DNA of 64,000 nt, taken from NCBI GenBank assembly GCA_017405765.1, contig JAFQZS010000007.1:9424-73423 (forward strand), written 5' to 3'. Source of the stretch: Clostridia bacterium. GTDB taxonomy: Bacteria > Bacillota > Clostridia > Oscillospirales > RGIG577. The translations under genes were made by a program, and so were the position numbers. Positions 1 to 64,000 of the stretch are shown piece by piece. The notes beneath the pieces were generated by a model. The model was given only the letters and a program-made list of their open reading frames with translations, ran no database searches and was not told where the DNA came from. Position 1 is the stretch's first letter. Each line of letters opens with the position of its first letter.

Positions 1-538
1 CGCTCGTATTTTTGCACCACACATGAAAGCCCATATACTTTACGGGTATGGCGCGCGCATAACATAAAAACGTTTTTATCGCTATGGCATGGCTTACTAT
101 GCATACGGATGCTTCGGGATTATTCTTTACTATTTCAAAGATTTTATTCGCTATGCGTATCTGAAGGTCCGAGGCGCTCTCGCCTCCCGGAGTGCTTATA
201 ATATCGGGCGCGTCGTTGAATCTTTTAAACTCCTCTTTTCGGTCCTCCATTATTTCCTTCCACTCGAGGTTTTCCCATTCGCCGCCGTTAAGCTCTCTTA
301 GCTGTGCGTCGCGGATTATCTGTATATCCCTGTCTCCGACAACTGCTCTGGCCGTCTCATATGCGCGCTTTAGATCAGACGAATAGACCGCGTCTATCAC
401 GATATCCTTAAAGCGTTCGCCCAGCCTTTCAAGCTGGATCCTCCCCTTTTTTGTGATCTCGCTGTCGTAATGGCCGTGATAGCGCATCGACGTATTGCCT
501 GACGCTTCGGCGTGACGTATAAGATATATCCTCGTCAT
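1..538 (-). CDS. histidine phosphatase family protein (phosphoglycerate-mutase-like); C-terminal part lies beyond window start
   Basis: Absent from the ORF track because there is no stop inside the window. The minus-strand ATG at 538-536 reads MTRIYLIRHAEASGNTSMRYHGHYDSEITKKG... This contains the N-terminal RHxE..N catalytic motif of the histidine phosphatase superfamily. The frame stays open to position 1. Confidence 0.75.
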   Translation of the reverse strand, partial: MTRIYLIRHAEASGNTSMRYHGHYDSEITKKGRIQLERLGERFKDIVIDAVYSSDLKRAYETARAVVGDRDIQIIRDAQLRELNGGEWENLEWKEIMEDRKEEFKRFNDAPDIISTPGGESASDLQIRIANKIFEIVKNNPEASVCIVSHAIAIKTFLCYARAIPVKYMGFHVWCKNTS

Positions 539-545
539 AATACGC

Positions 546-1463
546 TCACCACATTTTCGCCGAACCGGTAAGCTCCGATACGGACGCAACGCCGTTGTCC
601 TCCATGAACTTCTCAAGTCCGCGCTTTATCTCGATAGGCGCCAAAGGATTTACGAGCGCGGCGCTGCCCACGGCTACGGCCGAGGCTCCCGCCATCATAA
701 GCTCCACGGCGTCCTCCCCGCGCGCTACTCCCCCCATGCCGATTATGGGAAGCTTCACGGCTTCATATACGTCGTGTACCATGCGCACCGCTATCGGGAA
801 GACTGCCGGACCCGAAAGGCCGCCGGTATTGTTTTTAAGTATGGGTCTGCGCGTTTTTATGTCTATTCTCATGCCGAGCAGCGTGTTTATCAAAGAAAGC
901 GCGTCCGCGCCGCCGCTTTCGGCTGCTTTAGCTATTTTTTTAATATCAGTAACGTTCGGCGAAAGCTTTATTATCACAGGCTTCTTTGAAACGGCTTTTA
1001 CGCGGCTCGTCACCTCGTATACGGCCCTTTCGTCCACGCCGAAGGCAACGCCTCCCTCCTTTACGTTGGGGCAGGAGATGTTTACCTCAAGCATATCGAC
1101 GTCGGCGTCCGAAAGGATGCGCGCCATTTCCACATAATCCTCGACGGTATTGCCCGCCATGTTGGCGATTATTTTTACGTCAAACCCGCGAAGGAACGGA
1201 AGTTCGTCTTTTATAAAGCTTTCAACGCCGGGATTTTGAAGCCCCACGGAATTGAGCATACCCGAGGCGGATTCGGCAACTCGCGGCGGCGGATTGCCCG
1301 CCTTCGGCTTAAGGGTAAGTCCCTTTACCGATACGGCTCCGAGCTGGGAAAGGTCGAAAAATTCCGAAAATTCGCGGCCGAAGCCGAATGTGCCCGAAGC
1401 CGTGACTATCGGGTTCTTAAGCTCTACGCCGGCTATGTTTACCGCTGTATTTAACTTGCTCAC
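546..1463 (-). CDS. pyrD: dihydroorotate dehydrogenase B, catalytic subunit
   Basis: ORF 546-1505. NIAGVELKNPIVTASGTFGFG ... EVNISCPN ... GGLSG matches class 1B DHODH. I moved the start to GTG 1463-1461, which is preceded by AAAGGAGGTAATCCT and overlaps the pyrK stop (GTGA). Confidence 0.9.
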   Translation of the reverse strand: MSKLNTAVNIAGVELKNPIVTASGTFGFGREFSEFFDLSQLGAVSVKGLTLKPKAGNPPPRVAESASGMLNSVGLQNPGVESFIKDELPFLRGFDVKIIANMAGNTVEDYVEMARILSDADVDMLEVNISCPNVKEGGVAFGVDERAVYEVTSRVKAVSKKPVIIKLSPNVTDIKKIAKAAESGGADALSLINTLLGMRIDIKTRRPILKNNTGGLSGPAVFPIAVRMVHDVYEAVKLPIIGMGGVARGEDAVELMMAGASAVAVGSAALVNPLAPIEIKRGLEKFMEDNGVASVSELTGSAKMW

Positions 1464-2221
1464 AGGATTACCTCCTTTGAGTTGAATACGGGGCCGTGCT
1501 TGCATACATGCAGATATTCGTTTTCATTTTCGGCGCTTTTTACGGCGCAGGCAAGGCATACGCCGAATCCGCAGGCCATGCGCTCCTCAAGCGATATCCA
1601 CGCCGGTATGTTGTATTTGCACGCGAGCGTATGAACGGCCTTGAGCATCGGCAGCGGGCCGCATGCATATATCGCCTTATAATGATGATTAACAACAAGG
1701 CTGTGCGCCGCTCCTACCGCGGTGCCCTGTATACCGTATGAGCCGTCGTCTGTAGTTATTACTACCTCGCGGCATACGTCGGCAAATCTGTTGTGGCTCA
1801 CGAGCACGCGCTTCGACTTATATCCGAGCAGCGCGTCGCACGAATTTCCCTTTGCCTTTGCCACCATGTAAAGCGGGAACACGCCGAGTCCCCCGCCTAT
1901 AAGCAGAACGTCGCCCTGTATATCCGTATTAAAACCGTTGCCCAAAGGACCGAGCACATTTAAAAAGTCGCCAGATTTCAGCTGCGAAAGATATCGCGTG
2001 CCCTGCCCCTTTACTTCAAATATCATGCTCACGCGCGAGCCGTTCACATCGTGTATGCTTATCGGTCGTCTTAAAAAAGTATCGTCGCCGCAGGCCACCT
2101 GCACAAACTGTCCCGCATGCGCTTCTTTTGCAAGATTCTCGCATTCGATTATTATTTCATAGATGTTTCCCGCATGCCACCGCTTTGCCGCGATCTCTGC
2201 GTTATATGTTGATTTTGACAT
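1460..2221 (-). CDS. pyrK: dihydroorotate dehydrogenase electron-transfer subunit
   Basis: ORF 1460-2302. It has a ferredoxin-reductase-like fold and a C-terminal Cys cluster (MACGFGVCLACAV...CKHGPVF) typical of PyrK, and sits directly upstream of pyrD. Start set at ATG 2221-2219 (MSKSTYNAEI), preceded by AAGGGAG. Confidence 0.85.
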   Translation of the reverse strand: MSKSTYNAEIAAKRWHAGNIYEIIIECENLAKEAHAGQFVQVACGDDTFLRRPISIHDVNGSRVSMIFEVKGQGTRYLSQLKSGDFLNVLGPLGNGFNTDIQGDVLLIGGGLGVFPLYMVAKAKGNSCDALLGYKSKRVLVSHNRFADVCREVVITTDDGSYGIQGTAVGAAHSLVVNHHYKAIYACGPLPMLKAVHTLACKYNIPAWISLEERMACGFGVCLACAVKSAENENEYLHVCKHGPVFNSKEVIL

Positions 2222-2241
2222 TAAACGGATAACTCCCTTCA

Positions 2242-2300
2242 CAAAAAAGCAAAGTATGCTCTTTGCCTTAATAAGCATATCATTAAGCTTTGCGCTTTGC
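2242..2300 (-). promoter_or_regulatory. attenuator-like leader upstream of pyrK (hairpin + U-run, alternative pairing repeats)
   Basis: The minus strand reads ttGCAAAGcGCAAAGcttaatgatatgcttattaagGCAAAGagcataCTTTGCttttttgtgAAGGGAG. This is a 6-bp stem (2266-2261 with 2254-2249) followed by T6 just before the pyrK RBS. Two further GCAAAG copies (2300-2295, 2293-2288) could pair with the same CTTTGC. No PyrR box is seen. Confidence 0.4.
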
Positions 2301-2404
2301 AATATCGACGCATCTTTTTGGCGAAACGCACAAAATATAGGGTTCGGGCGGCAGGGTTTTTAATATGTACGCTTTTATACGGGAAGATATGCGGGGGAAT
2401 ATAA

Positions 2405-2439
2405 TCGCAAAAGCGGGACTGCTAAATCTCAGTCCCGCT
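2405..2439 (-). terminator. intrinsic terminator after the 599-aa surface-protein gene
   Basis: Perfect 10-bp hairpin agcgggactg/cagtcccgct (2412-2439), followed on the minus strand by TTTTG. It lies about 70 nt downstream of the stop at 2509. Confidence 0.7.
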
Positions 2440-2508
2440 GCTCTGTAAAAGTTTTATTTTTCATTAACCTGCAATGGTCATATTCGTCTCTTTTTTACAC
2501 TAATCGTA

Positions 2509-4308
2509 TCACTCAGTCAAATAAAACCTGTAATGCCCACGCCAAGCATACTTTTCATTTGCGATCATATCAACCGAAGGATTGCCTCTGCTGAACAAAA
2601 CGAAATAACCCTTAAGCCCATTCCCGTCGTAGTAGTAATCCACTACGTTTTTGCCGCAACCGAAATTTCTGTCAAGATACATTTCGAGGCATACCTCTCT
2701 ACCTTTCGCCACCGCATATTCTACGACTGCGGCGTTTTTATATGTGTCTATCTCTGCCGTCGTCATAGTCTCCTTATTATATTCGGGAATATAAATATCA
2801 GGTGCAAACGAGCTTCCCGCAAATTGCAGTCCCGAATACCAATTCATACGGATATCTTCAAGTGGAGTAAACTCTACGCCCACTTCTATAAGGCCATCGC
2901 CTAAAAATCTTGCAAAACCGTGTTCCTCTAAGCACTCGCGTCCCGTACCGTATCCATTTTCATTTTTATCAAGCTTCGCTGTATTGCCTGCTTGTACACG
3001 GTTTACCCATCGTATCTCAATGACTTTTCCCTCAATGTCGATTTCGTTCGTTTCTATACCATCTGCATAGACTTCCCACGAAATGGTACGCGCTGTCGGT
3101 GTTCCATTTTTAGGCGTATCTGTGTATATATTATGATTGCCTCCCGTCGTATTTGACGTTATAACACCCTTCGCGGGGTTGAGCCTGTCGCCATCCGCAT
3201 TGTTTTCCGCGCTAAAATCATACGGGCCTATCCAGTCAGTCATTGTGGAAAACAGCGTATTACCTTTATACGCCGCACCTGCAAAATTCATTATATTGTT
3301 ATATCCCCACTTGCGCCATGTAAAAGTGAAATCGCCGTCTGTGACAATAATGCCATCCTGAATCCTTTTTGCGCTCAGAGCTGCTTTTGGCATTATCTCT
3401 GTTATCTCACTTCCCGCTGCATACTCAATAACGCTTGCAGAATATCCAACTGCGCCATTTACGTACATTATCGCTGCATCTTTAGGTATTATGATGTAAG
3501 CCTCTTTTTCATGCCAATCCGGAAGATAGTTTCCGCGAACCAGAATATTATTATTGCTGTCAAGTATGGTATATAGGTCATATGCGCTTGAGCTCGGCTG
3601 ATATCCTATAACGTGCAAGCGTTCTCCCTCTTTAACATCGTATTTTTGACAGTAATATGACATAGTGAGTTCTGAGGTATCTATCAGTTCTTTTTTAGAC
3701 GCGCTGTAAAGTCTGCTCGTATATGTCTGAGCCGAGGTCTTTATATTTGTGTGAAACTCTGGAATCTCTCCGCTTAAAACCACGGTTTGCGTCGCACCGT
3801 CCCAGTCCACGTGCAGGCCGAGCGAATTGCCAACCGCGCGAAGCGGCAGGTACGTCGTACCGTTATATAATACGGGGTATACGACATTGCCGTTCACATC
3901 GGAAAACTCTTGTATCACGCCATTTATGATTATAGTAAAATCAGGGCGAAGCTGCGCCGTTATCTGTGTATTGCTTATTGCAGAATCAAATGCTGCAGCA
4001 GACGTAGATTTCTTCTTATCGGATGAAACGAGCGTTACTGTCTGTGTCGCGCCATCCCATCCTACATCCATGCCGAGCGAATTGCCAACTGCGCGAAGCG
4101 GTAGGTATGTCGTACCGTTATATAATACAGGGTATACGACTGTATTATTTGCATCGGTAAACGTCCTAACTTCATCATTTATAATTATCGTAAAATCAGG
4201 GCGAAGCTGCGCCGTTATCTGTGTGCCGTCTGCCGCCAAGCCCATCATGGGCAGCATGGTTATGACCATGACTATCGCCACGATAAGGCTCAATATCTTC
4301 TTTTTCAA
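2509..4308 (-). CDS. secreted protein: signal peptide, two tandem copper-amine-oxidase-N-terminal-like (stalk) domains, ~400-aa C-terminal domain of unknown function
   Basis: 599-aa ORF with a TTG start at 4308-4306 after AAGGAAGGAA. The hydrophobic N-terminus is MKKKILSLIVAIVMVITMLPMMGLAADG. The motif YPVLYNGTTYLPLRAVGNSLG, characteristic of the Cu-amine-oxidase N-terminal-like domain of clostridial surface proteins, occurs twice. I do not recognise the remainder. Confidence 0.8.
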   Translation of the reverse strand: MKKKILSLIVAIVMVITMLPMMGLAADGTQITAQLRPDFTIIINDEVRTFTDANNTVVYPVLYNGTTYLPLRAVGNSLGMDVGWDGATQTVTLVSSDKKKSTSAAAFDSAISNTQITAQLRPDFTIIINGVIQEFSDVNGNVVYPVLYNGTTYLPLRAVGNSLGLHVDWDGATQTVVLSGEIPEFHTNIKTSAQTYTSRLYSASKKELIDTSELTMSYYCQKYDVKEGERLHVIGYQPSSSAYDLYTILDSNNNILVRGNYLPDWHEKEAYIIIPKDAAIMYVNGAVGYSASVIEYAAGSEITEIMPKAALSAKRIQDGIIVTDGDFTFTWRKWGYNNIMNFAGAAYKGNTLFSTMTDWIGPYDFSAENNADGDRLNPAKGVITSNTTGGNHNIYTDTPKNGTPTARTISWEVYADGIETNEIDIEGKVIEIRWVNRVQAGNTAKLDKNENGYGTGRECLEEHGFARFLGDGLIEVGVEFTPLEDIRMNWYSGLQFAGSSFAPDIYIPEYNKETMTTAEIDTYKNAAVVEYAVAKGREVCLEMYLDRNFGCGKNVVDYYYDGNGLKGYFVLFSRGNPSVDMIANEKYAWRGHYRFYLTE

Positions 4309-4399
4309 AATTGCTCATTCCTTCCTTGTTTTATTTATCTATATAAACGCGAATACTCGCCGTTGTTTTCCGGTTTTTTAGATCAGCCTGCCCCCTATA

Positions 4400-4620
4400 T
4401 CACTGTCGAGGAGCAAAGCGACGAAGGATCTTAATGCTGAAAGATCCTTCGCTTCGCTCAGGATGACACTGAAAAGAAGCCCAGGATGACAAAGGACGGA
4501 GGCGCACGGGATGGCGCTGGGGAATACGGATCGCCGCGTCTTGGGGCGGCCGGAGAGCGGGTGCAAATTGCCGCGCCGCTTCTCTGATGCGCAAGACGAC
4601 AGCTTTTACCTTACCCTGCC
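4400..4620. repeat. GC-rich structured intergenic element (hairpin-forming repeat units)
   Basis: The sequence agcgacgaaggatctt-aatgctga-aagatccttcgcttcgct forms a hairpin. caggatgaca occurs twice (..ctcaggatgacactg.. and ..cccaggatgacaaag..), and a related gcgcaagacgaca lies at about 4587. Local GC is much higher than in the AT-rich flanks. Only short, low-complexity ORFs overlap it. Confidence 0.4.
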
Positions 4621-4754
4621 GCCAAAAGGGCTGTTTAACGCAAATTCACAAAAAAGCAGTGTTTTCGGCCCCCCATTTTTTAATTCTCTTTACTGTTCTT
4701 CGACAGAAAAAAGCCCGTTTTTCCCTCGTTTTCCTATTGTTTTACCATAAAAAG

Positions 4755-4784
4755 GTGGGGAAAAAAGTATACTTTTTTCCCCAC
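4755..4784. repeat. perfect 30-bp palindrome
   Basis: gtggggaaaaaagta|tacttttttccccac is an exact 15+15 inverted repeat centred on GTATAC. Confidence 0.9.
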
Positions 4785-4857
4785 GCTTTCTTGCACAACA
4801 AGTAGTAGTGTGCTATACTCGTATTGTCAAAATATAGTCAGTTTTAAGTGGTGACTA

Positions 4858-4877
4858 AAGTATACTTTTTTCCCCAT
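4858..4877. repeat. direct repeat of the right half of the 4755-4784 palindrome
   Basis: aagtatacttttttcccca at 4858-4877 is identical to 4764-4783, which is 94 bp upstream. Confidence 0.9.
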
Positions 4878-4889
4878 TTCTACATAAAC

Positions 4890-4925
4890 AAAAAACTCCC
4901 CGAACGGAATTTTCCGTTCGGGGAG
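4890..4925 (-). terminator. intrinsic terminator after carB
   Basis: Minus strand: ctccccgaacgg-aaaatt-ccgttcggggag followed by TTTTTTG, 15 nt after the carB stop (4941). Confidence 0.85.
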
Positions 4926-4940
4926 TTTGTCTTTCACATC

Positions 4941-7900
4941 TTATACGTCCGCGATATTCACCATTTCAAGCTCATGCGCCTTCTTGTCGAGCTTCAGACA
5001 CTCGACTACGGCGTTGGCCGTATCGAACGACGTAAGGCATACAACGCCGCGCTCTACCGACTTGCGGCGGATGCGCACGCCCTCTCTTTGGGGCTGTCTG
5101 CCGTGAGTCGAGGTGCTGATAACGTAATTTACCTTGCCGCTCTCGATGAAATTCAAGACATTGTCGTATTTGTCCTCGCTTATCTTCTTTACGCTGGTGG
5201 CGTCAATGCCGTTCTGACGAAGGTATCTCGCCGTACCGCCTGTGCCGTAGATCGCGAAGCCCATATCAACGAATTTGCGGGCAAGCTCGGGAAGCTCGGG
5301 CTTGTCCTTGTCTCTTATCGAGAAGAGAACGCCGCCGCTACTGTTAAGCTTATATCCGCTTGCCGTAAGTCCCTTTAAGAGCGCCTCGTCAAACGTGCGC
5401 GCAAGACCCAAAACCTCGCCGGTCGACTTCATCTCGGGGCCGAGCTGCGTATCAACGTCGTGAAGCTTCTCAAACGAGAATACCGGTACCTTGACCGCAA
5501 AATAATCGCTCTCTTTATATATGCCCGTGCCGTAGCCGAGGCTCTTTAACGGTTCGCCCAAGATGCAGCGCGTCGCAAGCTCTATCATCGGGATGTTCGT
5601 TACCTTGGAGATATACGGAACCGTGCGCGACGAGCGCGGGTTTACCTCGATAACATATACCTCGCCGTTATATACGACGTACTGAATATTTATAAGTCCC
5701 AAAACTTTCAGCTCTTTTGCAAGCTTGGCCGTATATTCGACTATCGTCTTCTTTATTTCGTCAGAGAGGCTGTACGCCGGATATACCGATATGGAGTCGC
5801 CAGAATGGACGCCGGCGCGCTCGAGATGCTCCATTATGCCGGGGATAAGAATGTCCTCGCCGTCGCTTATGGCGTCTACCTCGACCTCCTTGCCCATCAT
5901 ATACTTATCTATAAGTATCGGATGCTCCTGTACCTCGCGGTTTATAATGCCCATGAACTCCTTTACGTCGTCATCGTTGTAGGCGATGACCATGCCCTTG
6001 CCGCCCAGCACGTATGACGGACGCACGAGCACGGGATATCCAATATCGTTCGCCGCCGCGAGCGCCTCGTCAAGCTTATATACGCTTGCGCTCTTCGGTC
6101 TCGGTATGCCGCAGCGCTCAAGCACGCCGTCGAATATCTCTCTGTCCTCGGCCGCGTCTATCATATCGGGCTGAGTGCCAAGGATTTTTACGCCGGAATC
6201 CTTTATATGCTGAACAAGATTTATGGCCGTCTGACCGCCGAACTGTACTATCGCGCCGTCAGGCTTCTCCGTTTCGAGAATGGAAAGCACGTCCTCGCGC
6301 GTGAGCGGCTCGAAATAGAGCCTGTCGGAGGTGTCGAAGTCCGTAGATACCGTTTCGGGGTTGTTGTTTGCGATTATCGTCTCATATCCCAGATTTTTAA
6401 GCGCCCATACGCAGTGTACGGAGCAGTAGTCGAATTCTATGCCCTGGCCTATTCTTATCGGACCCGAACCGAATACGAGTATCTTCTTTTTATCGGAGGG
6501 GCGCGCCTCGTTGTCCTCGTCATATGTTGAGTAGTAATACGGCGTTTTCGCCTCTATTTCACCGGCGCAGGTGTCTACCATTTTGTATACGGGCTTTATC
6601 GGGGTCTTTATCTTTTCGCCGGAAAGCGCCTCTATCGTGCTGTCCAAAAAGCCCATCTTCTTTGCCTCGCGGTAAATGTTGGGCGTTAAAAGCTCTTCCT
6701 CAAGCAGGTATTCCATATTGATAAGGCCCTGGAGCTTGTTTATGAACCAGCGGTCCATCTTCGTTATATCGTATATTTCGTCGATCTTCACACCGCGTCT
6801 CAAAGCGGCGCAGATGTAGAATATGCGCTCGTCGTTGCACTTTTTAATGTCCTCGATTATATCGGGAAGCTCCATCTCTTCGATGTGCGGCATATACATG
6901 CGGTCAAGCTTTAACTCAATGCACCTTACAGCCTTCATAAGCGCCGCTTCAAAGCTGTCGGCTATGCACATTACCTCGCCCGTAGCCTTCATCTGCGTTC
7001 CGAGCGTTCTGTCGCCGTAAACAAATTTATCAAACGGCCATTTGGGGAATTTCAAAACGATGTAGTCTATCGACGGTTCGCTTGATGCGAACGTAGTACC
7101 CGTTACGGAGTTCTTTATCTCGTCCAAGTTATAGCCTATGGCTATCTTCGACGCGACTCTGGCTATCGGATAGCCCGTAGCTTTCGATGCAAGCGCGCTT
7201 GAGCGCGATACGCGCGGATTTACCTCGATCACGGCGTATTCAAAGCTGTCGGGATTTACGGCGAACTGTACGTTGCAGCCGCCCTCAACGCCCAAAGCGC
7301 ACACTATTTTGAGCGCCGAAGCCCTAAGACGCGCGCATTCCACGGCGGAAAGCGTCTGCGTGGGAGCAACTACAATGCTGTCGCCCGTGTGTACGCCTAC
7401 GGGGTCCACGTTTTCCATATTGCATATGGATATCGCGTTTCCCGCGCTGTCGCGCATGACCTCATACTCTATCTCCTTCCAGCCTGCCACGCACTTTTCT
7501 ATGAGTATCTGGCCTACGCGGCTTGCGCGGATGCCGGCTTCCGATATCTCTCTAAGCTGCGCTTCGTCGTTCGCGCGGCCGCCGCCCGTGCCGCCCATCG
7601 TATACGCAGGGCGCACTATTACGGGATATTCTATCTCGCCGGCAAATTCGACGGCGTCCTCTATAGTCGTTACGACCTTCGACGCGATGCACGGCTCGCC
7701 TATCTCCTCCATCGTGTCCTTGAATGCCTGGCGGTCCTCCGCCTTTCTTATGGTATCTACCTTTGCACCAAGCAGCTTAACGCCGTGTGCGTCAAGAAAT
7801 CCGCTTTCGGCAAGCTCTATGCTTAAGTTAAGTCCCATCTGGCCGCCGAGATTTGAAAGTACGGCGTCGGGGCTTTCTATCTCTATTATGCGCTTTAAAA

Positions 7901-8117
7901 CATCTATATTGAGCGGCTCAAGATATATTTTATCCGCCATATGCTTGTCCGTCATTATCGTGGCCGGATTGGAGTTTACTAAAACAACGCAGATGCCGTC
8001 CTCTTTGAGCGCCTTGCACGCCTGAGTGCCGGCATAGTCGAATTCCGCCGCCTGACCTATGATTATCGGGCCGGAGCCGATAACGAGCACTTTTTTAAGT
8101 TCCTTACGAAGTGGCAT
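4941..8117 (-). CDS. carB: carbamoyl-phosphate synthase large subunit
   Basis: 1058-aa ORF with duplicated ATP-grasp halves (VLVIGSGPIIIGQAAEFDYAGTQA... and ILVFGSGPIRIGQGIEFDYCSVH...) and an MGS-like C-terminus. It sits directly downstream of carA. Confidence 0.97.
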   Translation of the reverse strand: MPLRKELKKVLVIGSGPIIIGQAAEFDYAGTQACKALKEDGICVVLVNSNPATIMTDKHMADKIYLEPLNIDVLKRIIEIESPDAVLSNLGGQMGLNLSIELAESGFLDAHGVKLLGAKVDTIRKAEDRQAFKDTMEEIGEPCIASKVVTTIEDAVEFAGEIEYPVIVRPAYTMGGTGGGRANDEAQLREISEAGIRASRVGQILIEKCVAGWKEIEYEVMRDSAGNAISICNMENVDPVGVHTGDSIVVAPTQTLSAVECARLRASALKIVCALGVEGGCNVQFAVNPDSFEYAVIEVNPRVSRSSALASKATGYPIARVASKIAIGYNLDEIKNSVTGTTFASSEPSIDYIVLKFPKWPFDKFVYGDRTLGTQMKATGEVMCIADSFEAALMKAVRCIELKLDRMYMPHIEEMELPDIIEDIKKCNDERIFYICAALRRGVKIDEIYDITKMDRWFINKLQGLINMEYLLEEELLTPNIYREAKKMGFLDSTIEALSGEKIKTPIKPVYKMVDTCAGEIEAKTPYYYSTYDEDNEARPSDKKKILVFGSGPIRIGQGIEFDYCSVHCVWALKNLGYETIIANNNPETVSTDFDTSDRLYFEPLTREDVLSILETEKPDGAIVQFGGQTAINLVQHIKDSGVKILGTQPDMIDAAEDREIFDGVLERCGIPRPKSASVYKLDEALAAANDIGYPVLVRPSYVLGGKGMVIAYNDDDVKEFMGIINREVQEHPILIDKYMMGKEVEVDAISDGEDILIPGIMEHLERAGVHSGDSISVYPAYSLSDEIKKTIVEYTAKLAKELKVLGLINIQYVVYNGEVYVIEVNPRSSRTVPYISKVTNIPMIELATRCILGEPLKSLGYGTGIYKESDYFAVKVPVFSFEKLHDVDTQLGPEMKSTGEVLGLARTFDEALLKGLTASGYKLNSSGGVLFSIRDKDKPELPELARKFVDMGFAIYGTGGTARYLRQNGIDATSVKKISEDKYDNVLNFIESGKVNYVISTSTHGRQPQREGVRIRRKSVERGVVCLTSFDTANAVVECLKLDKKAHELEMVNIADV

Positions 8118-8129
8118 TTTTCTTTCCTC

Positions 8130-9203
8130 CTAACCTTTAAGCGAATCTAAAAACTCACTGTAAATATAGCCTGTACCGTATTCCTTGGGATAAGCGTCGG
8201 GATAGAACTGCACTGTCCTTATCTTCTTATCGGGATAATCGAGGCCCTCTATTGTACCGTCGTTCTGACATATGAACGACGCCTTCGCGCCCTCGGGCAG
8301 CGCATCCGCGCTTACTGCGTATACGTGGCTCTGCTGCGTGGGATAAACGCGCGATATCGTATTGTCGCGCACGGTGCACGACGCGCTCCTGTGCGGCTTT
8401 TTCATCTGCTCCGTTTTGCCGCCCAGCGCGCTTGCTATCATAAGATGACCCATATCTATGCCCAGCATGGGAAGGCCTAGCTCTGTAAGCTCCTTTACTC
8501 TGCCCGTATATTTCTTTATATTCTCCTCAAGCTCTCCCGCCGCGCCCGAAATTATGACTGCGTCAAAATTCATGCGGGCTATATCCGCGACGTCGCTTCT
8601 CGGCGGATAAACGGTGATCTCGGCTCCCTTCTCGGTGAACGCCTTTATAACGCTCTTTTTCGTGCCGAAATCATAGAGCGCTATACGGTATTTCGTTTCG
8701 CCCTCGGGCTTATATACCTCGGGGAATATGCCCGTAGCTCCAAGCACGCCGAAATCAAGCGGCGTACATTCCAAAACAAAGCCTACATCCTCGTAATCTA
8801 TCTTATCGTCCGTAGCCAGTACCGCTGCGCGAATGCGGTCGCCGCTGCGCAGCCGCTTTACAAGCGCGCGCGTATCTATGCCCTCTATCCCGACAATGCC
8901 CTTTTCCTTCATCAGATCGGACAATGTGCGCTCCGAACGGAAGTTGCTCGGAAAGTCAACGTATTCTTTAACTACAAGAGCCGTTGCGCAAAAATCCATA
9001 CCGTCCTCTTCATTGGCGCCGTAGCTTCCGATTATGGGATAAGTCATTATCACCAGCTTGTTCTGATGAGCAGGGTCGCACAAAATCTCCTGATATCCTG
9101 CCATTGCGGAATAAAAGACAAGCTCACCTACAGCATTTTTCTCCGCTCCGAATGAACGGCCGTAAAATCTTTCTCCGCTTTCAAGCACTAAAACCGCCTG
9201 CAT
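8130..9203 (-). CDS. carA: carbamoyl-phosphate synthase small (glutaminase) subunit
   Basis: 357-aa ORF. The N-terminal CPSase small-chain domain (MQAVLVLESGERFYGRSFGA...) is followed by a class-I glutamine amidotransferase-like domain. It is adjacent to carB. Confidence 0.9.
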   Translation of the reverse strand: MQAVLVLESGERFYGRSFGAEKNAVGELVFYSAMAGYQEILCDPAHQNKLVIMTYPIIGSYGANEEDGMDFCATALVVKEYVDFPSNFRSERTLSDLMKEKGIVGIEGIDTRALVKRLRSGDRIRAAVLATDDKIDYEDVGFVLECTPLDFGVLGATGIFPEVYKPEGETKYRIALYDFGTKKSVIKAFTEKGAEITVYPPRSDVADIARMNFDAVIISGAAGELEENIKKYTGRVKELTELGLPMLGIDMGHLMIASALGGKTEQMKKPHRSASCTVRDNTISRVYPTQQSHVYAVSADALPEGAKASFICQNDGTIEGLDYPDKKIRTVQFYPDAYPKEYGTGYIYSEFLDSLKG

Positions 9204-9257
9204 ACCGTTTACACTCCTTTATATCTTTTATACTTATATAAGGCGGGCTGTCAGTTT

Positions 9258-10172
9258 TCAGCCTATCGCCGCCGTTATCTCGTCTCTCATGCGTATCGCC
9301 TCAGCTTTCGCGGCCTCGGCAAAGTTTATATCGTCGCCAGTTTTTTTGTAGGCGCACATTATGGCGCGCGAAGAATTTATCACCGCGCCCAGGCCGTCCT
9401 TATTAAAGGCGTTCACTATATCGGCCGCGCCCGCGCCCTGCGCGCCGTAGCCCGGCACCAAGAAGTAAGCCTTGGGCATACGCTTTCTTAATATTTTCTG
9501 CATTTCGGGGTACGTTGCTCCCACTACCGCGCCGACGGAAGAATAGCCGCTCTCGCCTATAAGCCCTTCTCCCCAGCCGTTCACCATATCGGCCATGACC
9601 TCGTAAACGGCGTCACCGCCTATCTTTTTGTCCTGAAGCTCGCCGGATGAGGGATTCGACGTTTTAACGAGCACGAAGATGCTCTTTTTATGCTCGCGGC
9701 ACGCCTCGACAAACGGAGTTATGCCGTCCGTTCCCAGATATCCGTTCACCGTCACGCTGTCGGCGTCGAACGAGGCCACGTTCTCGCCGCCCACGTCTGC
9801 GCCCGAAAGATAAGCGCCCGCGTATGCCTTCGCGGTAGAACCTATGTCGTTTCGCTTAACGTCCGCTATAACGTAAAGGCCCTTGTCTTTCGCATACTTT
9901 ATCGTCTCGTCAAGCACCTTCACTCCTCGCCAGCCGTAAAGCTCGTAATACGCCGACTGAAGCTTGACTGCCGCCACCACGCCGCAAAGCGCGTCTATAA
10001 GCGCGGTGTTGAATTTGAATATGGCCGCCGCTGCGCCTTCAAGATTTTTTCCGTGCGCCTCGAAGCATTCGTTTATTATATGCTCGGGCACATATGAAAG
10101 AAGCGGATCAAGTCCGGCGACTGTGGGATTCTTTTTCTCTTTTATTTTTTTGATAAGAATATCTGCCGACAT
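9258..10172 (-). CDS. pyrF: orotidine 5'-phosphate decarboxylase (long, type 2 form)
   Basis: 304-aa ORF with VAGLDP ... DVKRNDIGSTAKAY ... VNGYLG motifs typical of type-2 OMP decarboxylases. It lies within the pyr operon. Confidence 0.9.
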   Translation of the reverse strand: MSADILIKKIKEKKNPTVAGLDPLLSYVPEHIINECFEAHGKNLEGAAAAIFKFNTALIDALCGVVAAVKLQSAYYELYGWRGVKVLDETIKYAKDKGLYVIADVKRNDIGSTAKAYAGAYLSGADVGGENVASFDADSVTVNGYLGTDGITPFVEACREHKKSIFVLVKTSNPSSGELQDKKIGGDAVYEVMADMVNGWGEGLIGESGYSSVGAVVGATYPEMQKILRKRMPKAYFLVPGYGAQGAGAADIVNAFNKDGLGAVINSSRAIMCAYKKTGDDINFAEAAKAEAIRMRDEITAAIG

Positions 10173-10180
10173 ATGTCCTC

Positions 10181-11455
10181 CTAAATAAAATCACTTTTAT
10201 ATACTACTTCTCCGTTTGATATCGTGCAGAGAACACGGCCGCGAAGCGTCATACCGTCGAACGGCGTGTTCTTCGATTTTGACGCGAAGCTTGATTTATT
10301 TACCTTATATTCTTCCGTGTCGAACAAAACTATATCGGCGCGGCTTCCCGTAGTAAGGCTGCCGCCTTCTATGCCCAAAATGGCCGCGGGATTCGTGCTC
10401 ATAAGGCGAATGAGCTTTCTTATGCTCATTTTCCCCGCCGCAACGAGGTACGTATAGCATACGGGCAGCGCCGTTTCAAGTCCCACTATGCCGAACGCGC
10501 CTTTTTTAAGCTCGCCCTTGTCTTCAACGGAATGAGGCGCATGGTCTGTCGCTATCACGTCTATCGTTCCGTCTCTCAATCCCTCTATTACCGCGTCTAT
10601 ATCCTCCTCGGTGCGAAGCGGCGGATTCATCTTTGCGTTCACACCAAACTTCACAACCGCGTTTTCCGTAAGCGAAACGTAATGCGGCGCGGTCTCGCAC
10701 GTTATATTCGGATTTATCTTCTTGGCCCAGCGTACAGCCTCAACGGATTCCTTGCAGCTTACGTGCGCGATGTGGAGCCTGTTTTTCTTCGGCAGAGAAA
10801 GCATTACGTCGCGCATCACCGCCATATATTCGGCCATGCGTGACATTCCTCTAAGTCCGTACTCGTAAGACACGCGTCCCTCGTTTATAACGCCGCCGTC
10901 AACAAGGTCAAGGTCTTCGCTGTGGGCTATCGACAGAATGTTGTTCGCGTCCGCCGCCTTTAATACGTCGAGCATGAGCTTCGAGTTCTCAACGGGGCGT
11001 CCGTCGTCTGACACGGCTATCGCGCCCGCCTCTTTGAGCGCCTTTATGTCGACGAGCTCTTCACCCTTTAAGCCCTTCGTCATCGCGGCGACGGGATAAA
11101 CGTGTACATGCGTGTCCGCCGCCTTATCCGTTATATATTTTACAAGCTCCGGCGTATCAATGACGGGCTTTGTATTCGCCATGCACGCGACCGAGGTGAA
11201 ACCGCCCTTTAATGCCGCCTCGGCGCCCGAATAAATGTCTTCTTTATATTCAAATCCCGGATCGCGGAAATGCACGTGCATATCGATAAAGCCCGGCGCG
11301 GCTATGCAGTCGGAGCCGTCTATCGTCGTGTCTGCCTTTTCGTTTATCGAAGCCGCCAGTTTTTTTATCCTTCCGTCCTCTATGAAAATATCGGAAATGC
11401 GGTCAAGCTTCTGGGTAGGGTCTATGACCCGCGCTTTTTTGATAAGTATAGTCAT
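10181..11455 (-). CDS. pyrC: dihydroorotase
   Basis: 424-aa ORF with amidohydrolase metal-binding motifs (FIDMHVHFRDPG ... ATDHAPH). It lies within the pyr operon. Confidence 0.92.
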   Translation of the reverse strand: MTILIKKARVIDPTQKLDRISDIFIEDGRIKKLAASINEKADTTIDGSDCIAAPGFIDMHVHFRDPGFEYKEDIYSGAEAALKGGFTSVACMANTKPVIDTPELVKYITDKAADTHVHVYPVAAMTKGLKGEELVDIKALKEAGAIAVSDDGRPVENSKLMLDVLKAADANNILSIAHSEDLDLVDGGVINEGRVSYEYGLRGMSRMAEYMAVMRDVMLSLPKKNRLHIAHVSCKESVEAVRWAKKINPNITCETAPHYVSLTENAVVKFGVNAKMNPPLRTEEDIDAVIEGLRDGTIDVIATDHAPHSVEDKGELKKGAFGIVGLETALPVCYTYLVAAGKMSIRKLIRLMSTNPAAILGIEGGSLTTGSRADIVLFDTEEYKVNKSSFASKSKNTPFDGMTLRGRVLCTISNGEVVYKSDFI

Positions 11456-11473
11456 ATAAAGCCCTCCTTCTTT

Positions 11474-12001
11474 TTATGATCTCAGTTCCACTCTGTTCAT
11501 TTCGCCGTCCTTTAAAAGATACGCTTTTACGTCCTCCGACGCCGACGTTGGCACATTCTTTCCCACAAAGTCGGCGCGAATGGGAAGCTCCCTGTGTCCT
11601 CTGTCTATAAGGGCCGCAAGCTGAATGAGACGCGGTCTTCCCAGATGCATTACGGCGTCTATCGCCGCGCGCACCGTGCGTCCGGTCGAAAGCACGTCGT
11701 CCACGAGTATTACCGTCTTGTCGTCTATATCGAAAGCAATATTCGTATTGGTGTCCTTCGGCACGCTGCGTCCTTTCATGTCGTCGCGGAACATCGTAGT
11801 ATCTATAGTTCCTACCATTACGGAGGTGTTCTCGCTTATTGATATGCGCTCGGCAAGCATCTTCGCCAAAGCCACTCCGCCGCTGTATATACCTATAAGG
11901 CAAAGGCCCGAAGCTCCGCGGTTCTTTTCTATTATCTGATACGATATTCTCGTTACGGCGCGGTCTATCGCCTGAGCGTCCATCAATATTTTTTCGCCCA
12001 C
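11474..12001 (-). CDS. pyrR: bifunctional pyrimidine operon regulator / uracil phosphoribosyltransferase PyrR
   Basis: 175-aa ORF with a GTG start at 12001-11999 after GAGGGAGG. ILMDAQAIDRAVTRISYQIIEKN and the PRPP-binding loop VILVDDVLSTGRT match PyrR. Confidence 0.92.
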   Translation of the reverse strand: MGEKILMDAQAIDRAVTRISYQIIEKNRGASGLCLIGIYSGGVALAKMLAERISISENTSVMVGTIDTTMFRDDMKGRSVPKDTNTNIAFDIDDKTVILVDDVLSTGRTVRAAIDAVMHLGRPRLIQLAALIDRGHRELPIRADFVGKNVPTSASEDVKAYLLKDGEMNRVELRS

Positions 12002-12018
12002 GACTTCGCCTCCCTCAT

Positions 12019-12128
12019 AAAATAATACCCCTTGTCCGCAAGGAACAAGGGGTTAAACATCCGCAAAGACACGCAAAGAAGCGTTTGTATAACAGCCTTA
12101 TCGGCCTCACGGGACCGATTTAAAGGAT
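12019..12128 (-). promoter_or_regulatory. PyrR-binding RNA motif plus downstream attenuator terminator
   Basis: Minus strand 12128-12093 reads CCUUUAAAUCGGUCCCGUGAGGCCGAUAAGG, fitting the PyrR box (UUUAA-stem-GUCCxGxGAGGC-stem-AAGG). Downstream, ccccttgtcc-gcaa-ggacaagggg (12052-12027) is followed by a T-rich run, just before the pyrR RBS. Confidence 0.8.
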
Positions 12129-12272
12129 TTTTCTTAATGATACACCCTTTTTTATTTAAAGTAAAGTCATTTTAAAAAATTATTGATAATAATTGAAAAA
12201 GGCGCGTCGTTTCTGTATAATTATAAGCGCATAATGACAATGACTGTAAACACGGAGGAAACGCATTATAAA

Positions 12273-12929
12273 ATGATAAATAAAGTAACAACGCTTGAAA
12301 ACGCAATGAAAGACATAAAAGACGGCGCATCGATAATGGTCGGCGGTTTTTTGGACTCTGGCCGTCCCTCGATGCTTGAACGGCGTCTTGCCGATATGGG
12401 CGTTCGCGATCTTACGATAATCTCCATGTGCACCGGCACCGAAAAAAGCGAGCTCTACCGAGTGTTCACCCAGGGGCAGGTATCTAAGATCATAGCTTCT
12501 TATATACGCTTCAATCCGGTGAGCATAAATATGATACTTAACGACCCGAAAAAAGTGACGCTTCTTCCCATGGGAACGCTTACCGAGCGGATACGCGCGG
12601 GCGGCACGGGTCTCGGCGGAATACTTACGGCCGTGGGCGTAGGCACGCTCGTCGAGGAGGGGAAGCAGAAGATAAATATCGACGGGCGCGACTATCTTTT
12701 GGAGCTTCCAATACGCGCCGATTTTGCCATAGTTCACGCATATATGGCTGATGAGATGGGAAATCTGGTATTTCGAGGCACGAAGCGCAACTTCAACGCC
12801 GTTATGCCGTATTCGGCCGATTTCGTTATAGCCGAGGCTGAGCATATAGTAAAAGCCGGAGAAATATCGCCTGACGACGTCATAGTACCCGGTATTTTCG
12901 TTGATGCAGTTGTAAAGGTCGGTGATTGA
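12273..12929 (+). CDS. 3-oxoacid/acetate CoA-transferase subunit A
   Basis: ORF 12183-12929. MINKVTTLENAMKDIKDGASIMVGGF ... TLTERIRAGGTGLGGILT matches family I CoA-transferase alpha subunits of about 218 aa. Start chosen at ATG 12273; the exact start is uncertain. Confidence 0.85.
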   Translation: MINKVTTLENAMKDIKDGASIMVGGFLDSGRPSMLERRLADMGVRDLTIISMCTGTEKSELYRVFTQGQVSKIIASYIRFNPVSINMILNDPKKVTLLPMGTLTERIRAGGTGLGGILTAVGVGTLVEEGKQKINIDGRDYLLELPIRADFAIVHAYMADEMGNLVFRGTKRNFNAVMPYSADFVIAEAEHIVKAGEISPDDVIVPGIFVDAVVKVGD

Positions 12930-12930
12930 A

Positions 12931-13605
12931 ATGAGCGAAACGAGTAAAATGGACAAAAAAGAAATAATAGCAAGGCGCGTTTCGAAAGAGCTTAAGAACG
13001 GCGACGTTGTAAACCTTGGCATAGGCACTCCCACGCTTGCGGCAAATTACGTGCCGGAGGGCGTTACGGTAATATTCCAATCGGAAAACGGTATGCTGGG
13101 CATAGGCCCCGCGCCCACATCCGACAACGCCGACGATACTTATACTAACGCGGGCGGCGCGCTTATCACGGCTATTCCCGGCGCGTCGGTATTCGATAAC
13201 ACCATGTCGTTCGCCGTGATACGCTCGGGCAGAGTGAAGACAGCCGTTTTGGGCGCTCTCGAGGTGGACGAGTTCGGAAGCATAGCAAACTGGATGATAC
13301 CCGGCAAAAGCGTAAACGGCATGGGCGGCGCAATGGATCTCGTAGTCGGCGCAAAGCGCATAATCGTCGCAATGGAGCATACTGTAAAGGGCAGACCCAA
13401 GATACTTAAAAAATGCACGCTTCCGCTTACGGCAGCGCGCGAGGTGGATATGATAATAACGGACCTCTGCGTTATAGATGTCGATCACGAGCACGGGCTT
13501 ACGCTTACGGAGCTTGCTCCGGGCGTGAGTATAGAAGACGTAAAGGCTGCGACACAAGCGCCGATAAAGGTATCGCCCGAGCTTAAAACAATGGAGCTTT
13601 TTTAA
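12931..13605 (+). CDS. 3-oxoacid/acetate CoA-transferase subunit B
   Basis: ORF 12922-13605. IARRVSKELKNGDVVNLGIGTPT ... ENGMLG ... MGGAMDLV matches the beta subunit. The ATG at 12931 follows the subunit A stop (12927-12929). Confidence 0.85.
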   Translation: MSETSKMDKKEIIARRVSKELKNGDVVNLGIGTPTLAANYVPEGVTVIFQSENGMLGIGPAPTSDNADDTYTNAGGALITAIPGASVFDNTMSFAVIRSGRVKTAVLGALEVDEFGSIANWMIPGKSVNGMGGAMDLVVGAKRIIVAMEHTVKGRPKILKKCTLPLTAAREVDMIITDLCVIDVDHEHGLTLTELAPGVSIEDVKAATQAPIKVSPELKTMELF

Positions 13606-13611
13606 AAGGAT

Positions 13612-14118
13612 GTGTTTAAAATGAGTCTTATAATAGAAGAAGTTTCTTCCGACGAAAAACTGAAAACAGTCGCCTCGCTTGCCGAAGAAATATGGCACGA
13701 GCATTTTACGCCGATAATAGGCCGCGATCAGGTATTATATATGCTCGACAAGTTCCAGTCGTTCACCGCGATGAAGCGCCAGAGGGAAAGCGAAGGCTAT
13801 ATTTACTATCTTTTTAAATGGGACGGCGAATACGTCGGATATTCCGGCATAGCCGTTCACGGCGACAGGCTCTTTCTTAGTAAGCTTTACGTAAAAAAAG
13901 AGGCGCGCGGACGGGGTATCTCCCGAAAGGCCGTTGATAAATATAAAGGAATATGCAAAGAAAAAGGACTTCGCTCCATTTATCTTACGGTGAATAAATA
14001 TAACTTCGCAAAGGACGTATATACGGCGCTCGGTTTTAAGACCATAGACAGCGTAAAGACCGACATAGGCGGCGGCTTTTATATGGACGACTACATAATG
14101 GAGCTCGATATTCAATAA
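13612..14118 (+). CDS. GNAT family N-acetyltransferase
   Basis: 168-aa ORF. The YVKKEARGRGISRKAV acetyl-CoA-binding segment (R/Q-x-x-G-x-G/A) is typical of GNATs. Confidence 0.7.
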   Translation: MFKMSLIIEEVSSDEKLKTVASLAEEIWHEHFTPIIGRDQVLYMLDKFQSFTAMKRQRESEGYIYYLFKWDGEYVGYSGIAVHGDRLFLSKLYVKKEARGRGISRKAVDKYKGICKEKGLRSIYLTVNKYNFAKDVYTALGFKTIDSVKTDIGGGFYMDDYIMELDIQ

Positions 14119-14140
14119 TATAATGAAAGAAGGCGTAATA

Positions 14141-14920
14141 ATGGCATATGAGTACATGACGCTTGAAAAGCGCGAAAGAACGGCGATAATCACGTTCTGC
14201 CGCCCCGAGGTGAGAAATCAGATAACTAATGAGCTTATGGCGGAGCTTTCAGTGATCGTAAGAGACCTTGAGGCCGACCGCGAGATCCGCTCGGTCATAA
14301 TAACGGCGACAGGCAAGGCGTTCGCCGCCGGAGCCGACCTCAATATGCTGCTTAGCTTTTCCGTTGTCGAGGAGCGCGCCTGCTCGGCTATGGGCATAGA
14401 AGTATGCCGTGCGATAGAAAACTCGCAAAAGGTCTATATCTGCGCATTGAACGGCTATGCCTTCGGCGGCGGGCTTGAGCTTGCGATGGCTTGCGACATA
14501 AGAATAGCGTCGGAAAGCGCCGTTTTCGGCCTGCCTGAAACGAAGGTGGGCATAATCCCCGGCTACGGCGGTACGCAAAGACTTGCCCGTCTCGTGGGAT
14601 TCGGACGCGCAAAGGAGATACTTCTCACGGGCCGTAACGTTGACGCCGCCGAAGCGGAGCGCATAGGTCTCGTAAATTATCTTGCGCCCAAAGATAAAGT
14701 GCTCGAGCGCGCGCTTGAGGAGGCCGCGCTTCTTTCAAAGAACGCGCCCATCGCCATGGGACTTGCAAAGCAGGTCATGCTCTCCGACGTAACTACGGGT
14801 CAGGCGGCGGCCGCGCAGATGCAGGCGAACGCCCTCGCCATAGCGTATTCTTCCGACGACGCAAAGGAAGGCATGCGCGCCTTTCTGGAAAGACGCGAGC
14901 CGCAGTTCAAAAATAAATAA
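14141..14920 (+). CDS. enoyl-CoA hydratase/isomerase (crotonase) family protein
   Basis: ORF 14123-14920. FAAGADLNML ... ALNGYAFGGGLELAMACDIRIAS ... FGLPETKVGIIPGYGGTQRL is a crotonase-fold signature. Start at ATG 14141 after AAGAAGG. Confidence 0.88.
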   Translation: MAYEYMTLEKRERTAIITFCRPEVRNQITNELMAELSVIVRDLEADREIRSVIITATGKAFAAGADLNMLLSFSVVEERACSAMGIEVCRAIENSQKVYICALNGYAFGGGLELAMACDIRIASESAVFGLPETKVGIIPGYGGTQRLARLVGFGRAKEILLTGRNVDAAEAERIGLVNYLAPKDKVLERALEEAALLSKNAPIAMGLAKQVMLSDVTTGQAAAAQMQANALAIAYSSDDAKEGMRAFLERREPQFKNK

Positions 14921-14960
14921 ACGCCCCGAAAAATCTAAATCGAAAACAAAACGATCCAAT

Positions 14961-15012
14961 AAAAAAAGCGCCTTGTTCTTTCTGCTTTATTAGAAAAAAC
15001 AAGGCGCTTTTT
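14961..15012. terminator. bidirectional intrinsic terminator between convergent crotonase and thiE genes
   Basis: A7-gcgccttgtt ... aacaaggcgc-T5: a 10-bp perfect stem flanked by an A-run and a T-run. Confidence 0.8.
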
Positions 15013-15013
15013 A

Positions 15014-15574
15014 TTACATCTTCATATATCCCGACATCATGCAGGCCCCCGCCGCGGAAGTCTTTTTTATAAGCTCCAGATTTCCCTCGTTTATGCCTCC
15101 GAGCGCGTAAACGGGTATCTTTACGCTTTCGCATATCGTTTCAAGCCACTTCGTGCCCTTTTTCGGCATCCCGGGTTTGCAGTCGGTCTCAAATACGTTG
15201 CTCGCCGTTATATACGACGCACCCAGGGCTTCGGCCTCGCGCGCTTCCTCTATATCGTGCGCCGACGCGCCGAGAATCGAAAATTCTTTAAGAATATCGT
15301 AGTTTTCTCTTAACAGAGGCATGGGCAAATGTATCTTTTTATGGCCAAGGCGACGCGCCGCGCCGATGAACGTGTGGAGCACGCATTCTATGCCCTCGTC
15401 TTCGCATAGGTGGATCACCCTTCGCGCAAGCGCCTCGTATTCGGCCTGTGTAAGATCCTTTTCGCGAAGTATTAGCATATCGGGCCGCTTTAATGCGGCG
15501 ATGCGCCTTATCTGCGCCGCAAGGTCCGGGCACTGCGTCCTATTCGATATTGCTATAAGCTTAAACGAGGACAT
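15014..15574 (-). CDS. thiE: thiamine-phosphate synthase family protein (ThiE/TenI type)
   Basis: 186-aa ORF at the end of the thiSFGH cluster. It has the TMP-synthase/TenI-like pattern (HLPMP ... GASAH ... YITASNVFETDCKPG ... YALGGI). I cannot separate ThiE from TenI by eye. Confidence 0.75.
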   Translation of the reverse strand: MSSFKLIAISNRTQCPDLAAQIRRIAALKRPDMLILREKDLTQAEYEALARRVIHLCEDEGIECVLHTFIGAARRLGHKKIHLPMPLLRENYDILKEFSILGASAHDIEEAREAEALGASYITASNVFETDCKPGMPKKGTKWLETICESVKIPVYALGGINEGNLELIKKTSAAGACMMSGYMKM

Positions 15575-16718
15575 AATCGTTCATAACGGGCTGAAGCCCC
15601 ATCTCGCGTATGCGCGCGAAAACTTCGTCCACGTTTCTGCCGTCGGCTATCTCGAACTGATCGTCGCCCTGCGCCTCGTCGTTCGAGTGCTCGCCTATGC
15701 CTGTGCTGACGCCCGCCGATATCTTCGTTGCGGCAAGGCCGATAACGTGATCGCGAAACTCGGCGCGCTCGCGCGTCGATATCGTCATGCCGGCGAACGG
15801 CATGAATATGCGGTAGGCGCACATTATCTGAAGAAGCTGACGCTCGTGAACGTCCTTCGGATTTATCTTGTCGTTGTTCACGATGGGACGAAGGCGCGGG
15901 CACGAGAACGATATCTCTGCATGGGGATATTTCCTCTGTATAAGATACGCGTGCATGCCCGTGGCGAAGGCGTCCTTTCTGAAATCATCGAGTCCCAAAA
16001 GCGCCGCGAACGCCACTCCGCGCATACCTCCGCGAATGGCGCGCTCCTGCGCGTTCAGGCGGTACGGGAACACGCGCTTATGTCCCGCAAGGTGTAGCTT
16101 CTCGTATTTATCGGAGTTGTACGTCTCCTGGAACACGGTCACGAAGTCCGCACCGCATTCGTGAAGATACGCGTATTCGTCGGTATTCATGGGATATACC
16201 TCAATACCTACGTTCTTGAAATACTTGTGGGCTATGCGGCACGCCTCGCCTATATATTTTACGTCCGACATTTTGCGGCTCTCGCCCGTAAGTATGAGTA
16301 TCTCCTCAAGACCCGTCTTTGCAATGGCGGCCATCTCCCGCTCTATCGCCTCGAAATCGAGCTTTGCGCGCTTTATCTTATTTCGGCAGTTGAATCCGCA
16401 GTAGATGCAGTAATTTTCGCAGTAGTTTGAAATATATATCGGCGTGAAAAGATATACGGCGTTGCCGAAATGCTTTCTCGTCTCCTCGCGGGCGCGCTCT
16501 GCCATCTTCTCCAAAAACGCATCTGCGGCCGGCGATAAGAGCGCGGCGAAATCCTCGGGATAAAGGCTGTCCTTTGACAGCGCGAGCTTAACGTCCGCAG
16601 CCGTATATGCATCCGGGTCGTAATTATTCATCGCCGCAATCACCCTGTCGCCTATATCGGAATCTATTATCTCCATACCCGGCATATATTCCATATGATT
16701 CGTTCTTTTTTCCATCAC
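15561..16718 (-). CDS. thiH: 2-iminoacetate synthase (tyrosine lyase) ThiH, radical SAM
   Basis: 385-aa ORF with the radical-SAM cluster motif CENYCIYCGF, located between thiG and thiE. The start is either GTG 16718 or ATG 16715. Confidence 0.88.
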   Translation of the reverse strand: MMEKRTNHMEYMPGMEIIDSDIGDRVIAAMNNYDPDAYTAADVKLALSKDSLYPEDFAALLSPAADAFLEKMAERAREETRKHFGNAVYLFTPIYISNYCENYCIYCGFNCRNKIKRAKLDFEAIEREMAAIAKTGLEEILILTGESRKMSDVKYIGEACRIAHKYFKNVGIEVYPMNTDEYAYLHECGADFVTVFQETYNSDKYEKLHLAGHKRVFPYRLNAQERAIRGGMRGVAFAALLGLDDFRKDAFATGMHAYLIQRKYPHAEISFSCPRLRPIVNNDKINPKDVHERQLLQIMCAYRIFMPFAGMTISTRERAEFRDHVIGLAATKISAGVSTGIGEHSNDEAQGDDQFEIADGRNVDEVFARIREMGLQPVMNDYVLV

Positions 16719-16727
16719 GATACGCTC

Positions 16728-17510
16728 CTATTCCTCCAAAAATCCCGTAAGCGGCGAAGACGCCACGGCGCCTTTACTTATCACCCTGCCGAGCCCCGAC
16801 AGATAAGCCGCGCGTCCCGCTTCTATTGCGGCCTTAAATGCGCCGGCCATCGCCGGAATGTCGCCCGCCGTCGCTATGGCAGTGTTCGCCATTATGGCCG
16901 CCGCGCCCATCTCCATCGCCTCGCAAGCCTGGCTCGGACGGCCTATGCCCGCGTCAACGATGATAGGAAGGTCTATTTCATCTATGAGTATCTGGATGAA
17001 CTCACGCGTCGCAAGACCCTTGTTCGAGCCTATCGGAGCCGCAAGCGGCATTACGGATACGGCTCCCGCGTCGCGAAGCGCACGGGCGGCGTTTAGGTCG
17101 GGGTACATATACGGCATAACTAAAAAGCCCTCGCGCGCAAGTATCTCGGTCGCCTTTATCGTTTCGTAATTGTCGGGCAAAAGATACTTCGAGTCGTGTA
17201 TTACCTCAATTTTTACGAAGTCGCCGCATCCCAGCTCTCGCGCGAGTCTCGCTATCCTCACGGCCTCCTCTGCGTTCCTCGCGCCCGAGGTGTTAGGAAG
17301 GAGCGTTACACCCTTCGGTATGTGCTCGATTATATTTCCGTCGCCGCGGCTGTTCGCGCGGCGCACGGCAAGCGTTATCATCTGCGTGCCCGCGTGCTTA
17401 ACGGCCGCGTCTATAAGCTCCGGATCGTATTTTCCCGAGCCCAGAATAAATCTCGACGTGAATTCACGTCCGCCCAAAATGAACTTATCCTCTTTTTGCA
17501 TCATTTTCAC
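16728..17510 (-). CDS. thiG: thiazole synthase
   Basis: 260-aa [15 protein letters not shown] ... LLPNTSGA ... [13 protein letters not shown] matches ThiG. Confidence 0.92.
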
Positions 17511-17514
17511 TCCT

Positions 17515-18144
17515 TTATTCTTCTCCCAAGATCATTCTTATTATCATATTGGCCTCGTGTCCCGAGGTTATCGCAACGCGGGGAGCCATAAGCCCAATGC
17601 CGCGTTCAACGTCGCTCTCACCGTCTCCGCAGACGTAAAGATTTTTAAACCGTCTTTTCGTTCTTATTTCGTTGCTGTCGCCGTAGCCCGCAAGTCCCGA
17701 TCCGGAAACTATGCGTGTGCGCGGGCACTGCTCCAGCAGCGTATTTACGAGCATGGCCTTCTCCGAAGCGCGGTCGAACGCCTCGCAGACTATGGGATAA
17801 TCCCCGAAAAGCTCCGCCGCGTTCTCGCGCGTCACCCTGACGCAGCATGTCTTTATATCAAGATACGGGTTTATCTCCTTTATTATCTCAAAAAGCGCGT
17901 CCGTCTTTTTTCGTCCTATATCCTTTATGCCGTACGCCTGCCTGTTCAGATTGGTCATGTCAACCTCATCGAAATCGACGAGCAGCATATGCCCGACATT
18001 GCAGCGCGCAAGCATCACGGCGGCGTTAGATCCCAAGCCACCTAGCCCCGCTATGGCGACGCGCGCGTTTTGAAGTTTTTCGTGTATCTCGGGCGTGAAT
18101 CTGCTGTCGGCAGCGGCAAGCAGTTCTTCTTTAGTAGGTACCAT
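17515..18144 (-). CDS. thiF: ThiS adenylyltransferase (ThiF family)
   Basis: 209-aa ORF with the E1-like nucleotide-binding loop [12 protein letters not shown], adjacent to thiS. Confidence 0.85.
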
Positions 18145-18146
18145 TG

Positions 18147-18341
18147 TCAGCCGCCCCCCACAAAATGTACTATCTCTATCTTGTCGCCGTCACAAAGCAC
18201 GGTCGAATCATACAGCGCTTTCGGCAGTATGCCGCCGTTATACTCTATGGCGATGCGATCCGTCGAATAGTTAAGAGCCTTCAGGCACTGTGCAACAGTC
18301 GCGCCCGCAAACGACTCTTCTTTCCCGTTAATGAATATCAC
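18147..18341 (-). CDS. thiS: sulfur carrier protein ThiS
   Basis: ORF 18147-18386 ends in VHFVGGG, the C-terminal GG of ThiS/MoaD carriers. Start reassigned to GTG 18341 (VIFINGKE...), preceded by GGGAGGCGATATC. This gives about 64 aa, the usual ThiS length. Confidence 0.8.
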   Translation of the reverse strand: MIFINGKEESFAGATVAQCLKALNYSTDRIAIEYNGGILPKALYDSTVLCDGDKIEIVHFVGGG

Positions 18342-18374
18342 GATATCGCCTCCCGTATTTTTATTTCTGATAAT

Positions 18375-18429
18375 CAAAAAAGCCATATGAAGTTCACACC
18401 CGAGGTGGTGTGCCCCTTCATATGGCTTT
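18375..18429 (-). promoter_or_regulatory. terminator-like hairpin in the thiS leader (not a THI-box)
   Basis: Minus strand: aaagccatatgaag-gg-cacacc-acctcg-ggtgtg-aa-cttcatatggcttt followed by TTTTG. It lies between a promoter-like element and the thiS RBS. Confidence 0.55.
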
Positions 18430-18438
18430 GTACTTTGT

Positions 18439-18466
18439 ATTTTATCACGTTTTTATCAAAAGTCAA
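18439..18466 (-). promoter_or_regulatory. putative sigma-70-type promoter of the thi operon
   Basis: Minus strand: TTGACT (18466-18461), 16-nt spacer, TAAAAT (18444-18439). Confidence 0.45.
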
Positions 18467-18535
18467 TAGATTATATATTCCTATATCGTCATTTTGTGGT
18501 ACAATATATGCAAATAATAAATTACGGAGGCAAAA

Positions 18536-18760
18536 ATGTTTAAGACCACTTTAAAAATTGAAGGTATGATGTGTGAAAAGTGCGAGGCGCACGTAAACCG
18601 CGCGGTGAATAAAAACTTTTCCGTAAAAGAAGTCGTTTCATCCCATAAGAACGGCGCTACGGAAATAATCTCCGAAGAAAAACTCGACGAGGCGAAGCTT
18701 GCGGCCGTCATAGCAGACGAAGGCTACGAAATGAAGGGCGCATCCGTCGAGTCGTTATAA
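18536..18760 (+). CDS. heavy-metal-associated (HMA) domain protein, CopZ-like
   Basis: 74-aa ORF with the metal-binding motif GMMCEKC near the N-terminus. RBS GGAGG lies 7 nt upstream, and an extended -10 (TGGTACAAT) lies at 18497-18505. Confidence 0.8.
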   Translation: MFKTTLKIEGMMCEKCEAHVNRAVNKNFSVKEVVSSHKNGATEIISEEKLDEAKLAAVIADEGYEMKGASVESL

Positions 18761-18811
18761 AAAGCGGACGTCATATCCCATACACACTTAAAAGAAAGAA
18801 GGTATCACGTT

Positions 18812-21800
18812 TTGAAAAAGCTTATTCCATTTGTTCTCTTTCTTCTTATCGTTCTGTCGCTTAATGTGCAGTCGCTTGCTGAGGGCGTAAACAGCGGCGA
18901 TTTCGGCTCCGTTCACTGGTCGATGACCGAGACGACGCTTACCATAACCGGCACGGGCGATATCGTAAAGCCCGAGGACGGCTGGCCGTGGTACGAAAGC
19001 GACTACAATTTCAGAGACGTTAAGAACGTCGTCGTAGGCGAGGGCATAACCTCGCTTCCCGACGAGATCTTTTACCACTTTGAATCGATGACGTCCGTTT
19101 CCCTGCCGTCGACGCTCAAAAGCATAGGGCAGGAAGCGTTCAGGGGCAGCGGCCTTACAAAAATTGTAATCCCCGAGGGCGTCACCGATATAAGCGGCCT
19201 CGCCTTTTACCTCTGCGAGGATCTTACGGATGTGAGCGTGCCGTCTACGCTTGTTAATGTCGGCGGCCGCATATTTGCAAACTGCGGTCTTACGAATATT
19301 ACGATCGCCGATGGCACGACAACGCTTGGTGAGATGCCCTTCTACGGGTGCAACAAGCTTACCCGTATCCGTCTGCCCGGAAGTCTTAAATCTATAGACC
19401 GCGACTTTTTCAATGACTGCAAAAACATAGAGAGCGTGACCTTCGGCGAAGGGTTCGTAAGCATCGGAGACGATACGTTCAGATGGCAGCATGCGCTTTC
19501 GGAGGTATCTCTTCCCTCGACTCTTAAAACCATAGGAAGCGGCGCTTTTTCGTATACAGCCATAACGGAAATAAAACTCCCCAACGGCATTTCCGAGATC
19601 GGAAGCGGCGCTTTTTCCGAATGCAAAAGCCTTGTTTCGGCCTCTATTCCCGCCTCCGTTACGCAGGAGGGCCTCGGCGAAAACATTTTCCGAGACTGCA
19701 CAAGCCTTAAGTCCATAAATGTAGAAGCAAACATAACTTATCTTAAAGGCGCAATAAACGGCTGCACCGCGCTTGAAACCGTTTCTCTTCCGAATACGCT
19801 CACCTCTCTTTCGGCTTCCGATTTTGAAAAGATGACGAACCTTCGCCGCGTGGACGTAGCCGAGGGCGGCGAGAATTATTTTTCCGATGACGGCGTAGTA
19901 TATGAAAAGCGCGACTCCGGCCAAAGTATCGTATGCTATCCCGCCATGCGCGAGGGCGATACGTACGAGCTTTTGGAGGGCACTACGAGCTTTGGCTGCT
20001 CGTTTAAAGATCACCCCTATCTTAAAAAGCTTATACTCCCCAAGTCCATGACGAAGCTTAATGACTACGGCACATACCCGACGGGCTTTTCGGCAAATAC
20101 GATAACAGAGCTCGTGCTGCCCGACACGATGACGTACATTTACTCGCTTAAAGGCTTCAGCGCGTTGGAATCTCTCGATGTTCCAAGCAGCATAACCTCT
20201 TTCACCACTTCTGCTCTCAAGGACTGCGAGTCGCTTAAAAGCATCACGTTTTCAGATAAGCTCACTACGATATCGGCTTCCGACGGCGTAGAGCTTCCTG
20301 CGCTCAAAACGGTCACGTTTGCATCGCGTCCGCCGCAGATAAGCGACCCGTCCGCCCTTTTCCCCGGCGGAAAATCCGTTACCGTCCGCTATCCCTCTTA
20401 TCTTGAGATACTTTGGACGGGCACCGCATGGGACGACGCATATACGCTTGAGCCCTACATTGTCACCGGCATAATAGACGAGGGCGACTGGGGCGGCGAC
20501 GAGACCTCCGGTACGGTGAGCGGCAAACTCCACTGGACGGTGGACGCCTCCGGCGTGCTTACGATATCGGGCACGGGCACGATGAAGGACGGCGCCCGTT
20601 ACAGCAATATCGTTCCGTGGTATAAATGGCACGACATTATCACAAATGTCGTCGTAAAAGACGGCGTGATCTCGATAGGACAATACGCCTTTTACGGACT
20701 TAACGAAGCCCGTAAAATCGAGCTTCCCGAGGGACTGACTCTTATAAACAGCTTTGCATTCGAGGGCTGCACGTCGCTTGAAAGTATTAACCTACCCGCG
20801 TCGCTTACGTCTGTACGAAGTTACGCCGAGGAAAGCCCCGCCGCCGTATACTCGGTCGACGAGATGACTTACGCCCATATGTACGCGCTTGAAATGGGCT
20901 TAAACTTCGAATTAACGGGTCGGCGCGCCGAAGTGACCGTCATCCGCATCGAGCCTGCGGGCGGCGAACGAAGCGAGTCGCAAGTCGAGGCCGAGATAAG
21001 AGCAGCCATAGCTCCCAACCGCCGCGTGATCCTTGCGGACGGCATATATATGCTTCAAAGCACGCTTTATATGAGAGGCGTGTACGACTTCTCCCTTGAG
21101 GCGGAGAATCCCGGTATGGCCGAGCTTGTGCTGAGAGCAAACAACGCTCCCGTTATCTCGGCAAGCAACTCTCTCGACTACCCGAATTCGCTTCCCTGCC
21201 GCTTCATAAACGTCGACGGCCTTATAATGGGCCACGTTGCCGCAAGGAGCACCGCGGGGTGCGACGGCGAGGCCTACGTTTTCGAAGCGTTTGGCGTTCA
21301 CGATCTCACGGTCACCCGCTGCGATCTGTGGGGCTGCGGCGTCATAGGCTTTGCATTCAGCTCCTGCGACGGCGTGAAGGTAAGCGATACCGTCGTGCGC
21401 GACTGTATGAAAAACGCAGTCTTATCAACGAGCACCGAGGCGACCTTCACACGCTGCGTTTTCAGCGGCAACTCGTATTACAGCTACAACGGCAGTGAGG
21501 CGGGGCAGGCAAGCGATCAGACCTGCTTCAGGCTTTACAATTACCTTACTACTCACAAGCCGTCGTTCGTAGTGGAGGATTCGCAGATTTTCAATAATTA
21601 CTCGTATGCCCTTATAAACGAAAGCGGCCCGTATACCGAAGGTGAGATATTCAAAAACTGCTCCTTCTTTGATAACGTATGGCAGGAAAAAACGCCCCAA
21701 AATTACGGCGTATGCTTGGGCGGTCTCACGTGGCAGGTGATACAGGGAAGTTACGGCGCTCAGACGCTCGTCATCGGTCAGCCCATTGATCTTACCGTAG

Positions 21801-22183
21801 CCGCGATCCCCGGCGGCAGCGGCACTCTCCCCAATTACAGCACATGGAGCACGCCGTGGAAAAAGCTTCTTTCCCGCATAAGCGCCGTTAATTTGCCGAG
21901 CAACGCCTCGGTGACGCTTTCGCGTATTCCGGCGTCGGTCACCGTGACATATTCAGACGTTTCGGCGGGCACGTATAAAGCGGCCATCGCCGTTTACGAC
22001 CAAGAGGGACGCATGACGGGCTTCTCGATACAGGCTGTGACTATCGGTGAAGACCGAACCGTTTCGTTCGATACTCACGCGTCCGGAAAAAAGGGCACGT
22101 GCGCCGTATTCTTACTTGACAACAGCGACTACGCGCCCGAAACCGAAGCTATGCACATCGACGCCACCGGCAGCGCATCATAA
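18812..22183 (+). CDS. secreted cell-surface protein: BspA-type leucine-rich repeats, parallel beta-helix-like region, shared C-terminal module
   Basis: 1123-aa ORF with a TTG start and the signal peptide MKKLIPFVLFLLIVLSLNVQSLAEG. It has many ~23-aa repeats of the form L.SI.IP..V..IG..AF..C..L. A central region carries beta-helix-like repeats (VTRCDLWGCGVIGFAFSSCDGVKVSDTVVRDC...). The last ~82 aa resemble the C-termini of three other proteins in this window. Confidence 0.85.
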   Translation: MKKLIPFVLFLLIVLSLNVQSLAEGVNSGDFGSVHWSMTETTLTITGTGDIVKPEDGWPWYESDYNFRDVKNVVVGEGITSLPDEIFYHFESMTSVSLPSTLKSIGQEAFRGSGLTKIVIPEGVTDISGLAFYLCEDLTDVSVPSTLVNVGGRIFANCGLTNITIADGTTTLGEMPFYGCNKLTRIRLPGSLKSIDRDFFNDCKNIESVTFGEGFVSIGDDTFRWQHALSEVSLPSTLKTIGSGAFSYTAITEIKLPNGISEIGSGAFSECKSLVSASIPASVTQEGLGENIFRDCTSLKSINVEANITYLKGAINGCTALETVSLPNTLTSLSASDFEKMTNLRRVDVAEGGENYFSDDGVVYEKRDSGQSIVCYPAMREGDTYELLEGTTSFGCSFKDHPYLKKLILPKSMTKLNDYGTYPTGFSANTITELVLPDTMTYIYSLKGFSALESLDVPSSITSFTTSALKDCESLKSITFSDKLTTISASDGVELPALKTVTFASRPPQISDPSALFPGGKSVTVRYPSYLEILWTGTAWDDAYTLEPYIVTGIIDEGDWGGDETSGTVSGKLHWTVDASGVLTISGTGTMKDGARYSNIVPWYKWHDIITNVVVKDGVISIGQYAFYGLNEARKIELPEGLTLINSFAFEGCTSLESINLPASLTSVRSYAEESPAAVYSVDEMTYAHMYALEMGLNFELTGRRAEVTVIRIEPAGGERSESQVEAEIRAAIAPNRRVILADGIYMLQSTLYMRGVYDFSLEAENPGMAELVLRANNAPVISASNSLDYPNSLPCRFINVDGLIMGHVAARSTAGCDGEAYVFEAFGVHDLTVTRCDLWGCGVIGFAFSSCDGVKVSDTVVRDCMKNAVLSTSTEATFTRCVFSGNSYYSYNGSEAGQASDQTCFRLYNYLTTHKPSFVVEDSQIFNNYSYALINESGPYTEGEIFKNCSFFDNVWQEKTPQNYGVCLGGLTWQVIQGSYGAQTLVIGQPIDLTVAAIPGGSGTLPNYSTWSTPWKKLLSRISAVNLPSNASVTLSRIPASVTVTYSDVSAGTYKAAIAVYDQEGRMTGFSIQAVTIGEDRTVSFDTHASGKKGTCAVFLLDNSDYAPETEAMHIDATGSAS

Positions 22184-22210
22184 AGACAACGCATAAAATT
22201 TGATCCGAAG

Positions 22211-22236
22211 CCGCGTCCGAAAGGACGCGGTTTTTT
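22211..22236 (+). terminator. intrinsic terminator after the 1123-aa gene
   Basis: ccgcgtcc-gaaa-ggacgcgg followed by TTTTTT. Confidence 0.85.
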
Positions 22237-22287
22237 ATATGAAAATGAACATAACGCGGCAGTTTTGCCGCGTTATGTGATCCATAT

Positions 22288-23112
22288 TTATAAAAACAGC
22301 TCCGGCTCCTTTCTTTCGGCAAAGCTTTTCTCTATCATCCTTATATGTGAAAGAAAGTCGCCGTCGTCGAAATACAGCGCGCCTTCGGGGCATTTTTTCA
22401 CACAGGCCATGCATTTTATGCACGCGCCGACGACCTTCGGATGATCGTCCAGTGTCACTACTCCCATCGGACAGACGCTTTCGCACAAGCCGCAGCGCGT
22501 GCATTTTTCGGCGCGCACCTTTGGCGCGGCCTTTAAGAACTTCGCGGGCGCGCCGTCCTCTCGCAAAGGCGTGTAATACTTTTCCAGGCGTTCGCATCCC
22601 GGTACTGCTGCGGGCGCGATATCGTCCCCGCTTTTAAGTTTCTGCGCGATCTTACGGGCAAAAAGCGTAAGCCTACTCATGTCCGCCTCGTCGGGACGGC
22701 CCAAGGCCAGCGTATCCGAGAAGGCGTGGCGCGCCACGGCCGCGATCCCGGCCAAGGGCAGGCATCCGCCGTCTTTTATTATACCGCACATCTCACAAAG
22801 CGCATCGCCGAAGCTCCTGTTTCCGTACACCGCCACGGCTATAATATGCGCTCCGTCGCCTTTTATGGCTCCTTTAACGTATTCAAGCGTCTTATTCGGT
22901 ATTCTACCCGCATAAACGGGCGTCGCCCATACTACGAGCTCGTCTCGGCCAAATGAAAAGCCCTGCCTTCGTTCGTCCGGCAGCGTATAAGACGCCGTTT
23001 CATAGGGGACTTCCAATTCTGCGGACAAACGCTCGGCCAAAAGCTTTGCCGTCATCTCAGTCGCTCCCGTCGGGCTGAAATATACGGCCTTTATGATCTT
23101 AAAACGCCTCAT
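22288..23112 (-). CDS. flavodoxin-like domain protein fused to a 2x[4Fe-4S] ferredoxin domain
   Basis: ORF 22288-23130. The N-terminus KIIKAVYFSPTGATE is flavodoxin-like. The C-terminus has two CxxCxxCxxxCP motifs (CTRCGLCESVCP, CIKCMACVKKCP). Start at ATG 23112 after GAGGAAAAA. Confidence 0.8.
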   Translation of the reverse strand: MRRFKIIKAVYFSPTGATEMTAKLLAERLSAELEVPYETASYTLPDERRQGFSFGRDELVVWATPVYAGRIPNKTLEYVKGAIKGDGAHIIAVAVYGNRSFGDALCEMCGIIKDGGCLPLAGIAAVARHAFSDTLALGRPDEADMSRLTLFARKIAQKLKSGDDIAPAAVPGCERLEKYYTPLREDGAPAKFLKAAPKVRAEKCTRCGLCESVCPMGVVTLDDHPKVVGACIKCMACVKKCPEGALYFDDGDFLSHIRMIEKSFAERKEPELFL

Positions 23113-23126
23113 TTTTTCCTCGCTTG

Positions 23127-24242
23127 TCAATCGCTTACGTCCGTGTCGAGAACTATAGTTACCTTATGATCGGGATAAGCCCGTTTGACTTCATCGTATA
23201 TTTTTCGATAAAGCGCTTCGCGCTCCTTTACGGCAAAGTCTATCACCACATCGAACGTGATCGTTTTCTCGGCCTCATTCAAATAAAAGCCGTGCATTTG
23301 AAGTACGCCGTCGTGGGACATAACTGTTTTTCTTATCTCGTTTCTCATATTCACCGCACCCGTGTCGAGCGTATTCATCGAATATACGCCCACGGCCGCC
23401 ATTATAACGCGGTGCTTATCGTATACCTCGCGCGTTATCCTGCGTGTAAGCTCGTCTATGCGGGCGGCCGTCATCGTGTCGTCCACCTCGATATGGACGG
23501 AGCAGATATGCGTTTCGGGGCCGTAGTCGTTCAGTACAAGGTCATACGCCCCGTGTACCTCGTCGAAAGATGCGACTGTCTTTTTTATCGCAAGCGAAAG
23601 CTCGCTCTGCGCGCGTTCTCCCAATATCTGACTTATGGTGCTTCTAAGCATGTCTATGCCCGACTTTATAATAAACGCCGATATGACAGCGCCCAAATAC
23701 GCCTCTATAGACAGCCCCGTGAATATGAAAATTGCGGCGGCTGCAAGCGTGGAGGCCGATATTACGGAATCGAGCAGCGCATCCGCCCCGGAGTTTACGA
23801 GCGACTCCGAATTTACACGTTTGCCCGTGCGCTTCACGTGCATCCCAAGCGCCACCTTTGCGCCTACGGCCACGGCGACGATTATAAGCGAAACCGCGCC
23901 GTAATCGGGCGGCTCGGGCGATATTATTTTCTTTATCGACTCCACAAGAGACGTTATACCTGCGTAAAGCACGATGACCGATATTATCATCGCGCTTAAA
24001 TATTCGATGCGGCCGTAGCCAAAGGGGTGCTTTTTGTCGGGCGCTCTGCCCGAAAGCTTCGTACCCACGATGGTGATCACGGACGAGAGCGCGTCGCTTA
24101 AATTGTTCACGGCGTCCAGCGTGATGGCAATGGAGTTGGACATAATGCCCGCCAAAGCCTTGAATGCCGCAAGCAGCACGTTTACGACTATTCCCGTGAC
24201 GCTCGTTTTTATGATGGTCCTTTCCCTCAGATCCCGTTCCAT
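23127..24242 (-). CDS. cation diffusion facilitator (CDF) family metal efflux transporter
   Basis: 371-aa ORF. The TM region carries ITLDAVNNLSDALSSVI ... HPFGYGRIEYL, typical of CDF proteins, and is followed by a cytoplasmic C-terminal domain. Confidence 0.88.
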   Translation of the reverse strand: MERDLRERTIIKTSVTGIVVNVLLAAFKALAGIMSNSIAITLDAVNNLSDALSSVITIVGTKLSGRAPDKKHPFGYGRIEYLSAMIISVIVLYAGITSLVESIKKIISPEPPDYGAVSLIIVAVAVGAKVALGMHVKRTGKRVNSESLVNSGADALLDSVISASTLAAAAIFIFTGLSIEAYLGAVISAFIIKSGIDMLRSTISQILGERAQSELSLAIKKTVASFDEVHGAYDLVLNDYGPETHICSVHIEVDDTMTAARIDELTRRITREVYDKHRVIMAAVGVYSMNTLDTGAVNMRNEIRKTVMSHDGVLQMHGFYLNEAEKTITFDVVIDFAVKEREALYRKIYDEVKRAYPDHKVTIVLDTDVSD

Positions 24243-24263
24243 TTCAGTTCCCTTATCGAACGC

Positions 24264-24671
24264 CTATCCTATTATCTTCTTTGCAAATTCCGCCGCCGCC
24301 TTTAGATCGTCGGCGTTCGGCCTGCCCTTATGCATCGCTCCGAACGCGCCGCGGCAGTAGAACTCCTCCGCCGCCTGCGGTATATTCTTCTCCGAAAGAA
24401 GCTTCCCCACCTGCTTATACGTGGATCTCACGATGGCCGCAGTGCTGAAATTCACCGCCTTGCCCACTTTTACGTCTATGCCGCGCACGAAGCGCTTTAC
24501 GGCCTCGTCCACGCCGTGAGCATAAACTGCGCTTCCTATGAACAAAATGTCAACGTCCTCCGTAAGAGGCTCATCCATGCCGAGCGCCTCAACGCCCACG
24601 GCTTCGGCTATGGCAAGCGCAAGCTTCTTCGTATTTCCTCCGCGCGAATAATAGCGGACCGCAACCTTCAT
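24264..24671 (-). CDS. flavodoxin family protein
   Basis: ORF 24264-24689. MKVAVRYYSRGGNTKKLA is the flavodoxin FMN-phosphate loop. Start at ATG 24671. Confidence 0.75.
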   Translation of the reverse strand: MKVAVRYYSRGGNTKKLALAIAEAVGVEALGMDEPLTEDVDILFIGSAVYAHGVDEAVKRFVRGIDVKVGKAVNFSTAAIVRSTYKQVGKLLSEKNIPQAAEEFYCRGAFGAMHKGRPNADDLKAAAEFAKKIIG

Positions 24672-24743
24672 TTTAAAACCGCCTTTCATTTTTTTATTTT
24701 AATTTTACTATACTTTACATATTCCGTCAAACCGTGCGTCGCG

Positions 24744-24776
24744 CAAAAAAACGGAAGCAGCCTGTCTGCCTCCGTT
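24744..24776 (-). terminator. intrinsic terminator after cysK
   Basis: Minus strand: aacggaggcag-acagg-ctgcttccgtt (one mismatch) followed by T7, immediately after the cysK stop (24783). Confidence 0.8.
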
Positions 24777-24782
24777 TTTAGT

Positions 24783-25712
24783 TTATTCTCCGAAAAGCGG
24801 CGTCGAATAATATCTTTCCGCCGTGTCGGGCAGTATCGTCACTACGCGCTTTCCGGGGCCGAGCTTCTTTGCAAGCTTCAGCGCGGCGGCGACGTTCGTG
24901 CCGCTCGAAATGCCCACCATAAGGCCCTCCTCGCGCGCAAGGCGCTTGGCCGTATTTATCGCCTCGTCGTCGTTCACGACGTAGATGTCGTCGTAGATAT
25001 TGCGGTTTAAAATATCGGGGATTATGCCGTCGCCTATGCCCATCTGCATATGCGTGCCTATCGTGCCGCCCGCAAGTATCGCGGCGTTCTCCGGCTCTAC
25101 CGCCCATATAACAAGCTCGGGATACTGCGCCTTCAATACCTCGCCAATGCCCGTAAGCGTGCCGCCCGTGCCTATGCCGGAGCAAAAGCCGTGTATCGGG
25201 CCTGCCGCCTGCGCCATTATCTCAAGCGCCGTATGCTTTTTATGCGCCATGACATTGTTTATATTGGAAAACTGCTGAGGCACGAAAACTCTCGGATCCT
25301 TTTTCTGCATACGAAGCGCGGTATTTAAGCATTCCTCTATGCATGCGCCTATGTCGCCCGCGTCGTGGATAAGCTTTACGTCCGCTCCGTAGTGACGAAC
25401 AAGCTTTCTTCTCTCCTCGCTTACGGAGTCCGGCATTATTATTATCGTGCGGTATCCCTTCACCGCGCCCACAAGCGCAAGGCCTATGCCCTGGTTGCCG
25501 CTCGTCGGCTCGACGATTATCGTATCTTTATTTATAAGGCCGTCTTTTTCGGCCGCTTCTATCATGTTGAGCGCCGTTCTCGTTTTTATGGAGCCGCCCG
25601 CATTCAAGGCCTCCATCTTTACGAGCACTTCCGCGCTGTCCGGCTCGGGCATGCGGTTTAAGCGTATAAGCGGCGTATTGCCCACCGCGTCAAGAATGTT
25701 GTTGTATATCAT
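24783..25712 (-). CDS. cysK: cysteine synthase A (O-acetylserine sulfhydrylase)
   Basis: ORF 24783-25751. GNTPLIRLN ... NAGGSIKTRTA ... TSGNQGIGLA ... GIGTGGT are PLP-dependent CysK/CysM motifs. Start at ATG 25712 (MIYNNILDAVG). Confidence 0.92.
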   Translation of the reverse strand: MIYNNILDAVGNTPLIRLNRMPEPDSAEVLVKMEALNAGGSIKTRTALNMIEAAEKDGLINKDTIIVEPTSGNQGIGLALVGAVKGYRTIIIMPDSVSEERRKLVRHYGADVKLIHDAGDIGACIEECLNTALRMQKKDPRVFVPQQFSNINNVMAHKKHTALEIMAQAAGPIHGFCSGIGTGGTLTGIGEVLKAQYPELVIWAVEPENAAILAGGTIGTHMQMGIGDGIIPDILNRNIYDDIYVVNDDEAINTAKRLAREEGLMVGISSGTNVAAALKLAKKLGPGKRVVTILPDTAERYYSTPLFGE

Positions 25713-25876
25713 CGTCTTACTCCGTATGTTCACGCGGACGCCGAGCGTCATACGCGGCGTCCGCAGATTTTTTGCTGTAATATTATAACGATATCACCGA
25801 AGCGGGGTATTGTCAATGAAAATATGGGGGGTGAGGGGTGCGACTGATTATTTGGGTCAGATTGACTTTATTGGAA

Positions 25877-26617
25877 TTAACCAAGTCCCAAATGTGTTAC
25901 AACCGCTGCGCTAATTATAGCTCCAACTACTGCGGTAAAAATCGGGAATAAAATTTTCCACACAATTTTGCTTGTCAATTTTTCTTTTTGAGCAGCTGCT
26001 CTAGAGATATTTATGTTAAACACTATTCGATTGAGTTCTTCATTATTTGCTTCAATTTGTTCTGGCCTTTTACCTGAAATATCAATACCAAGTTTATCCA
26101 GATTTCCGTATTTGCTTTCAAGCTCTAACAAGGCCTGAATCATTAAGTGCTTCACATTAGCGCAGACATTCTGAAATACGGATTGGGAAATGATTTGCTT
26201 AATTGAAATACATTGCACTTCATTATTTGTGATTTCTGCAACATCACTAGCTAAATAACTTACATCCCTAATTGATGGACTGTTCGCAGATGCCAATTCG
26301 GATATATACCGAATTCCATCGTGTAAATCTATTCTTTTAAGTTTCTCGCGATGATTTTCTCGAACATAATACAGTGGCAATGGTTGATTCGTAACTTGCA
26401 AGCTTCCGTTTATTCCTGAATATTTAAGCTCTAATCCAGTTTTTCTGCGGTATTCTGGCAAGTCATCTGCGGTACTATATCCATTTAATTCTTTCTTAAC
26501 CCATCTTGCCAGCGTTTCATTTTTAACATCAACAGCAAGTATATATAATCTATTCAAGGATTGTTCAAGAGCAACTCTTTCCTCAACAATATCTTTAATG
26601 ATCTGGCTCTTGGGCAT
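25877..26617 (-). CDS. AbiTii-like domain protein with C-terminal transmembrane helix
   Basis: ORF 25877-26623, with the ATG at 26617 after GAGGTGA. The N-terminal pattern ...LARWVKKELNGYSTADDLPEYRRK... matches my recollection of the AbiTii (abortive infection) domain. The C-terminus WKILFPIFTAVVGAIISAAVVTHLGLG is a hydrophobic helix. The gene is low in GC. Confidence 0.55.
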   Translation of the reverse strand: MPKSQIIKDIVEERVALEQSLNRLYILAVDVKNETLARWVKKELNGYSTADDLPEYRRKTGLELKYSGINGSLQVTNQPLPLYYVRENHREKLKRIDLHDGIRYISELASANSPSIRDVSYLASDVAEITNNEVQCISIKQIISQSVFQNVCANVKHLMIQALLELESKYGNLDKLGIDISGKRPEQIEANNEELNRIVFNINISRAAAQKEKLTSKIVWKILFPIFTAVVGAIISAAVVTHLGLG

Positions 26618-26780
26618 ATACACTCACCTCATTTCAACTTCTCACACAGATGCAAGAGTTCTCTCAATCTGCGACAATGCGCTTCTCATCGGATATATTT
26701 GTCGCTTTTCGTTGTTATAATTTGTTATAGTTTTTGTAAATATATTTGCAAAACGTCTAGGATATTTATCTTAAACTGCA

Positions 26781-27365
26781 TTACTCCCAAAAATCAAGCA
26801 CAGATATCTCTTTATTGTTGTTTTTTTCCATTGAATCGTTTTCGGAAATTATATGAATGCGTATACTTCCATGATCAACTATAACCCAGTATGTTCGAAA
26901 CAGAATAACAAAGCAATTCAAATTACCCTTAAACGCAATCAATTCGTCTGTATCAATATCTAATAACACATCTCCTTTTCTTGACCTGGAAATAACATAA
27001 GTATACCTTTGCCCCATAGGGAACCGCACATCAAACATACTTGATTCGGTTTGTTGAAACCCAAAAAACTTATGCACACATGCAGCCGAATCCAATAACG
27101 CAAACAAATTATCCTTTGCTTCTTTACCCTCACATTCAAATTCATAGAATAGTTCTAAATAAGAAGTTATATCCACTTTTTCAAGTCTTTTTAGATAACC
27201 AATAATGGTTTTATTTACTGCATTTACTTCCTTTCCGCCAAATAACTCAAACGTATTATTAGGGTCATATAAACCTAAACGCTCCAATTCTTTTAACACA
27301 GCATTAAGTTTGTTTATTGTTAAAAATGCTGGGTATTTTCCCTTAGTAAAATATATAAAGCCCAT
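26781..27365 (-). CDS. hypothetical protein (no recognisable family)
   Basis: ORF 26781-27371 with RBS AAAGGAG upstream. It is low in GC like its neighbours. I recognise no motifs. Confidence 0.6.
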   Translation of the reverse strand: MGFIYFTKGKYPAFLTINKLNAVLKELERLGLYDPNNTFELFGGKEVNAVNKTIIGYLKRLEKVDITSYLELFYEFECEGKEAKDNLFALLDSAACVHKFFGFQQTESSMFDVRFPMGQRYTYVISRSRKGDVLLDIDTDELIAFKGNLNCFVILFRTYWVIVDHGSIRIHIISENDSMEKNNNKEISVLDFWE

Positions 27366-27578
27366 TATCATATCTCCTTTGTCTATGCACGGTCGTCCCT
27401 TTGCGGCATCTGCTATTTTTACATATTATGTCAACAATTTAACGATATTACCATTGGAGCGCAATGTCAATGCGCAGTATGGGGGCTTCGTTTTCGGGAA
27501 TCGAACGTTCTATCAGTTGCTTTCGTACTCCCGGTTATTATATAATCTCGCGTTACTTAATCATATCAGCTACGCACT

Positions 27579-28778
27579 TCAAGCATTGCCTTCTATCAGC
27601 CAATCGGCCACATCGACGATCTGCACGCCCTCATGCTGATAAGCTTCCTGTCGGGTGCGGGTAAGTATCATTTTGGGATATGCGTCCTTGATCTTTAGCA
27701 GCGGATCTATTTCGCGCCGGAAGGTGTCGGGGTCGTCTATGCTGCCGGAAACCTGTATATACAGCTTTTCACTTCGTTTTATTGCAACAAAGTCGATCTC
27801 CTTCTTATACAGCACGCCGGCATACAGCTCGTATCCTCGGCGCAAAAGCTCAATGGCAACGATATTTTCTATCATCCTGCCATGATCGGCGTTTTTCGTG
27901 CCCAGCTTCGCATACTTGAAGGAATGATCGCAAAGATAATATTTGTCATTCGACGAAAGATACCGTTTGCCCTGAATATCATATCTTCGGACCTTGTAAA
28001 ACGCAAACGCATTGCAAAGGTATTTTATATATGCGCTGACGGTACGATCATTTGTTTTTACATGCTCCCCTGTAAAGGCCGCGGCAACGCTGCGAGTGGA
28101 AGTCTGATTTGAAATGTTGTCTATTAGGAAATCGCAGAGGCGTTCCATCAAGGGCATGTTGCGCACGCGATATTTTTGCCGGATATCCCGAACGATCAAT
28201 GTATTGAACACATCGGAGATATAGTCATATTTCGATTCCGGCGTTTTATAAAGATAAGAGCCGGACATGCCGCCCTCACGGATATAGCGGTTAAAAGCGG
28301 CATATTGATCCGTAAGCGCGAAATACCTCATAAATTCCGCGAACGAAAAAGGAAAAACCTCTATCTCAAAGGTACGTCCCGTAAACAGCGTTGCAAGGTC
28401 GCTGCTCAAAAGAAAAGCGTTGGAACCGGTGATATAGATATCATATTTTTCGGATGCGTGCAAACTGTTGATAGCTTTCTCAAATCCTTTGCACATCTGA
28501 ACTTCATCTATGAAAACAAAGTTGCTTTTCCCCGGGATATAAGCCTTTTCAATATAATCATTCAGCGCATGATACTCTGTCAAATCCTCATACACATTTA
28601 GGTTAAAATTGATATGAATAATGCTCGCGTTCGGATCGTTGGCACGAACATAAGACATGAACGACTCCAAAAGCTTGGATTTTCCACAGCGTCTGACACC
28701 GGTAATTACTTTAATATCCGGAGTTCCCATCACATCTTTCAGTTTGTTCAGGTAGAAATCTCGTTCGATCAGCCGCAT
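27579..28778 (-). CDS. AAA+ ATPase of the COG1373 type (AAA_14 + DUF4143-like C-terminal domain)
   Basis: 399-aa ORF with RBS GAGGTGA 6 nt upstream. It has Walker A GVRRCGKSKLL and Walker B FVFIDEVQ. The N-terminal RDFYLNKLKD... and overall length are typical of this family. Confidence 0.8.
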   Translation of the reverse strand: MRLIERDFYLNKLKDVMGTPDIKVITGVRRCGKSKLLESFMSYVRANDPNASIIHINFNLNVYEDLTEYHALNDYIEKAYIPGKSNFVFIDEVQMCKGFEKAINSLHASEKYDIYITGSNAFLLSSDLATLFTGRTFEIEVFPFSFAEFMRYFALTDQYAAFNRYIREGGMSGSYLYKTPESKYDYISDVFNTLIVRDIRQKYRVRNMPLMERLCDFLIDNISNQTSTRSVAAAFTGEHVKTNDRTVSAYIKYLCNAFAFYKVRRYDIQGKRYLSSNDKYYLCDHSFKYAKLGTKNADHGRMIENIVAIELLRRGYELYAGVLYKKEIDFVAIKRSEKLYIQVSGSIDDPDTFRREIDPLLKIKDAYPKMILTRTRQEAYQHEGVQIVDVADWLIEGNA

Positions 28779-28807
28779 GGTATATCACCTCATCTATATT
28801 ATACCCC

Positions 28808-28854
28808 ATTCTATTTCGCAAAATCAATATTTTTTCAAAAATGCGAAATAGAAT
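28808..28854. promoter_or_regulatory. 13-bp perfect inverted repeat embracing the -35 region of the ATPase gene promoter
   Basis: attctatttcgca (28808-28820) pairs with tgcgaaatagaat (28842-28854) around a 21-nt AT-rich spacer. On the minus strand the repeat is followed by ggggTATAAT and then the RBS and ATG of the ATPase gene. A TTGATT -35 candidate lies in the spacer. Confidence 0.5.
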
Positions 28855-28981
28855 CGTCGGCCGCCTGCTGCGCGCATCAAAAGCTAGGCTTCAAACACCT
28901 CATAAGAGGCGCTGGCGGCAGCTCAAATCCTCGTTTTGCAAGTTCCTCTTCATTTTGCAAACGCAACCACGCGATCTTTGT

Positions 28982-29767
28982 TTAAATGTGAAGTTCGGCC
29001 TCGCAAAATAAAACGGCTCTTCCGCCGAGTATCACTCTGTTTTTATCGTTGCGGCAATAAAGTATGCCGCCTCGTGCGGAAATCTGATGCGCCGTCATTT
29101 CTTCTTTTCCCAATTTCATGGCCCAATAAGGTACAAAATTGCAATGTGCGGATCCTGTTACAGGGTCTTCATTTACATTGATTTTCGGGAAAAAGCACCT
29201 TGATACAAAATCATACTCTCCGCCGTCGGCTTTGGCCGTTATAAGAAATCCCATCCCTTTTGAAACAGCGCGTATTCTATTCCAATCAGGTGTAAAATCT
29301 CGAACGCTTTTTTCATCCGGCAGCACAAGCATTAGATCCCTGCCAAGATATGCGCCCATCGGCTTCTGCCCGTTTAACGCGTCTATTATATCTTCGGTCA
29401 CTTCCACGGGAACTGGCATGCGCGAAGGAAAATCCATTTCATAAAGATCGTCTTTTTTTGCAACGGTGAGTCTTCCGCTCATGGTATCAAACTCAAATAT
29501 GTTTTCTTCAGGCTTATAAAAATTTGCAAGTACAAATGCCGCTCCCAAGGTGGCGTGTCCGCAAAGATCTATCTCTGCATGTGGCGTGAACCAGCGCAGA
29601 CGATAACGATCTTTTTCCCAAACAACAAACGCCGTTTCGGAAAGATTGTTCTCTATCGCTATTTTCTGCATCAAATCATCATCCGGCCACCGCTGCATTA
29701 CGCATACGGCAGCCGGATTCCCTTTAAATACTTTATCGGAAAATGCGTCTACTATATATTGTTTCAC
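28982..29767 (-). CDS. PhzF family isomerase-like protein
   Basis: ORF 28982-29863. KQYIVDAFSDKVFKGNPAAVCV ... NLSETAFV ... FTPHAEIDLCGHATL is the PhzF family pattern. Start at GTG 29767 after AGAGGTGA. Confidence 0.85.
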   Translation of the reverse strand: MKQYIVDAFSDKVFKGNPAAVCVMQRWPDDDLMQKIAIENNLSETAFVVWEKDRYRLRWFTPHAEIDLCGHATLGAAFVLANFYKPEENIFEFDTMSGRLTVAKKDDLYEMDFPSRMPVPVEVTEDIIDALNGQKPMGAYLGRDLMLVLPDEKSVRDFTPDWNRIRAVSKGMGFLITAKADGGEYDFVSRCFFPKINVNEDPVTGSAHCNFVPYWAMKLGKEEMTAHQISARGGILYCRNDKNRVILGGRAVLFCEAELHI

Positions 29768-29859
29768 TGTGTGATCACCTCTGTACGCGACGGCACAAAT
29801 CTGCGCGCGACGATCTCTCTTATTAAAAAATTCCGTAATATCGCTCTTTTGATCGCATA

Positions 29860-32172
29860 TCACTTTATAAGCGACTCAAGCGTCTCAAATAAAGCGTCGG
29901 GCTCCACAGGCTTGCTCAGGTGCGCATTCAGCCCCGCCTGCATGCTTCGCTGAACGTCTTCGTCAAATGCATTGGCAGTCAGCGCAATAATAGGTATAGA
30001 CTTTGCGTCTGCTTTGTCCATCGAACGAATGCGCCGCGCAGCCTCAAGTCCGTCCATTTCGGGCATACGCATATCCATGAGAACAGCGTCATAGTAGCCG
30101 ACTTCATGGTTTTTAAACAATTCCACGGCTATTTTACCGTTTTGTGCAAGGTCTGTTTCCATCTCACGCATGGAAAGCACCATCATAATGATCTCCGCGT
30201 TTATCGCCACGTCCTCCGCAAGAAGAACACGTTTGCCTTTGAGGTCTGCCGTCTTCTTCTCGAGCGCTTCGTTCTTGCGCCTAAACGCCTCTCTAAACTC
30301 GTCCATAACGTTTCCTGCAAAGAGCGGTTTTGCTACGAACGTATCTACGCCCGCCGCTTTTGCTTCATCGGCTATATCATCCCAATTGAACGACGTAAGG
30401 ATTATTATTGGCGTATCGTTTCCGACTATGGAGCGTATCTCTTTAGTCGTTTCAACACCGTCCATTTCGGGCATTCGCCAGTCGATAAGAATGAGATCGT
30501 AATCCTCTCTGCGCCCGTGACGTATCCTCACCTTGTCCACGCCTTCCCAGCCGGATTCCGCCGTATCGCAGCCGATTCCTATCTGTCCCAAAATGATCTC
30601 GGCATGCTCAAGCGCGATGCGGTCGTCGTCAATTACAAGAACGCTCAGTTCGTGCGGGTTCAAGTCGCCGTCTTCCGTATTTATGCTTTTTCTTTCGGAT
30701 TCGCCGAGAGTCACCGTTACCGTAAAGACAGACCCTTTGCCCTTCTCGCTCTCCACTTCGATATGGCCGTTCATAAGCTCAACAATGCTTTTTGTGATAG
30801 GCATACCGAGTCCCGTGCTTCCGTACCTGTTCGTGGAAGACGAATCCTCCTGGCTGAAGGCTTCAAAAATATGAGGCAGGTATTCCTTGCTCATGCCTAT
30901 GCCTGTGTCGCTTATTATAAATTTCAGAGTTGCCTTCTTGTCAAATCTCGGTCCCTCTTCAATAATGAACCGTACCGTACCTCCTTCGGGGGTAAACTTT
31001 ACGGCATTTCCCAAAATATTTATAAGCACCTGCTTAAGCTTCATAACATCGCCGATATAATAATCGTCGACGTGACCTTTTATATGACAGTCAAATGTAA
31101 GTCCCTTGTCTCTGCACTGACCGCTTATTATGGTATTTACCTGCTCCAGAGCTTTGGAAAAAGAAAACTCCTCTTTTTTTATCGTCATGCGTCCCGATTC
31201 GATGCGGCTCATATCGAGAATATCGTTTATGATACCTAACAGATGCTGCGCGGAGGCGCCTGTTTTCTCAAGATATTCCTTCACCTTATCGCTTGCCGTC
31301 GGATCGTTCATAGCGATATTGTTAAGCCCTATTATAGCGTTCATCGGCGTGCGTATCTCATGGCTCATATTGGAGAGAAACGCGGTTTTCACCCTGTTTG
31401 CATGTTCGGCCGAAGCAAGAGCGTCCTTAAGCGCTTCCCTGCTTTCGGCAAGCTCGGCTTTCTGCAGCTGTTCCCTTGCAACAGCCTCTTCAAGACCTTT
31501 TCTGTATTCTTCCTTCTCGTCCTCCATAACAAAGCTGTGAAGAAGGCTTGTTCCCAGCATATATCCCATAGCGTAAAACGGAAGCAGCGGATAAAACACC
31601 TGTATGGCGATACACAGAGCCATGGCGATACCGAACAGGCCTACCGTAAGATGACGCCGCCTTGCCGCGCCCTTCTCCTTTGCGGTGACCCACAGCGTAT
31701 ATGCAGACGTCAAAACGAATAAAACTATCTGTACGGCAAGCGTAACGTACCTTGCCGTACCGGCATAGTACGCTCCGCTCTCATCAAACCAGAACAGTAT
31801 GGGACGGAAAAAATTGATCGCAACGACTATCGCCTCATAGCAAAGAAAAAGTATGCCCGCATATGAGAGAAACCGCGCAAATACATTTTTCTCACCGAGA
31901 TATGATACGACATATCGAGTCCAGAGCATGACGGCTGCCGCCATGGCGATAAAATGCACCGACGTATCGGCGTAAAGAACAGCCGTAAGCTTATGCGATT
32001 CCAAAATGCCCCACAGCATATCTGTTATGAGATATGCCATTATCCCCAGAAGAAAACCGCGGTATTCGCGCTGTGTTTTCGTAAGTTTTTTTACTTCTCT
32101 GCTCCAGATAAGCTCACGGTTGGTAATAAGAAGCAGTATAGTTGACAATATTCCGATAATTGAGTATGTCAT
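29860..32172 (-). CDS. hybrid sensor histidine kinase: multi-TM N-terminal sensor, HisKA, HATPase_c, two receiver domains
   Basis: 770-aa ORF. The first ~215 aa are hydrophobic, with about 7 helices. It has the H-box FLSNMSHEIRTPMNAIIG and a G-box DTGIGM ... GTGLGM. Two REC domains are present (VLVIDDD...LILIDWRMPEMDG and VLLAEDV...AVLMDMRMPEMDG). Confidence 0.9.
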   Translation of the reverse strand: MTYSIIGILSTILLLITNRELIWSREVKKLTKTQREYRGFLLGIMAYLITDMLWGILESHKLTAVLYADTSVHFIAMAAAVMLWTRYVVSYLGEKNVFARFLSYAGILFLCYEAIVVAINFFRPILFWFDESGAYYAGTARYVTLAVQIVLFVLTSAYTLWVTAKEKGAARRRHLTVGLFGIAMALCIAIQVFYPLLPFYAMGYMLGTSLLHSFVMEDEKEEYRKGLEEAVAREQLQKAELAESREALKDALASAEHANRVKTAFLSNMSHEIRTPMNAIIGLNNIAMNDPTASDKVKEYLEKTGASAQHLLGIINDILDMSRIESGRMTIKKEEFSFSKALEQVNTIISGQCRDKGLTFDCHIKGHVDDYYIGDVMKLKQVLINILGNAVKFTPEGGTVRFIIEEGPRFDKKATLKFIISDTGIGMSKEYLPHIFEAFSQEDSSSTNRYGSTGLGMPITKSIVELMNGHIEVESEKGKGSVFTVTVTLGESERKSINTEDGDLNPHELSVLVIDDDRIALEHAEIILGQIGIGCDTAESGWEGVDKVRIRHGRREDYDLILIDWRMPEMDGVETTKEIRSIVGNDTPIIILTSFNWDDIADEAKAAGVDTFVAKPLFAGNVMDEFREAFRRKNEALEKKTADLKGKRVLLAEDVAINAEIIMMVLSMREMETDLAQNGKIAVELFKNHEVGYYDAVLMDMRMPEMDGLEAARRIRSMDKADAKSIPIIALTANAFDEDVQRSMQAGLNAHLSKPVEPDALFETLESLIK

Positions 32173-32212
32173 ACTCTTTCACCCCCTCATATCAGTTGAC
32201 GGCGCAGTTTTT

Positions 32213-34840
32213 TCACTTCGCATTTATTTTTTTATACAGCTCATAAGCAAGCATCTGCGGTTCAAACGGCTTGGCAATGTGTCCGTTCATGCCGGATGCA
32301 AGCGATTCGCGTACATCCTCCTCATATGCGTTGGCGCTCATGGCAATTATAGGCAGTCGCTTTGCATATTCGCTGTCAAGGCTGCGGATACGCCTTGTCG
32401 CCTCATAGCCGTTCATTATAGGCATTTGAATATCCATAAGCACAGCGTCATAAAAACCGCTGCCCTTTTTTACAAGCATATCTACGCCTTCCTGCCCGTT
32501 TGACGCCCGCTCTACTTCGATGCCGTATTCGGAAAGCACAAGCGTTGCAATTTCCGCATTTATGTCGTTGTCCTCTACAAGAAGTATTTTTTTGTCTGCA
32601 AGCTCGTCTTTATCAAAGGCCTCCTCATCCGAAGAAGCAACATCGCTCTTTGGCGTATTTTCCCGGTAGGCAAACTCTAAATTGACAAAGAATACCGAGC
32701 CCTCGCCAAGCTTGCTTTCAACCGATATTTCTCCGCCCATAAGCTTAACAAGCCTCGATGTTATCGCCATGCCGAGGCCGGTACCCTGTATCTTGTTTAT
32801 GGTGGAGTTGGTCTCGCGCGAGAAGCTCTCGAAAATGTGCGGCAGAAAGTCTTCGCTCATGCCGATGCCGGTATCCCGCACTGAAAAACAGTATCTGCTT
32901 TTATTGTCCGAAAGCTCCTCTATCTCTTCCGCAGCAATATAGACAGACCCGCCGTTCGGCGTATACTTGACTGCGTTTCCGATTATATTTATTAAGATCT
33001 GTTCAAGTCTCAATTCGTCGGCAATGATGCACGGATGAGCGACCTTATCCGTGTTGAAAGAAAGGCTTAAAGACTTCTTGCTTGCCTGTGAACGGGTAAG
33101 ATCGGCGATACGTTCAAAGATCCGGCCAATATCGCACATGTTCTCGTTTAGCTGTATTTTTCCGCTTTCTATCTTTGACATATCAAGCACGTCGTTTATA
33201 AGAGACAAAAGATAGTGGCTCGAAGCCGCAATTTTTTTAAGAGAATCCTCTACCATATCTTTGTCGTTAAGCTTGTCAAGGGCGATGTTGGTATAACCGA
33301 TTATGGCATTCATCGGCGTTCTTATGTCGTGGCTCATGCTTGAGAGGAAGTTGCTTTTAGCCCTGTTGCCCTTTTCGGCCTCGTCTCTTGCATGCTCTAA
33401 TATCCTTCTTGTTTCCTCCTCCTTTTTCTGGAGCGCCGTTATATCCTGTCTGGCAATGATAAATTCCGACACCTTGCCTGCCTTATCGCGAGAAACTACG
33501 ATAAAGTTGTATGTAAACCACTCCTCCTCACGGATAGGCGCGTGCAGATTGCAGGAGATTATATCGCGCCCGCTGTTCATCTGCTCTGTCAGCCTGTCAA
33601 AGTCGATAAGCTTAGCCGCATCCGCTCGTTCATCCTCATTTGGGAAGCGGTCTAACAAATCGTCGGCAAAGACGTTGTATGCGCCGTCGTTCGGGATATG
33701 TCCTACGTCGGGCATGCCCTCGATATAATGATAGGTGCGCGCGCCGGCGTTCACGATGACAAAGTTTTCAAAGAGCCTCGACATTGCAAAATGTATATCG
33801 TTTGAGTTTTTTGTCTCCTCCAAAAGTCTTTTTTTCTGAAGGAAGAACCTGACTATGTAGAACACTCCGACAGACACGAACAGCACGATGAGCCAGATGA
33901 GCAAAACGGCGCCGTTCATACTCGCGTTGCTAATCATGCTCTTATATGTCTGTGCGGGGAAATTCAGCACCAGAAAGAAATCGGAATACCCGCCTATATA
34001 AGATACTATCCCTACGGTCCTGTCCCCGTTTACCAGATAACTGTAAAGCGTGTTGTCGCGCTGCAAAAAGGCCTCGCGCACATTCTTTTCATCTTCTTCA
34101 TGTGAAAACGAAAATGCGGAAAGGTCCTCCAAAAAATTCGAGGCGCCTATATCATCATCCGTACTGTATATGATAGTGCCGTCCTTATCGCAAAGCAGAA
34201 CATCACAATCTTGCCCAAATACGGATACCTCGAGCAGATTGTCTATAAAATCTTCTCCGTAAAATCCCACTGCGATCCCGACGAGCTCATCATTTTGATA
34301 TACAGGACTGTAAAACCCTATCTGACGTTCGCTAGTTACCTTTGAATCAAGAATGTACGTCATTCCCGTCTTGCCGCTTATGCCTTCCTTGAAATACGCG
34401 CGCTCCGCTACATTTGCCGCGATAATTTTATCTCCCGTTGTGTAGTCGCGTCCCCTAAGGTCGATGAACCTAAGATAATTAAATGCAAAGCGGTTTTCGC
34501 AATCTCTGAGTATTTGCCCTACTTTATCCACTTCAGAAGGGTCTATATCCTCATCACTCTTTACATTCAGCTTAGAGGTGTCCACACCGTAATTCTGAAA
34601 GGCAGTTTCAAGTACAAGGGCTGACGATTCGATATAAGCTATATTTTCTTTGAACATATCGCCTATAAGCGACGTTCGCTGCGTCGCGATATCCGCAATA
34701 TAGTTTTCGTTCTGGTGCGAAATGCGCGTCACATTTGAACGATAGAAAAAAACGAACGAGAGTGCGATACCGCAAATAAGCAAGATGACGCATATTAAGT
34801 TCTGTATATAGATCCGGTCTTTCTTTTTCTTTGCGTTCAT
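32213..34840 (-). CDS. hybrid sensor histidine kinase: TM - extracytoplasmic (Cache-like) domain - TM - PAS-like - HisKA - HATPase_c - REC
   Basis: ORF 32213-34882, with the start at ATG 34840 after GGGAGG. Two TM segments flank a ~290-aa domain. It has the H-box FLSSMSHDIRTPMNAIIGY, DTGIGM ... GTGLGM, and a C-terminal REC (ILLVEDN...AVLMDIQMPIMNG). Confidence 0.9.
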   Translation of the reverse strand: MNAKKKKDRIYIQNLICVILLICGIALSFVFFYRSNVTRISHQNENYIADIATQRTSLIGDMFKENIAYIESSALVLETAFQNYGVDTSKLNVKSDEDIDPSEVDKVGQILRDCENRFAFNYLRFIDLRGRDYTTGDKIIAANVAERAYFKEGISGKTGMTYILDSKVTSERQIGFYSPVYQNDELVGIAVGFYGEDFIDNLLEVSVFGQDCDVLLCDKDGTIIYSTDDDIGASNFLEDLSAFSFSHEEDEKNVREAFLQRDNTLYSYLVNGDRTVGIVSYIGGYSDFFLVLNFPAQTYKSMISNASMNGAVLLIWLIVLFVSVGVFYIVRFFLQKKRLLEETKNSNDIHFAMSRLFENFVIVNAGARTYHYIEGMPDVGHIPNDGAYNVFADDLLDRFPNEDERADAAKLIDFDRLTEQMNSGRDIISCNLHAPIREEEWFTYNFIVVSRDKAGKVSEFIIARQDITALQKKEEETRRILEHARDEAEKGNRAKSNFLSSMSHDIRTPMNAIIGYTNIALDKLNDKDMVEDSLKKIAASSHYLLSLINDVLDMSKIESGKIQLNENMCDIGRIFERIADLTRSQASKKSLSLSFNTDKVAHPCIIADELRLEQILINIIGNAVKYTPNGGSVYIAAEEIEELSDNKSRYCFSVRDTGIGMSEDFLPHIFESFSRETNSTINKIQGTGLGMAITSRLVKLMGGEISVESKLGEGSVFFVNLEFAYRENTPKSDVASSDEEAFDKDELADKKILLVEDNDINAEIATLVLSEYGIEVERASNGQEGVDMLVKKGSGFYDAVLMDIQMPIMNGYEATRRIRSLDSEYAKRLPIIAMSANAYEEDVRESLASGMNGHIAKPFEPQMLAYELYKKINAK

Positions 34841-34931
34841 ATCGTTACCTCCCGCCATAAAATTTGTGTCGGAAACACGCATGGAGCCTGTTTTGTATTG
34901 CGCCCTATTATATCAAAATCTTTATTCTTCT

Positions 34932-37160
34932 TTAGAAAACCGCATAACCCGTCTGCTTTTTGTTCTTCAGTCGTTTCAGCGCGGCGTCTGCGTCCTCAAA
35001 AATATCGCCTATCGGAGCTTCTCTGTCGGAAAAAGCAACGCCCACGTTCAAAAGAACTGACGGCATCGGCTCTTTCTTTTCCTGAAGCGCACGGTTCACC
35101 TGTTCTATCTTTGCGGAAACCAAGCCCTTTTTCGCACTTGTTACGCGCGTCATTATCACGGCAAACTCGTCCTCGCGCAAACGGCAAATATGATCCACAG
35201 AGCGGAAACTCTTTCTTAACACGTCTGCGGCGCGGCATACTATACGGTCTGCATACTCGCGTCCGTGCTTTTGGCGAATTTCCTCATATTCGTCTATCTG
35301 CGCGATAAGGACCGCGATGTGGTCATGGTCAGAATCATGAAACAGAATATCAAACGCGCTGTAGTTATAAAGGCCCGTCAGGGAGTCGTGCAGAGCGTTA
35401 TATGTAAATCTGTCTCTCCTGAATTTTGTCTCCTTTATAGAAACTTTAGCAGGATTCGGCTTGTTCTCCAAAAGGAATTTCTCAAACTCCGCCACAGGAA
35501 GCGGCCGCGAGAAATAATATCCCTGTATAATATCGCATCCCATCGTTTTTAGCGTGAATACCTGCTCGGCTGTTTCAACGCCCTCTGCGATCGTGGGCAC
35601 TTCAAAGGAGTCGGCAAGCTGTATCATCGCTTCAAGAAGGCGCGTGTCCTTCCTTGCTTTAAAGGCGTTTCGTATGAAATGCATGTCAAGCTTCAGCGCG
35701 TCTATGGGAAGCGTGGACAGCATGTTGAGAGAGGAGTATCCCGAACCGAAATCGTCCATCTCAATGCGAAATCCCATTTCGCGCAGATGCAGCACCTTCT
35801 CGACGATCTGCGTGGAATCCTCCGTATACGCAGACTCGGTGATCTCCAAAAGCAGCTCCTGATGACTGAGTCCGTTTTTCTCTATGATCTCACCCAGCAT
35901 ATCTACAATTCTCGGTTCATAGAGGTCTATACGCGAAACATTGACAGACACAGGCAAGCTTATACCCAGCCTTGTTTTCCAGTCGCGTATCCGGGCTGCG
36001 GCTTCCGACCAGACATAGCTGTCAAGACGGTATATGAGGCCGTTGTTTTCAAAAATGGGAATGAACACTCCCGGGCTCACCATGCCGAGCTTCGGATGAC
36101 GCCAGCGTATCAGCGCTTCTGCGCTGCTTAGTACCGGCTTATCGGGACGCACGTCGAACTTGGGCTGATAATATACTTCAAACTGCTTTTCTCGTATAGC
36201 GCGCGGAAAATCCTCGATAAGCTGCGCTTCCAAGATCTCCGCCTCATGCATGGAGTCGTCGTAAATACCTATGGAGCGAGAAAAGCTTCCCTTTACTGTA
36301 TTTGCAGCTATCTTTGCGCGGTCAAAACGCCGCTCGATATCAAGCGACTTGTCGGCTCCGGCGTAAACGCCCATTCTTATTCTGACAAGGCTTTCGCCGG
36401 GAGTATTGTCTTCATCGTTCATGCACACAGACACTTGTTTAAGCAGCGAATCGTAATCTGTGCGGTGAGGACAGTAAATAAGGAAGGTGTCCGCTTCGCT
36501 GCGGCATGCGATACCGCCTGTTTCCTGAACTATTTCAAGCGTCCTTTCACCTATGCGCCTTAAAAGCTCGTCCCCGTACAACTTGCCGTAGCGGTCGTTT
36601 ATCGTGTGGAACTGGTTAATATTCATAAAGATCGCGTCTGTGGGGAAGTCCTTGTGATGGGCGTCGAGCTGAACGGCATAACGGTAGAAAAAGTCCTTGT
36701 TATAAAGTCCGGTAAGCTGATCGCGCTCGGTCCAGCGAAGTATATCGCGATCTTCCGTAAGCTCGATAGTGCGCAGTATGCGCGCGAGAACGACTTCCTG
36801 CTGAGGGTATGGCTTCGGAATGAAGTCTATCGCCCCGAGCGTAAGGCATTCCACCTCCGCGTCACTGTCCGCCGTCATTACTATTACGGGAAGACGTGCA
36901 TACCGCATGTCGGATTTGACCTCGCGCAGCACATCCAGGCCGTGGATATCGGGCAGATTCAAGTCGAGAAGTATAAGGCTGAGCGTTTCAAAGTGAGTGT
37001 AGATCATCTCCAAAGCCTGTTTGCCCGTTTCCGCCGTTATGACCTCATAAACGTCCTCAAGATACATCTTAAGGATCTCTTGATTTATAAGTTCGTCCTC
37101 TATCAGTAATATCCTTCTCTTTTCAACGGAAGGTCGGAATCTTGCTTTTATTTCCGGCAT
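34932..37160 (-). CDS. response regulator REC - degenerate GGDEF - EAL - degenerate GGDEF (probable c-di-GMP phosphodiesterase)
   Basis: ORF 34932-37190. A second ATG at 37160 follows AGGAGG. The REC domain reads ILLIEDE...LILLDLNLPDIHG. The first GGDEF-like domain has SEADTF in place of GGDEF. The EAL domain has AEALIRW and QPKFD motifs. The second GGDEF-like domain has REDEF. Confidence 0.88.
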   Translation of the reverse strand: MPEIKARFRPSVEKRRILLIEDELINQEILKMYLEDVYEVITAETGKQALEMIYTHFETLSLILLDLNLPDIHGLDVLREVKSDMRYARLPVIVMTADSDAEVECLTLGAIDFIPKPYPQQEVVLARILRTIELTEDRDILRWTERDQLTGLYNKDFFYRYAVQLDAHHKDFPTDAIFMNINQFHTINDRYGKLYGDELLRRIGERTLEIVQETGGIACRSEADTFLIYCPHRTDYDSLLKQVSVCMNDEDNTPGESLVRIRMGVYAGADKSLDIERRFDRAKIAANTVKGSFSRSIGIYDDSMHEAEILEAQLIEDFPRAIREKQFEVYYQPKFDVRPDKPVLSSAEALIRWRHPKLGMVSPGVFIPIFENNGLIYRLDSYVWSEAAARIRDWKTRLGISLPVSVNVSRIDLYEPRIVDMLGEIIEKNGLSHQELLLEITESAYTEDSTQIVEKVLHLREMGFRIEMDDFGSGYSSLNMLSTLPIDALKLDMHFIRNAFKARKDTRLLEAMIQLADSFEVPTIAEGVETAEQVFTLKTMGCDIIQGYYFSRPLPVAEFEKFLLENKPNPAKVSIKETKFRRDRFTYNALHDSLTGLYNYSAFDILFHDSDHDHIAVLIAQIDEYEEIRQKHGREYADRIVCRAADVLRKSFRSVDHICRLREDEFAVIMTRVTSAKKGLVSAKIEQVNRALQEKKEPMPSVLLNVGVAFSDREAPIGDIFEDADAALKRLKNKKQTGYAVF

Positions 37161-37230
37161 AGTTCTTTTGCCTCCTGTCTTTTTTCGCATTTAGTATTTA
37201 CTGTCAAAAGCAGTGTGCGGCTTTCAGGCG

Positions 37231-39358
37231 TTAACCTTTAAGCGCCGCTTTGTCTTCATACATAAGATTGTCGGCGCGCTCGAACACCTCGTCTGCCGAG
37301 GTATCCAAAGCGGCGTCAAAGTCAGCCATTCCCAGCGCTATCACAACTTTTCCTGTTCTGAGGTTTTCCCGTATCTGCTCTTTGAAGCGCACGCTTAAGG
37401 CATGTCTTTTCTCATAGTCGGAACCCTGAAGCACCGCCGCAAATTCATCGCCTCCTATGCGGAACACGGGACTGTGCTCCCAATTATGACAGATGATCTG
37501 GCAGGCGCTTCTTATATATGCGTCTCCTTCGATATGCCCAAGGCTGTCGTTTATCTTTTTCAGACCGTTTACGTCGCATATAACAACAGAAAATTCACTT
37601 ATCCGTCCTTTACGCACCTGTTGATTCAGATTTTCCATATATTCGATAAAAGCGGCTTTGTTCTTTACTCCCGTCATTTCGTCGCGATAGGCTTTCTCGT
37701 TTGCAATGCTTAGCTTCTTTTCGATCTCCTGCTCTTTTCTGATCTCCTGATCGATATTTATAACGCCTATGATAAGATGCTTGTTGTCCGAAGCCCAGAT
37801 AACGGACAGGCGCGCATACATGACGCCTCCTTCTACGATCAGGCGATATGTATGTGTGATCATATGCTTTCCCTGCAGCATCTGTATCATCGTCGGCTTT
37901 TCAAGTATTCTGTGAAAAGCATCCCTGTCCTCAGGATGTATTACCCTGTCGATATTTATGAGAGATTCCTTAAAGAAATTGTCTCCCGACGGGCGCACAT
38001 CAAGACTCTTATAAGTATCCGTGGAAGAGAATTCTATATAATGGTCGTTCAGCATGTTGACATAGTATATTGTGTCATACTGGTTTGCAAGACTTGTTGC
38101 AATCTGGAAGAAGGTCGCATTCTCGGCAAGAGTCTTTTTTATGGCGTTTTCCTTCTGTATCTCGCGTTCGATATTCATAACGCCCATTATAAGGTGCTTT
38201 CTGTCGTTTGCCCAAAAGACCGTCATCCTTGTATAACAGCTTTCTCCCCCCATGAGGAGCCTGTACGTCATAGTGAAGGTATCGTTTTGTTCAAGGGCTT
38301 TAAGCATCGTTTGTTTGTCGAGCGCTTCAAACACCTGTTCGCGGTCGTCGGGATGAACAATGGGCCCACATTGCGCTGAGACGTGCCGAAAAAATCGCTG
38401 CCTACGGGGCTTATGTTGAAATCTTTGTATTCATCGTATGCGGTAAACTCAATATAGCTGTTAGTCTCGGTGTCTATGTAATATATCATGCCGTATTGCT
38501 TTGCAAGGCTCTCCGCTATCTGCGAGAATATCATATTCTTCTCGGAGATATCCTTCATCGCTTCCTGGCTTTTTATCTCTTCGTCGATATTCTCGATCGC
38601 GATTATAAGGTGTTTATCATCGTCTACCCTCACGGCCATCAAACGTACATGGTGAGCTCCGTCGCTCATAATAAGCCTATACTCTAAAATATACTTTCTT
38701 CCGCGCCCGGTCACCGATATCATAAAATCTTTATCTGATATGTGCAGCACCTTTTCCAGATCTTCCGGATGTATAACGCGCATAACGTTTTTGCGCGTCT
38801 CTTCAAAAAAGTCGCTTCCCTCCTGAGGCACCTCAAGCTCCCTGTAATCGTTGCTTGAAGAGTATTCAACATAATGGTTCGAGGAGAGGTCTACATAATA
38901 TATCGTGGCATAGCGGTTCGCCAAAGTTTTCGCAATGGCGTTGTATGTTCTTGTCGATTGCTCTGTCCTTATAGACTCGTCAACATTCAGCACGCCCAAA
39001 ACAAGGCTGTCCTCCTCATCGGAGGGGTCTCTTAAAATGCGCATGGTATGATATACCGGCCTGCCGCCGATCATAAGCCTGTAAACAATGGAAAGAGTGG
39101 CGTTATCCCGAAGCTGCCGCAAAAGAGATTCCCTCTTCAGCGCTTCAGACACCATCTTTTGGTCGTCGATATAAACTGCGGTAAGCACGTCGCGCTGACA
39201 GTCGCCGAAGAAATCATCTCCCGAAGAATGAAGGTCCAGCTTCTGGTAGCCTAAATTCGTGCTGTAACATTCATATCTGCCCGATTTTAAGTCTATGTAA
39301 TAAACACTTAGTAATCGATAAGCAAAGCTGTGGCGACTCGCGCAATAATACTGTCCAT
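37231..39358 (-). pseudogene. PAS-repeat diguanylate cyclase (GGDEF) gene interrupted by frameshifts
   Basis: ORFs 37231-38334 and 38268-39188 carry the same repeated PAS-like module (..IYYVD/N....Y.E.SS...Y..L.....G.DFF......N..RVIHPED...YRL...G..). The downstream one ends in an intact RIGGDEF domain. The frames join if one G/C is added in the run at 38362-38367 (..QRNV|GPIVHPDDREQVFEAL..). The only RBS-preceded ATG (39358-39356, AGGGAGG) is out of frame and stops at 39308. Confidence 0.7.
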
Positions 39359-39404
39359 TATGGTCCTCCCTGCAATTCTTACCCGGCAGGTTATTTGTGC
39401 CGGA

Positions 39405-42203
39405 TCAATTCTTATGTCGTTTGTTTAATACGTCCGCAATGGTTTTCTGCACCACCTTTATATCGATGGGTTTTGCGATATGTCCGTCCATGCCTGCTTT
39501 TTTTGCCGCATGAACATCTTCGGTAAAAGCATTGGCAGTCATTGCTATAATAGGGATACCCGAAAGCTCCACGTTATCGAGCGCGCGTATCGCTTTTGTG
39601 GCGGTGTAGCCGTCCATAACGGGCATTTGAATATCCATTAAGACTAGATCATACGTCCCCGGCTCGGAAGAGGTTATCTTTTCAACGGCTATCTGTCCGT
39701 TTTCAGCCTTTTCGACCTCAAAGCCAAGCTGCTCCAGGATCATGGTCGCAATTTCCATATTTATCATGTTGTCCTCTACAAGCAAAATATGCGTACCTGC
39801 AAAATCATAGCTTTCTTCATGAGTATCCGACATTGAAGCCTCGGAGATATCACCCTGTTCTGCCAGCCGAAGCTTTAAGCGTATTATCATTTCCGTTCCG
39901 CTTCCCGGAGCGGTCATAACCTCAATGGTACCTCCCATAAGATCCACTATGCTCTTTGTGATAGAGAGGCCCAGACCCGTGCCCTCTATACCGCTGTCGG
40001 TGGATGTGCGTTCCCGCTCAAAAGCATTGAACATCTTTTCCGCAAATTCCTTTGACATGCCTATGCCGTTATCCTGGATACGCATTTCATAAGAGCTGTA
40101 GCCGTCCTCACCGTTTCCTATTTCCCATAACGCAGCGGAGATCTCGCCTCCGGTCGGAGTAAATTTATAAGCATTGCCTATAATATTCAAAAGCACCCTG
40201 TTTAAGTTCTTCTTGTCGCACCAGACGTATCGGTTCTTCACTTGAGAGGTGTGTACGGCAAAACTTATCTGCTTCTGTTTCATCTGCTCCGAAAACAGAT
40301 CTCTCATACCATCGAATACCGCACACAGATCGGTGGGTATATATTCAAGCTCGATTTTTCCGCTCTCAATACGGCTCATCTCAAGAATATCATTTATCAA
40401 AGCAAGCAAATGCTGGCTGGAAAGCTCTATTTTCCCAAGGTATTCGTGTACATTCTTTGACGCAGGCTCCTTCAAAGCAAGGTTCGTATAGCCGATGATA
40501 GCGTTCATCGGCGTTCGAATATCGTGAGACATATTGAATAAAAATTGGCTTTTTGCAAGGCTTCCTTCTACGGCGCGTATCTTTTCGCGTTCTGCCGTCT
40601 CATGCTTTTTACGCACAAAATTCTGCACATACAGCATTACCGTCATACCGACAAAGATTATTATCATAAGTATTGCTCCGCCCCATACAAGAGAAGAACG
40701 CACTTCTTCCATACTTTCGGCGTAAACAATGCGTTTTGCAAGCCACATAAGCGAGGAATATATAAGCAGCGCGAACAGCACGACACCAGAAGTGGAAATA
40801 CCGCTGTATTCAGTCAATGTGCTGTGACGCACGGTGCGCCAGTAGAATACAAAACCTACAAGGCACCAAAGCGACAAGAGAAGAAACGCCCAGCTGTTCA
40901 TGGCTTCCATAGCCGTAAGCCTGGGAACGAGCTGCACAATGGCAAACAGAACGGAAACCGCCGTGCCTATTATGCCAAGCACGACTCTTTTGTTCTTTCC
41001 TTCTGTTTTTGCTATCTTCCATGCGGCGGCAGATGTGTATCCGAATCCCACGATAGCTCCGAAAGAGGTAATATCGACAAACCACGTCAGCGTGTTTCGG
41101 CCGAGAAATGCTATTATGATAGAGATCAGCATGATGAACAAAATACTGTAGGTCGTTTTTGAAAACTTCTCCGAAAGTATCTTGTCCTCCGCCATGGTGG
41201 ACAATATTCTCGTTGTGGCGCGATAACCTCCGATTATACCCGTCAATATTGCGGAAATTGCAGTTATAGCCATTATAAATATCCCCGCAGTGCCCATATA
41301 ATGTCCTGCGGCATAAAAAGTCGGTACTGCGGTGACTCCGCCAAGCGTATCTATAGAAGAAATATACTCCTGCCACGAATCGAAACCGTCAGGAACGGCA
41401 GCCACGCTCGTAATCGCCATGGACAGATAGGCAATAGCAGCTACGATGATCGAGAGTCCGATAAGAAGGCTTGACTTTTTTATCGGGAACTTAAAATGCG
41501 CCGTATCAAAGGATGTGACTTCGAAGCCGACAAATGCCCACGGTGCAAGTATCACAAGGCTGAAAACTGCGTATCCCTTGCTTACGCCGCTCGTTCCGAA
41601 TGATGTAAGCGCTCCGCTTGAAAAGGCATGAGGCAAACATATGACTGCCGTTATGATAACACCGGCAAGAAGCAAAAGCGCAAGGAGAGTATGGAGGCGC
41701 TGAAGCAGCGGCTTTGCCACTATGAAAAGAACGCCAACGCCGCCAAGCACAAGCGCCGACACAAGCGTCTCCGTGGGATATATTATGTTTCCCGCTATCG
41801 TATAGTGAAACTCTGTCTGCAGTGTGCTTCCAAGCAGCATCCTAATTATGTAGAACAGAGCAGTGCCGTTTAAGAATACGATAGTAAGATACGAAAGACA
41901 AAGAAACCATGAACTCAAAAAGGCATGATCGCGCCCAAAGGCTTCTTTCGTATATGAATATATGCCGCCCGTTATCGATGAGCGGCCCATGAGATATGAG
42001 AAATTGCTGCCTATTATCAACATGATAGCCATTCCTATGACCATGGCAATAAGCGTTCCGGCCGGTCCGGCAACAGGCAGGAACGTATTTCCGGGCATGG
42101 CAAACACACCCCAGCCGACCATAACGCCGAACGCCATTGCCCAAACGTCCAGCGGTGAAAGATACCTGTCCAGAGCTTTTGTTTTTTCCTGCTGTCCAAC
42201 CAT
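39405..42203 (-). CDS. APC-family permease-like domain fused to hybrid histidine kinase (HisKA-HATPase_c-REC)
   Basis: ORF 39405-42485, with the start set at ATG 42203 after AAAGGGGAGG (MVGQQEKTKALDRYLSPLDVWAMAFGVMVGWGVFAMPG...). This is the N-terminal signature of amino-acid/polyamine/organocation permeases. About 550 aa of TM helices follow, then the H-box FLFNMSHDIRTPMNAIIGY, DNGIGM...GTGLGL, and REC (ILLVEDN...LVLMDIQMPVMDG). Confidence 0.85.
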   Translation of the reverse strand: MVGQQEKTKALDRYLSPLDVWAMAFGVMVGWGVFAMPGNTFLPVAGPAGTLIAMVIGMAIMLIIGSNFSYLMGRSSITGGIYSYTKEAFGRDHAFLSSWFLCLSYLTIVFLNGTALFYIIRMLLGSTLQTEFHYTIAGNIIYPTETLVSALVLGGVGVLFIVAKPLLQRLHTLLALLLLAGVIITAVICLPHAFSSGALTSFGTSGVSKGYAVFSLVILAPWAFVGFEVTSFDTAHFKFPIKKSSLLIGLSIIVAAIAYLSMAITSVAAVPDGFDSWQEYISSIDTLGGVTAVPTFYAAGHYMGTAGIFIMAITAISAILTGIIGGYRATTRILSTMAEDKILSEKFSKTTYSILFIMLISIIIAFLGRNTLTWFVDITSFGAIVGFGYTSAAAWKIAKTEGKNKRVVLGIIGTAVSVLFAIVQLVPRLTAMEAMNSWAFLLLSLWCLVGFVFYWRTVRHSTLTEYSGISTSGVVLFALLIYSSLMWLAKRIVYAESMEEVRSSLVWGGAILMIIIFVGMTVMLYVQNFVRKKHETAEREKIRAVEGSLAKSQFLFNMSHDIRTPMNAIIGYTNLALKEPASKNVHEYLGKIELSSQHLLALINDILEMSRIESGKIELEYIPTDLCAVFDGMRDLFSEQMKQKQISFAVHTSQVKNRYVWCDKKNLNRVLLNIIGNAYKFTPTGGEISAALWEIGNGEDGYSSYEMRIQDNGIGMSKEFAEKMFNAFERERTSTDSGIEGTGLGLSITKSIVDLMGGTIEVMTAPGSGTEMIIRLKLRLAEQGDISEASMSDTHEESYDFAGTHILLVEDNMINMEIATMILEQLGFEVEKAENGQIAVEKITSSEPGTYDLVLMDIQMPVMDGYTATKAIRALDNVELSGIPIIAMTANAFTEDVHAAKKAGMDGHIAKPIDIKVVQKTIADVLNKRHKN

Positions 42204-42541
42204 AAATAAGGCCTCCCCTTTATTTGCCTGATTTGCGATTCTCGCTTTAGGGGCTGTATGTTCTTCATGACTCGATGCGTTTTTAAATACTATTAAAAGG
42301 GCTTCATCCTTGCCCCCCAACAGACACGCATATCTTTGTCCCGGATCTAAAAGCCAACTGTACGGTTTCTTTAAAATCATCCGAGCAAAGAGATTGCATT
42401 TGATCAAGCCATTATACCGCAAGCAAAAATGCTTGCTCGCAAAGGCATTTTTGCGACGTGATTCAATAAAGCGTGCCATACGCAAGTATGGCCGGCGCGT
42501 CCGCGCCGAAAGGCTGCTCTTTGGGCAGGCTTTACGCGCAT

Positions 42542-42570
42542 ATTATACCATATCGACAGTTTAATATCAA
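42542..42570 (-). promoter_or_regulatory. strong sigma-70-type promoter upstream of the permease-kinase gene
   Basis: Minus strand: TTGATA (42570-42565), 17-nt spacer, TGGTATAAT extended -10 (TATAAT at 42547-42542). It lies about 340 nt upstream of the ATG at 42203. Confidence 0.55.
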
Positions 42571-42820
42571 CGAAAATACGGCCTCTTTTGAATCCGAAAA
42601 TGGCATGACGCATATTGCGGCCGTTTTGCAAAAAAGCGCGCCTTGCATATTATAAAACGTCAATGTATAAAAAAGCCTTGCGGCGCGTTCTTAATTGCGG
42701 CACAAGACTCTTTCACAATATTCGATTTTCGCCCAAAGATCATGCTTCAAGCGTTCTAAAGCCGGCGTTATTTTGATCTTTGTTTTCATTGCCGACAAAA
42801 TGCAGCTCAGAACATGAGAT

Positions 42821-43144
42821 CTACCCGCCGACTGCGCGTATTGCAAGCTCCGCTATAAATACGCCGGCCGACGCGCCTACGGCGACCAAAATAAGGCTCC
42901 GCTTCATAAGCGCAAGCACGAGCGCGGCGGCGACGCCTGCCGCAGCGGAGAGCACGTGATCCGTTGCAAAGAAAACGGCGGGGACGGTCATAACGCTCAA
43001 GACTGCGTATGGCATATAATGAAGGAACGAGAGCGCGAAGCGGTTCTCTATCTTTTTCTTAAATAGAACGAGCGGCACGGCTCTGATAAAGTATGTAACC
43101 AGCGCCATTGTGATAAGGTAAGGGAGAAACGCATCAAAATCCAT
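42821..43144 (-). CDS. azlD: branched-chain amino acid transport protein AzlD
   Basis: 107-aa hydrophobic ORF overlapping the end of azlC. The size and pattern (LVTYFIRAVPLVLF) are typical of AzlD. Confidence 0.8.
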   Translation of the reverse strand: MDFDAFLPYLITMALVTYFIRAVPLVLFKKKIENRFALSFLHYMPYAVLSVMTVPAVFFATDHVLSAAAGVAAALVLALMKRSLILVAVGASAGVFIAELAIRAVGG

Positions 43145-43859
43145 GGCTGTCCTCCTTTTGCTCTATCGGGAAAAATGCCGCCGTTACAGCCGCCGCGATC
43201 ACCGAGCATATGATTATCACAAAGCCCGTCTGCACGCCCGAAAGAAGCGGCAGGAACTTAAACAGGCATGAAAGAGCTACGGCGAGCGAAACGCAGAAAA
43301 GGATGTGCCTGTTCTCCTTCGCCGGAGGAACGACGATGGCTATGAACATGCCGTATATCGCAATCCCCAGCGCGGATATCACCATCGTCGGAAGGATACT
43401 GCCCGCAAATGCTCCGACCGCCGTTCCCGCCGTCCATCCCAAGAACGGCGTAAGTATCAGCCCGAACATATACTGCCGACTGACCGACTCATGCGACGAC
43501 GCGACAGCGAACACCTCGTCCGTGTTGACGAACGCTATGATAAAGCGGTCTGAAAGCCTTATGCTTTCGTCAAACTTTTGCGAAAGCAATATGCTCATAA
43601 GCGCATACCTTAGATTTATGATGAACTGCGCGACTGCAAGCTCGAACAGCGTTCCGCCCGAAAGGATTATCGGCACTGCGGCAAGCTGCCCCGCAGAGGT
43701 GACGTTCGTTGCGGATATGAGCGTTGCCTGAAGCGGAGAAAGCCCGCTTGCTACCGTAAAAATGCCAAAAGCAAAGGCTACCGAAAAGTAGCCTATGCAA
43801 ATAGATGTTCCGTCTTTTATCCCCTGCGAAAACAGGGCTGCCTTATATGATGATGCCAA
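43134..43859 (-). CDS. azlC: AzlC family branched-chain amino acid transporter subunit
   Basis: ORF 43134-43913. GIKDGTSICIGYFSVAFAFG ... INLRYALMS matches AzlC. A likely TTG start at 43859 is preceded by GGGAGGA. Confidence 0.8.
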   Translation of the reverse strand: MASSYKAALFSQGIKDGTSICIGYFSVAFAFGIFTVASGLSPLQATLISATNVTSAGQLAAVPIILSGGTLFELAVAQFIINLRYALMSILLSQKFDESIRLSDRFIIAFVNTDEVFAVASSHESVSRQYMFGLILTPFLGWTAGTAVGAFAGSILPTMVISALGIAIYGMFIAIVVPPAKENRHILFCVSLAVALSCLFKFLPLLSGVQTGFVIIICSVIAAAVTAAFFPIEQKEDSHGF

Positions 43860-43889
43860 AGTATATCCTCCCGATAATGATACAATCTG

Positions 43890-43919
43890 ATTATAGCGTA
43901 CCAAGACCCGCATTGTAAA
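43890..43919 (-). promoter_or_regulatory. putative azlCD promoter
   Basis: Minus strand: TTTACA (43919-43914), 18-nt spacer, TATAAT (43895-43890). Confidence 0.5.
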
Positions 43920-44138
43920 GCTTTTTGGCTAACTGCCGCGGCTATGACGGCGTTTTTTCGTTGTTCTTGTGATGGTCGGGGATTTTTTGAGATGTGGTAT
44001 GATTTTTTCGCTTTTCTGCGCAAGTACATAATTGAACATAATTCAAGTTCAAAATGACATTCTCGTTGAACCCTTATAGCCCGATAAGCGGCGTTACGTT
44101 AGTGTCGTTCCTTGGGTATTTTCAAGGCGTCAGGATAT

Positions 44139-44178
44139 AAAAAAGCCTTGCAGCTACAGCTTCCTGCAGCTGCAAGGC
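44139..44178 (-). terminator. intrinsic terminator after the 654-aa LRR gene
   Basis: 11-bp perfect stem gccttgcagct/agctgcaaggc (44145-44178), followed on the minus strand by TTTTTT. Confidence 0.8.
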
Positions 44179-44315
44179 ATAATTTCGGTTTGCAATGTCG
44201 TTTCGGCAGCTTACTCCCTCACAGGCTCATTTTGTTTGTAATTTTAAATCCATCGTGAATAAGTAATGTTTAAAGCGCAAAACAAATTCCACTTCGGGAT
44301 CGGTCGGCGTACCGA

Positions 44316-46280
44316 CTATCCGGCAGTACCGAAGCATTCTGTCAAAGGCCTCATGGTTTCATCAAGGAGCATCACTTTAAGGGATGCTGCCCCGAAGGCA
44401 TTATCAAACGTAAATGTGAGCGTCATTCCGCTGTCATATGGGACCGCTTCCGCCATTCGCAGCGCGAGCAGCCTGCCGTTCGAATCGCAGACTGCCGCAA
44501 AACAGAATGCCTTCCTCGAAACGTTCACGTCCACAACAAGCTTTTCGCCTTTTTGAATATCTTCCACTATGCGCTTTACGTCAGAACCGGAGACCGTCGT
44601 AACGGCAGCTATGCCTTCCGACATGGTATGTGCAGATGAGTTATAGTGGATCACGACGCTATTAAGCGGTTCATTATCGGTATCGACAAAAACCTCGGCC
44701 CATTTGTCCTCATCTCCGCCGTAATAAACGTCGGACAGGCGGCCGCAGTCCTTGAATGCCCTTTGGCCGATGACGGTAACAGTGTCGGGGATCGTTACGG
44801 TGGTCAACGAAATGCAGTTATTGAACGCCGAAACCGGAAGCTTTGAGAAGCTGTTCGGGATCGTTACGTTTTTTAGGCTTACGCAATTCCAGAATGCAGC
44901 TTTGCCGAGGGTCCTAAGCCCGTCGGAAAGCGTAAGGCCGGACAGACTGCTGCAGTCCGCAAAAGCATAATCTCCGAAATCGGTCACGTTTTTGGGAATA
45001 ACGATCCCGCCAAGCTGCCCGCATCCCCGGAAAGCATCTTCCCCGATCACCTCAAGACTTTCCGGAAGATAGACCGTGTGCAGGCTTTCGTTTTTGAAAA
45101 AGCCTCTGTAGCCGATCTTCCAAAGGCCCTCCGGAAGGATAACGGAGGTCAGATTCGAGCAGCCGGCAAAAGCATAATTTCCTATGAGAGTAAGACTTTC
45201 GGGAAAAGAGATCTCCGTAATGCTATCGCATCCGGAGAACCCGTTTGCTCCGATCGTCTCAAGATGAGCGGGAAGATCCACATGCTCGAGGCTGTCGCAT
45301 TCGCTGAATGCCCCGTTCCCTATATAGGTGACGCTGTCCGGGATCGTCACATCGGTCATGCTTCTGCAGGCATAGAATGTCCCGTTAAGCGCAGTGATCT
45401 GATTAGATACCTTCGCGCGGGTCAGGGATTCGCACCCGAGGAAAGCGTCTTCCCCAAGAGAAGCGACGCTGTCCGGCACGTCGATTTCCGTCAGGCTTTT
45501 ACAATCGCAGAAAGCCTCTTCTCCGATCGATTCAAGTCCGTCGGGCAATGTTATACCGTCCAGCGCTAGGCAGGCATAGAAGGCTCCATTCCCGATCGTC
45601 TTCATTCCATCGGGAATATGGATATCGGTAAGCTCGAAACACTCATAGAACACATAACTTCCGATCGAGGTGAGACTGTCGGGGATCGTGACGTGCTTAA
45701 GCTCCCAGCATTGCCTGAAAAGCTTGGATTCCAGGGTCGTGAGCGTATTCGGAAGCGTAACGCTCTTAAGTACGTAGCATTCGTTGAACGCAGATACGCC
45801 TATGGTGACGACGCTGTCCGGGACAGTGACGCTTTCCAGACTTCCGCATTTGTAAAACGCTTCTTTGCCGATGGACGTGACCCCGTCAGGGATAGTGATC
45901 TCCCGCACGTAAAAGTTGCTCTCGAAGGCGTTATCTCCGATTTTGGTGATGCCGGAAGGAAGCGACACGCTTTCCATGTTAAAGCAGTACTGAAAAGCAT
46001 GATCCCCGATACTCGTGACCCCGGGCATCACCTCAACGGAGGTTATGGAGATTTCGGATCTTCTGTAGTCATACCAAGGGCACTCAGTATAATAATTGTA
46101 ATCCGCCATCGCGCCGCTGCCGCTGATGGTCAGCTTTCCGTCGCTGTCCAGCGTCCAGACCACATTGTCCCCGTCCGCGCCGCACGTCCCGCCGGCGACT
46201 GTGTCCGCCGCATATACCGGCAGGCAGAATACTGCGTTCATGCAGAGCATAAGAACGATGGATACGATGATTTTTTTCAT
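44316..46280 (-). CDS. secreted BspA-type leucine-rich-repeat surface protein with shared C-terminal module
   Basis: 654-aa ORF with the signal peptide MKKIIVSIVLMLCMNAVFCLPVYA. It has about 20 repeats of the form L.SV.IPD.V..IG..AF..C..L. The last ~74 aa match the C-terminal module of three other proteins in this window. Confidence 0.88.
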   Translation of the reverse strand: MKKIIVSIVLMLCMNAVFCLPVYAADTVAGGTCGADGDNVVWTLDSDGKLTISGSGAMADYNYYTECPWYDYRRSEISITSVEVMPGVTSIGDHAFQYCFNMESVSLPSGITKIGDNAFESNFYVREITIPDGVTSIGKEAFYKCGSLESVTVPDSVVTIGVSAFNECYVLKSVTLPNTLTTLESKLFRQCWELKHVTIPDSLTSIGSYVFYECFELTDIHIPDGMKTIGNGAFYACLALDGITLPDGLESIGEEAFCDCKSLTEIDVPDSVASLGEDAFLGCESLTRAKVSNQITALNGTFYACRSMTDVTIPDSVTYIGNGAFSECDSLEHVDLPAHLETIGANGFSGCDSITEISFPESLTLIGNYAFAGCSNLTSVILPEGLWKIGYRGFFKNESLHTVYLPESLEVIGEDAFRGCGQLGGIVIPKNVTDFGDYAFADCSSLSGLTLSDGLRTLGKAAFWNCVSLKNVTIPNSFSKLPVSAFNNCISLTTVTIPDTVTVIGQRAFKDCGRLSDVYYGGDEDKWAEVFVDTDNEPLNSVVIHYNSSAHTMSEGIAAVTTVSGSDVKRIVEDIQKGEKLVVDVNVSRKAFCFAAVCDSNGRLLALRMAEAVPYDSGMTLTFTFDNAFGAASLKVMLLDETMRPLTECFGTAG

Positions 46281-46679
46281 GTTTTCAAGCCTCCGCTTTC
46301 GGCTTTACGCTTTTTTACATTTCATTCACAGGTCTTTTCTTAAGCGACCCGCAGCAGGACGGTTTATCCCAAAGCCGCTTAATTTCGTGCCGCGTAATAC
46401 TGAGCCTCGCCGGGAAAATCACCGGCCATTTCACCGATCTCAAATTTGGGAAGCAGCAATACTTTCACCGACATGGGCAAAAACTGCACAATCGTTTCTT
46501 CAGCCTATAGAGACAACGCTCACCGCGATCAGAACAAAAGCAAAAAAGTGAACAGCAATTTCTGCATTGTTTTTTCTCACTTAAAACACGATTTGCCGAC
46601 ATTTGCAGACAGTCTTATGACTCAACACACATATTTCTCCGTTCACTGTTTTGGGATATCGTCCTTTGGGAATCATAAA

Positions 46680-47804
46680 TCAGTATTGCAGGAACAGTTC
46701 TTCCAGCCTTTCCTGACTTACCTCACCCGTCAGGGCCAGCCGCAGCAGAATGGCCGCCTTCTGGGGAGACAGGTTGTTCGCGGCGACTGTGTTTTCGCAC
46801 AGCAGATTTCCTTTTGTGATGACGCCGTCGTCAATCCGGCTGGAAATGACGACCGGGATCTGAAGGCCTTTGATGATCTCTATCCATTCCTCGCTGAATT
46901 CGCCTGCCCCGGCTCCGGCGATCACCAGGCCGTCGGAATGCTCGGCGGCGTAGCGCAGCAGTTCAGGGTCCGCATCCACGGCAAAATAGATAATCGATAC
47001 CTTCGGAAGGGTCGTAAGCCCTGACACATCAAACTCAGAGTTTGTCGTATGTTTCTGGGACGCATGCTCATACAGATAGACCTCTCCGTCCCGAACAATG
47101 CCGATGCTGCCGGTCTCTCCGGCTGAGATAGCCATCACGCTGTAGGTGCTGGTTTTTGTCATGGAACGGGCGGCGTAGATCCGATCGGAGAAAACGATCA
47201 GTACGCCTTGTCCTGCCGCTTCATCCGAAGCGGCGACACAGACGGATTCATACAGATTCATGGGGCCGTCGGCTGAGATGGAGGTTGCGGGACGCATGGA
47301 GCCGGTCAGCACCACAGGCTTGTCTGTTTTCACCGTCAGATTCAGAAAATAAGCGGTTTCCTCCATCGTGTCGGTTCCATGGGTGATCACAAAGCCCTTT
47401 ACATCCGGATCTGCAGCCATTTCATTGATCGTATTGGCCAGCTCGATCCAAACTTCCGCTGTGATATCGTCGGAATTGACGTTGCAGATCTGGATCGCTT
47501 CAATTTCAGCGACATCTGCCAGCTGCGGCACCGCAGAAAGCAATTCTTCTGCCGTCAGAGAACCCGGTTTATACCCTGCGGTTTTTCCTGCTTCGCCAAC
47601 TCCGGCGATGGTTCCTCCCGTCGCCAGCACAACGATCTTTGGCTTGCTTTCCAGAGAATCTTCTGCCGGTCCTGAAGTTTCGCTTACTTGATCCTGTGTC
47701 TGTTCTGCCGGGGAATCGTTTTTTTCGCCGCTGTCGTTGCTGCCGCAGGCCGCGAGGGCGAAGATCATGGATAAGGCAAGGATAAGTGCGAGCAGTTTTT
47801 TCAT
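46680..47804 (-). CDS. ansB: type II L-asparaginase, lipoprotein
   Basis: 374-aa ORF with the lipobox LALSMIFALAAC|GS and the asparaginase signature VVLATGGTIAG ... ITHGTDTMEET. RBS AAGGAG. Confidence 0.88.
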   Translation of the reverse strand: MKKLLALILALSMIFALAACGSNDSGEKNDSPAEQTQDQVSETSGPAEDSLESKPKIVVLATGGTIAGVGEAGKTAGYKPGSLTAEELLSAVPQLADVAEIEAIQICNVNSDDITAEVWIELANTINEMAADPDVKGFVITHGTDTMEETAYFLNLTVKTDKPVVLTGSMRPATSISADGPMNLYESVCVAASDEAAGQGVLIVFSDRIYAARSMTKTSTYSVMAISAGETGSIGIVRDGEVYLYEHASQKHTTNSEFDVSGLTTLPKVSIIYFAVDADPELLRYAAEHSDGLVIAGAGAGEFSEEWIEIIKGLQIPVVISSRIDDGVITKGNLLCENTVAANNLSPQKAAILLRLALTGEVSQERLEELFLQY

Positions 47805-48116
47805 TTGTCATTCTCCTTTATTTATTGTTTCGCAGCGTTTTTTTGACTTCTTTGGCAAACTATTCAGGGTGATCGCTGACCGGTATGTGCGTGCTGTTCG
47901 GGAAGCAGACTGCCCGGAAAGGCGCCGCAACGTGTTCTTTATAGAACACGACCCCTGCGCCCATGGACCAGACCTTGAGCGTGATGTATTCAGCAGCTTC
48001 TACTGTTTTTTAGAGACATTACCCGGTAACGACAGCATCTGCAATATTGCCTGCTGCGAGAACCGCCGCCGCAGAACAGGCCGGGGGCACGTTTTCGTGA
48101 AAAAGGCGTCTGATGA

Positions 48117-49673
48117 TCACTCCCACTCCACTGTTCCGGGAGGCTTGGACGTAATATCGTATACCACCCTGTTTACGTGCTCCACCTCGTTCGTGAGGCG
48201 GTTCGAGATGCGCGCGAGCACGTCGTACGGTATGCGCGCCCAGTCGGCCGTCATAAAGTCGTCTGTAGTTATTGCTCTTATCGCTATAAGGTGGTCGTAC
48301 GTTCTGTGGTCGCCCATGACGCCGACGGTCTTAACGTCGGGCAGTACTGCGAAGAACTGCTTAAGCTCGCTTTCGATGCCGCTCTTTCGTATCTCATCGC
48401 GGAATACGGCGTCGGCCTCCTGCAGCACCTTTATCTTCTCCTTTGTTATCTCGCCTATAATGCGAACGCCTAGCCCCGGCCCCGGGAACGGCTGGCGCCA
48501 TACGAGCTCGCGCGGGATGCCCAGCTTTTCGCCCACGGCGCGCACCTCATCCTTAAAGAGATCGCCTAGCGGCTCAATAGTGCCGTCGAATTTTATATCG
48601 GCAGGCTTCTCAACCATATTGTGATGCGTCTTTATCGTCGCGGTGCTGCCTTTTCCGGCCTCGTTGCCCTTGCCGCTCTCTATTCGGTCGGGATATATCG
48701 TACCCTGCGCGAAAAATCCGCCGTCCGCCTCCTCGCGCACCTTGTCCCAGAACACCTTGTAAAACTCACGGCCTATGATCTTTCGCTTTTCCTCGGGATC
48801 GGTGACGCCCTTCAGCTTCTCAAGAAACTGCTCCTCACAATTAACGCGCACGAATTTCATGTCGAACAGCTTCGTAAAGGTGTTTTCTACAAAATCGCCC
48901 TCGTCCTTTCGCATAAGTCCCTGATCGACGAATACGCACGTGAGCTGACTGCCCACGGCACGGCTTAAAAGCCCCGCTGCAACGGACGAATCGACGCCGC
49001 CCGAAAGTCCAAGCACTACCTTGCGGCTGCCTATCTGCGCGCGCAGCTTTTCGACCGTTGTTTCTATGAAATCGTCCATCACCCAGTCGCCTCGGCATTC
49101 GCATACGTTATAGAGGAAGTTGCGAAGTATCTCCTTACCGTATTCGCTGTGCGTGACCTCGGGATGGAACTGCACGGAATAGAGTTTTTTCTCCTCATTC
49201 TCAAAAGCCGCCGTGGGGCAGTCCGCCGAATGGGCCGACGCCTTAAAGCCCTCGGGCAGGCGGCTTACGTAATCGGTATGGCTCATCCATACGATGCTGT
49301 GAGCGGGTATCCCCCGAAACAGCAGGCTTTCCCTGTCGTCTACCGTCACGTCTATCTTGCCGTATTCGCTCTTTTCGCAGGCCGAGACCTCGCCGCCGAG
49401 CGTGTACGCCATAAGCTGGCAGCCGTAGCATATGCCAAGGATCGGCACTCCCAGCTCGAATATCTCCTTCGAGATGTGCGGCGACGAGGGGTCGTAAACG
49501 CTGTTCGGACCGCCCGTGAATATTATGCCCTTGGGGGAAAGGGCGCGTATCTCCTCAATAGGAGTTTTATAGCTTTTTATCTCGCAGTAAACGCTGTTTT
49601 CTCTTACGCGGCGCGCAATTAGCTGATTATACTGCCCGCCGAAATCGAGAACTATCACAAGCTCGTGCTTCAT
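48117..49673 (-). CDS. guaA: GMP synthase (glutamine-hydrolysing)
   Basis: 518-aa ORF with an N-terminal GATase domain (GICYGCQL), the ATP-pyrophosphatase P-loop [11 protein letters not shown], and the C-terminus KPPGTVEWE. Confidence 0.97.
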
Positions 49674-49693
49674 TTTGATCTCTCCTCTTCCCT

Positions 49694-50452
49694 TTATATC
49701 CTTACGGGCACGCCCGCTTCGTTCAAATATCGCTTTAGATCCATTATCTCCATCTCTTTGTAGTGAAACAGCGATGCGGCAAGCGCCGCGTCCGCTTTCG
49801 CGTCTGTTAAAGCCTCTTTAAAATGTTCCATCGTGCCGGCGCCGCCGGAGGCTATGACGGGAATGCTGACCGTTTCGGCGATCTCGCGCGTAAGCTCGAT
49901 ATCGTATCCCGCCTTCGTGCCGTCGCAGTCCATACTCGTAAGCAGTATCTCTCCCGCGCCGAGCTCGCAGGCGCGCTTCGCCCACTTTACGGCGTCTATG
50001 CCCGTATTCGTGCGGCCGCCGTGAACGTAAACGTCCCAGCCGCCCGCATCGCGCCGCTTTGCGTCTATCGCAACGACGACGCACTGGCTGCCGAAAATGC
50101 GCGCCGCGTCCGTTATGAGCTGCGGGTTCTTAACGGCCGTAGAGTTTATCGATATCTTGTCCGCTCCTTCTCTTAAAATATCGCGAAAATCCTCGACCGT
50201 GCGTATGCCGCCGCCCACGGTGAACGGTATGAACACCGTTTCGGCCACTCGTCGCACCATATCGAGCACTATCGAACGATTATCGCTTGAAGCCGTAATG
50301 TCGAGGAACACCAGCTCGTCCGCGCCCGCCTTGTCGTAGGCCGCGCCTATGAGCACGGGGTCGCCCGCATCTGTAAGATTAACGAAATTCACGCCCTTGA
50401 CGACGCGCCCGGCGTGTACGTCAAGGCACGGTATGATACGTTTCGCGTGCAT
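49694..50452 (-). CDS. hisF: imidazole glycerol phosphate synthase cyclase subunit
   Basis: ORF 49694-50482. KRIIPCLDV ... [11 protein letters not shown] ... PFTVGGGIR ... ASGGAG matches HisF. The ATG at 50452 follows AAAGGGGGA, just after the hisH stop. Confidence 0.92.
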
Positions 50453-50453
50453 A

Positions 50454-51074
50454 TCAAAGTTCCCCCTTTTTAAGTCCAGCAAAGTTCTTAAGCATCATAA
50501 GCCCCACGTCGGAGCTTTTCTCCGGATGGAACTGCACGGCAAAGACGTTCTTTCTCCACGCGCCCACTTTGAGCGTATCCGTATATTCCGTGCGCGCGCA
50601 TACGACCCCGTCGTCCTCCGCGTCGGGATAATACGAATGAACGAAATATACGTACGGCTCGCCCGAAAGCCCCGAAAAAAGAGGGCAGGCGTCGTTTATC
50701 TTTATCGAATTCCATCCCATATGCGGTATCTTAAAGCCCGCCTTCGGCGGTATCTTTACCACCCTGCCGCGAAATACTCCGAGACCTTTTGCGCCCGGCG
50801 ACTCCTCGCTCTCCTCAAAGAGGAGCTGAAGTCCGAGGCAGATGCCCAAAAACGGCACGCCCGCATCTATCGCTTTATGTATCACAGGCGGCAGTCCCGC
50901 CGCGTTCAGCTTGTTCATGGCCTCTCCGAACGAGCCCACGCCCGGCAGGATCACGTGCGAAGCCGAAAGTATCTTTTCGGGATCGCTCGTAATTTCAGAC
51001 TCGAAGCCCAAATATGAAAACGCCTTCTGTACGCTCTTTAAGTTTCCGGCGCCGTAATCAATTATCGCTATCAT
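50454..51074 (-). CDS. hisH: imidazole glycerol phosphate synthase glutaminase subunit
   Basis: ORF 50454-51182. [15 protein letters not shown] ... LPGVGSF ... GICLGLQLL ... PHMGWN matches HisH. Start at ATG 51074. Confidence 0.9.
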
Positions 51075-51178
51075 ACGTTCTCCATTCAAATTAAGATTTA
51101 TATTATATTGTATCATATATCGACACATTTTGCAAAAACGGACGCCTCCAGCGTTTCCTCTGTGAAGACTGTCGGCCG

Positions 51179-51871
51179 TCAAGCGCCTTTCTTTTTCAAA
51201 GAGCGCTCCCGTTGACTGAGGTTGCGTCTTTTTTTCGTAAATCCCAAATACAGCGAAAGTAGCGTCAGGCTTATCAGTATCCCTCCGATTATATCGCTAA
51301 ACCAATGAACGCCCGAAAGCAGTCTTCCTATCACGGTTATTGCAATGATAACGACGCAGACGATCTTAAGTACGCCGCACAGCGGCTTTCTTTTAAAGTG
51401 CCTTCCGACAAACGCCGCGGCGCTGCCCATGACGACGCAGACAAGCATCGTATGCGAGGACGGGAACGACGCCTCCGGATGCAGGGCGTCCGGCATGATT
51501 ATGGGTCTGTAATTAACGATCACGGCTTCAAACAGGATATAGACGCATATCACCAAAACGTAAAGTCCGTAAAGAGCAAGAAGGTCCTTGTTGATTTTGG
51601 CGACACTCTTTTTTTTGATGAACTGAAGTACTCCCGCCAATACGAAAAGAAGCGCAATCAAGATAGCTAAAACGCCAAGCCCCTGTGTGACTTTGTACCA
51701 CGTCATGTTTACTCCGAGCGAATCAAAGATATACTGATTCAAGTGCGACAGTCCTATGCTCGTATTCTCCGGACCGATCGCCTGCACGTCAACGGCGCGA
51801 ACAAGAATTATCCATATTACCGTGAGTACGCCGAAGACGACCGCCGCAATATACCTGCCTTTGTTTTTCAT
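51179..51871 (-). CDS. PAP2 family membrane phosphatase
   Basis: 230-aa ORF, multi-TM, with the acid-phosphatase motifs SFPSSHT and SGVHWFSD. Confidence 0.8.
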   Translation of the reverse strand: MKNKGRYIAAVVFGVLTVIWIILVRAVDVQAIGPENTSIGLSHLNQYIFDSLGVNMTWYKVTQGLGVLAILIALLFVLAGVLQFIKKKSVAKINKDLLALYGLYVLVICVYILFEAVIVNYRPIIMPDALHPEASFPSSHTMLVCVVMGSAAAFVGRHFKRKPLCGVLKIVCVVIIAITVIGRLLSGVHWFSDIIGGILISLTLLSLYLGFTKKRRNLSQRERSLKKKGA

Positions 51872-52162
51872 AAGAATTATCCTTTCAAAAATTATTTTCC
51901 AAAAAACCGTATTCGTCCCAAATCAGATCTATTTAGTTCCCCTTCGAACTATGCAGGGACAAACGTCCGCGCGTCCTTTGAAGGCTCAGATAAGATCTGC
52001 CGCTTTGCCGTATGGGGCGAAGCGCGCCGCGTATTTTATCATACACGTATTATTGTAAATCATTTGGCCGTCATTTTCAAACCCCTGCGGAAATCAAACA
52101 GAGAAACCGAGGCGGCTTTTTTAAGCCTCCTCGGTCTGTTTGTTTTTTTGGGGGACTTTTGC

Positions 52163-52717
52163 TTAAAGCGCCGCCTGCTGCACGTCCCTCTCTGCCTTTT
52201 TGAGTTCCTCCAGCGTCAGTCCTTCCAGCGAATTGATCCATCCTCTTTTCGGCACACTTTTCCCCCCGATGTATGTATAGCCAAAACAAGACCCGGATTA
52301 CACAAACGTCTTGACACTGCGCAGGGGATAAAAGGATCCGCACCTTCTTTGTGCAGTCGCTGCAAACCATATTCCCATCCTTGAGCGTAATATCCTTCCG
52401 GCCAGCGAAGATACCCTCGGTCTCACGGGCAGCATCACATCAAAATCGCGGCGCCGCTGCCGGCGATAAAACCATATTCAATGGGCTGCGCCGCCGATCG
52501 GTCATAGGGCTCCATGTCATTGAGCTCCTGATCGTCCAACCGGCGAGAAATTTTGACCGCCGTCCCCTCCGGTGATATGCCTGCTCCTTTGCCTCCGCGA
52601 TCCCGATCACCTCGCCGCAGCTTGCGCAGCGGTAGGTCTGCCAGATGATGTCAAAGCCTGCGGGAGCGCCGCATTTTTTGCAATAAACGAGAAGAGGAGT
52701 ACTCTTTCTTCTGTCAT
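52163..52717 (-). pseudogene. degraded zinc-ribbon protein gene (multiple frame changes)
   Basis: The minus-strand ATG at 52717-52715 gives MTEE.., then meaning continues in another frame (..STPLLVYCKKCGAPAGFDIIWQTYRCASCGEVIG..). It changes frame again (..RLDDQELNDMEPYDRSAAQPIEYGFIAGSGAAILM), again (..KDITLKDGNMVCSDCTKKV..) and again (..VPKRGWINSLEGLTLEELKKAE..QQAAL stop at 52165-52163). No single frame is open. Confidence 0.45.
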
Positions 52718-52754
52718 GGCGTGTTTTACCTCTTTTCCGTCAACCGGATAGGGA

Positions 52755-55700
52755 TCAGCCCACGGTCTTGGAGAAGAGGTCGGTAAGCGGCGTAAAGGTC
52801 GTCTTATCCAGGACGAAAACGGAAATGCGCTTCGCGCCAAGGCCCAGCTCTGTCTCAAATTTGCCGGTTTTGTCAGGTGTGGTGATGATGACGCGCAGCA
52901 GCTTGCCGCTCTGATCATAGGCGGCAATGCAGAGCCGGACGTCGGCGGCGTCGCCGCTGTATTCGGTCAGGCTGATTTGCAGCGTGCCGTCCTCATAGCT
53001 CACTTCTCCCACCTCGGGGAAGGGCGGCATATAATCCTCATAGGGCAGGGCCTCCGTTCGAGTCTCCCCGCAGATCGAGCAGGTGTAGGTCATTATACCG
53101 TCCGTGCTTCGTGTGGGGATCTTCGTGGCGGTCCCCTCGTCCCAGTCATGGGGGAACCACATGCTCTCGCCGCAGTCAATGCAGACGGCGGAGTGGGTAT
53201 TCGGACCGTCGGATGTCCAATCGCAGAAGTCATGGATATGCTCAATGGGTTCGCTTGGGTCGCCCTGCGCCGGCATCACATTGAAGGTGATCTCAACGTC
53301 GCAGCTGTTGTGCTTTTCCCCGGTGTCGGCGTCGACGATAGCATAGCGGAGCGTAGCCTTGTAGACCCCAGGATCTGCAAAGACCTGTCCGCAGAAGCCG
53401 TCGTGCAGGAATTTGAGCCCATACGGGAGGGAGCCTTTCGCCAATTCCACGCTGCCGATCTCGTGCGTATGACCCAGCACCGAAGAATGCGCAGAGGGAC
53501 AGATGAACCTGCTGACCCTGAACTGTCCGTTCAGCGGGCTGTAAAGGCCCTGATAGACCGTAAACGAAGTCTGATTGAGGACGACCGTATCGTCCTCTTC
53601 GACATAATCGCCTCGGCCCTCGTATTTGTGGGTGTCCACGAGCAAAGCTTCCTTGCCGTCCGCAGAAACGAGCGCAACGTCCATGTAACTGCCGTCCATG
53701 TTCCAGGTCATCGTTTCGTCGAATGTCGCCCCGTACTTTGCTTCAACAGTTATGGTGTAGTACGACTCCGCAGTGATATGTCCCCCGGCGTCCAGGTTGG
53801 CCCACTCGACGTCGGTCACTCCGACCCGTATATCGTTCGTCCGTATCGTGCTTGCCTCAGGCGGCAGATCACCCACATAGCGGTCCTTCATGCCTGTCAG
53901 CGAGACGTCATAGACCCAGCCGGCTGACTCCAAAACATCTAGATCTACTTTGCCGCTTCCGAACGGCATATCCTCCAGACCGCACCTGCACTCGTACATG
54001 CCGGCATCTGTCTTGGTAACGTTTTTTATCCTTAATCCCAGGCCGCCGCCCCAGTAGGCAACCGCCTCGTAATGCGTTCCGTCCATCGTCAGCTTTTCGC
54101 CGTCCTTATACCAGGCATACATGCCCGCCTGCCCGTAGTCCCAGCCGTAAAAGGGCTGCCCTCTGTCTTCCTGGCCGTTATGCCAAAGAACGATCTCCGT
54201 ATCGTAGCCCTGGACCGCAAACTGGTCATTCGTTTGGTCGTACCCCAACTCAAAGGCCGGCATATAGGCCACTTCCGCCTCATTCGTAGGTATATAGGTG
54301 TAGGTATCGTGAACAGCGCTGTAATAATACGGATTTGTAAACTGGCAGCGGTACGTCGCCTCATATTCCACCGGCACGGTCAGCGTGGCCTTGCCGTTTT
54401 GGAAGGTCGTGGGCTTAAGCTTTCTGTAATAGGGCGCGGTCATCTCCCAGTAAGCGTCCGTCGCGTTTGCGGCCTCCGCCGTGAGTGTCACCTGTCCGCC
54501 CTTGCGGCCCGCCACATACCTTACCGTGTCCGGCTGCTTTGTGATCGTGATCGGCCGGTGACTTGTAGCGTTGAAAAGATTGCAGCATACCGTCCTGGGC
54601 TCGTAGCGGCAGGCGCCCTCGTACTGCTCGATGACCGTCGCGAAGACGGCATAGGTCTTGCCCTCTTCGAATTGTTCCGACAGGCCCGGCATCACTTCGC
54701 AAAGATCCACCGCGGCATTGACCGGAGCGTTGCAGTGACCGAGCACCGTCATGGTCTCGAACTCATATACGTCATAGAAACACCAGACGTACACCTCTTT
54801 GTTCCGGGCCTCGGCGGCCTCCCCGAAAAGCGGCGTATAATTGGTCTTCACAACGACGCTGTCGGTATTGAGTGTCGGTTGGAAATGCCCGGGGTCGGCC
54901 ATAAAATCGATATCCGCCTCGTGCGACACCGGCTTGACCATCATGAAGGTCTCCTGACCGGGGGACACAAGCGCATTCCAGAGATCGAAGCCATCCCCCT
55001 TGACGATGCTGTTGGGCACCATCCAATGGCGTGGCGGATTGGGGTCCATGAAAGATACGCTCACCTGATCGTAGTTGAAATCCTCCTTGCCGAAACCAAG
55101 GGCGCCTGCCTTCCCATAGTGATAGACGTAGGGATAGCCTTCAATACCCGTGCTGCGGCCTTCGTAAACGACGTCGTTCGCGTGGATGCAGAAAACGCCG
55201 GAAAAGATGGTAAGCTCCGCATCCTGCAACACGCTGAGACAGTCGGCGCCTCCCCGGGCATCCAGGTTGGCCTCTACGATCTGAACAGTCCCACGGCCTG
55301 CCCAAATGACCTCACGATACTCGCCCCTGCCCAGGAGCACGCCGCCGTTTAGCCTCAGAGCGCCGGAACGCACAATGATCGCGTCGCCGTTCACGGATTT
55401 GGTTACGTTGCCCGTGTAGGACTTGTTCTGATTGATCCAGTGTTCGTTGAGTCCGTGCGTCTCCCGAGGGTGGGCGTTGGTGATCCACTGCTTTTTGGAG
55501 CGGCCCGCCTCCAGAGTGCCCCCATTGATCGTCAGGTTTCCGCCGTTCACCTCAAAGAGGTGGCGGGTCATGTCGGTGGCGAAATAATAGATCTCGTTGC
55601 TGTAGTCCTCCACGTCGAAAATATAGCCCTCATAGTGGATGTAGCCCGCCTGGCCGGTGGAATCGTTGATGGTGAGGGACGTCCCCTCGTCGATGCGGAA

Positions 55701-56156
55701 CATGGTGGACGTGCCTTCGTATATATTGGGATAGTCTACGACGATAGAAAACCCGTTCAGATCCACCTTTTTCGTGCCGCTGCCGACGATCAGCCAGTAG
55801 GGCAGCTTGTAACCGTAATCGTCATTGCGCTCTCCCGTCGGACAGGCGACCACTTCCCCACTCGGGTCGTAGTATTTCGGGATCGAGTGTTCGATGGCCA
55901 TGAACCATGGGAACAGGATCTCCGCCCATAAGGGCAGGTCGCCTCCCCAGGACTGGACCCAGCCGTGCTGCTCGAAGAGATGGGTGGTCAGCCGGATATC
56001 CACGTCCCCGTCCTGCGTCATGAGCTGCTTGAAGGTCTCCATATCCGAAACCTCCACAGTGCCTGCGGCGGCGGCCATCGGCGCGGTCAGGGCAGGCAGC
56101 AGCCCCAAGAGCAGGCAGAAAGACAGCAGCAGAGAAAACGCTCTTTTTCCTTTCAT
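52755..56156 (-). CDS. large secreted protein (Ig-like segments, Cys/His motif, shared C-terminal module)
   Basis: ORF 52755-56165 (1136 aa). The ATG at 56156 gives MKGKRAFSLLLSFCLLLGLLPALTAPMAAAAG, a signal peptide. It has Ig-fold-like D.G.Y.C motifs (ATYRCQF, DAGMYECRC) and an H/C-rich segment near the C-terminus. The final ~75 aa match the shared module. GC is markedly higher than in the pyr/thi genes. Confidence 0.8.
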   Translation of the reverse strand: MKGKRAFSLLLSFCLLLGLLPALTAPMAAAAGTVEVSDMETFKQLMTQDGDVDIRLTTHLFEQHGWVQSWGGDLPLWAEILFPWFMAIEHSIPKYYDPSGEVVACPTGERNDDYGYKLPYWLIVGSGTKKVDLNGFSIVVDYPNIYEGTSTMFRIDEGTSLTINDSTGQAGYIHYEGYIFDVEDYSNEIYYFATDMTRHLFEVNGGNLTINGGTLEAGRSKKQWITNAHPRETHGLNEHWINQNKSYTGNVTKSVNGDAIIVRSGALRLNGGVLLGRGEYREVIWAGRGTVQIVEANLDARGGADCLSVLQDAELTIFSGVFCIHANDVVYEGRSTGIEGYPYVYHYGKAGALGFGKEDFNYDQVSVSFMDPNPPRHWMVPNSIVKGDGFDLWNALVSPGQETFMMVKPVSHEADIDFMADPGHFQPTLNTDSVVVKTNYTPLFGEAAEARNKEVYVWCFYDVYEFETMTVLGHCNAPVNAAVDLCEVMPGLSEQFEEGKTYAVFATVIEQYEGACRYEPRTVCCNLFNATSHRPITITKQPDTVRYVAGRKGGQVTLTAEAANATDAYWEMTAPYYRKLKPTTFQNGKATLTVPVEYEATYRCQFTNPYYYSAVHDTYTYIPTNEAEVAYMPAFELGYDQTNDQFAVQGYDTEIVLWHNGQEDRGQPFYGWDYGQAGMYAWYKDGEKLTMDGTHYEAVAYWGGGLGLRIKNVTKTDAGMYECRCGLEDMPFGSGKVDLDVLESAGWVYDVSLTGMKDRYVGDLPPEASTIRTNDIRVGVTDVEWANLDAGGHITAESYYTITVEAKYGATFDETMTWNMDGSYMDVALVSADGKEALLVDTHKYEGRGDYVEEDDTVVLNQTSFTVYQGLYSPLNGQFRVSRFICPSAHSSVLGHTHEIGSVELAKGSLPYGLKFLHDGFCGQVFADPGVYKATLRYAIVDADTGEKHNSCDVEITFNVMPAQGDPSEPIEHIHDFCDWTSDGPNTHSAVCIDCGESMWFPHDWDEGTATKIPTRSTDGIMTYTCSICGETRTEALPYEDYMPPFPEVGEVSYEDGTLQISLTEYSGDAADVRLCIAAYDQSGKLLRVIITTPDKTGKFETELGLGAKRISVFVLDKTTFTPLTDLFSKTVG

Positions 56157-56498
56157 TTGCGACACAACCTTTCAAATTGATTCCAAGGTATCCGCAAGAT
56201 ACCCCCACTGCTTTAGGATCGAGGCGTGGAGAAAGCCGTCTATGAGGCGCGTCTTACGCAGTTTCTTGACGCCTTTTGTCTGCTCCGGAGATATCTGTTC
56301 GTCCGGAAACAGCACGATCCGGCTCTTTGGCAGCTTGCTGTATCGAAGCATAAACGCTGCCCCTCCGATTTTTCTACATATTGCAATTATACTCTATCCT
56401 ATATGCGTTTTCAATGTACGGATAAGTTTATTCCTGTTGCGTTTCAAAATGATCTGTTTTTTATATCCCGCTGTCACATTTGTTTTGCGGTCCTGTGT

Positions 56499-58310
56499 TT
56501 ACTTAACCGAAAGCTCTCCGCAGAGGATGAGCGGTCTATAATCATTGTCAAGCACGAATACCCTGACGGTATCCGCCCCCTCTGGCACATCAAACGAAAG
56601 CTCCGTCCGAGTCGCGGCAGAGAGCATCTTTACCATCCCGCCGATATAGCGTCCTTCCTCATATGCGGCGAAGACTGCGGTTGCGGGATCAGATGAAGTG
56701 ACGCGCACGGCAGCCTTCCCTTGAGAATAAGATAGCCCCTCGATCTTTGCAGATACCACTGTCACATCACATGATGCGCTCTTCCCTCCGGCCGAAGCGG
56801 TTATCTTGGCGCTGCCCGAAGCAACGGCTGTAAGTCTGCCGCTTTCATCCACTTTGACGACGTCGGGGGCGCTGCTTTCCCACGAAACGGTCTTGTCCGA
56901 GGCGTCCTCGGGCGTAACCTCGGCTGTAAGTACTGCGGTCTCGCCTGAAATAAGCGTAAGCTCTTCTATGTCTATTGACACGCCCGTTACGGGCACCGAC
57001 ATTTCGGGCTCGTCCACGCTTATGAGCACAGGTCGAGCGGTGACGCCGCTGATCCCGGGATCAAGGTCCGTTCCCATCGTCCAAATGTCTCTGTCCCAGT
57101 TTACGAAGCTGTCCCAAGTTCCGAATTCCGCTTCTGAGATCGGACCTGTCTCATCGTCCACCTTTACACTGCCTGTACCGCCGCTTCGGTACAGGGCGGT
57201 AAGGTCGGCATTTATGGAATCTGTTTTAAGAAAACGACATCCCTTAACCGTACATCCGTCAACTACGCCCGAATTAAATGATGTGGAGCCTATCACGCCG
57301 CGGACATAATCCCCGCCTTCCACGACGCCGACGTTGTAGCAGTTCACTACGGATGCGGCGGCTCTGACGTATCCGCTTGAAAAAACGTATGATGACCCTG
57401 TCGCACGGTTGCGTCCCACTACACCGCCCACATATTTGCCGTATGGAAGTCCCGTGCGGTCAAGGCGGGCGACAACGCCGGTATTATAGCAGTCTGCCAC
57501 CTCTGCTGTGCCATAGCTGTCGGCAGAGCTGTAACCCACAACACCGCCTATGTATTGACAGCTCGAGGATTTTGCGGCCACCTGTCCGGTATTTACGCAC
57601 CGGGTAACTCTTGACGCTCCCTTGTAGGTATAGTTTTCTCCGACTACCCCGCCTGCCTTAGAGCTTGATACGGTCACACAGCCGGTATTCACGCACTCTG
57701 TCACTTCGGCAACCGCTCCCGAAGCATTTTGCGCATGGTTATATCCCACCACTCCGCCGACCTGATAAGCGCCGTCCACAGCGGCGTCGTTTCGGCAGTT
57801 GATCACCTTACCGGTCGCGTTCTTTCCGACAATACCGCCTACGTTGGCTTTGCCTCTGACAAAACCGCCGACGGTGACATTCCGAACCGTACTGCGTGCG
57901 GTGCATCCAAAGAGACCGACATTGTCATCCCAACCGCTTATATACAGTCCCGTGATACTGTGGCCCTTACCGTCGAACTGGCCGCGGAACGGACAATAAT
58001 CCGACCCTTCATCTTTGCCTATCGGCGTCCATTGGTTGTCCTCGCTCCCGCCAAGGTCGATGTCCGCCGTAAGCTCATAGCATGCGGCGTTATAATCCTC
58101 GTTCCCTTCGTTAACAAGCTTAGAAAGGAGCGCAAGCTGCGCCGCGTCGGCTATCTGATACGGGTCGCTTTCAGTGCCCGAGCCTTTGGCAAATGATGAG
58201 GCAACGCTCCCGTCCCACACATCGGGCGCCGCAGCCGCACCCGGCGCGGCCATCGCCGCAAGCAGGCAGAACGCCAGCATAAGCGCCTTTATCCGATAAG
58301 AATGTTTCAT
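56499..58310 (-). CDS. secreted protein with GGxVG (GLUG-like) repeats, a Big_2 Ig-like domain and the shared C-terminal module
   Basis: 603-aa ORF with RBS AGGAGG and the signal peptide MKHSYRIKALMLAFCLLAAMAAPGAAAAP. The motif VGG(I/V)VG.N..G.V..C.N.G.V recurs. The Big_2-like segment is VTGVSIDIEELTLISGETAVLTAEVTPEDASDKTVSWESSAPDVVKVDESGRLTAVASGSAKITAS. The last ~71 aa match the shared module. Confidence 0.82.
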   Translation of the reverse strand: MKHSYRIKALMLAFCLLAAMAAPGAAAAPDVWDGSVASSFAKGSGTESDPYQIADAAQLALLSKLVNEGNEDYNAACYELTADIDLGGSEDNQWTPIGKDEGSDYCPFRGQFDGKGHSITGLYISGWDDNVGLFGCTARSTVRNVTVGGFVRGKANVGGIVGKNATGKVINCRNDAAVDGAYQVGGVVGYNHAQNASGAVAEVTECVNTGCVTVSSSKAGGVVGENYTYKGASRVTRCVNTGQVAAKSSSCQYIGGVVGYSSADSYGTAEVADCYNTGVVARLDRTGLPYGKYVGGVVGRNRATGSSYVFSSGYVRAAASVVNCYNVGVVEGGDYVRGVIGSTSFNSGVVDGCTVKGCRFLKTDSINADLTALYRSGGTGSVKVDDETGPISEAEFGTWDSFVNWDRDIWTMGTDLDPGISGVTARPVLISVDEPEMSVPVTGVSIDIEELTLISGETAVLTAEVTPEDASDKTVSWESSAPDVVKVDESGRLTAVASGSAKITASAGGKSASCDVTVVSAKIEGLSYSQGKAAVRVTSSDPATAVFAAYEEGRYIGGMVKMLSAATRTELSFDVPEGADTVRVFVLDNDYRPLILCGELSVK

Positions 58311-58546
58311 ATCGTTTCCTCCTTTTTGATCTGTATGTATTGTTCCGTATGTATTGTAATGAAGTCCGTCTGCCGATTTAATATCTGTTTTTAATTATAC
58401 GATCACGCGGCGCGGCGTTCAACCAAAAAACGTCTCGCATTCAAAAAAACGTCGTTTAATAAAATACGTCTCTTTATAAAAATTCATAACAGATATACGC
58501 TGTGATATGATAGAATAAAAGAAACATAAAAAAGGGGATGAGCTAA

Positions 58547-59485
58547 ATGTCTTTAGGCCGAACGAAGGTGGCCGTTATCGGATGTGGGAGCGTAGGCTCC
58601 ACGCTTGCTTACAATATCGTTTCCAATCAGCTCTGCGGCGAGCTTCTTTTAATAGACATAAACAAGAAAAAAGTTTGGGCGGAGGCGACCGACCTTAAAC
58701 ATTCTCTTGGTTTTTCAAACAGCAAGGTATATATACACGACGGCGAGTATGACGACTGCTCCGACGCCGACATTATTGTTATAACGATAGGCGCGCCCTA
58801 TAAGCTAGGCATGACGCGCCTCGATATGTACGAAAAGGCGCGCGCTGTTATAGACATGATAATACCGCCCGTTATGGCTTCGGGCTTTTCGGGTATTTTT
58901 GTCGTCGTTTCAAACCCCGTTGATCTTATGACGCAGTATATACAGAAGCGGTCGGGGCTTCCGTATGAAAAAGTTATAGGCACGGGCACGCTTCTTGACT
59001 CATCGCGCCTGAGGATGTATCTTGCCGACCTTTTAGACGTTGACCCCAGAAGCGTGAACGCGCTGTGCATGGGCGAGCACGGCGATTCGCAGATGATACC
59101 GTGGAGCCAGGCGACCGTGGGCGGAAAGCCCTTTCTCGATATCCTTGCCGACGATCCTAAGCGGTTCGGCCATGTTGACCTTGACAATATACAAAGCGAG
59201 ATCGCGCATATCGCCTACGAAGTAGTCGCGGGCAAAGGGGCCACTTATTACGGCATCGCCTCTGTTACGGCGCAGGTCATCCGCGCGATACTTTTCGATG
59301 AGAACAAGGTGCTCCCCGTTTCGTGTATGCTTCGCGGAGAATACGGCGTGTCCGGCATATACGCCGGAGTTCCGGCAGTCGTCGCTTTGGAAGGAATAAA
59401 GGAACTTGTGACGTACCACCTTACGCCCGACGAACAGAAAAAATTTGCCGCTTCGATAGAAGTATTAAAAGGATACGGCGCATAA
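58547..59485 (+). CDS. ldh: L-lactate dehydrogenase
   Basis: 312-aa ORF with the Rossmann loop KVAVIGCGSVGS, plus VVSNPVD and GEHGDS motifs of the LDH family. Confidence 0.9.
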   Translation: MSLGRTKVAVIGCGSVGSTLAYNIVSNQLCGELLLIDINKKKVWAEATDLKHSLGFSNSKVYIHDGEYDDCSDADIIVITIGAPYKLGMTRLDMYEKARAVIDMIIPPVMASGFSGIFVVVSNPVDLMTQYIQKRSGLPYEKVIGTGTLLDSSRLRMYLADLLDVDPRSVNALCMGEHGDSQMIPWSQATVGGKPFLDILADDPKRFGHVDLDNIQSEIAHIAYEVVAGKGATYYGIASVTAQVIRAILFDENKVLPVSCMLRGEYGVSGIYAGVPAVVALEGIKELVTYHLTPDEQKKFAASIEVLKGYGA

Positions 59486-59533
59486 ATATAAAAGCGGTAT
59501 GTGCTGCCCTCAGGCAATGCATACCGCTTGTTA

Positions 59534-60088
59534 TTATCGCTCTTTCGGCATAAACAGCCGCGTCATATCGTTCCCCTCAAGCCGCAAAAGCGCGGCCTTT
59601 CTAAAAAGGCCTCCGGCATATCCCGTAAGGCTTCCGTTCGAGCCTACGACGCGGTGGCAAGGCACGATTATCGAAACGGGATTTTTTCCAACTGCGCCGC
59701 CTGCGGCCTGCGCCGACATTCGCAGCGCGCCCATGCGCTCCCTTGCGGCTTCGGCCACGTTTTTATACGTCTTTGTGCGTCCGTAGGGTATGCCGAGAAG
59801 CGTCTCCCATACAGTCATTTGAAACGGGCTTCCTTTAAGGCAAAGCTTCGGCGTAAAGTCAGGCTCTCTGCCCTGAAAATAAATGTCGAGCCATTTTCCC
59901 GTTTCCAGAAAAACGGGCAGCTTTTTTAAGACGCCCGTTTTCATCTCTTCGGCAATTCCCAGCTCCTCGTCAAACCAAAGTCCCGTAAGGGCCTCCCCGT
60001 CCGATCGAAGCGTTATTCCTCCCAAAGGCGAATCGTAATAATAAATATACTGCACCGAAACCTCCGTTTTAAGGTTAAGATCCCGCAT
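59534..60088 (-). CDS. ogt: methylated-DNA--protein-cysteine methyltransferase
   Basis: 184-aa ORF with the active-site motif IIVPCHRVV. Confidence 0.9.
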   Translation of the reverse strand: MRDLNLKTEVSVQYIYYYDSPLGGITLRSDGEALTGLWFDEELGIAEEMKTGVLKKLPVFLETGKWLDIYFQGREPDFTPKLCLKGSPFQMTVWETLLGIPYGRTKTYKNVAEAARERMGALRMSAQAAGGAVGKNPVSIIVPCHRVVGSNGSLTGYAGGLFRKAALLRLEGNDMTRLFMPKER

Positions 60089-60091
60089 ACT

Positions 60092-60751
60092 TTATCTCTT
60101 CAGATATGCTGAAGATACGGGAAATTCAAAATACGTATCCGGGAAGGGTTCTTCGTTCAGTGAGAAATGCCACCATTCGCACTCGTAAGGCTTAAAACCG
60201 TTTCTAATCATGGCGTTTCTTAATATCATTCTGTTTTCATACTGTTCTTCTGTTATTCCCCTGTACGTCGGATGAGATATCTCGCTGAAAAAGTCGAAGG
60301 AACTTCCCATATCTACCTCCTTGCCCGTCGCCATATCAAGAAGCGTAAGATCGACCGCGCTGCCTCTGCTGTGCGTAGACTGAGCCGCTATATATCCTGT
60401 TTTAAAAAGCGCCGTTTTCTCAAGCTCCGGATAAAAATACGGCTTCATGCGTATATCCGTATCTTCTATCCCCCATAAAACGAACTGCTTTACCGCGCTT
60501 ACGGGGCGATAAGCGTCGAACACCTTCAGCCTGTATCCGCGCACGTTCAATTCGTTGCTCACGGCTTTAAGAGCTCTTGCCGCTTCTTTCGTTATAAGCG
60601 CGCACGGCTCCTCGTCTCCGTCTATACGGTCCCCGATAAAATTGTATGTGGAAAAATATCTTATCTCCTGCAATATCCCCGGCACGTAATCCGACAAAAG
60701 CACGAATCCCGACGGGTCCATCGTCACCATACGCTTAAAATCCGAAGTCAC
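60092..60751 (-). CDS. D-alanyl-D-alanine dipeptidase (VanX/DdpX-like, peptidase M15D)
   Basis: ORF 60092-60796. STHSRGSAVDLTL and EWWHF are VanX-family zinc-ligand motifs. Start at GTG 60751 after AAAGGAGGAATTATT. Confidence 0.85.
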   Translation of the reverse strand: MTSDFKRMVTMDPSGFVLLSDYVPGILQEIRYFSTYNFIGDRIDGDEEPCALITKEAARALKAVSNELNVRGYRLKVFDAYRPVSAVKQFVLWGIEDTDIRMKPYFYPELEKTALFKTGYIAAQSTHSRGSAVDLTLLDMATGKEVDMGSSFDFFSEISHPTYRGITEEQYENRMILRNAMIRNGFKPYECEWWHFSLNEEPFPDTYFEFPVSSAYLKR

Positions 60752-60792
60752 AATAATTCCTCCTTTTTTATAAACGATATTTTCCGCGCGTC

Positions 60793-62385
60793 TCATTCCC
60801 TGCGAAGAAGCGCGTCGCGGTCGATATTTCCCATGACCTTCGCCATACGCGCGATCTCCACAAGCTGAAATCCCACGTGGAAGGCCGTATTTACATGGTC
60901 CATGAGTATTTCAATCGTGGCCGCCAGCAAAAGCGCCTCCGCCGGTATGCCAAGCTGCGCAAACAGCACGCTGTATACTATGAGCGCCGCGCCCGGTATA
61001 GGCGGCACTGCAACCGCTAAGAACAAGGCCGTAAGCGCGGCCAAAACAAGCCACGGCACGCTTACATCAAGCGAATACGTCTGTGCGAACACGCACGAAA
61101 AAACGCATAATTCCACAACGAACGCCGGCTTATATACTACCATGCCGATGGGATAGGCAAATTTTACAAGTGCGTCGCCTACGCCCAGTTTTTTTCGGCA
61201 TATGTCCATGCACATCGTAAATACAGACATGCTCGACGCCGTTGAAAACGCCACAAAAAAGGGCGGCATCGTCTTTTTAAGCAAAAGCACAGGCGAACAG
61301 CCCAATCTTACAGCAGCGAAAATGTACATTGCTGCCGACCACACGAGCGACAGCCCAACACAAAGGCATATGGGCTTCCAAACCGACAGTATGAGCAACG
61401 CGTCTCCCGCCCAGAACTGATGAAGCAGTGCGGCGAATACGAACACGGGTATAAGCGAGCATACGGCCTCCGTTATGCGCTGCAAAATAAGCGTTCCCTC
61501 TTCGATGAACGTGCGGATGTGTGCTGTGCGTTCGCCCAGCGACAAAAGCCCCGCTCCGACGCATACGGATATTACGATTATCTGCATCGTGTTGCCCTGC
61601 GAAAACGGCGATATCGGGTCGGTTGGCAGTATGCCGAATATCATTCCCGTTATTTTGTCTATCTGAGACAGGGCGCTGTCCAAAGATACGGAGATCTTAA
61701 GAGCTACGAACGGAAGCGAAAAAAGCATTGCAAATACGCTTGCCAGGGCTGAAAGCGAAAGAAAGCGCAGTATTACTCCTTTGCCCATTCTGCCCAGAGC
61801 GGACGAGTCACCCACGCCCATAACGCCGCTGCAGACAGTAAAGGCTATCATAAAGCCCGCAAAGGTATTTAAAAGTCCCAAGAACGCCGTCATGAGCGGC
61901 GTTATTAGCTGTACGTCAAGCGCGGCTGTCACCGTTTCGGGTATGAAGCGCCCCAAAAAGCCCAAAACGACCGCGGCGGCAATGGCCGTGATAAGATAAA
62001 ACAGCGTGCTTTTCTTTCCGCGCTCCTTTAGGGTAAGTGTTACCCTGTTCGCTTTTCGTCTGTATGACCATGCGGGCGAAAGTCCCAGGGCGGAAAGGAT
62101 CTTTCCGCTCCACTCGTCGCCCTCCGACTCCGTCGGGTCAAACGGCTCCCCTCCGTATCGTATATCCAGCGCGTACCTGCCGTACTGTTTTCCCATGCCG
62201 ACCTTTATCTGCGGCGTATCCTCTTTCCCCTCCATTATGCGGATGAGGATCTCCTCGACCGTAAGACGTATACGCAGTATCTCGCGCCGCTTGGCGCCGA
62301 GAGACGAAATATACGACTGCAGATCAGCCGATATTTCCTCCACCGCTTCGGGCGAAAGCTCATAATCCTTCCATGCAAGCGCCAT
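60793..62385 (-). CDS. dicarboxylate/amino acid:cation symporter (DAACS) family protein with ~115-aa soluble N-terminal extension
   Basis: 530-aa ORF. Residues from about 120 to the end are multi-TM with DAACS-like segments (PIGMVVYKP..., AVAVPPIPGAALIV). The N-terminal part (..ILRIRLTVEEILIRIMEG...ALDIRYGGEPFDP) resembles small GHKL/anti-sigma-kinase-like domains. That resemblance is by pattern only. Confidence 0.7.
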   Translation of the reverse strand: MALAWKDYELSPEAVEEISADLQSYISSLGAKRREILRIRLTVEEILIRIMEGKEDTPQIKVGMGKQYGRYALDIRYGGEPFDPTESEGDEWSGKILSALGLSPAWSYRRKANRVTLTLKERGKKSTLFYLITAIAAAVVLGFLGRFIPETVTAALDVQLITPLMTAFLGLLNTFAGFMIAFTVCSGVMGVGDSSALGRMGKGVILRFLSLSALASVFAMLFSLPFVALKISVSLDSALSQIDKITGMIFGILPTDPISPFSQGNTMQIIVISVCVGAGLLSLGERTAHIRTFIEEGTLILQRITEAVCSLIPVFVFAALLHQFWAGDALLILSVWKPICLCVGLSLVWSAAMYIFAAVRLGCSPVLLLKKTMPPFFVAFSTASSMSVFTMCMDICRKKLGVGDALVKFAYPIGMVVYKPAFVVELCVFSCVFAQTYSLDVSVPWLVLAALTALFLAVAVPPIPGAALIVYSVLFAQLGIPAEALLLAATIEILMDHVNTAFHVGFQLVEIARMAKVMGNIDRDALLRRE

Positions 62386-62424
62386 TTTAGAACCTCGCTT
62401 CTTTATCGGAATTATTGTAAGCGC

Positions 62425-63540
62425 CTATTGTTCCATCCACAGACACTTTTCCAAAAGGTCCGTGATCTTTAAATGCTGCGGGCAGGCTTCCTCGCACTTT
62501 TTGCACTTTATACAGTCGCTTGCTTTGCCCTTTCCCACGGTAGCTATCGTATATTCGCGTATCGTGCGAAATTCGGGGCTGCCCTTTTTTCTGTTCTCAA
62601 CGGTGAATATATCCGGTATCGGTATATTCTTCGGGCATACCTTCGTGCAGTAACGGCACGACGTACACGGTATGGACTTGTCTTCGCCGAGCGCCTTCTG
62701 CGCCGCCTTTATGACCTCGTGTTCATGCTCGGAAAGCGGCTTAAAATCGCTCATAAAGCTTAGGTTGTCCTTCATCTGCGCCGTATTGCTCATGCCGCTT
62801 AGTACCATGAATACGCCGTCAAGCCCTGAGGCGAACCTTATCGCCCACGACGAATAGGAAAATCCGTTGTTTTCGCGGTCGAATATCTCCTTTACACTGT
62901 CTATCGGGTCGGCAAGGATACCGCCTTTCACGGGCTCCATCACTATTACCTTTTTGCCGTGAGCACGGCATATCTCAAGGTTCCTTCTTGAATTTACACC
63001 GGGATTGTCCCAATCTGCGTAATTTATCTGAAGCTGTACGAATTCAACGTCGGGATGCTTCGAAAGCACTTCTTCAAGAATATCCGGATCGGCATGGAAG
63101 GAAAAGCCGTAATGCCTTATAAGTCCCTTCTTTTTTTGCTCCTTCACAAAATCCCAAAGGCCGTATTCGTCGTATTTTTTGTAATTGGCCACCTGGAGAG
63201 CATGGAGCAGATAATAATCGAAATAGCCCGCGCCCGTGCGCTCAAGGCTTGTCTCAAATTCTTTGAGCACGCTGTCCTTGTCCGTTATCTGGGGATTTAT
63301 GATCATTTTTGTCGCAAGAGTATAGCTTTCTCTCGGATATCTTTCCACGAGAGCCTTCTTCGCCGCCTCCTCCGAGCCGGGATAAACGTATGCGGTATCA
63401 AAATACGTGCCGCCCGCCGCCATGAAAAGATCAATCATCTCAGAAGTCTGTACTACGTCTATCTCGCCGTTTTCAAGCCTCGGAAGGCGCATAAGCCCGA
63501 AGCCGAGCTTGAAATTCTCATTTTTCTTATCAGAAGCCAT
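62425..63540 (-). CDS. aldo/keto reductase fused to a C-terminal 2x[4Fe-4S]-type Cys motif domain
   Basis: ORF 62425-63657, with the start at ATG 63540 after AAGGGAGG (MASDKKNENFKLGFGLMRLP). It has an AKR core and the C-terminal motifs CTSCRYCTKVCP and CIKCKKCEEACP. Confidence 0.82.
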   Translation of the reverse strand: MASDKKNENFKLGFGLMRLPRLENGEIDVVQTSEMIDLFMAAGGTYFDTAYVYPGSEEAAKKALVERYPRESYTLATKMIINPQITDKDSVLKEFETSLERTGAGYFDYYLLHALQVANYKKYDEYGLWDFVKEQKKKGLIRHYGFSFHADPDILEEVLSKHPDVEFVQLQINYADWDNPGVNSRRNLEICRAHGKKVIVMEPVKGGILADPIDSVKEIFDRENNGFSYSSWAIRFASGLDGVFMVLSGMSNTAQMKDNLSFMSDFKPLSEHEHEVIKAAQKALGEDKSIPCTSCRYCTKVCPKNIPIPDIFTVENRKKGSPEFRTIREYTIATVGKGKASDCIKCKKCEEACPQHLKITDLLEKCLWMEQ

Positions 63541-63698
63541 TTTGATCCTCCCTTTTGCGGAAAAAGTATTATCCTTAATGCTTATTATAATGGAGAATCT
63601 TACGTTTTTCCACCATCGCAAAAAGTTTTTTGCAGACTGAAAAAACAAAGACCGCAAAGCGTATGTTTTTTCTTCTTTGCGGTCGGATATACGCTTTT

Positions 63699-64000
63699 TT
63701 ATAAAACCTCGTCACACGAATTTGCCTCGCTTTGCTCGTTCCATTTCATTGCCCACAGAGCGCGTATCTCAGCGCGCTTTTCGGGACGCACGAGCCACAG
63801 GCCTATCACGCCCATAACGGCGTACAAAGAAAGACCGACGAGCGACGTCCACGTCGCGCTTTCCGTATAAATACCGCTTGACGCGGTATCGGGATTCCCC
63901 ATAAAGGCGACTACATCGTTTAGTACGTGACATATTATTGCAGGCAATATGTTTCCGCTTCGTATATACGACGCGCCCAAAAGCAGCGCCATGCAGAACG
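63699..64000 (-). CDS. CPBP family intramembrane glutamic endopeptidase (partial, N-terminus beyond window end)
   Basis: ORF 63699-63992 is still open at the window edge. GNILPAIICHVLNDVVAF is the conserved C-terminal H..N motif of CAAX/CPBP proteases. Confidence 0.7.
   Translation of the reverse strand, partial: FCMALLLGASYIRSGNILPAIICHVLNDVVAFMGNPDTASSGIYTESATWTSLVGLSLYAVMGVIGLWLVRPEKRAEIRALWAMKWNEQSEANSCDEVL

Follow-up and report, generated by a model that had tools for sequence, protein, structure and literature searches.

Three neighboring and probably independent defense-candidate genes upstream of cysK from a rumen member of the Clostridia

Three minus-strand genes upstream of cysK

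We analyzed a 64,000-nt stretch of DNA (the window) from a rumen Clostridia bacterium (GCA_017405765.1, contig JAFQZS010000007.1, positions 9,424-73,423 of the forward strand). Upstream of cysK lie three ORFs, all on the minus strand (Table 1). They encode an ATPase of the COG1373 type, a small protein that we call p194, and a protein composed of an AbiTii domain and a predicted C-terminal membrane helix, denoted AbiTii-TM. A first-pass annotation had described three same-strand genes, each with its own ribosome-binding site and spacer, and this layout held. The motif GAGGTGA precedes the ATPase and AbiTii-TM genes and AGGAG precedes the p194 gene, with intergenic spacers of 213 nt (ATPase/p194) and 163 nt (p194/AbiTii-TM). 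The middle ORF had been reported as a 196-aa protein; the ORF is there, and its translation probably starts at M3, in agreement with the family N-terminus (MG..Y) and with the way the gene is called on the source contig.

A perfect 13-nt inverted repeat lies upstream of the ATPase, with arms at 28808-28820 and 28842-28854; the lower of these overlaps the promoter-like site. Promoter-like sites are consensus matches only, and their count in the region is no higher than in shuffles of the region. Checks of the spacers for known RNAs, or for a repeat array resembling an RNA antitoxin, found only the short 10-nt repeat between p194 and AbiTii-TM, and Rfam gave no matches; this repeat could serve as an operator or weak promoter element. 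There was no tRNA across the 64-kb window and no integrase within 6 kb to either side of the three genes. A weak SduA match in the window was rejected, as it covers a receiver domain.

Table 1. Positions of the features at the locus, in window coordinates
Feature	Position	Strand	Details
COG1373 ATPase, PDC-S01-type	27579-28778	minus	399 aa
p194	26781-27365	minus	194 aa (ORF as first listed 26781-27371, 196 aa)
AbiTii-TM gene	25877-26617	minus	246 aa from ATG
AbiTii domain, residues 1-200	26018-26617	minus	PF18864/PADLOC, alignment, AF2 pLDDT >90
Predicted C-terminal tail-anchor membrane helix, residues 216-243	25889-25972	minus	Hydropathy, conservation, model
Promoter-like site TTGATT-18-TATAAT	28798-28827	minus	10/12 consensus match, upstream of ATPase
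10-nt unit (TTGTTATAAT) x2.2	26712-26733	.	Within 163-nt p194/AbiTii-TM spacer
Low-GC cassette with p194 and AbiTii-TM genes	25846-27432	.	34.3% GC, 1.6 kb
Resident cysK promoter, downstream repeat copy	25779-25818	minus	TTGACA-17-TATCGT, TG upstream of second hexamer
Diverged cysK promoter copy, upstream repeat copy	27433-27472	minus	TTGACA-17-TATCGT, in front of p194

A two-gene cassette in the cysK promoter region

The three genes had been drawn as a single low-GC island (25860-28860), with steps in GC content expected at about 25.86 and 28.86 kb. The single-line spot counts given in its favor (19, 29, and 35 G+C) were exact, and the step on the cysK side was confirmed, near 25.85 kb. The other sharp step falls near 27.43 kb, however, and none was seen at 28.86 kb. 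The GC3 of AbiTii-TM (0.281) and of p194 (0.284) is ∼3.3 sd lower than the window median of 0.59 (sd 0.093), whereas the GC3 of the ATPase (0.515) is only ∼0.8 sd under that median and resembles the signaling block on its right (0.42-0.57). The compositional outlier is the two-gene cassette only, and the ATPase is within the normal range of the window.

Synteny with the nearest related genome (∼80% nucleotide identity) stops at window position 25818, at the cysK promoter, which that relative keeps. A compositional step and a synteny break, taken together as the marks of a horizontally acquired islet, were found for the cassette only. It is bracketed by a 40-nt imperfect direct repeat (70% identity), of which the downstream copy is the resident cysK promoter and the upstream copy a diverged version of it. 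The score of this repeat was matched by just two out of 1000 shuffles, and within the window TTGACA-N17-TATCGT occurs at these two sites only. A fainter similarity of the upstream copy to the cysK promoter and leader runs to ∼100 nt. Because the copies are only 70% identical, they do not represent a fresh target-site duplication. The first-pass annotation had seen no integrase, tRNA, or flanking direct repeats; the first two absences stood over the ranges given above, and the third gave way to this imperfect repeat at the cassette ends. These observations point to a probable recent acquisition of the 1.6-kb cassette in the cysK promoter region. Speculatively, such a cassette may spread by taking along a copy of a host promoter.

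The three proteins and their relatives

The ATPase had been recognized as a Walker A/B protein of the DUF4143/COG1373 type, in agreement with its Pfam matches to AAA_14 (2.9e-32) and DUF4143 (1.3e-17). It also matches the PADLOC model PDLC04787 (PDC-S01) over its full length (2e-148 and 492.7 bits, with residues 2-396 aligned to positions 9-408 of the 412-position profile). The three genes had originally been presented as one combination that is not a named defense system, but the ATPase alone is thus a named PADLOC candidate. PDC-S01 is a single-gene defense candidate found by guilt-by-embedding; the family is very abundant in rumen bacteria and in archaea, and among individual candidate loci of rumen genomes it is the commonest (10,358 occurrences across 6,530 genomes; PMC13356809, PMC12988326). 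The ATPase described here shares the domain order of the family (an AAA_14 P-loop domain, then a DUF4143 region, then a C-terminal PD-(D/E)XK-like region), the intact Walker A (GVRRCGKS) and Walker B (FIDE) motifs, and the standalone gene. Nothing notable sets it apart, making it an ordinary family member. Its plasmid homologs are also standalone, with varied neighbors, and a sequence search against solved structures returned no matches.

In an alignment of the ATPase with five plasmid homologs, E304, E327-x-D329, and Q342 were invariant in six out of six sequences. In each of the six, the third motif is Q-x-S/T instead of (D/E)-x-K, and the sequence is therefore no guide to nuclease activity of the ATPase. 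DUF4143 had been taken as nuclease-like at the outset, and the literature agrees (PMC3424549, PMC12988326). By analogy with other ATPase-nuclease defense proteins, the ATPase would couple nucleotide hydrolysis to recognizing or cutting foreign nucleic acid.

The AbiTii call, made from the raw sequence, was borne out by matches to PF18864 (3.9e-25, 89.6 bits with a cutoff of 27.6, residues 7-175) and to the PADLOC AbiTii model (3.4e-26). Within the domain, W39, E43, G46, Y47, P54, Y56, and R57 are invariant in the alignment; a conserved Glu of the AbiTii domain was noted previously (PMC3710099). The single C-terminal transmembrane helix that had been proposed for the 246-aa protein coincides with a Kyte-Doolittle 19-residue maximum of 2.52 (residues 222-240), and a predicted disordered linker (residues 203-227) precedes it in the model. 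The hydrophobic tail is retained in 25 aligned full-length AbiTii-TM homologs, and its consensus in the 246-aa subfamily (SKIAWNIxxPIITAxxGAxxGA) is rich in small residues. Short streptococcal and enterococcal AbiTii forms (200-216 aa) align without a C-terminal membrane helix, and in P0028, a close homolog (59% identical across the 70% of the query that aligns), the tail is replaced by a weak DUF4145 (HEPN) match. Judging by sequence, AbiTii-TM is a 246-aa subfamily that joins an AbiTii domain to a conserved, predicted C-terminal membrane helix.

Several known systems bear comparison. AbiT has been known since 2002, when Bouchard et al. reportedly placed its essential hydrophobic tail on AbiTi; if so, AbiTii-TM may have taken the membrane element of AbiT into its own chain. 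AbiT of the Lactococcus lactis plasmid pED1 (AbiTi plus AbiTii) has the same AbiTii domain, with its W...ELNGY...LPxYR motif and conserved Glu, as well as a small gene upstream on the same strand, and its genes are likewise low in GC and apparently horizontally acquired. It differs in that profile searches with the upstream p194 detected no AbiTi homolog here and in that the AbiTii domain here is fused to a C-terminal membrane helix. In E. coli, the AbiTi of Coprococcus catus has a toxic effect that AbiTii fails to neutralize (PMC3985639). Fusions of AbiTii to HEPN domains of the c2405 and Ymh families have been described (Anantharaman et al. 2013, PMC3710099). They share with AbiTii-TM a design in which an N-terminal AbiTii domain (∼180 aa) precedes an effector module at the C-terminus, as well as neighborhoods of defense and restriction-modification genes, but the C-terminal module here is a predicted single membrane helix in place of an RNase domain. 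The combination of AbiTii and a membrane helix is absent from that survey (Anantharaman et al. 2013, PMC3710099). Finally, the lactococcal proteins AbiP, AbiC, and AbiZ also combine, in one polypeptide, a cytosolic domain and one or two transmembrane helices. They have no sequence relation to AbiTii-TM, which pairs an AbiTii soluble domain with a tail anchor at its C-terminus. The AbiP anchor is essential, and AbiZ is thought to increase membrane permeability (PMC13064643).

We infer that the AbiTii domain would sense a phage product, upon which AbiTii-TM would oligomerize via its small-residue-rich helices, perturb the membrane, and abort infection. The effector would then reside in the same chain, as opposed to a fused HEPN domain or a separate partner (lactococcal AbiTi) in other AbiTii proteins, and AbiTii-TM would probably be a single-chain variant of AbiT. 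By analogy with AbiP, the membrane helix could instead be a plain anchor and not an effector. AbiTii-TM was surrounded by defense or mobile-element genes in six other contexts, with different neighbors every time (GmrSD/DUF7669; a type III restriction-modification system; a 2-TM protein; integrase/MobL; HTH-M78 with DUF4411; an nSTAND3 ATPase). A tblastn search of AbiTii-TM against INPHARED phages gave no matches.

For p194, there was no match at E<=1 in Pfam, PADLOC, NCBIfam, or PHROGs except for a sub-threshold DED match, and its family members had no PADLOC matches either. A word-index search returned only a 99%-identical fragment. The family surfaced through an exhaustive HMMER search, in which it proved rare (18 cluster representatives among 1.84 billion proteins); a search using the family alignment returned 10 proteins only. 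With a five-sequence alignment, relatives were found at four loci in metagenomes and at none in GTDB species representatives or IMG/VR. Likewise, tblastn gave no matches for p194 and a prophage member (P0058) against INPHARED phages, or for p194 against PLSDB plasmids. A phrog_14556 match of another member (P0050) was rejected, as it stems from an unrelated N-terminal extension outside the p194 domain. Conserved motifs of the family are PxFLTF, GEEAKDNLxxLLD, DxRFPxGK, and IDTD. In the AF2 model of p194 (pLDDT 79, pTM 0.75), the N-terminal half is helical and the C-terminal half forms a six-strand beta-meander, with no fold match in the PDB (Foldseek) or BFVD. These data suggest that p194 is a predicted cytosolic protein of a rare, unannotated family.

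Genes of the p194 family usually stand alone in the five contexts sampled outside this locus, and their GC content is below that of the flanks in five out of five contexts with flanking sequence. Two out of the five are prophage immunity regions, in which the gene lies between a repressor/ImmA gene and an integrase; the order is ImmA, p186, a MazF-like gene, and integrase in one, and CI, p182, and a serine recombinase in the other. This slot is where genes expressed in lysogeny are placed. Lambda rexAB and the lactococcal sie genes are examples of prophage genes with this location that act against incoming phage by exclusion or abortion, and the two p194-family members occupy exactly that position. 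The family has no homology to any of these, however, and while typical Sie proteins are membrane proteins, most p194-family members have no transmembrane segment. By analogy, p194 would be a prophage-derived superinfection exclusion or defense factor acting on its own.

The same surroundings leave some room for an explanation without defense, which we consider quite unlikely. The cassette would then be decaying or neutral horizontally acquired cargo, such as a fragment of a prophage immunity region, in which p194 would act as a regulator associated with lysogeny and AbiTii-TM as a membrane protein serving some other function; the insertion before cysK would be incidental, or would matter mainly via altered cysK expression. 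Consistent with this, p194 relatives beside repressors in prophages are equally suited to a regulator, the cassette sits between the cysK promoter copy and the cysK promoter proper, and no defense genes besides the three candidates were found in the 64-kb window. On the other hand, the p194 and AbiTii-TM ORFs are intact, with strong ribosome-binding sites and conserved family motifs, and AbiTii-TM homologs are repeatedly found among restriction-modification, GmrSD, STAND, and toxin-antitoxin-like genes. Moreover, anti-phage activity has been demonstrated experimentally for the system to which the founding AbiTii protein belongs (PMC13064643). A defense flavor of the locus is plausible.

One system or independent parts

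A tblastn search with the three proteins against 104 loci found the trio together only on the source contig. Neither a p194 relative nor the ATPase was seen in the six other AbiTii-TM contexts, and neither an AbiTii gene nor the ATPase in the five other p194-family contexts, so that conserved co-occurrence or gene order of the trio in other genomes was not observed. The first-pass annotation had treated the trio as a unit that would fall if the genes never co-occurred elsewhere, which is how these contexts turned out. One new three-component defense system, made of an ATPase-nuclease, an unannotated protein, and an AbiTii membrane effector, is accordingly very improbable, and is largely refuted by this absence. 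The three genes do neighbor one another on a single strand, and each has some link to defense. But the composition of the ATPase is unlike that of the other two genes, and the ATPase is a full-length member of an abundant single-gene candidate family, found on its own in tens of thousands of cases; the spacers (163-213 nt) and the separate ribosome-binding site of each gene also speak against one system.

An unlikely alternative is that p194 and AbiTii-TM form a two-gene, AbiT-like operon beside an unrelated ATPase, with p194 as a non-homologous replacement of AbiTi that serves as sensor, regulator, or second effector. Both genes have a GC3 of 0.28 and share a strand and a single 1.6-kb cassette bounded by the promoter repeat, the best promoter-like site precedes p194, and a terminator between the genes was not detected. 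Canonical AbiT likewise has a small gene ahead of abiTii (PMC3985639, PMC13064643), and on an Enterococcus faecium plasmid the gene for a short AbiTii overlaps that of a 192-aa partner. Yet the pairing does not recur in the five and six other contexts of the two families, a p194 family profile found no matches among AbiTii-neighbor genes, and p194 is without a PADLOC match. The small genes beside AbiTii homologs (162, 168, 192, 223, and 389 aa) showed no relation to p194 in pairwise and profile comparisons, and are also unrelated among themselves. Further points against an operon are the 163-nt spacer, the strong ribosome-binding site of AbiTii-TM itself, and the candidate effector that AbiTii-TM already bears in its own chain.

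GC3 values of the individual genes and the neighborhood checks divide the supposed island into separate parts. The reading we favor, with a probability of roughly 0.6, is that three single-gene defense candidates, independent of one another, have accreted at this small locus and do not form one system; the recently acquired cassette and the single-chain AbiT variant described above are parts of this reading. Some observations weigh against it. The p194 and AbiTii-TM genes share their extreme composition and strand, without a detected terminator between them; the two came in together and could share a transcript, and an operon fits this as well as co-transfer does. The layout here is also that of canonical AbiT, whose two-gene operon places a small gene ahead of abiTii. 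In addition, the sampled p194 homolog contexts are few (five) and distant (<=57% identity), and only two of these five are prophage immunity regions. A bolder version, which we hold to be doubtful, would make the cassette two new single-gene immunity modules, with p194 founding a hitherto unrecognized prophage-associated family for superinfection exclusion or anti-phage defense and AbiTii-TM representing a self-contained, sensor-plus-membrane-tail form of AbiT.

We regard the locus as an ordinary small defense islet of independent parts, two of which are mildly new; adjacency and defense-like domains are not enough to make a system. The ATPase adds nothing new beyond another example of the pervasiveness of the PDC-S01 candidate family in the rumen. 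Were p194 active, prophage-encoded immunity would gain a new family. If AbiTii-TM is a self-contained form of AbiT, the AbiTii domain would be a portable phage sensor driving RNase or membrane effectors. Should AbiTii-TM protect alone, it would give a simple handle on how AbiT works, as a modular sensor with interchangeable effectors (a HEPN RNase, a separate AbiTi, or a membrane helix).

Composition and insertion site of the locus

The locus comprises three minus-strand genes, with cysK on one side and a PhzF-family gene on the other. They are separated by spacers of 213 and 163 nt and flanked by genes for signalling and housekeeping proteins. The first-pass annotation had described a low-GC island of three genes, each with its own GAGGTGA/AGGAG ribosome-binding site (RBS). 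The genes and sites are present (GAGGTGA precedes both the ATPase and 246-aa genes), and its three single-line G+C counts were exact on recount. Composition is two-tiered: a segment of 34.3% GC (left flank 53.7%, right flank 47.1%, whole window 50.1%) holds the AbiTii and 194-aa genes, both clear GC3 outliers, whereas the ATPase gene is not an outlier. GC steps had been placed at about 25.86 and 28.86 kb; the left one was found at about 25.85 kb, and the right one lies instead at about 27.43 kb, with none at 28.86 kb. For the 196-aa ORF the third codon is the most likely start, yielding a 194-aa protein (p194), judging from the 8-nt gap after AGGAG and the matching family N-terminus (MG..Y) and source-contig gene call.

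Features of the locus and its surroundings (window coordinates)
Feature	Position	Strand	GC3	Remark
cysK-leader hairpin	25734-25764	-		Between cysK promoter and RBS
40-nt repeat, copy 1	25779-25818
Low-GC cassette	25846-27432			Two genes
AbiTii gene, 246 aa	25877-26617	-	0.281	ORF from its ATG
196-aa ORF	26781-27371	-	0.284	194-aa form, 26781-27365
40-nt repeat, copy 2	27433-27472
ATPase gene, 399 aa	27579-28778	-	0.515	ORF
13-nt inverted repeat	28808-28854			Possible operator
Signalling genes right of locus			0.42-0.57
Permease-kinase gene, 1026 aa	39405-42485	-
Window median			0.59	sd 0.093, n = 44 long ORFs

The first-pass annotation saw no integrase or tRNA; indeed, there is no integrase within 6 kb on either side of the locus and no tRNA across the 64-kb window, which has no other PADLOC match of note. 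Neither an RNA-antitoxin-type repeat array nor an Rfam match was found in the spacers. At the ATPase gene, a perfect inverted repeat (ATTCTATTTCGCA / TGCGAAATAGAAT, with 21 nt between its arms) overlaps the promoter-like site and is a possible operator.

The nearest genome among 185,579 species representatives was L020, a cattle-gut Clostridia MAG (CysK 94% identical; nucleotide identity about 80%). It is collinear with 19397-25818 of the window, and similarity ends at the cysK promoter; in L020 the region upstream of this promoter is instead occupied by a CPBP-type protease gene and a HAD-like gene. Flanking direct repeats had been reported as absent, yet a 40-nt imperfect direct repeat brackets the two-gene cassette. 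Both copies represent a TTGACA-N17-TATCGT promoter, a motif absent from the rest of the 64 kb; the repeat score was matched by only two of 1000 shuffles of both boundary regions. A three-way alignment identified the region preceding the 194-aa gene as a duplicate of the cysK promoter and leader that has diverged. Given the synteny break and the bracketing promoter repeat, we conclude that both low-GC genes came in as a single piece, into the cysK promoter region. With its copies 70% identical, the repeat does not look like a fresh target duplication.

The cysK leader contains a perfect 10-bp GC-rich hairpin (GCGGACGCCG / CGGCGTCCGC) with no Rfam match, and a 10-bp GC hairpin that differs from it occupies the same place in L020 (about 2011-2033 of L020); this may be a conserved leader structure. 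cysK probably starts at the ATG at 25712 (MIYNN..., 309 aa, as in L020), rather than at 25751. Farther right, a block of hybrid-kinase and GGDEF/EAL genes (29.9-42.5 kb), lower in GC than the rest of the window, includes a protein with AA_permease_2 (residues 109-527), HisKA, HATPase_c, and receiver domains; this fusion of a transporter with a hybrid histidine kinase is an unusual sensor design.

Architecture of AbiTii-TM and the ATPase

The AbiTii pattern seen earlier in the 246-aa protein (AbiTii-TM) was borne out by PF18864 (3.9e-25) and PADLOC AbiTii (3.4e-26), with W39, E43, G46, Y47, P54, Y56, and R57 invariant across 36 aligned sequences. So was its C-terminal membrane helix: hydropathy peaks at 2.52 (residues 222-240), and the hydrophobic tail (consensus SKIAWNIxxPIITAxxGAxxGA) is kept throughout a subfamily of 244-248 aa that is 48%-64% identical to AbiTii-TM. 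In an AF2 model with no PDB fold match, residues 1-200 have pLDDT >90, 203-227 are disordered, and 216-243 are helical. Short homologs (200-216 aa) have no tail, and in a 336-aa homolog a weak DUF4145 (HEPN) match stands in its place. AbiTii domains are N-terminal, about 180 aa long, and of alpha+beta type, with HEPN fusions in other bacteria (PMC3710099); those carry a C-terminal HEPN domain, whereas AbiTii-TM carries a hydrophobic tail.

We compared six further genomic contexts of AbiTii-TM: GmrSD with DUF7669, a type III restriction-modification (R-M) system, a 2-TM protein without known function, an integrase with a MobL relaxase, an HTH-M78 protein with DUF4411, and an nSTAND3 ATPase. No neighbour was conserved across the six, and the small genes adjoining AbiTii homologs showed no kinship with each other or with p194; we therefore read AbiTii-TM as self-sufficient, its varied neighbours being the pattern of such a gene in defence islands.

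Enterococcus faecium plasmid pBN83-1 (L106, 3001-4198) has a gene for a short 208-aa AbiTii that is followed, with overlap, by a 192-aa gene, next to DUF262, methyltransferase, and type ISP R-M genes. The pair is possibly a two-gene AbiTii and membrane-partner module distinct from AbiTi/AbiTii. Since the 192-aa product begins with a TM helix, there is a hint that AbiTii is accompanied by a membrane element, either within its own chain or supplied by another protein. On a Lactococcus lactis plasmid (NZ_CP042409; L105, 2091-3900), a 299-aa AbiTii-domain protein, with a C-terminal extension of about 110 aa without domain assignment, forms a divergent pair with a TIR-domain protein; likewise, match H24, on a Lysinibacillus plasmid, overlaps a TIR-domain annotation.

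The ATPase is of the DUF4143/COG1373 type, as proposed (AAA_14, 2.9e-32; DUF4143, 1.3e-17; Walker A and B intact). The locus had been called no named system; by itself, the ATPase matches, over its full length (2e-148), PADLOC family PDC-S01, a single-gene "phage defence candidate" from guilt-by-embedding with validation pending, reported to join an ATPase to a PD-(D/E)XK-superfamily domain (PMC12988326; PMC3424549). C-terminal E304, E327-x-D329, and Q342 are invariant in all six aligned sequences; the third motif is Q-x-S/T (6/6), not (D/E)-x-K, so nuclease activity is not readable from the sequence. No solved structure related by sequence was found. Among plasmids, 238 records carry homologs, which are annotated solely as "ATP-binding protein" and have unrelated neighbours. 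The gene is an ordinary member of an already catalogued family.

The p194 family

The first-pass annotation recognised no motif in p194, and Pfam, PADLOC, NCBIfam, and PHROGs likewise gave no match; a word-index search returned only a fragment of p194 itself. Exhaustive HMMER searching of 1.84 billion proteins recovered 18 cluster representatives sharing the motifs PxFLTF, GEEAKDNLxxLLD, DxRFPxGK, and IDTD, none with a Pfam or PADLOC match. No relatives were found in GTDB representatives, IMG/VR, INPHARED phages, or PLSDB plasmids. In the AF2 model (pLDDT 79, pTM 0.75), the N-terminal half is helical and a six-strand beta meander follows; it has no fold match in PDB or BFVD. Two members are membrane-tethered: P0050 by a TM segment between an N-terminal Cys-rich region and the p194 domain, and P0051 by a C-terminal TM helix. 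The family's single PHROG match (phrog_14556, in P0050) came from that unrelated N-terminal extension and was rejected. P0042 has an additional C-terminal domain of about 150 aa without a match.

Five contexts besides this locus were compared. One member adjoins a DUF6062 gene among housekeeping genes, and a 340-aa form lies between recG and marR. Another adjoins an aminoglycoside phosphotransferase and a gene resembling transposon-encoded TnpV; a second copy of this context has an IS30-type transposase close by. Two are in prophages, ordered ImmA, p186, MazF-like gene, integrase (L018) and CI repressor, p182, serine recombinase. The family gene was below its flanks in GC in 5/5 contexts with flanking sequence. 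In L018, the gene directly before the integrase (5908-6645) encodes 245 aa that include a PemK/MazF-like toxin domain (1e-09) and lies a 37-aa ORF away from the p194-family gene; several candidate toxin/defence genes are thus stacked in this immunity region.

Reading of the locus

No AbiTii gene or COG1373 ATPase was found near p194-family genes in the five other contexts. The three genes do not co-occur in any of the other contexts compared, a result that the first-pass annotation had itself counted against its single combination, and a three-gene system is essentially refuted. The domain make-up of each of the three proteins is established. We favour an islet of three independent candidates (probability about 0.6). 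The main rival, an AbiT-like pair of p194 and AbiTii-TM, draws on the shared origin and operon-like layout of their genes; we consider it unlikely. In the lactococcal two-gene system, AbiTi is a predicted endoribonuclease (PMC13064643); AbiTi from Coprococcus catus shows a toxicity in E. coli that AbiTii does not neutralise (PMC3985639).

As independent candidates, AbiTii-TM would use its cytosolic domain to sense a phage product and its tail to act at the membrane, p194 would be an immunity factor derived from a prophage, and the PDC-S01 ATPase would act on nucleic acid. Alternatively, the AbiTii-TM tail could be an anchor only, a possible likeness to the membrane anchor of AbiP (PMC13064643).

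The locus is ordinary overall, since the ATPase is already catalogued, the AbiTii family is known, and the three-gene "system" dissolves. Three elements are mildly new: an AbiTii architecture that ends in a membrane tail, the promoter duplication that brackets the cassette, and the orphan p194 family, together with where it sits in prophage immunity regions.
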